The position numbers and the translations under genes were made by a program. A stretch of 64,000 nt of DNA from Eledone cirrhosa. Its lineage: Eukaryota. Position 1 is the first letter of the stretch, and each line of letters begins with the position of its first letter. Where the stretch lies: assembly GCA_964016885.1 (NCBI GenBank), contig OZ024746.1, positions 93,930,001 to 93,994,000 of the forward strand, in the 5' to 3' direction. Positions 1-64,000 of the stretch are shown here, in pieces. The notes beneath the pieces are model-generated. The model had not been told where the DNA came from. It made no database searches and saw nothing but the letters and a program-made list of their open reading frames with translations.

Positions 1-45
1 AGTCTTATTTTATTAAAAAGATGGGATGGTTACTTCTGAAAAGCC

Positions 46-472
46 TTAAACCCTTTTGCATTTAAACCAGCCAGAATTCTCTCACCTCTTTCTGTTCAAA
101 CCAGCTGTAACTGTCTGCTCATACTGATGTTAAAGTATTGTTCTCAAAATAAATAATATCAAAATCTCATAGATTCAGTATTATGTGAGATAATTATGTG
201 AGATAAAGCCTTTACTGCAGATATACAATAGTATAAATATAGATTAATGTAAATGTTATGCGAGATAATTATGTGAATAAAGCCTTTAATCTATATTTAC
301 TATTGTATATCTGCAGTAATGTAAATGTTATGTGAGATAAAGCCTTTACTGCAGATATACAATAGTAAATATAGATTAATGTAAATGTTATGTGAGATAA
401 TTATGTGAATAAAGCCTTTACTGCAGAAATACAATAGTAAATATAGAGTAATGTAAATGGTAAAAGGGTTAA
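46..472. mobile_element. piggyBac-like MITE (TTAA-CCCTTT...AAAGGG-TTAA); related partial copies at ~538-776 and ~1680-1884
   Basis: ttaa(a)cccttttgcattt at 46 and aaatggtaaaaggg-ttaa ending at 472 form TIRs with TTAA flanks. Internal sub-repeats are present, and the body recurs twice nearby. Confidence 0.6.
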
Positions 473-2260
473 AGGAATGATATTTTAGGCAATGTAGTCT
501 TATTTTATTAAAAAAATAGGATGGTTACTTCTGAAAAGCATTTAAACTGGCCATATCCAGCCAGAATTCTCTCACTTTTTTCTGTTTAAACTGGCTGTAA
601 TCAGCCACTCATACTGACGTTAAGGTATTGTTCTCAAAATAAATAATATCAGTATCTCATAGATTTGATATTATGTGAGTTATATGAGATATTATGTAAG
701 ATAATTTTGTGAGGCAAAGCCTTTACTGCGAAAATATAATAGTATATATAGAGTAATGTAAATGCTAAAGGGTTAATCTATTGGTTAATCTTGTGCTACA
801 CAACCATTAGTAAACCGTGTTACAAGCCCATCCATTTTGTATGTTTCTGATCATAATATTTACTGATTTGATGCCTGTGTCCTTATATAGTAATTCTGCT
901 TGAAACTCTTTGTATAAACTTCAACTCTCCGGAATTGTCTCCTGGCTTAAACTGTTTGATCTTAGGTAGCTATTATTGAATAAACCTATAATCAAAGGCA
1001 TTCCAATTTGCTACCATCTTTTTTTTTTCTTTGGCACAGTCTATATAGGACTACATTAGCCAATGTGCACTTTTTAAAAGGCTATATTATGAAGAAGAGT
1101 TGCCTGCTGTATCTAGTCTGTGCTTTCTCCACCAGAATTAACGTCTAGAAACGTGAACATAAGCTGTATTGACCTGCACAGTTCAGGAGGACCACGTCTT
1201 TTGTGTGTATATGGTAATTGACTTGTTTGTACTCTTGATAACATTAGTTGTAGCTCATGAGTATTTTATATTCAACAAAATTGAACATTTTTCAGGATTC
1301 TTTTAATTGGTGTGTGTTGCAACTACTTCATATGGAAGCCTGTGTGGTGGTTTGATCTGTTAGAAATAACAACTAAATTTCCCTCGTAACCACTTTTATT
1401 TTAAAATGAAAACTCATTGGATCAGGTGGCTCAGAATATAGCATGGGAAAAAAGACTCGATAATTATAGCTGGAATACCTTTGACCATAAGTCTGTTTGA
1501 TTAAGGCTTGGTTAAGGCTAAACAATTATTGTGCATTATTTTATCTAGAGCTGTGCACCATATGTAATGTTTCTCCCAAATTCCTCAAAACTCTTAGTTT
1601 TGGTTTCATGAAAAACAAACCTCTTGAATGGGAACACCAGTCTATTGCAAGTGATGATACTAGATGATTTGATATTAAAACATTTAAACTGACCATACCC
1701 AGCCAGAATTCTCTCACCTCTTTCTATTCAAACCAGCTCCTTATACTTATATTATGGTATTGTTCTGAAAATAAATATCAAAATCTCGCTGATTCTATAT
1801 TGAGTGAGATAATTATCTGAGATAAAGTGTTTACCATGAAAATACAATAGTAGATATAGAGTAATGTAAATGTTAAAGGGTTAAAGTATGTTACAAAACC
1901 AGAGAATTGAAAAAGAGGCAGACAAATTGCTATATTTATTAAAATTGTTTTTTTTATAATCATAGTCTTATTTTATATAACTTTATTTTGTCATCTTCCC
2001 ATTAATGGGAAGGGTTATGAAATTGTACTATTATGAGGAGGGGAGCTGATATTTGTCAGTTTGAGAACTTTGTTTTCCCCAGGCATAATGCAATCATGGC
2101 CATTGTGTGAGATTTCAGTTATTTAAATATTGTCATTTTATTCAACGAAAATTGACTATTGTTTTATGTTGTACAAAAAATCAATGTTTTTTTTTTTTTC
2201 ATATTTAGAAATGTTATGTTGGGAATATTATTTTCATTTGATCTTTTTGTTTTCTTGCAG

Positions 2261-2396
2261 GGAATGTAGGATAAAAGTTGATATAGAGAAACCAACAAAC
2301 CGAGATATTACAGACGCTTTATTAAAACATGAGCAAGCACAGCGGCACTTGAAAAACAACTTGGACTATCAACATGTGTCAGCCACAGAAGTCTGA
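2261..2396 (+). CDS. 3'-terminal coding exon of an unidentified host gene (ECRIKVDIEKPTNRDITDALLKHEQAQRHLKNNLDYQHVSATEV*)
   Basis: Strong acceptor tctttttgttttcttgcag at 2260 (phase 2). Protein-like composition in AT-rich surroundings, a TGA stop, and a C-terminal T-E-V class I PDZ-ligand-like motif. Confidence 0.75.
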
Positions 2397-2484
2397 ATTA
2401 TCCCCTTTTTATCCTTTTTTTCCTCTTTTGCAGTAGCAACATTGTAACATGTTGTTCAGAATAGCAAAACAGATATAATCTAAG

Positions 2485-2522
<38 letters not shown>

Positions 2523-3258
2523 ATTTTTTTTTTTTCACAGAAAAGGCATTTTTTTCTGTGGCTATTTCTCTGGATTGTATTTTTGTAAGAGATCATTACA
2601 TATGTCTTCTCTGTTAATGAACAGAGTGGATAAGAGTTGCCTGATGTGTATGAAATGCACACACAAACACATACACACGCACTCTCTGAGAGAGATAGGT
2701 AACTTTGTGGTAACCCTGCACTGCCAGATGATGCGTGTACAAAAAAAAAAATGAAAGGAGTTACAGTCCCAATCCTCTTTTTTTTTTTACTTTAAATGAT
2801 TTCTCTCTTCTACATCCATCTCTACTTGGGCAGACAGTATGCTATCAGGTTAGGAACCTCTTAGATGGAACACGTTTACAGTTAACCCTAGGATGTTGCT
2901 GATCTAAGTTGAGCACAAACAGGATGGGCATTTAGTCACATTCCCTTGTTTCTCTCTTCTAGACTATGCAAAAAATTACAACAGATTCTTCAATAATTTA
3001 ATGGAAGTGGTACAGCTGTCCCTCTTTTACCTTTTTTTTAAAATCTTTCTTTGTACTTCCATCTTACAGAATCTTCCATATCCATCTAGATTTGGTCAAG
3101 AATCATGTCTTACTATCGCACAGTAAAAGTGTTGCTGTGTTGAAAATCTTCTTCAGCTGTTGGAAACTCTCCGAGTAATTGGGAATTATTAGATGGAATA
3201 TTTGGAATAGTTTATATATATAAAATATAAGCAATTTTTTAAATTTATTTTTTATTTT

Positions 3259-3293
<35 letters not shown>

Positions 3294-5025
3294 TCATATA
3301 TATGTGTATATATATATATGTTTTAATCCCTTAGTAAATTATTTTGCCTGTAGTTTTAAGCTTCAAAAGAATTTATTGAAATCTATTTAAGAATATTTGT
3401 TTTGTTGCTCAGACTTGATGCTTAAAGGAAGCACACTTTTCTGTAATTGTTGCAAATGTTTAGCTTTCCATATCAGCAAAGAAAACAGACTAAATGGTGT
3501 AAGAAATGGTTGTGTCCTAAAGTTAAACAAACAACAAAACAGAGGAAAAAGTCAAAACAAATCTTTAATTTATTAATTTATTGTTCATATCTCTTTTCCC
3601 ACCTATTATTAGTTTACATCTCTCCCATACACACACACTCAAGAAAACCAAAACGTTGATAAACTGTGCTGCACATATTTCACAAAAGAATGTAACCATT
3701 GGAAATGCAAATTTGGATTACTTATTTTGCTTTAAAAAAAATTGGTACATTGTCATGGCAGAATTCTCAGAAAAAAAAAACGTTCTGTCTGGATAAAACT
3801 TTTCACCACCGTCCTTTTTTCACGAAAGAATTCTCAATTTGGTTTCTAAAAGGTTAGAAAAAAGCTAATACATACAGCCAACCAATCAATCAACAAACTT
3901 AAAGATTTATAATGATGATTCCTTTACAGAAAATAACCAAAAACCATCCACAATAACAAACTATAACAGCAAAATTATTTACATGAATACATTGGCACTT
4001 TCATAAACTCAATGAAACTTATTTGAATTCAAAGTGCTATTAACTGTTTCTATTTTAGCAGAGATACTGCTTCTCTCATCCTCTTCCCCTCTTCATCTGC
4101 CCCCCCCCCCCTTTTTTTTTGAGAACCACAAAAGAAAAACATGATCAAAAACTTATGCTGTTCTCTTCAAACATCACCACCACCATGGTTTCACCATTTG
4201 TTTTCTCTTTCAGTTAATCCTTCCCTCCTTCCTTATTCAATGTTTGATTTACTGACTGATTATTTTATATCAATCTGAACTGATGTGTTCAGAGAAAAAG
4301 AAATTTAGTGACAATTATTCATCTCATTCTCTTAGAGGTAATGTCTTTCTCCCCTTTCCTATTGGCTGACACTCTATTAAAGCACAGACAAACAACCAAC
4401 TACAATATCACATACACATATGTGTGCAACATATATTTAGATTGACAATTTCAAGAAGTCAAAACTTCTATGGACTTTATGGTACACCAGCATTGACCGG
4501 TGACTCTAGAAATTTCAGAAGTGTAATAGGAATTTTTTTACACCCATCCCCTTATCCTATCCCATAAAATAAGCAAAAGAAGTTATCATGTATCATTTAC
4601 CATTCCATTTCAGTGGCAGGCGGGAGAGCGGGTCAAGGGGAGAATATTAAGTTTTGAGGCCCACACAGCAACCCCTACAGAAACTGTTTTTTTCTTCTTT
4701 TTTGTCCAGTATTGCTGAACAAGGCCCTAGCTCTGTAATGTAGTAAATATATTATGAAAAACAAACAAACCGGAAAAAAAAACAAAGAAAACAATTGAAA
4801 AGAGAAAAACTTTGAAAAAAAAAAAAGTAAAATTCCCTACCCCATCCTTTTCTTCCCCCTTCCCAGAAGCATGGAGGCAGACAGCCATGGAATCATGCTT
4901 TGTAGCAGTATATGTCTGTGATGTTATTTTGTACATATTGTATATTTATCAAGATATGTATATATGTCATGTTGTCATATATCACTCAACATGAATAAAG
5001 GTCACAAGCCAGCTATTTTTTCAAT
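2397..5025 (+). promoter_or_regulatory. Putative ~2.6-kb 3'UTR with polyadenylation signal AATAAA at 4994-4999
   Basis: Nearly transposon-free U/A-rich tract after the stop codon. Pumilio-type TGTAHATA at 4930 and 4958; AATAAA is followed by U/GU-rich sequence; repeats resume at ~5.3 kb. Confidence 0.5.
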
Positions 5026-5358
5026 TACAGAATTCGTCTTCTTTGGTCAGATTCCTGCTATCATGCTTCTCTCTATATCTCTGTGTTGTAATGCTTTGCT
5101 TTCTTTTCTTTTTATTCAAAAGGTTGCCTTTTATTATTATTTAGTCATGTTTTTTTTTTGTTTTTTTTTTAAATTTTGCATTTGAGTTTTATATTTTACT
5201 TTCATGGAAAGTAGTAGGGCTACTGCCACACTAAAAGAAACTAAGCCAGAATGGAACGTATGCAGTCACCTGACGTATCTAGCCCCAGAACGTGACAAGC
5301 ATGGAAAATGGATGTAAAAACTTGATGTTGATGATAGAATTGAATTTTTAAGTTAACA

Positions 5359-5574
5359 TTAATCCTTTCGTCACCATATTTCTAATGAAAGCTACTGCCT
5401 AGGATTTTCAAATTATTCTGAGAATAATTAATAACTTCTCGTTATTAATTTGGCATTTAAAACAATATTTAGCAAATGTTTTTACATAAAATCATGTTAA
5501 ACACTTTAAAACAAAGTTTTGTATCAGATAACCAGGGGTGATTTTATGAGGTTTGGTAAAAGAAAGGGTTTTAA
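5359..5574. mobile_element. Second piggyBac-like MITE (degenerate)
   Basis: ttaatcctttcgtcacc ... ggtaaaagaaagggttttaa imperfect TIRs with TTAA ends. Confidence 0.45.
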
Positions 5575-6354
5575 AGTTGCATGAAGCTTTCTGATGATAA
5601 CAAACAGAGAGGGCAAGTTAGAAAAAGTTTTATTAGGTGAATGCTAATAATGGATGAGCTGCTATAGATTTTTTTTTTTTTTTTCTGTTTCATACAAAGT
5701 AGACACTGCAAACATGTGATCCCCACTGTAGGACATCTTGGACAATTGTCTTTTGTCAAATCTTGGATTGACCCATATCTTGTGTGTAAAATTGAGTTGA
5801 TGGAAACTGCTGTCAAATTGTCTGAGCATGTAATTCAAAGAGTCAACCTGGTCACAAAGTATGTCACCCTAAATCTCTGTGATAAATAGGTTACTTGTAT
5901 ATGGGATATTCAGCCACTTATTAATTTATTGAATTGGCAATGCCGTTGACGAAACTGGATACTCCTCATTGAAACTGATAAGGATCTATTTACTTTTTAA
6001 CAAAACAAACAGCAGTTTATTTTACATAGATCACAGATGATGAATGAAATTATTCCAAAAAATTAAAATGTGTATTGATGAGAGTGTTAAATGCTAAATT
6101 TTGAATCATATCTTAATTCAAAGGAAAGGAAAGGAGCAGATCTTCAGACTAGATCAAAGAAACAATGTTTCTATTTGTCTTTCTGTTGCTGATATTCTCT
6201 GCCGGTTACAGGAGCAATATAAAGTAAAGCATTTTGCTTAAAAGCAGAGCACAGTTCAAGTATCAAAACCACTACTCAAAATAGTCTAACACCTTAACCA
6301 TTAGGCTACATGCCTCATTCAAAATATTAATGAAATTTTCCAAAATTAAGATCA

Positions 6355-7285
6355 AGGATAATAATGGTTTCTAATTTAGGCATGGGACCTGTAATTTGAG
6401 GAAAGAGCAAATGCTATTGTTGACTGCGGATGTATGAAAGGCAAAGTTAAAAGTGGTGGTATTTGAACTCAGAAGGATAGCGTTTAGCATATACATTCGC
6501 ATAAAAACCAAAAAGGTCACAATATAGTTAATTTTATTCTCTTACTTAGTTACTATCCTTGCGTAGCTAACTCGCACCATATCATACAAAATGGCCGCTA
6601 ATTATGTTGAGAAATGAACACAAGATAATAGTTTCTGATTTAAGCACAAGTCTTGCAATTTTAGGGGAGGGGAAAGTTGATTAAATCGACACCAGTGCTT
6701 TACTGGTACTTTATTTTATCGACCCTGTAAATAGGCAAAGCTAACCTTGGCGGGATTGGAACTCAGAAGGTAAAGGGCCGTAACTTTATGTCACGAAGCA
6801 TGGTGTTCGATGCTCTACCGATTCTGCCAATCAACCGCTTTAAATATACACAAGATAAGAAACCGATGGAAATATTAAATTTGTTGATCTTACATAAAAG
6901 ATAGTCATTCCCTTAATTATGCATAATTAATTGTTTTTACATTTAGCACAAGGCCAGCAATTTGAATGGTAGGGGAATGTCGGTTAACTTGACCCCAGTG
7001 CATTACCAGTATTTTATTTTAGCGCCCCCCGTATGGATGAAAGACAAAGCTAACCTTGGCAGGATTTGAACTCAGAACTTAAAGGGCCATAACTCAATAT
7101 TGCAAGGCATTTTGTACGACGCTCTACCGATTCTGCCAACTCACCGCCCTAATTATTGTTATGCATAATAATTGTTTCTACTATTGGCACAAGGCCAGCA
7201 ATTACCCCAGTGCATTGCATGTACATTATTTTATGAACCTCGTAAGGATGAAAGGCAAAGTTAACCTCGGCGGGATTTGAACTCA
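6355..7285 (-). mobile_element. Cluster of four co-oriented tRNA-derived SINEs (family A)
   Basis: Copies at ~6355-6480, 6625-6840, 6928-7150 and 7168-7285 share the reverse complement of gagttcaaatcccgccgaggttaactttgcctttcatccttacggggtcgataaaataaagtaccag...ggccttgtgcc...agaaac-(ATT)n. Confidence 0.85.
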
Positions 7286-7699
7286 CATCGTATAATAATA
7301 AATACAAAAAAAAAACAGAAGAAAGGTAATTCCAATCACAAGCCACCGGAGGCGCTGGCATGCCTCAAAATTATTAGAGAAAACTCCAACACACTTGTAG
7401 TATTGCACTGAAGGTGGATAGCGAGGCTGAAACGCTAGAATAACTAAACACTGTTGCGGGCAACATCTGATACGTCAGTAAGGTGAGCTATCAGCAATGA
7501 CAAGAACCTTGTCAGCTGTCCAGACGTCCCAAGCACCTCTAACACCACAGGATGAAAAAAAAAAAAAAAGGTTTCTCTCCGAAACGTTACACTTCACCTC
7601 TTCCAAACAACGTGGACAGTTTTCAAAGTGTAAATTAAAAACAAAATCAAGTACAATCATTATAATTACTGTCATATCGATTGAATAGAAGTAAATATA

Positions 7700-8335
7700 C
7701 GCACACAAGTACACCAGGTCTGAATACGGAGGAGCCGAACTCCCACTGCCATCACCTCCATCTCTCTCGCTCCTCATCTTTCACTATAATGAGCAAATGG
7801 GGTCTCACGTGCTGGCCGCCTCACGGCCTCGGCGGATAGAATAGAGAAGGCGTTTCCTCGGAGGTTGTTGGAGATGCGCTGGAAGACGCATTCAATCTCA
7901 CGAGGCTCACACCTGCGTCTAGCCAGCTCTGCGCCTATGATGGTGAATAGGGAGGTGGTCCTAGGGCCAAGGACACCGGAAATTTCCACTGCTAGGGGCG
8001 CGACTACAATCATGTCAAAGAGCGATTGATACTTGGAGAGTTTACCCTCCTCAGCCCGAAGTGCAACAGAGGCTGAGTTAGTTGCAGACTGCACTAGGTT
8101 GCCGCTGCATGTGGCATACCAGACGAGGGGTTTACTTCCATGGAACGGGAAGATGGTCATGCCGCCTGGCCTTTTGCTGTCTCCTCAGTCCGGCTCGAGC
8201 TGGGAGGGGAAGCCTGCAGCAGCCAAGCCATGCTTTATGACCTCGTGGAGAGCAGCATAACGTAGAAGGCGGCCGGCACTGTAGCGACAGGACAGCGGAT
8301 GGAAGCCAAAAGAGTCTACGGTGGATCCACAGACA
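7700..8335 (-). mobile_element. 3' fragment of a CRE-like non-LTR retrotransposon (restriction-like endonuclease domain)
   Basis: GMTIFPFHGSKPLVW(D>Y)ATC, AEEGKLSKY, PLAVEISGVLG and QRIS...RGNA motifs, with upstream HPLSC...GR zinc-knuckle remnant. Smaller pieces at ~15822-15990, ~20605-20775 and ~52985-53140. Confidence 0.75.
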
Positions 8336-8749
8336 GTTATTCCACTATTTCAGCTCACTATACTAACAATGTAGAACATCACTGGTTAGTGGAGAGTCTT
8401 CTGTTTTGCTGTCAATAGAATTACTCTGCTGTGCTGCATTGATTACTATTTTTCTCTCTCTGCCATCATATTTCTGTTGAAAGACTAAAATCAATAACAC
8501 TCCATCAGATGAAACTTTACCAATTAATTACCACAACTCAGTTTTTATGTTGTGTGTGTTTTGTAACATATCTTTTTTTTTTTTTTTAATCTCTCTCTTC
8601 TTTCTTTTTCTATCTTCGATCAGAAAATCAAACAGAACTCAACAGAATCAATCGTGTTGATGAGTTCAGACATGATAGGAAAGAAAACACAAAAAGAAAT
8701 AGTTATAGATTTCAGCTTCGATTATTATTATTATTATTATTACTATTGT

Positions 8750-8960
8750 TCTTTGAGTCTCAGCCATTGATGTTAGTTAACTGGAAAGTTTGTTGAAATG
8801 AATATCAAGCCACTACCTGCAGCCTCAGACATTCAGGACGTATCGAAGGGTTCTTGCTGTTCCCAGCAAGCATGCCTTTTGAAGTGTTCCAAAAAGCGGG
8901 GCGGGGCCAATTATCTTTAACCATCCCTGGAAACCTTTTGAGATAGTACCTCGTGCACCT
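8750..8960 (-). mobile_element. 3' end of an R4/Dong-like RLE retrotransposon
   Basis: LQKACLLGTARTLRYVL* C-terminal motif; (TTA)n on both sides. Confidence 0.65.
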
Positions 8961-8974
8961 TTATTATTATTATT

Positions 8975-9197
8975 AGGGTGGTGGATTGGCAGTATCGGTA
9001 GAGGGTCGGATGCCATGCTTTGCAGCATAGAGTTACGGTTCTTTACGGTCTGAGTTCAAATCTCGCCGATGTTAACTTTGCCTTTCATCCTTACGGGGTC
9101 GATAAAATAAAGTACCAGTATCGTACTGGGGTCGATTTAATCGACTTTCGCCTCCCCCCAAATTACTGACCTTGTGCCTATAGTAGAAATCATTATT
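8975..9197 (+). mobile_element. Full-length SINE family A
   Basis: tRNA-like A box (tggcagtatcggtag) and B box (gagttcaaatc), conserved central domain, ATT tail. Confidence 0.85.
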
Positions 9198-12100
9198 GGC
9201 GACATGTAGGAAAACGTATTATCGCGAACTCCATAAAGGTTTGTTGTTTTCAGTTGTTTTGAATTGCCAGTTATGGAGAATTCTTGTTGTTAACTGTTTA
9301 TAAGTTCATATATATTGCTTTCTGAAAAGAGCGCTCAATAATATTAGAGCCTTGAGCCCAAAATTTAAAGTTTATTTTGTCAAACAAAAAAGTGTGGACG
9401 GCATTCGCCTCCCCAAATCTAGCCAGCTGTCTCGTGATAGCAGCTCTAACATACACACTACTCCCACCACCATTGTGAACCTTGCAACAATTGCCCAAAC
9501 CGATAACGTTTTTGCTAACAGCAACAGCGGTCGCCAAAGTTTGCCACGTGCAGACGTAGACTTCCCGCCTTTGCCAATGTCTACTGGTGTTAAAGCCGCC
9601 ATCTCCACCACAATGTCGAAGAGTACATCAACTCCACTGACACCACCACCACCACCACAGCAACAACTGAAACAAAAAAATTATCTCGTGATTGCAAAAG
9701 GAATTCTCCCACGTCGAACACCACCACCACATCAATAACTGAAACAAAAAATAACAAAAATAACAATCGCAACAACAGCATCAACACCAACACAAAACCA
9801 AATGTCTGTTTTGCTAAAGCGGCGAACAAGAACGAAACGATTGAGGTAAGTCAGGAAGAACTGAATGAGGCCAGGCGAATGGTGAAGAAAAATGGTTACA
9901 TGTGTGTCGTTTGTGGCGAGAGAACCCACCTAAAGACTTTCTGTCCTCAAGGGAGGGCTAAAAAATTAAGGCCACCTCTCCTGCCCACCCCACTAACTCA
10001 ACCATCAAAACCAGTAGCAGAAATGGCAGCAGCAACAGTAGCAAGACCAACACCACCTACCGCGCCAGAAATAGCACCAGCGCATCCACCATACCACAAC
10101 CAATACCAACGCCTGTGGAGGGCATTCCACTCCACGCCCTCTCACAACTGGAGAAGGATTGTAACGAGGAAGAGGGGTGGGAAACTATATCTGGGAAAAA
10201 AAAGAAAAATACCCTCTCCTTAGAGGGCGAAACAAACGAACAAGAAAGTTAAGAAGCTACGCGACGACCTACCATCACCATCATCAACCCAACACCACCA
10301 ACACCAACAAGCGAACAGAAACAAACCCACAACAAATGCAAGCAAAATAAAGCAGCCAAAAACGATACACACTACACAGCATTAAACTTGAACAAGCATT
10401 CATTACATTACATCCAACACAACACCAGCATCACAGAGAAAAACTATACAACAGCCCAAAAATTCACACCACCCTCACACATACAAATCACTCGTATCAC
10501 ACAGAAAACATACACAACACTAAAATCAAAATTCCCCAAGGACATCGGAGATTTCCGACAGACACTTTCCAGGAGGATATATAAAGACATCCTTCCGGAG
10601 GGGGCCACAAACAGTCAGAAGGACGGATTAACCATCCTTCCTCCACAAGAACTGAGGTAAGTGGTCTTATCTGGTGTAAAAGCCTCGCAAACCTGCTCAG
10701 ACGTTTCCAACTGTCTGACTGGCACATTTGGAAATCCAGTCGGTACCTATGTGGACATAGACAAACCGCATCGGGTCATCCAGATCGTATCTAGATAGTG
10801 TAAGGAAATAGATAGTTGTAGCATAGGTTGTCCACAATTCAAAACAATCGACTACACAGACCACAAATTCGTGAACTGTGTGGTCGACTTAAATAGGCTT
10901 CATAGACGGGGACTCGGTTACTGGAAGCTAAACGCATCGTTGACAGCGCGCAAAGCCTACAGAGACCGGATTAGCTAACTAGTTAAGCGTGGGTTGACGA
11001 GGGCCATCGTCAAAAACAAATGGTGGTTTGCACTGAAAAGGGCGATTAGAATAGAGTCCATTAAGTTTAGTAAGGCGTTAACAATAGAGCAGAAGGAGAA
11101 CTAGTTAGAAAATTAGACGAGGCGCTTAATAAAGGCATCGCGATCGATTCTTCAACGCAAAGCACGAAGACTGCGTTGTCAGAGCTAGGGCGCGTGTTCA
11201 CTGAAACGAGGGGACGAAAGCCGTTCGATGGGCCTGAGTGGCGGGGGCACGTCGTGGCAACAAAGCCACGATTCGATCTTTGGAGGACCACGACGGGCGC
11301 ATGCTACTCGAACCCAAGCAGATGTGTGCGGCTTTTCAGCAGCACTTCACACAGCTGTTCCGGAGCAGCGGTGGGCCGGATCGCAGTATGGACTTTAGCG
11401 TCTACCTCGACAGACTGCCGCGGCTCTCGGCTACAGAGGCGGAGTGCTGCGAAAGGCTGATAACAGCCGCTGAAATATGGGTTGCAATGACTGACTGCAC
11501 GATGGGTAAATCTGGTTTGTATGGTCTGTCCTACGAGCTTTACGTACACATGCCAGACTTGTTCGGCGACCTCTGACGTCTACTGCAACTGGCTGCATAA
11601 CGGGAGAATTCCCAGCTCTGTGAGCCGAGGAGCAGTAGCGTTGTTGAGAAATGGCCCGAACAAGGGGGACAAGATATATAATTGCAGGCCCATAACTCTG
11701 CTAAACACAGAGTTCAAGATTTTGGCCAAGGTGCTAGCAAAGAGGTTGGTGCTTGTCGTCAGTGGTCTGGTGGGAAAGGCGCAGACATGCACCATTCCAG
11801 ACAGATCCATATACGACAACCTCCACCTCATGCGATACATCGTGGAGAGTGTAGCTAACGAACCTGGCACGGGAAGGGCCTTGATCAATTTAGATCAGTC
11901 GAAAGCTTTCGATAGGGTCGACCATTGTTATCTGGCGGCCGACTTTGGGCCCGTCTACAGAGGCTGGATCGCTGCCATGCACAGCAAAATTATGCGCTCG
12001 GTTCGCCAAGGATGTCCCCTCTCGTCCCTGTTGTACCTATTGACTTTCGTGCCACTACTGCACAAACTGGAGATGTTGAGGGGCGTCCCGCACGAAATAG

Positions 12101-13707
12101 GACACGGGAGAACCGTGTCAGCATATGCCAACGACGTCACCGTAGTGGTGTCGAATGCCAAACACATCGAGGCGATCGACACTACACTAAGAGAATACGA
12201 GGCGGTGACAGGAGCAATGATTAACCAGGAAAATTCAGTGGGCCTGCAGCTCGGCACCTGGAGAGGCAGGTCCATGCCGTCCAACAGCGTCATCGGACGC
12301 TGGACGGACCGGTAAAATTGTTAGGGGTCTGGTTCGGTCCGGACCTCCAGACGGACAGAAACTGGGACGAGTTGACGAGTAGGGTGGTCTCTCTCACCCA
12401 GAAATGGGCCGAGAGGAAGCTATCGCTAAAAGGTCGAGTGGAAGTGGCGAACCTGTACATCACGTCCGTCATCTACTACCGCCTGACCGTCGTTCCTTGT
12501 CCTAAGCCTCGATTGACTGCTTCGGAGCATTTGCTCTTTCGCTTTTTGTGGAAGGGACGAGCTCTGATCGTCAGGCGGTCCGTTTGCTGTCAACACCCGC
12601 TACGTGGAGGGCTGGGTATGCCGTGGCTGATGATGCGCAGACATGCGCTCAGGCTACGGCATCTCCACCTTTTCCTCGACGGTGATCAGATGTGGACGCC
12701 GTTTGCTAGACGCATTTTTCCTCAGCTCGTCTCCTTGACGGAGCTGCAGTCCTGGGTCAAGCGAAGACCGAGAGGGAGTTTGGAGATTGGAATATCTTCA
12801 GGCGCTTACAGCCCTCGACCAATCGGGGAATGCGATCGGTGGAAACTCCACCTTGACGTTCTGTAGAAGGTTAGTGGAGGGAAAGAGCGACGACGTCCTT
12901 GGGGAGACTCTGTGCGTCGACGAAAATTAACTAGCCAATCTCTTCGGGAGAAGTGTCGGGCCGGGGCCCATGGACAACTTCCAGAAATCCCTGGCTTGGC
13001 AGTGCTACCGAGGAGCTTTGCCAGTTCGGGATAAACTCTACAGGCATGGAAGTGCCGTCAGCTGGGCCTGTTCGAAATGCGCGCAGGGCGACGAAACCGT
13101 TCTGCACGCACTCGTCCAGTTCGAGCTTATCGAACACCTGCTGTCGCGTGTAGGATGGGTCCGGCTATCAGCTGAGTCCATCGTGAGGATTGCCCCGCCA
13201 TCTTCCTTTAGCCAGGGAGGGCAGGCAGTTTTTATCGACCTGGTGGCCATGGCGAAAGAGGTCTTGTGGTGGACGCGTTTGAAAGGGCTGATGACGAGCA
13301 CTTACCTCTTCGGTGATGCCCTGATTAACTTTTTCAAATTTAATTTGAAAAAGAAAATCAGGGTGGAGAGGGAAGGGCTCTCTTCCCAGCAATTTGTTGA
13401 AAGATGGGTGAGAGAGGCAAGAATGGATGAGTAAATGGGCTTGCTCTGAGTATGCACCTGTAAACTGGAGGTGGAAAACTGGGAAAGGGCGCTTGCCCTG
13501 GTGGTCAGGTTCACCGTGGCTTTTTTAATGGGCTTTCTCTACGAGTGTCCCTCGGAAGTCTCTCCCTTATTGGGTAATTTTCTTTGTTTCTTTCTTTTGT
13601 TGTCGTTTCCTTTGTTTTTTCTTTACACGCAGAAATGCCCATTTGTACCGTCCTGTACTGTCCTTAATGTTACAGTTAATGTCAACCCTCGTGGTTAATA
13701 AAGAAAA
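9198..13707 (+). mobile_element. Near full-length decayed Tx1/L1-clade LINE
   Basis: ORF1 remnant with CX2CX4HX4C knuckle (CVVCGERTHLKTFC), ORF2 remnants, T-rich 3'UTR and AATAAA. 7-bp direct repeat CATTATT at 9191-9197 and 13708-13714. Confidence 0.9.
10660..13434 (+). pseudogene. Tx1-like ORF2 (partial APE, reverse transcriptase, C-terminal Zn finger), frameshifted
   Basis: TDH and GYWKLN motifs; RPITLLNTEFKILAK, LDQSKAFDRVDH, RQGCPLS, YAND (mutated YADD), LGVWFG, LSLKGR, CSKC...ETVLH. Multiple stops and frameshifts. Confidence 0.9.
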
Positions 13708-13734
13708 CATTATTATTATATTTTGTTGTTATAT

Positions 13735-13880
13735 TCTGTGTTCAAATGCAAGTGAACTAAACTTAGCCTGTCATCCTTCAGTGGGGTCGATAGAATAGAT
13801 ACCAGTCTAGTACTGAGTTCGATCTGATCGATTATACATTTTCTCCGTCTCCCGGAAATCCGTGGTCTTGTAGCAATGAT
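13735..13880 (+). mobile_element. Diverged SINE family A fragment
   Basis: gttcaaat...gcctgtcatccttcagtggggtcgatagaatagataccag. Confidence 0.6.
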
Positions 13881-13959
13881 AGTAATTGTTATTGTTGTTG
13901 TTGTTGTTGTTATTATATCTTTAAGGTACAATTGTTATTACAATAAGGCGGTATATTGA

Positions 13960-14526
13960 CGGAGTCGTTAGAACTTCGGTGTTCTGGTGGAGTAGTTAGG
14001 TCGTCGGTGTTCTGGCGGAGTCGTTAGGTCGTCGGTGTTCTGGTGGAGTCGTTAGGTCGTCGGTGTTCTGGTGGAGTCGTTAGGTCGTCGGTGTTCTGGC
14101 GGAGTCGTTAGGTCGTCGGTGTTCTGGTGGAGTCGTTAGGTCGTCGGTGTTCTGGCGGAGTCGTTAGGTCGTCGGTGTTCTGGTGGAGTCGTTAGGTCGT
14201 CGGTGTTCTGGTGGAGTCGTTAGGTCGTCGGTGTTCTGGTGGAGTAGTTAGGTCGTCGGTGTTCTGGCGGAGTCGTTAGGTCGTCGGTGTTCTGGTGGAG
14301 TCGTTAGGTCGTCGGTGTTCTGGTGGAGTAGTTAGGTCGTCGGTGTTCTGGCGGAGTCGTTAGGTCGTCGGTGTTCTGGCGGAGTCGTTAGGTCGTCGGT
14401 GTTCTGGCGGAGTCGTTAGGTCGTCGGTGTTCTGGTGGAGTCGTTAGGTCGTCGGTGTTCTGGTGGAGTCGTTAGGTCGTCGGTGTTCTGGCGGAGTCGT
14501 TAGGTCGTCGGTGTTCTGGCGGAGTC
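13960..14526 (+). repeat. 28-bp minisatellite (GGAGTCGTTAGGTCGTCGGTGTTCTGGY) x ~20
   Basis: Directly visible tandem array embedded in a SINE head. Confidence 0.95.
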
Positions 14527-14864
14527 TTAAAGTGTAAAACGAAAGGTTATAGAAGTATTTGTTCCGGCTATGCTCCCTCTGAGTTCAAAGCAACTGAAAT
14601 CACATTTGACGGTCAACCTTTCGAGGGCAATAAATGAAGTACCAGTCAAGGGTATGGGTTTAGCGGAATTGCTAGAGCAGTCATGGACAAACTGCAGCTC
14701 GTTTGGCTTTCTGAATGGCACGAATAATTTCAAAACCAAAAAGAGCTTGTGTGTTATTAGTCCAACATTCTAACCACTAGACGCACCTTCAAATCAAATA
14801 CTAACGGCTTGAAATGAGGTGAATATGTTGGACAATGTTCTCCGAAAGATGTAATACCCGTGTG

Positions 14865-15073
14865 CTTAAATATTATTATAATTAAATATACAAATAAAAG
14901 GCAGAGTTAATAACTCATATTGATTAACAAGCCTGTAATTAACAAGCTCAGAGTATAAATATATAATAATATAATGCTCAGTATTTATACTCTGAGCTTG
15001 TTAATTACAGGGTATCAATATGAGTTATTAACTCTGCCTTTTATTTGTATATTTAATTATAATAATATTTAAG
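14865..15073. repeat. Inverted repeat, ~95-bp arms, ~20-bp spacer
   Basis: cttaaatattattataattaaatatacaaataaaaggcagag... pairs with ...ctctgccttttatttgtatatttaattataataatatttaag. Confidence 0.9.
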
Positions 15074-15235
15074 GGCGGTGGATTGGCAGTATCGGTAGAG
15101 GGTCGGACGCCATGCTTTCAAGCATAGTTACGTCCCTTTACAATCTGAGTTCAAATCCCGCCGAGGTTGACTTTGCCTTTCATCCTTACGGGGTCGATAA
15201 AATAAAGTACCTTGTGTCTAAAGTAGAAACAATTA
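15073..15235 (+). mobile_element. SINE family A
   Basis: ggcggtggattggcagtatcggtagag head, B box and central domain. Confidence 0.85.
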
Positions 15236-15618
15236 TATAATAATATATGTAGTAATAAACACAGTAAATCGTGTCTAAAATTGCGAGGGTTGAAATACCA
15301 TGTTGGTTTGAGAAATTTAACCAGAAACAAACGGAAAATACAGAAAATATACTTTCTGTCTCAATAACTATTACATCTCCCGGACAGATTAGAGATTTAA
15401 TCTGTTTCGCCCTGAGAATTGTGTTTGTAACAGATAATCCGTAGGCACCATCAGCAAGAGAATTAGTCTGTCCGGGAGATGTAATAGTTATTGAGACAGT
15501 CGGTATATTTTCTGTAATTTCCGTTTGTTTCTGGTTAAATTTCTCAAACCAACATGGTATTTCAACCCTCGCAATTTTAGACACGATTTACTGTGTTTAT
15601 TACTACATATATTATTAT
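15236..15618 (-). mobile_element. Fold-back element (~155-bp arms) containing a hammerhead motif, probably a PLE pseudo-LTR; duplicate at ~20020-20402
   Basis: Near-perfect long inverted arms flanked by TA-rich sequence; the spacer holds the HHR core. Confidence 0.7.
15376..15461 (-). ncRNA. Type I hammerhead ribozyme motif (CUGAUGG variant); duplicate at 20160-20245
   Basis: ucucuug-CUGAUGG-U-GCC...GGC-GAAA-CAGAUUA-aaucuc-UAAUCUG-UC-cgggaga. 7-bp stem I with two GU pairs, 8-bp stem III, GUC triplet. Confidence 0.7.
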
Positions 15619-16316
15619 AATTAAATATAAGAAGCGATGGTCAGAGTTGGAATACCTTTGATCAATATGTATATAGTCCTTGATCGATTAAGACCTTGGC
15701 CCACATCTGCCGTCACTCATAATGTTTCGTTATCGCTTGTGTCTCGCTTAATAACGACTAAATGAAACAAAAAATCAATGTTGAATCATAATTTTAATTC
15801 AAATAATAATTAAACACCTGTCGGAGAGCGATTGATATTTGGAGAGTTCACCCTCCTCAGGCCGAAGTGCAGCTGAGCCTGGGTTAGTCACAGACTCCAC
15901 TAGGTTACCGCTGGAGAATGTGTTGTTGTATGTGGCATCCTAGACGAGGGGTTTTCCACCGCAGAACGGGAAGATGGTCATGCCACCTTGCCTTAAGTTC
16001 TACATATTGGGAGACTAACCTATTGACAGGCTTTTTACTCGGTAGCTCAGTTTGGTTCCTTGACTCGTCTTCAATTTTAGACATGAAACATACAGTTCCA
16101 TATGATGTGTGCCCCATGACAGAGACTACCCCCCCCCCCCACGTACTGACCAAGGCTACATCCAACTGTGTTTCTTTCAAAGACAGAAAGCAAGTCGTTG
16201 TGTCTTTGAAAATGCACAATTAAAACACTTCCCCCTTCTTGTGCTTTTGTATGACTTCAGACAAAAACGTACTTGTTCAAGTTACATAGTGCTGACAAAC
16301 AGTTGTTCTTTTAAAT

Positions 16317-17065
16317 CAGAGGTTCTCAAAGTGGGCGTACCACCCCCAGGGGTAGTTGAGAAGGTCCAGGGGGCGCTGGGGCTTATGGGGTGGGGAGGGG
16401 AGGGGTGGGGGTAAAGTTGACATAATAGTATATTAAATATTAAATGATACATATATATAAGTATAGTAAAATAAAAAATATATAACATTTATTTATACAT
16501 AGAATATATGTATTATTTATTATAAAGAAAGTGTGGTAAGAAACCAGGTGGACCATAACGCACCAGAGTACTCGATACTTTGGGTAGTAGAGTGGATAAT
16601 AGGAAAAGAGTCAGGACCCCGACGGCTCAGCTCCGGCCGTTTCGACAGTTAGATCCGAACTCCAGTTTCGACAGCTAGATCCGAACTCCAGTTAGGATCT
16701 AGCTGTCGAAACAGCCGGAGCTCAGCCGTCGGGGTCCTGACACTTTTCCTATAATTTATTATATATAAATTAACGATTTTATTTATTATATATTATTTAC
16801 AATTTACGTGTAGGCAGGTCTCTCTGGAAATAGGGTTGCGGTGTTGAGGGCCATGAGGGCTGAGGACAAAAAGTTTGAGAACCTCTGTGTTACAGGATAT
16901 TAGGAGTTAACGTGAAATTCCCTAAGACAGTCATATGTGTAGAACGGAAGATTTGAACTTTATGGTCTTTTAAATGGTCTCTCTGGAAATAGGTTTGGGG
17001 GTGGGTGCTGAGGGTATTTCGTGGCCATGAGGAGGGCGGTGGGCCCAAAAGTTTGAGATCCGCTG
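16317..17065 (+). mobile_element. Charlie-like hAT MITE with 8-bp TSD TTTTAAAT
   Basis: TIRs CAGAGGTTCTCAAA...TTTGAGATCCGCTG; TTTTAAAT at 16309-16316 and 17066-17073. Confidence 0.8.
16522..16752 (-). mobile_element. PLE-like pseudo-LTR fragment with half-hammerhead and fold-back 5' end (family H2)
   Basis: On the minus strand GAAA-CGGC-loop-GCCG-UC-GGGG. Homologous to 38418-38622, 39713-39893 and 58731-58886. Confidence 0.65.
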
Positions 17066-17199
17066 TTTTAAATAGATGCCACATATCTAGCGTGCATCTG
17101 TTGTCGGTAAAGTTAACCACGAACCTGGTTATATTTCTAAATTGATATATTGGTTTCGCTGACATTTAAATTTCAAAATAAATTTCATTTTGCAAAATG

Positions 17200-18385
17200 T
17201 GTAAGTGTGTGTGTGTAGTGTGTGTATGTAGTGTGTGTGTGTAGTGTGTAGTGTGTGTGTGTCTGTAGTGTGTGTGTGTAGTGTGTAGAGTGTAGTGTGT
17301 GTGTGTGTGTGTGTAGTGTGTGTTGTGTGTGTAGTGTGTAGTGTGTGTGTGTCTGTAGTGTGTGTGTGTAGTGTGTAGTGTGTAGTGTGTGTGTGTGTAG
17401 TGTGTGTAGTGTGTGTGTAGTATGAATGTGTAGTGTGTGTGTGTGTGTAGTGTGTGTAGTGTGAATGTGTAGTGTGTAGTGTGTGTAGTGTGTATAGTGT
17501 GTAGTGTGTGTAGTGTGTAGTGCCCGTAGTGTGAGTGTGTAATGTGTGTGTAGTGTGTAGTGTGTAGTGTGTGTGTGTAGTGTGTAGTGTTTAGTGTGTG
17601 TAGTGTGTGTGGTGTGTAGGGTGTAGGGTGTGTAGTGTGAGTGTGTAGTGTGTGTGTAGTGTGTGTAGTGTGTGTATGTAGTGTGTGTGTGTAGTGTGTA
17701 GTGTGTGTGTATGTAGTGTGTGTGTGTAGTGTGTAGTGTGTGTGTAGTGTGTGTAGTGTGTAGTGTGTGTGTAGTGTGTGTGTAGTATGAATGTGTAGTG
17801 TGTGTGTGTGTAGTGTGTGTAGTGTGAATGTGTAGTGTGTAGTGTGTGTAGTGTTTAGTGTGTGTAGTGTGTATAGTGTGTAGTGTGTGTAGTGTGTAGT
17901 GCCTGTAGTGGGAGTGTGTAATGTGTGTGTAGTGTGTAGTGTGTAGTGTTTAGTGTGTGTAGTGTGTGTGGTGTGTAGGGTGTAGGGTGTGTAGTGTGAG
18001 TGTGTAGTGTGTAGTCTGTGTGTGTAATGTGTGTGTGTAGTGTATGTAGTGTGTAGTGTGTGTGTGTAGTGTGTGTGTAGTGTGTGTAGTGTGTAGTGTG
18101 TGTAGTGTGTGTGTGTGTAGTGTGAGTGTTTTTAGTGTGTAGTGTGTGTGTAGTGTGTAGTGTGTGTATTGTGTGTGTAGTGTGTGTAGTGTGTGTATGT
18201 AGTTTGAATGTGTAGTGTGTAGTGTGTGTAGTGTGTATAGTGTGTATAGTGTGTAGTGTGTGTAGTGTGTGTGTGTAGTGTGTGTGTGTAGTTTGAATGT
18301 GTAGTGTGTAGTGTGTGTAGTGTGTAGTGTGTATAGTGTGTAGTGTGTGTAGTGTGTGTGTGTAGTGTGTAGTGTGTGTGTGTAG
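17200..18385. repeat. (TG)n/(TGTAG)n compound microsatellite
   Basis: Directly visible. Confidence 0.95.
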
Positions 18386-18989
18386 TAAACAGATATGTAC
18401 ATAATGTTAAATGAAACTGGAAGGGCCATATATATATGTACGTGTGTGTATGTATATATATAAATGTGTGTTAGTGTATATACATATATGTATGTGTGTG
18501 TGTATATATATATGTGAGTGTCTGTGATCTATATAAATTGGTCATAGACACGCACACACTTATACACAAACACACGCACACACACATATATATACACAAC
18601 GACACCACCAGCTCTCTCCCTCTCTCTTCCATTCTCCTTCTCTGTCTCCTCTTCCTCTCTCTATGTCTCTCTCTCATTCTACTCTGTCACAATCACTATC
18701 TCCTTCTCTCTATCTTTCTCTCTCTTTGTTTATGAAAGTACCCGGAAAAACCCCATATCTCGGGATCCCGTGCTTCGATTTACGCGAAACTTGTTTTATT
18801 CCATTTGTATCCCATTTCTGGGGCACCTTCCTTTCAAAGTATCTTCCAATTATGCGCCATTTTGACTGCATTACATTACAAACAAGCAAGCAAGCAATCA
18901 CAGACTTTTAGTAATATGTAGATAAATAAATAATATAATATATACTATGAATAAATAAATATATATTATTTATTTCACTATATTTATAT

Positions 18990-19172
18990 ATAATTGTTTC
19001 TACTTTAGGCACATGGCCAGCAATTACTCAGTGCATTACTGGTACTTTATTTTATCGACCCCGTAGGATGAAAGGCAAAGTCAACCTCGGCGGTATTTGA
19101 ACTCAGATTGTAAAGGGACGTAACTATGCTCGAAAGCATGGCGTCCGACCCTCTACCGATACTGCCAATCCA
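18990..19172 (-). mobile_element. SINE family A (present in duplication copy 1, absent from copy 2)
   Basis: Family A sequence; the matching site at ~22335 is empty. Confidence 0.85.
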
Positions 19173-19332
19173 CAATATGTATCAATTGGTATTTGATATA
19201 CTATTATATCGTCTGTAGCGCTCCCTTAGGCTCCAGCTCCCCTCTGGACCTTCTCAACACCCCTCCCCCGGCAGCGCCCACTTTAAGAACCTCTGTGATA
19301 GAGGATCAATGGATCAAAGCAAGCAATGGCAG

Positions 19333-19476
19333 AGTTTTAGTATTAGTTTTAGTATTAGTTTTAGTATTAGTTTTAGTATTAGTTTTAGTATTAGTTTTAG
19401 TATTAGTTTTAGTATTAGTTTTAGTATTAGTTTTAGTATTAGTTTTAGTATTAGTTTTAGTATTAGTTTTAGTATT
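19333..19476 (+). repeat. 12-bp tandem repeat (GTTTTAGTATTA) x ~12; only ~3 units in the duplicate at ~22503
   Basis: Directly visible. Confidence 0.95.
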
Positions 19477-21454
19477 GGTGCCATTACCTATTCTTTTAAA
19501 ATGTGAGAGTTTTCATTGTTAGTTTTTTTTTATCTTTTAAAAATCTTTTCTATGTGAAATCTCTGTGGATCTATGTGAAGATATCTTTTGACGTTCAACC
19601 TTTCGAGGGCAATAAATGAAGTACCAGTCAAGGGTATGGGTTTAGCGGAATTGCTAGAGCAGTCATGGACAAACTGCAGCTCGTTTGGCTTTCTGAATGG
19701 CACGAATAATTTCAAAACCAAAAAGAACTTGTGTGTTATTAGTCCAACATTCTAACCACTAGACGAACCTTCAAATCAAATACTAACGGCTTGAAATGAG
19801 GTGAATACGTTGGACAATGTTCTCCGAAAGATGTAATACCCGTGTGCTTAAATATTATTATAATGAAATATACAAATAAAAGGCAGAGTTAATAACTCAT
19901 ATTGATACCCTGTAATTAACAAGCTCAGAGTATAAATACTGAGCATTATATAATAATATATAAAGTACCAGTAATACACTGGAAAATTGCTGGCCTTGTG
20001 CCTAACGTAGAAACAATTATATAATAATATATGTAGTAATAAACACAGTAAATCGTGTCTAAAATTGCGAGGGTTGAAATACCATGTTGGTTTGAGAAAT
20101 TTAACCAGAAACAAACGGAAAATACAGAAAATATACTTTCTGTCTCAATAACTATTACATCTCCCGGACAGATTAGAGATTTAATCTGTTTCGCCCTGAG
20201 AATTGTGTTTGTAACAGATAATTCGTAGGCACCATCAGCAAGAGAATTAGTCTGTCCGGGAGATGTAATAGTTATTGAGACAGTCGGTATATTTTCTGTA
20301 TTTTCCGTTTGTTTCTGGTTAAATTTCTCAAACCAACATGGTATTTCAACCCTCGCAATTTTAGACACGATTTACTGTGTTTATTACTACATATATTATT
20401 ATAATTAAATATAAGAAGCGATGGTCAGAGTTGGAATACCTTTGATCAATATGTATATAGTCCTTGATCGATTAAGACCTTGGCCCACATCTGCCGTCAC
20501 TCATAATGTTTCGTTATCGCTTGTGTCTCGCTTAATAACGACTAAATGAAACAAAAAATCAATGTTGAATCATAATTTTAATTCAAATAATAATTAAACA
20601 CCTGTCGGAGAGCGATTGATATTTGGAGAGTTCACCCTCCTCAGGCCGAAGTGCAGCTGAGCCTGGGTTAGTCACAGACTCCACTAGGTTACCGCTGGAG
20701 AATGTGTTGTTGTATGTGGCATCCTAGACGAGGGGTTTTCCACCGCAGAACGGGAAGATGGTCATGCCACCTTGCCTTAAGTTCTACATATTGGGAGACT
20801 AACCCATTGACAGGCTTTTTACTCGGTAGCTCAGTTTGGTTCCTTGACTCGTCTTCAATTTTAGACATGAAACATACAGTTCCATATGATGTGTGCCCCA
20901 TGACAGAGACTACCTCCCCCCCCCACGTACTGACCAAGGCTACATCCAACTGTGTTTCTTTCAAAGACAGAAAGCAAGTCGTGTCTTTGAAAATGCACAA
21001 TTAAAACACTTCCCCCTTCTTGTGCTTTTGTATGACTTCAGACAAAAACGTACTTGTTCAAGTTACATAGTGCTGACAAACAGTTGTTCTTTTAAATCAG
21101 AGGTTCTCAAAGTGGGCGTACCACCCCCAGGGGTAGTTGAGAAGGTCCAGGGGGCGCTGGGGCTTATGGGGTGAGGAGGGGAGGGGTGGGGGTAAAGTTG
21201 ACATAATAGTATATTAAATATTAAATGATACATATATAAGTATAGTAAAATAAAAAATATATAACATTTATTTATACATAGAATATATGTATTATTTATT
21301 ATAAAGAAAGTGTGGTAAGAAACCAGGTGGACCATAACGCACCAGAGTACTGTGTAGTGTGTAGTGTGTAGTGTGTGTAGTGTGTGTGTGTAGTGTGTGT
21401 TATAGCTATTGTCGTTGTTGCTAAACTCATTGTTAGAACTGCTCACACTCGTGA

Positions 21455-21675
21455 ATGCACTCTGGGTAATTGCTGGCCTTGTGCCTAAAGTAGAAACAAT
21501 TATATACTAGGGTCGGACGCCATGCTTTGAAGCATAGAGTTACGTCCCTTTATGATCTGAGTTCAAATCCCGCCGCGGTTAACTTTGCTTTTCATCCTTA
21601 CGGGGTCGATAAAATAAGGTACCAGTAATGCACTGGGTAATTGCTGGCCTTGTGCCAAAAGTAGAAACAATTATA
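21455..21675 (+). mobile_element. SINE family A (3' fragment plus near full copy), specific to duplication copy 2
   Basis: Family A B box, central domain and tail. Confidence 0.8.
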
Positions 21676-22769
21676 TACTAGACCACCCGTCACCCGTTCG
21701 GTCATGTTCACTTAGAAATAATTTTTAAATAATTAAAATATACACATGTACATAATGTTAAATGAAACTGGAAGGGCCATATATATATATATACGTGTGT
21801 GTATGTATACATATAAATGTGTGTGTATGTATACATATATGTATGTGTGTGTGTATATATATATGTGTGAGTGTCTGTGATCTATATGCACTGGTCATAG
21901 ACACGCACACACTTATAGACAAACATATATATATATATATAGACAACAACACCACCAGCTCTCTCCCTCTCTCTTCCATTCTCCTTCTCTGTCTCCTCTT
22001 CCTCTCTCTATGTCTCTCTCTCATTCTACTCTGTCACAATCACTATCTCCTTCTCTCTATCTTTCTCTCTCTTTGTTTATGAAAGTACCCGGAAAAACCC
22101 CATATCTCGGGATCCCGTGCTTCGATTTACGCGAAACTTGTTTTATTCCATTTGTATCCCATTTCTGGGGCACCTTCCTTTCAAAGTATCTTCCAATTAT
22201 GCGCCCTTTTGACTGCATTACATTACAAACAAGCAAGCAATCACAGGCTTTTAGTAATATATGGATAAATAAATAATATAATATATACTATGAATAAATA
22301 AATATATATATATTATTTATTTCACTATATTTATATATATGTATCAATTGGTATTTGATATACTATTATATCATCTCTAGCGCTCCCTTAGGCTCCAGCT
22401 CCTCTCTGGACCTTCTCAACACCCCCCCCCCCTCCCCCGACAGCGCCCACTTTAAGAACCTCTGTGATAGAGGCTCATTGTATCAAAGCAAGCAATGGCA
22501 GAGTTTTAGTATTAGTTTTAGTATTAGTTTTAGTATTAGTGTCATTACCTATTCTTTTAAAATGTGAGAGTTTTCATTGTTAGTTTTTGTTTTATCTTTT
22601 AAATATCTTTTCTATGTGAAAACTCCGTGGATCTATGTGAAGATATCTTTTCAAGACATACTTTTTTGAAAATAGATTAAAAATCTATTCTTCCATGCTG
22701 TTTCTCCTGTTAAAATCTAGAACCTTGAACGGCGACAGGAAAACATATCTAGACAAGCTAGCAATCAAT

Positions 22770-23226
22770 AATGATTTCTAGTATAGGTACAAGGCCAGTA
22801 ATTTGGAAGAGGGGAAAGTCGATTAGATCGGCCCCAGTGCATTACTGGTACTTTATTTCGTCGACCCCGTAAGGATGAAAGGCAAAGCTAACTTCGGCGG
22901 GACTTGAACTCAGAACGTAAAGGGCCGTAACTCTATGCGGCGAAGCAAGGTGTCCGACCTTCTACCGAGTCTGCCAATCCACTGCCCTTAAGCTAGCAAT
23001 CAATAATGATAATAATTGTTGCTACTTAAGCACAAGGCCAGCAATATGAAGGGGAGGGGGAAAATCGATCAAATTGACCCCAGTGCATTACTGGTACTTT
23101 ATTTTATCAACCCCGCAAGGATGTAAGACAAAGCTAATCTCGACGGGATTTGGACTTAGACCATAAAGGGCCATAACTCTATGCTGCAAAGCATGCTGTC
23201 TGACGCTCTACCGATACTGCCAATCC
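22770..23226 (-). mobile_element. Two tandem SINE family A copies; the first has a ~21-bp TSD
   Basis: AAGCTAGCAATCAATAATGAT at 22755-22775 and 22990-23010. Confidence 0.85.
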
Positions 23227-23899
23227 ATGACGACGATGATGATGATGATGACCTACACGACAAAAACCAAATACCAATTTACAGCTGTTTTTTTTCTTCT
23301 TCTTTTGTCTTCAAAATAATTGACAATAAACAAAACCTGTCGCGCAGACTTCATTAGAATAAGTTTAAACATTATGTTACAATAAGATGATTAACATCTT
23401 TCATTCACCCTGTCTTTGTCTTCAAAACACATGTGGACACTTGTTAGCTAGACCCTGTCAAGTTTCTGTCATTAAAAACGTACTTGTTGGGTCTCCAAAA
23501 CCCTTCCCTGTTTAGAGCTGTTCTTGTAGAGAACAGGTCGTAGGTTAGTTGCGATATAAGCGGGCTCCTGCCAAACAAAGAAGCAGCTCCGAACCAACAG
23601 GGGTAAACTAATATGGGAGATGATGCAATGGGGGATACTGTTAGCTCGCGAGAAAACTCAGTGATGTAGTTACGACGAGGCGAGTAAAGACCGCCTCTAA
23701 AAAAAGCCTAGTATTCACGGGTCTGTGAAAAGTACCAAATTGGTGATTGGCGTGAAAGAAACCACGAAAACACTGCAATATGGTTGAAAACAGTAAAGAC
23801 ATCGAAACCACATCGTCCTTCATGCGGATACATTCAGATCTTATATTGTAGTCCCCACACAACGCTACAAAAACTGACGAAGAGCCGCTTGCAACTTGT

Positions 23900-24812
23900 C
23901 CTGGTAGACCTGGGATGGAAGAACAAAGGCTACGTATCCCGGGACCCCAAATAGGGACCGGTAGAGAGCAAACCATGGCAATTAGTAACTGGAACATTAC
24001 AACTCTTACAGTTAAGGAGCAGGAATTAGTGGAGGTGGCCAGATGCTACCGGCTAGGTATAGACAGGATTTCCCCACCAAAGTTCCGTTACTCTGGTACT
24101 GTAGATTTGGATGGAGAATGGAAACTCAACAATTGAGGTGTGGCGCCAGAGATGATTGCACTGGCGGGAATGGGAATGCTCACAAGCCCCAGGCTGTCAA
24201 AATGTGTTATGGACTGGATCCCACTAGCTTTAGCTAAAAGAAATATCACTGTGAGTCGTACAAGTTTATGCGCTAAACAAGGAGTCTGGATGCAGGTTCT
24301 TCCCTGAGGAAGTCACTGCAGCATTAAATGTTATGACTGAGTCATATATCTTAATTGTTTCTACTTTTGGCACAAGGCCAGCAATTATCTCAGTGTATTA
24401 CTGGTACTTTATTTTATCGACCTCGTAAGAATGAAAGGCAAAGTTAACCTTGGCGGGATTTGAACTCGGACCATAAAGGGTCGTAACTCTTTGCTGCAAA
24501 GCACGGCGTCCGACCCTCTACTCTACTGATGGTAGACTTCAATGCACATGTTGGCACTGACCACCTGACATGAAAGGAGTGATTGGAAGGAACGGCGATC
24601 CTGATCTAAATACAAATGGACGGGCCTTATTAGACTTCTGTTCTTGTAATGGGTTATGAACACCTTCTTCCAGCATAGAGACATCCATAAATATACATGG
24701 TATAAAGGGAATCGAGGACAGAGATCAAAATTGATTTTGTTTTCTCTGATCTCATTGATTCTGTGCTGGATGTTCATGTTGAGACAGGGGCTGAGCTGTC
24801 AACTGACCACCA
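23900..24812 (+). mobile_element. RTE-like LINE 5' part (APE endonuclease remnant) interrupted by a minus-strand SINE at ~24352-24521
   Basis: NWNITTL..KEQELVE, VQVYA, DFNAHVG, MNTFFQH, YTWY, SKIDF and STDH motifs across frameshifts. Confidence 0.8.
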
Positions 24813-24896
24813 CCAAAATTTTCTTTTCTGTTTGAATTTGGCAAAGCCGGCCATTTATCGCTCGTATACAGGAAACCGACTGGCCAGTCTGCTGAT

Positions 24897-24970
24897 ATGC
24901 AAATCTGGCTGATCAGTGGATCTGCTAATATGCAGATCTGACTGATCAGCCAGTCTGCTAATATGCAAAT
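24897..24970 (+). promoter_or_regulatory. Three octamer motifs (ATGCAAAT, ATGCAGAT, ATGCAAAT) at exact 33-bp spacing
   Basis: Positions 24897, 24930 and 24963; conserved in the copy at ~61660-61740. Function is inferred. Confidence 0.5.
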
Positions 24971-25038
24971 CAGGCCGATCAGACACTGTGCACTTTTGAA
25001 AATAGCATATATTTTCTCTAGCTCTGACAGTTTGGCAG

Positions 25039-25104
25039 GTGAACAGTGAGCTGTACTGATGAAGGGTGATACCCAGAAACATTAGTGACTGCAGTTCTGT
25101 TCAC
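25039..25104 (+). ncRNA. Type I hammerhead ribozyme (retrozyme copy A; cleavage triplet mutated to GAC)
   Basis: GUGAACAG-u-GAGCUGUA-CUGAUGA-A-GGGU-gau-ACCC-A-GAAA-CAU-ua-GUG-AC-UGCAGUU-CUGUUCAC. Bulged stem I of ~15 bp. Confidence 0.8.
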
Positions 25105-25284
25105 AGGTCAATACAAGAGCAAGAATGAAGTGTTCATTCTACTGACATGGCTATAAAATTGAGGGTTGTTTGCAAACTTGCAAACGAATCGAATGTTATT
25201 ATTAATATTCGAAAAACTCAGATTACATTTATTGTATTCACCCATGTAGAGCGAAATTTTCTTTTATATATATATATATATATA

Positions 25285-64000: not shown

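Follow-up and report, generated by a model that had tools for sequence, protein, structure and literature searches.

A 438-nt hammerhead-bearing repeat of Eledone cirrhosa shows the insertion anatomy of a Penelope-like element

Two permuted copies of one short repeat

Two copies of a 438-nt sequence, each with a hammerhead-like motif, occur in a 64,000-nt stretch of the Eledone cirrhosa genome (contig OZ024746.1, positions 93,930,001 to 93,994,000; hereafter the window), and begin at different points of the same unit. What kind of element leaves circularly permuted copies, and is a circular RNA needed to explain them? The original prediction, made from the letters of the window, was of a candidate retrozyme whose copies would be left by reverse transcription round a circular or multimeric RNA.

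Both copies are present where they had been described, at 24816-25265 on the forward strand (copy A) and 61401-61901 on the reverse strand (copy B), and they are 94% identical (374/398 positions in the main block, and 90/99 in a second, permuted block). We number positions in the unit (q) as window positions minus 24815, following copy A, and call an arm any same-strand run of unit sequence at one locus. The different starting points are also correct, copy A beginning at q1 and copy B at q356. That each copy is one unit plus a terminal redundancy is true of copy A, which spans q1-450 (438 nt and 12 redundant nt); copy B has a redundancy of 43 nt with one mismatch, but carries in addition a 20-nt tandem duplication. 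The unit is non-coding, with a GC content of 39%, and no ORF of at least 150 aa was found at either copy, the frames elsewhere in the window being of low complexity. The features of the two loci are as follows.

24816..25265, forward strand: copy A, a single arm running from q1 (5' end) to S2 (3' end), with 16 differences from the family majority
24883..24982, forward strand: long hairpin built from three internal repeats of 33 nt
25039..25104, forward strand: type I hammerhead of copy A; core at 25056-25062 and 25076-25079, triplet at 25087-25089 reading GAC here and GUC in the family
25191..25215, forward strand: AT-rich hairpin holding the SINE insertion site (~25198) of many other copies
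25226..25237, forward strand: S1, first fixed 3' end of family arms and putative first reverse transcriptase (RT) start site
25238..25265, forward strand: 'tail' of about 30 nt, running up to S2, the second of the fixed 3' ends
25266..25285, no strand: (TA)n tract bordering copy A on its 3' side, putative target
59850..61111, reverse strand: broken, 5'-truncated coding element near copy B, Penelope-like (Pfam silent); a neighbour, with no parentage to the unit implied
61345..61400, reverse strand: fragment of another hammerhead repeat, family Y, which is unrelated to the unit and to which copy B is joined at its 3' end
61401..61901, reverse strand: copy B, 501 nt, composed of q356-438, q1-398 and the 20-nt duplication; preceded by (TA)n and with an atypical 3' end
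61530..61595, reverse strand: copy B hammerhead (type I), with an intact GUC triplet and a single mismatch in stem II; predicted cut between 61545 and 61544

By eye, the translations around copy A read as two opposed, broken LINE-like fragments, at 24560-24815 (+) and 25286-25740 (-), and the broken frames at 9594-13434 (+) resemble those of a non-LTR retrotransposon. The window also contains a long (CAC)n tract and minisatellites of 28, 39 and 99 nt (27362-31822, 13961-14526, 44301-45721 and 51949-52434).

A homogeneous family of several thousand insertions

In searches of the 3.0-Gb genome for exact matches, a pattern of 44 nt from the core occurred 760 times and a 17-mer 2,011 times, and the reversed controls not once. 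A similarity search that scores the best candidates only gave 3,099 candidates. The junction at the tail matched exactly at 1,366 empty and 505 SINE-filled sites. From these pattern counts, we estimate a family size of about 4-5 thousand insertions, whose copies have a median identity of ca. 95% with the majority sequence. The loci analysed below are the first among the matches listed, mostly from a single contig (C1), and constitute a positional sample rather than the whole family. Contigs assembled from sequencing runs of unspecified kind carried majority alleles identical to those of the genome family, and offered neither cross-species covariation nor any sign of expression. An ORF with RT and GIY-YIG, as in autonomous Penelope-like elements (PLEs), is absent, and the 438-nt unit closes on itself.

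Arms end at two fixed sites and are variably truncated at the other side

The great majority of distinct arms (233/270) end at one of two sites situated some 30 nt apart, S1 (q409-423) or S2 (q430-460). The same was true for 35 of 44 arms from a set picked by the ribozyme alone, which is unbiased for 3' ends, and several of the remaining nine are SINE interruptions. The 37 arms of the 270 that end elsewhere include the type of copy B. A microsatellite, usually (TA)n, follows within 30 nt in 215 of the 233 S1/S2 ends. The 5' ends, by comparison, are spread over the whole unit.

Many insertions consist of two arms in opposite orientation, amounting to 58 of the ca. 95 insertions in the set picked by the tail. 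Among 103 head-to-head pairs found, 24 were set aside for an atypical end; of the other 79, with both ends at S1/S2, 74 combined one S1 with one S2 end (P = 4e-17). Terminal inverted repeats with two fixed ends, as in MITEs or DNA transposons, were absent. Mapping of start and end points in the sampled loci reproduced the variable 5' starts and the lack of terminal inverted repeats that the original prediction had anticipated, but the 3' ends were fixed. Since these lie at two start sites and only the 5' ends vary, the permutation corresponds to 5' truncation from fixed starting points, and the proposal that it was left by free copying round a circle does not hold. Copy A is then an ordinary arm starting at S2; copy B, whose 3' end is atypical, runs there into another repeat. 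Telomere-like TTAGGG repeats occur at or near element junctions in two loci (L047 and L191).

The arms of this family display the insertion footprint published for PLEs, which is why we consider that it is very probably a non-autonomous PLE, or non-LTR retrozyme: a new family of a class that is already known. The earlier description of a non-coding, hammerhead-bearing retroelement of the non-LTR retrozyme kind that spread by reverse transcription is in this respect supported.

The predicted hammerhead is intact in the family majority and damaged in both window copies

The majority sequence forms all 22 modelled pairs of a type I hammerhead, one per unit, with a stem I of 8 + 7 bp around a 2-nt bulge, a stem II of 4 bp and a stem III of 3 bp; the GUC triplet occupies q272-274, and the cut is predicted before q275 (between 25089 and 25090 in copy A). 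Aligned to this fold, copy A has an intact stem II and copy B an intact GUC, as had been noted; conversely, the triplet of copy A lacks its U (GAC), and stem II of copy B contains a mismatch. The family majority combines a core and a stem II that are both intact, which neither window copy does. The fold itself is not the predicted minimum: it reaches -19.9 kcal/mol, and a hairpin in which the core is sequestered by pairing with loop III reaches -26.4 kcal/mol (a gap of 6.5 kcal/mol), with a bulge at q272-275. Additionally, A.A closes stem II in 198 of 210 rows, where hammerheads usually have G-C according to the published description (PMC4209133), and Rfam gave no hammerhead match at E ≤ 10 on the window or on either copy.

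Conservation of the core was evident in the family: the core is intact in 60 of 83 copies not picked by the ribozyme, and the catalytic bases accumulated 20 substitutions against 39 expected, about half of the background rate (empirical P = 0.005). The non-core bases of the centre and stem I mutate at the background rate, with 122 substitutions observed across copies in stem I and 115 expected. This suggests, from substitution counts, that the catalytic core is under selection. The differences in stem I between the two window copies do preserve pairing, as originally stated; however, the swaps are one-sided and stem I evolves at the background rate, so they are no evidence of selection.

5' ends accumulate at the predicted cleavage site

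Loci picked by their tail carry no bias for 5' ends; among the 89 at-risk arms in these loci, 21 stop at q273-284, against 3.6 expected. A stricter set, for which more duplicates were removed (from 139 to 130 arms) and one arm was reassigned by hand, yielded 20 of 130 arms stopping at q272-284 against 3.9 expected, with the mode at q275 and a single arm stopping in the next 13 nt. This interval ranks highest of all those of 13 nt, and none out of 2,000 constant-hazard simulations reached its count. Stops at the cut affect both classes of arms (S1, 8/42; S2, 12/40) and are seen again in arms that go round the unit once more, with 6 of 14 at-risk arms ending there on the second round (pooled sets; P = 4e-5 to 2e-3). 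Smaller excesses of 5' ends appear at q285-297, the foot of the alternative hairpin, and at q4-25; the latter comprises 10 arms, of the class of copy A, lies near the T-rich S2 on its second encounter, and could reflect a transcription start, a roadblock or microhomology. There was no comparable pile-up at a longer hairpin, q80-150. Family Y showed no excess of stops at its own cut, with 10/100 compared to 6/90 and 15/84 in the next bins.

It seems to us somewhat more likely than not that the ribozyme cut its templates in vivo; a structural stall could mimic the pile-up, because the bulge of the alternative hairpin falls at q272-275. Together with the under-mutated catalytic bases, the pile-up is indirect evidence for RNA templates that had been cleaved and were in part linear.

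Tandem and inverted arms, some of them possibly from two RNAs

Twenty of 139 arms exceed one unit, extending up to ca. 1.9 units; 68 cross q275 once and six cross it twice. Genome-wide there are 36 loci with two ribozymes, as compared to 2,011 cores, and neither window copy is such a dimer. No third ribozyme was found in the 30 annotated loci of these 36, where the longest arm is about 820 nt; from the truncation rate, an estimated two or so trimers would be expected. Indels at the cut site are not in excess in arms that cross it (3/136) and linkage holds across the site, so we do not favour template jumping from end to end at this position. The dimers clustered on contig C3 (C3:17745000-17755000, L283-L285) were rejected as a source array, since they belong to a 2-kb segmental tandem duplication present four times.

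Subfamily alleles are common to the arms of one insertion more often than expected, both in tandem (422/487 versus 329 expected) and in inverted arrangement (759/875 versus 594), which could also be produced by contemporaneous sources. Private variants are shared in 11% of cases by tandem arms and in 8% by inverted arms, compared to 2% for random pairs; and 9 of 52 tandem duplicates differ at two or more diagnostic sites. In three insertions, the arms differ at four to five linked sites, which suggests that they derive from two RNAs. The deficit of substitutions in the core implies that templates passed on roughly half of the variation; this conflicts with the 8-11% sharing, and no simple model fits both.

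A proposed model for mobilization, and the alternatives

We propose that a borrowed PLE reverse transcriptase-endonuclease would copy the non-coding unit into (TA)n tracts. The protein, probably a dimer, would nick both strands of the tract, and one cDNA would be primed at S1 and its counterpart at S2, in some cases from two separate RNAs; both cDNAs would be truncated at random and then joined through their 5' ends. The ribozyme would cut a minority of template sites (on the first round, around a quarter of them), with the enzyme consequently running off at q275, whereas templates left uncut, or rejoined at the cut, would give the partial tandems. Stops on the second round require a 5' end, absent from a closed circle; with the low sharing of private variants between tandem duplicates (11%), they speak for many of the templates having been linear or nicked. 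A purely linear cycle, in turn, only shortens copies and provides no selection for an active core, which makes some rejoining step plausible; the arms longer than one unit, together with core selection, may leave room for a circular step. In its fullest form, to which we give about equal weight for and against, the genome would hold a fossil record of ribozyme activity within a Penelope cycle, in which about a quarter of templates are cut, on both rounds, the core is under selection, an RNA that is cut and rejoined, or nicked and held by stem I, is the propagating intermediate, and a dimeric enzyme contributes one start site per subunit.

A circular route, in which dimeric copies are cut to 438-nt monomers, ligated and reverse-transcribed round the circle by a PLE enzyme, we regard as doubtful as the main pathway. 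It would account for the 20/139 arms that exceed one unit, for the 68 that cross the cut without an excess of indels (3/136) and for the 36 two-ribozyme loci; core selection would be most easily explained if the inherited core had to cut, the unit as a circle folds at -167 kcal/mol (z = -10.6 versus 40 shuffles, inflated by internal repeats), and mussel retrozymes of 350-390 nt are described as abundant circles (PMC7229834). Nevertheless, a closed molecule has no 5' end, and stops at the cut occur on the first as well as on the second round; private variants are common to tandem duplicates in just 11% of cases, with 9/52 duplicates differing at two or more diagnostic sites; a third ribozyme is lacking in all 30 annotated loci of the 36 with dimers and the longest arm is of ca. 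820 nt, although only some two trimers are expected; and the fixed 3' ends explain the permutation without a circle. We find it likewise possible, but rather unlikely, that the hammerhead is a dead passenger of a plain non-autonomous PLE and that the pile-up reflects pausing of the enzyme where a stable hairpin forms. The alternative fold is indeed favoured, with its bulge at q272-275, and stops are raised at its foot (q285-297); Rfam is silent, the control family Y lacks a pile-up, and 8 of 9 Xenopus retrozymes reportedly did not cleave in vitro (10.64898/2026.07.22.740005). However, the edge of the stops is sharp, with the mode on the first base after GUC, the longer hairpin at q80-150 causes nothing comparable, and under-mutation is limited to the catalytic bases.

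That the copies are solo terminal repeats (pLTRs) of a coding PLE whose body was not sampled appears improbable. Most PLE insertions are described as 5'-truncated to the terminal repeat (10.64898/2026.07.22.740005), family Y and other local hammerhead repeats resemble solo terminal repeats, and our genome search scores the best candidates only; but arms that extend beyond S2 or upstream of q1 continue as the same unit, which closes at 438 nt, and no ORF-bearing continuation was found in the fetched loci. A MITE, a SINE or a satellite would also be short, non-coding and of high copy number, and many of the insertions are palindrome-like, but such an identity is scarcely credible: the inverted arms are variable, 5'-truncated copies and not terminal inverted repeats, their 5' ends vary, no tRNA gene was called, and there are no long arrays.

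Relationship to retrozymes and Penelope-like elements

Read as a non-autonomous PLE, the family is like the metazoan non-LTR retrozymes, as these are described (PMC7229834; 10.64898/2026.07.22.740005), in having a non-coding unit with one type I hammerhead, a GC content lower than 45% (39% here), partial tandems, thousands of copies and coexisting PLEs, which the same sources propose as the mobilizer of retrozymes. It differs in that the unit, of 438 nt, is longer than the published invertebrate range of ca. 170-400 nt (PMC7229834), and in that arms are dispersed and of at most ca. 1.9 units, instead of forming long arrays. Unlike in most metazoan retrozymes described, the core is predicted to be blocked by self-pairing, and we found no pLTR relative for the unit. 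The survey of retrozymes covers 35 genomes, with no mollusc among those described (10.64898/2026.07.22.740005).

As reported, insertions of PLEs include partial tandems and an inverted, 5'-truncated copy, with a tail of 30-40 bp usually on one end (PMC8557442; PMC3846280); this tail was traced to two internal RT start sites, and the protein is predicted to be a dimer (PMC11167929). The unit shares with endonuclease-bearing PLEs (PMC8557442, PMC3846280, PMC11167929) the two 3' ends ca. 30 nt apart with the tail on only one of them, the inverted, 5'-truncated arm, the partial tandems, the (TA)n targets, in which Hydra and Naiad elements also occur (PMC8557442), and the location of the hammerhead upstream of the start sites. 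In contrast to them, it has no ORF, and its hammerhead is not of the minimal kind, with a stem I of 15 bp and a stem III of 3 bp. For the purified Anolis PLE, ribozyme cleavage was described as dispensable in vitro, with no RNA reads ending at the cut (PMC11167929), whereas here the genomic 5' ends mark the predicted cut. Non-autonomous Chlamys elements such as MRC1 (PMC8557442) are likewise non-coding PLE derivatives, forming pseudo-LTRs and head-to-tail copies; nonetheless, those resemble an autonomous family at their 3' end and most are said to lack a canonical hammerhead, which the unit does carry.

The literature that we searched contained no description of the 438-nt family or of 5' ends at the cut site; Repbase, Dfam and the supplements of papers may list the family. 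The words ribozyme and hammerhead are absent from the main text of the Octopus vulgaris repeat annotation. The role of hammerheads in PLEs has been called unclear (PMC8557442), and a short, homogeneous family with thousands of copies makes the geometry of transposition countable, including the use of one site per arm (74/79), run-off at the cut site and core selection. Insertion anatomy, and not phylogeny, here supports the published idea that PLE enzymes mobilize animal retrozymes, and the 438-nt unit offers a compact substrate for studies of cleavage, circularization and priming.

Candidate partners and neighbouring repeats

The coding family represented near copy B, which we take to be PLE-like from its RT-like and endonuclease-like motifs, has 60,640 candidates in the genome. 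A 760-aa ORF used as PLE reference had no match in Pfam or PDB, so that the PLE label rests on those motifs. Members of the family near copy B (L061-L104) show an asparagine-rich linker, a minimal hammerhead in the terminal repeat and TA-joined ends; indeed, several coding PLE-like families in the genome are abundant and have hammerheads, two ends and TA targets. In a non-exhaustive search, we did not find any sequence common to the unit and a coding element, either among the 44 loci of the family near copy B or in the families met in flanks. The former was rejected as a parent, because its 44 loci share only a 17-nt match at chance level. Family P, another coding PLE-like family with two ends ca. 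66 nt apart, is often nested in the TA tracts of the unit (L282, L268, L200, L142 and L002); it was also rejected as a partner, because its hammerhead and tail are unrelated to those of the unit, with which it has no more than the TA tracts in common. Likewise, the upstream flanks of 65 solo arms did not contain any common partner arm.

Family Y, with 1,925 exact matches, was examined in 70 loci (L286-L355), and has two TA-joined ends and inverted arms; pieces of it lie in the window at 61345-61400 (-) and 51659-51714 (-). Its arms stop at a wall situated 27-50 nt upstream of its own cut (64 of 69 at risk), just after an AG that may be a splice acceptor or a transcription start. The fusion of copy B to family Y would have arisen by template switch or by deletion. 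A further short repeat, X, also targets TA and has inverted arms and two ends (L115, L141, L187, L190, L213 and L093).

A SINE with 78,055 exact matches to a 27-mer occupies one exact site of the unit, at ca. q383 (equivalent to window position 25198), which is filled in 505 and empty in 1,366 exact junctions (27% filled). These insertions (L105-L134, L022, L043, L055 and L058) show varied 5' truncation and duplication, and are sometimes stacked two or three deep. We rejected the possibility of a SINE that had captured the tail of the element, because the SINE lies inside the unit in 30 out of 30 junction loci, varies in truncation and duplication and generally targets ATTAT(T). The site looks like a hot spot at the DNA level, and the copies of the unit that are filled are slightly older, with a median identity of 91.8% as compared to 94.8%.

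Follow-up and report, generated by a model that had tools for sequence, protein, structure and literature searches.

Octamer module shared by two diverged hammerhead element families in Eledone cirrhosa: a candidate component of an internal promoter

Coats, Zhang and Epstein are said to have demonstrated an octamer/PSE promoter in newt satellite 2 experimentally in 1994. The snRNA-type Pol II promoter of this satellite is cited in PMC2220036, where newt satellite 2 and a schistosome repeat are both named as having internal promoters. Metazoan non-LTR retrozymes were described by Cervera and de la Pena (2020, PMC7229834) as non-coding monomers of 150-450 bp with a GC content below 50%, a type I hammerhead, a strongly self-paired circle and PLE-like sequence nearby. 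Mussel retrozyme repeats measure 350-390 bp (PMC7229834). According to a 2020 review, metazoan retrozymes seem to be promoter-less and to rely on read-through (PMC7761336, available part). The pLTRs of PLEs hold a TSS and an internal promoter (PMC8557442), and vertebrate retrozymes have been argued to be pLTR-derived in a preprint on PLE origin (bioRxiv 10.64898/2026.07.22.740005), the available part of which does not discuss promoters. No promoter is mentioned in the available part of PMC6155905, and neither promoter, hammerhead nor retrozyme is mentioned in that of an Octopus vulgaris repeat annotation (PMC13282606). In the open-access literature searched, neither a description of this octamer module nor a cephalopod retrozyme study was found.

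The 64,000-nucleotide stretch of E. cirrhosa DNA analysed here (the window) was microsatellite- and SINE-rich animal DNA. One hammerhead element, family A, was represented by two copies. A1 (24816-25265, plus strand) comprised one 438-nt monomer with 12 nt of terminal redundancy, its junction motif at 24816 and 25254 giving the period of 438. A2 (61421-61901, minus strand) was 481 nt long, with 43 nt of redundancy and a different circular permutation. The copies were thus a 1.03-mer and a 1.10-mer of a circle opened at different points, and their monomers differed at 28 of 438 positions. The permutation indicates a tandem or circular source. Both copies adjoined (TA)n tracts, and no target-site duplication was evident at either. 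The monomer was non-coding, with stops in all six frames. Only solo permuted monomers were present; head-to-tail family A copies with at least two hammerheads were not seen in the window, and an nhmmer search for further copies in the window returned only A1, A2 and the two family B copies described below. Family A showed all tested structural features of the non-LTR retrozymes introduced above except the dimer. It differed from them in the solo permuted monomers and in an internal octamer array, which the available part of PMC7229834 does not mention.

The A1 hammerhead (25039-25104, plus strand) was identified as type I by a descriptor and by hand reading. It showed a stem I of 8 + 7 bp with a 2-nt bulge, a CTGATGA core at 25056, a stem II above an A.A mismatch at 10.1/11.1, GAAA at 25076, a 3-bp stem III and the triplet GAC. 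Judging from these bases, it is probably inactive, U16.1 having been lost. The A2 hammerhead (about 61530-61595, minus strand) had the triplet GTC and one stem II mismatch. In family B copy 1 (B1), the hammerhead (54498-54569, plus strand) had its core at 54516, T.T at 10.1/11.1, a 1-bp stem III, a palindromic tetraloop and the triplet GTA. The type I core and three stems were found in A2 and B1 as well, and the mismatch at 10.1/11.1 in all. HHR_Amex2 is a precedent for such a mismatch at the foot of helix II, an axolotl hammerhead having been described with U.U there, and the 1-bp stem III and palindromic tetraloop of family B also resemble amphibian hammerheads (PMC7229834). Rfam gave no match to the family A hammerhead in either gathering-score or E-value scans, and no match in the whole window at gathering score. 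The E-value scans (11 and 33 rows) returned hairpin and microsatellite miRNA-like noise apart from one weak Hammerhead_HH9 match to B1 (15.7 bits, E 0.57), where 52 is the gathering score. For family A, folding predicted an alternative structure 8-11 kcal/mol more stable than the active hammerhead. It arises at 25050-25090 in both A copies by pairing of the stem III region with the catalytic core, which is possibly a form of self-inhibition. A third hammerhead-like family, C, was seen at 51659-51714 and 61343-61401 (minus strand; 59 bp, copies 90% identical), with T.T at the base of stem II. Its copy at 51708 passed the descriptor scan and its copy at 61.4 kb directly adjoined the 3' end of A2.

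Within the A1 monomer, TRF detected a period-33 array of 3.0 units at 24883-24982 with 77% matches. The three quasi-palindromic units (24883-24981, plus strand), at the centre of the monomer's longest hairpin arm, carried ATGCAAAT at 24897-24904 (8/8), ATGCAGAT at 24930-24937 (7/8) and ATGCAAAT at 24963-24970 (8/8, in collinear position with the octamer of family B). A preliminary description of the locus had placed three octamer-bearing 33-bp units 70-140 nt upstream of the hammerhead, about three helical turns apart and present in both copies, and each of these points was borne out. The octamers preceded the 5' arm of stem I (25039) by 69-142 nt, the spacing of 33 bp corresponded to 3.14 helical turns, and the A2 array (about 61653-61751, minus strand; octamers at 61730-37, 61697-704 and 61664-71) showed no difference from A1 at any of the 24 octamer positions. 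A degenerate fourth unit followed in register at 24982-25014 (plus strand), matching the majority unit at 16 of 33 positions, a value reached by 0.3% of window positions. A related dyad hairpin at 25169-25186, with a 7/8 octamer on the minus strand in A2 only, was rejected as a kept feature, this octamer not being kept in A1 or B.

Octamers were not enriched across the window. ATGCARAT occurred 11 times where 7.3 +/- 2.8 were expected, a count reached in 13 of 100 shuffles. At least one perfect octamer was found in 8% of 3000 shuffled A monomers, with a corresponding P of 0.027 for family B. The preliminary description had named octamers no better conserved than their flanks as counting against it. 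Inside family A they were indeed no better conserved: A1 and A2 differed at 0/24 octamer and 1/75 other array positions (Fisher p 0.76), and among the three units 1/8 positions varied in the octamer vs 8/25 elsewhere (p 0.28). The array as a whole differed between the copies at 1/99 positions vs 27/339 in the remaining monomer (p 0.006), a low divergence that reached p 0.10-0.27 in a scan over all windows. The octamer triplet alone is weak evidence, since it consists of one tandemly amplified quasi-palindromic unit that forms an RNA hairpin and shows no octamer-specific conservation within A.

Family B was a diverged hammerhead element collinear with A, represented by B1 (54389-54793, plus strand, ends approximate) and B2 (59248-59647, minus strand), the copies sharing a microsatellite-rich 3' tail. 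In B2 the hammerhead segment was deleted in place and present instead in inverted orientation at the 5' end, a combination typical of Penelope-type insertion (PMC8557442). The window octamers at 54428 (plus) and 59544 (minus) belonged to this family. The B1 module (54425-54461, plus strand) held a perfect octamer at 54428-54435, a palindromic linker and, 28 bp on, a second motif that matched the octamer at 7/8 positions on the minus strand (54454-54461). The B2 octamer (59537-59544) was intact. The octamer lay 93 nt from the hammerhead core in A and 88 nt in B. Family B lacked the third octamer copy, the 33-bp spacing and the TATA box of A. Helical phasing was rejected as a conserved feature, the 28-bp spacing of B corresponding to 2.67 turns.

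B1 was collinear with A over about 280 nt, with an alignment score of 86 against 27 +/- 4 and a maximum of 51 among 1000 shuffles. With octamer and linker left out, the local score of 53 still exceeded that of all 2000 shuffles (23.7 +/- 3.7, maximum 44), so the homology of A and B is independent of the octamer. Identity was 57.7% over 279 columns and 67% of aligned bases. Against this background, the best-kept stretch in the alignment of A and B is the octamer of a shared module. The longest exact match, a 10-11-mer, comprised the octamer and the two or three bases preceding it; it was found under all five alignment settings and by an alignment-free comparison. The octamer 10-mer was the only 10/10 window among 270, the octamer with linker the only 19/22 window among 258, and the downstream flanks of A and B, aligned on their own, abutted the octamer without a gap. 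Between the families, the octamer was thus better conserved than its surroundings, in a comparison of two families and four copies. Preservation at this fixed site had a P of 0.012 (8 columns, 57.7% identity), 0.04 at 67% identity and 0.07 at the most generous identity. An exact run of at least 10 anywhere in the alignment had a P of 0.37, and the significance of the octamer therefore depends on the site being named in advance. In prokaryotic genome contigs, the A pattern was found at no locus and the A+B pattern at one, which was judged to be chance because the match was confined to the 23-nt pattern and a 407-codon open frame ran at the locus.

These probabilities bear on an explanation by chance and mutational mechanics, in which an octamer-like word of the ancestor survived by luck, slippage triplicated it in A and quasi-palindromic template switching polished it. 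Quasi-palindrome repair perfects hairpins without selection. The frequencies of octamers in shuffled monomers, their lack of enrichment in the window and the unremarkable probability of a run of 10 anywhere all fit this account. However, it requires that the ancestor had an octamer (3-8%) and that this came through intact in both families at 58-67% identity (1-7%), and it leaves the low A1/A2 divergence of the array unaccounted for. We consider it unlikely.

The array was predicted to fold as a long hairpin, as follows from its quasi-palindromic unit. Its z-score was -6.3 and none of 200 shuffles was as stable; circular folds gave z-scores of -6.7 and -9.4 (40 shuffles each), with the array as the longest arm. 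With the nine inter-unit substitutions the fold stood at -53.9 kcal/mol, whereas random substitutions gave -39.8 +/- 5.3 kcal/mol (P 0.008), and seven of the nine occupied paired positions, including the A-to-G change in octamer 2, whose position-6 G forms a G-C pair in the central hairpin. By these folding models, the array is a strongly selected or repaired hairpin. Other hairpins of A and B kept their position while their sequence changed; in the last of them, 10 pairs comprised two compensatory, two one-sided and one broken. Together with the read-through model (PMC7761336) and the self-paired circles of other retrozymes (PMC7229834), these features argue for a constraint at the RNA level only, with the array as an arm of the circle, transcription by read-through from host promoters, and the 10-22-nt block as a site in the RNA, octamer-like by coincidence, that is recognised by the mobilising RT, by a ligase or by a protein of an RNP. 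The linker, kept at 19 of 22 columns, could equally be an RNA recognition element, which counts against a promoter, as does the lack of octamer-specific conservation inside A.

The pairing partners of the octamer spoke against a purely RNA-level constraint. The octamer paired with upstream bases in A but with the downstream second motif in B, which lacks the 5' arm of A, and its letters were nevertheless identical. Its sequence was thus kept independently of pairing, and conserved pairing does not explain it. The AAAT of octamers 1 and 3 was mostly unpaired in the predicted rod. Overall covariation in the three-sequence alignment was also unfavourable, with a term of +2.15 and compensatory changes in 10 of 73 pairs. 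An RNA-only constraint is a serious possibility, albeit on balance not the expected one.

In snRNA promoters, the PSE lies 40-70 bp upstream of the start and the octamer about 170-250 bp upstream. With such usual spacing of the distal element (DSE), the octamers of A1 imply a start at 25109-25193, downstream of the hammerhead rather than between array and ribozyme, which would serve a purpose only if monomers stood in tandem. A start at 24994-25097 would follow from compact spacing. Both spacings have counterparts among human snRNA-promoter octamers, where 65 of 76 rows fell at -196 to -262 in a count by eye and 9 of 76 at -90 to -134 (PMC3499247). Octamers as expected of an snRNA-type DSE were present with three sites in A, and with one perfect and one 7/8 site in B. 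They resemble vertebrate DSEs in combining the consensus octamer with the position-6 G variant (PMC3499247, PMC9652321). Three of the 76 human rows, U1-11, U1-12 and U12, have ATGCAGAT as a site nearest the POU2F1 peak (PMC3499247, Fig. S9). The G variant of octamer 2 fits a DNA-level and an RNA-level reading alike, since it pairs in the hairpin and is also associated with POU2F1 in human promoters. Human DSEs differ in having one or two octamers, ZNF143 sites and an obligatory PSE, and in lying outside the transcript, whereas the A and B sites lie inside a repeated, transcribed unit (PMC3499247, PMC9652321).

The PSE is an essential core element of snRNA promoters (PMC9652321, PMC3499247), and matches to it in A and B did not exceed chance. 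The best matches to a vertebrate PSE consensus, which may not be that of the host, were 11-12/17 and were reached by 44-99% of shuffles; none of its four matches in the window lay inside the elements. For the predicted PSE of S. japonicum, which likewise may not be that of the host, the best matches were 11-12/21, reached by 80-94% of shuffles. Rfam found no snRNA gene in the window from which a host PSE could be read, and no mollusc PSE turned up in the literature searched. ARAGORN called no tRNA gene in the window, and there was thus no sign of a tRNA-type promoter. POU2/3/4/6 genes (PMC4407788) and a SNAPc gene (PMC13652810) are present in cephalopods. The DSE of sea-urchin U6 is annotated as an E-box (bioRxiv 10.1101/2023.01.09.523328), and invertebrate snRNA genes therefore need not use octamers. 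Family A shares with newt satellite 2 a type I hammerhead repeat some hundreds of base pairs long and an internal octamer, which the newt element reportedly has; it differs in its invertebrate host and its three octamers. The newt element is said to hold a PSE as well, whereas none was found above chance in A or B.

Pol III terminates at T-runs. Runs of T4-T5 stood ahead of the next hammerhead in both A copies (24819/24824, 24994 and 25012 in A1), where they would halt Pol III. They weigh against a U6-type Pol III promoter, which would combine the octamer DSE with a PSE, a TATA box at 25152 and a start near 25183. A TATAAAA at 25152-25158 (plus strand), 189 bp past octamer 3, was indeed present in both A copies, and comparable layouts are known from the human U6-1 gene, with its octamer at -221 to -214 (PMC3499247), and from the predicted S. 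japonicum U6, with OCT at -253 and TATA at -36 (PMC5460494). However, the TATA box was missing at the aligned place in B, and the best S. japonicum PSE match in A, 12/21 at 25119, was reached by 80-90% of shuffles. The layout was rejected on these three grounds, and a Pol III promoter of this type is highly improbable.

The explanation that we favour, tentatively and just short of calling it probable, is that an internal Pol II promoter, inherited from a pLTR-like ancestor, has the module as its POU-type activator, and that the module as amplified in A also lengthens the RNA rod. The array would be a tandem amplification, in family A, of an older module of octamer and palindromic linker common to at least two hammerhead retroelement families, both of which may be non-LTR retrozymes or derivatives of Penelope pLTRs. 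Likenesses to PLE pLTRs include partial tandem or permuted copies, the inverted 5' segment of B2, microsatellite neighbours and the hammerhead, and pLTRs hold an internal promoter (PMC8557442; bioRxiv 10.64898/2026.07.22.740005). Differences are that no ORF was tied by homology to A or B, that their hammerheads are extended rather than minimal, and that an octamer is not reported for pLTRs in the available parts of these two sources. The octamer DNA would bind a POU-domain factor (POU2/Oct-type or POU3) and thereby activate an internal Pol II promoter, with the start near 25110-25195 at usual spacing, each monomer of a head-to-tail source array driving the next. The hammerheads would excise 438-nt monomers that circularise, and the array RNA would form a predicted rod of about 130 nt that stabilises the circle and places a second constraint on unit divergence. 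A Penelope-type RT would then reverse-transcribe this RNA, leaving monomers in permuted form next to microsatellites. The solo copies in the window would be damaged offspring, able to fire only into their flanks.

The core promoter of such an element might be of the SNAPc/PSE type or a Pol II core of the pLTR type. A strict snRNA-type (SNAPc/PSE) promoter, which forms a subset of the favoured explanation, seems rather improbable. The preliminary description had suggested that the element may carry its own octamer-driven promoter of the snRNA type, and this is partly supported. The preservation of the octamer in B, the POU2F1 association of ATGCAGAT and the cited newt promoter lend weight to it; the lack of an above-chance PSE, the absence of triplicate and phasing from B, the hairpin, itself selected or repaired, the start beyond the hammerhead at usual spacing and the E-box of sea-urchin U6 count against it or leave room for doubt. 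We likewise doubt the wider proposition that invertebrate retrozymes, like newt satellite 2, possess an snRNA-type promoter dependent on SNAPc and POU factors, with the octamer module as an old conserved or convergent circRNA engine, triplicated in A, that disperses clustered POU sites.

The main value of the locus lies in an octamer kept between diverged hammerhead families, more than in the triplet. The module bears on how animal retrozymes come to be abundant as RNA in every tissue. With a POU site preserved in two families that are about 60% identical, there is a precise, mutable target by which a function of the DNA could be told apart from one of the RNA. A functional site would tie the expression of retrozymes to POU factors and turn the elements into carriers of ready-made POU enhancers; if the snRNA-type reading were true, POU sites would be dispersed through the genome of a cephalopod, whose brain is patterned by POU factors.

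Further repeats were present in the window. A broken, 5'-truncated PLE-like ORF was located at 59847-61216 (minus strand), with an RT tail recognised by eye. An Atlas lead connected its C-terminal part to a cluster with 11% GIY-YIG members; the ORF had no Pfam or PDB match, and one relative was found, none among longer proteins. About 200 nt separated this ORF from A2 on its upstream side and from B2 on its downstream side; the two belong to different families, and microsatellite or low-complexity tracts lay between them and the ORF. Three hammerhead families thus clustered round the ORF, A2 and C upstream and B2 downstream. In the 5' flank of the array (24828-24942, plus strand), one frame spelled VYRKPT (VYRKLT in A2), a coding remnant or chance; we presume a resemblance to a Penelope RT motif. 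The flanks of A1 (24540-24815 and 25285-25720) appeared by eye to hold degenerate RTE/CR1-type LINE fragments. A frameshifted LINE at 11491-13434 (plus strand) contained an RVT_1 domain (E 5e-18), and the only named relative of its RT (11491-12312) among the best 120 of 504 matches was from the cuttlefish Acanthosepion pharaonis. A SINE-like repeat of about 170 bp was present at 24344-24521 and in at least 17 other places with 78-97% identity, and no tRNA gene was called in it; this abundant SINE looks similar to an octopus SINE. Ahead of B1 (54291-54388, plus strand), (TGTC)n was followed by a segment of about 75 bp, which presumably resembles the core of Helentron-associated non-autonomous elements. 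Homogeneous minisatellites occupied 13961-14526, 44301-45721 and 51949-52434 (28 bp x20, 39 bp x36 and 99 bp x4.9), and CAC/CAA triplets filled 4.4 kb at 27362-31822.
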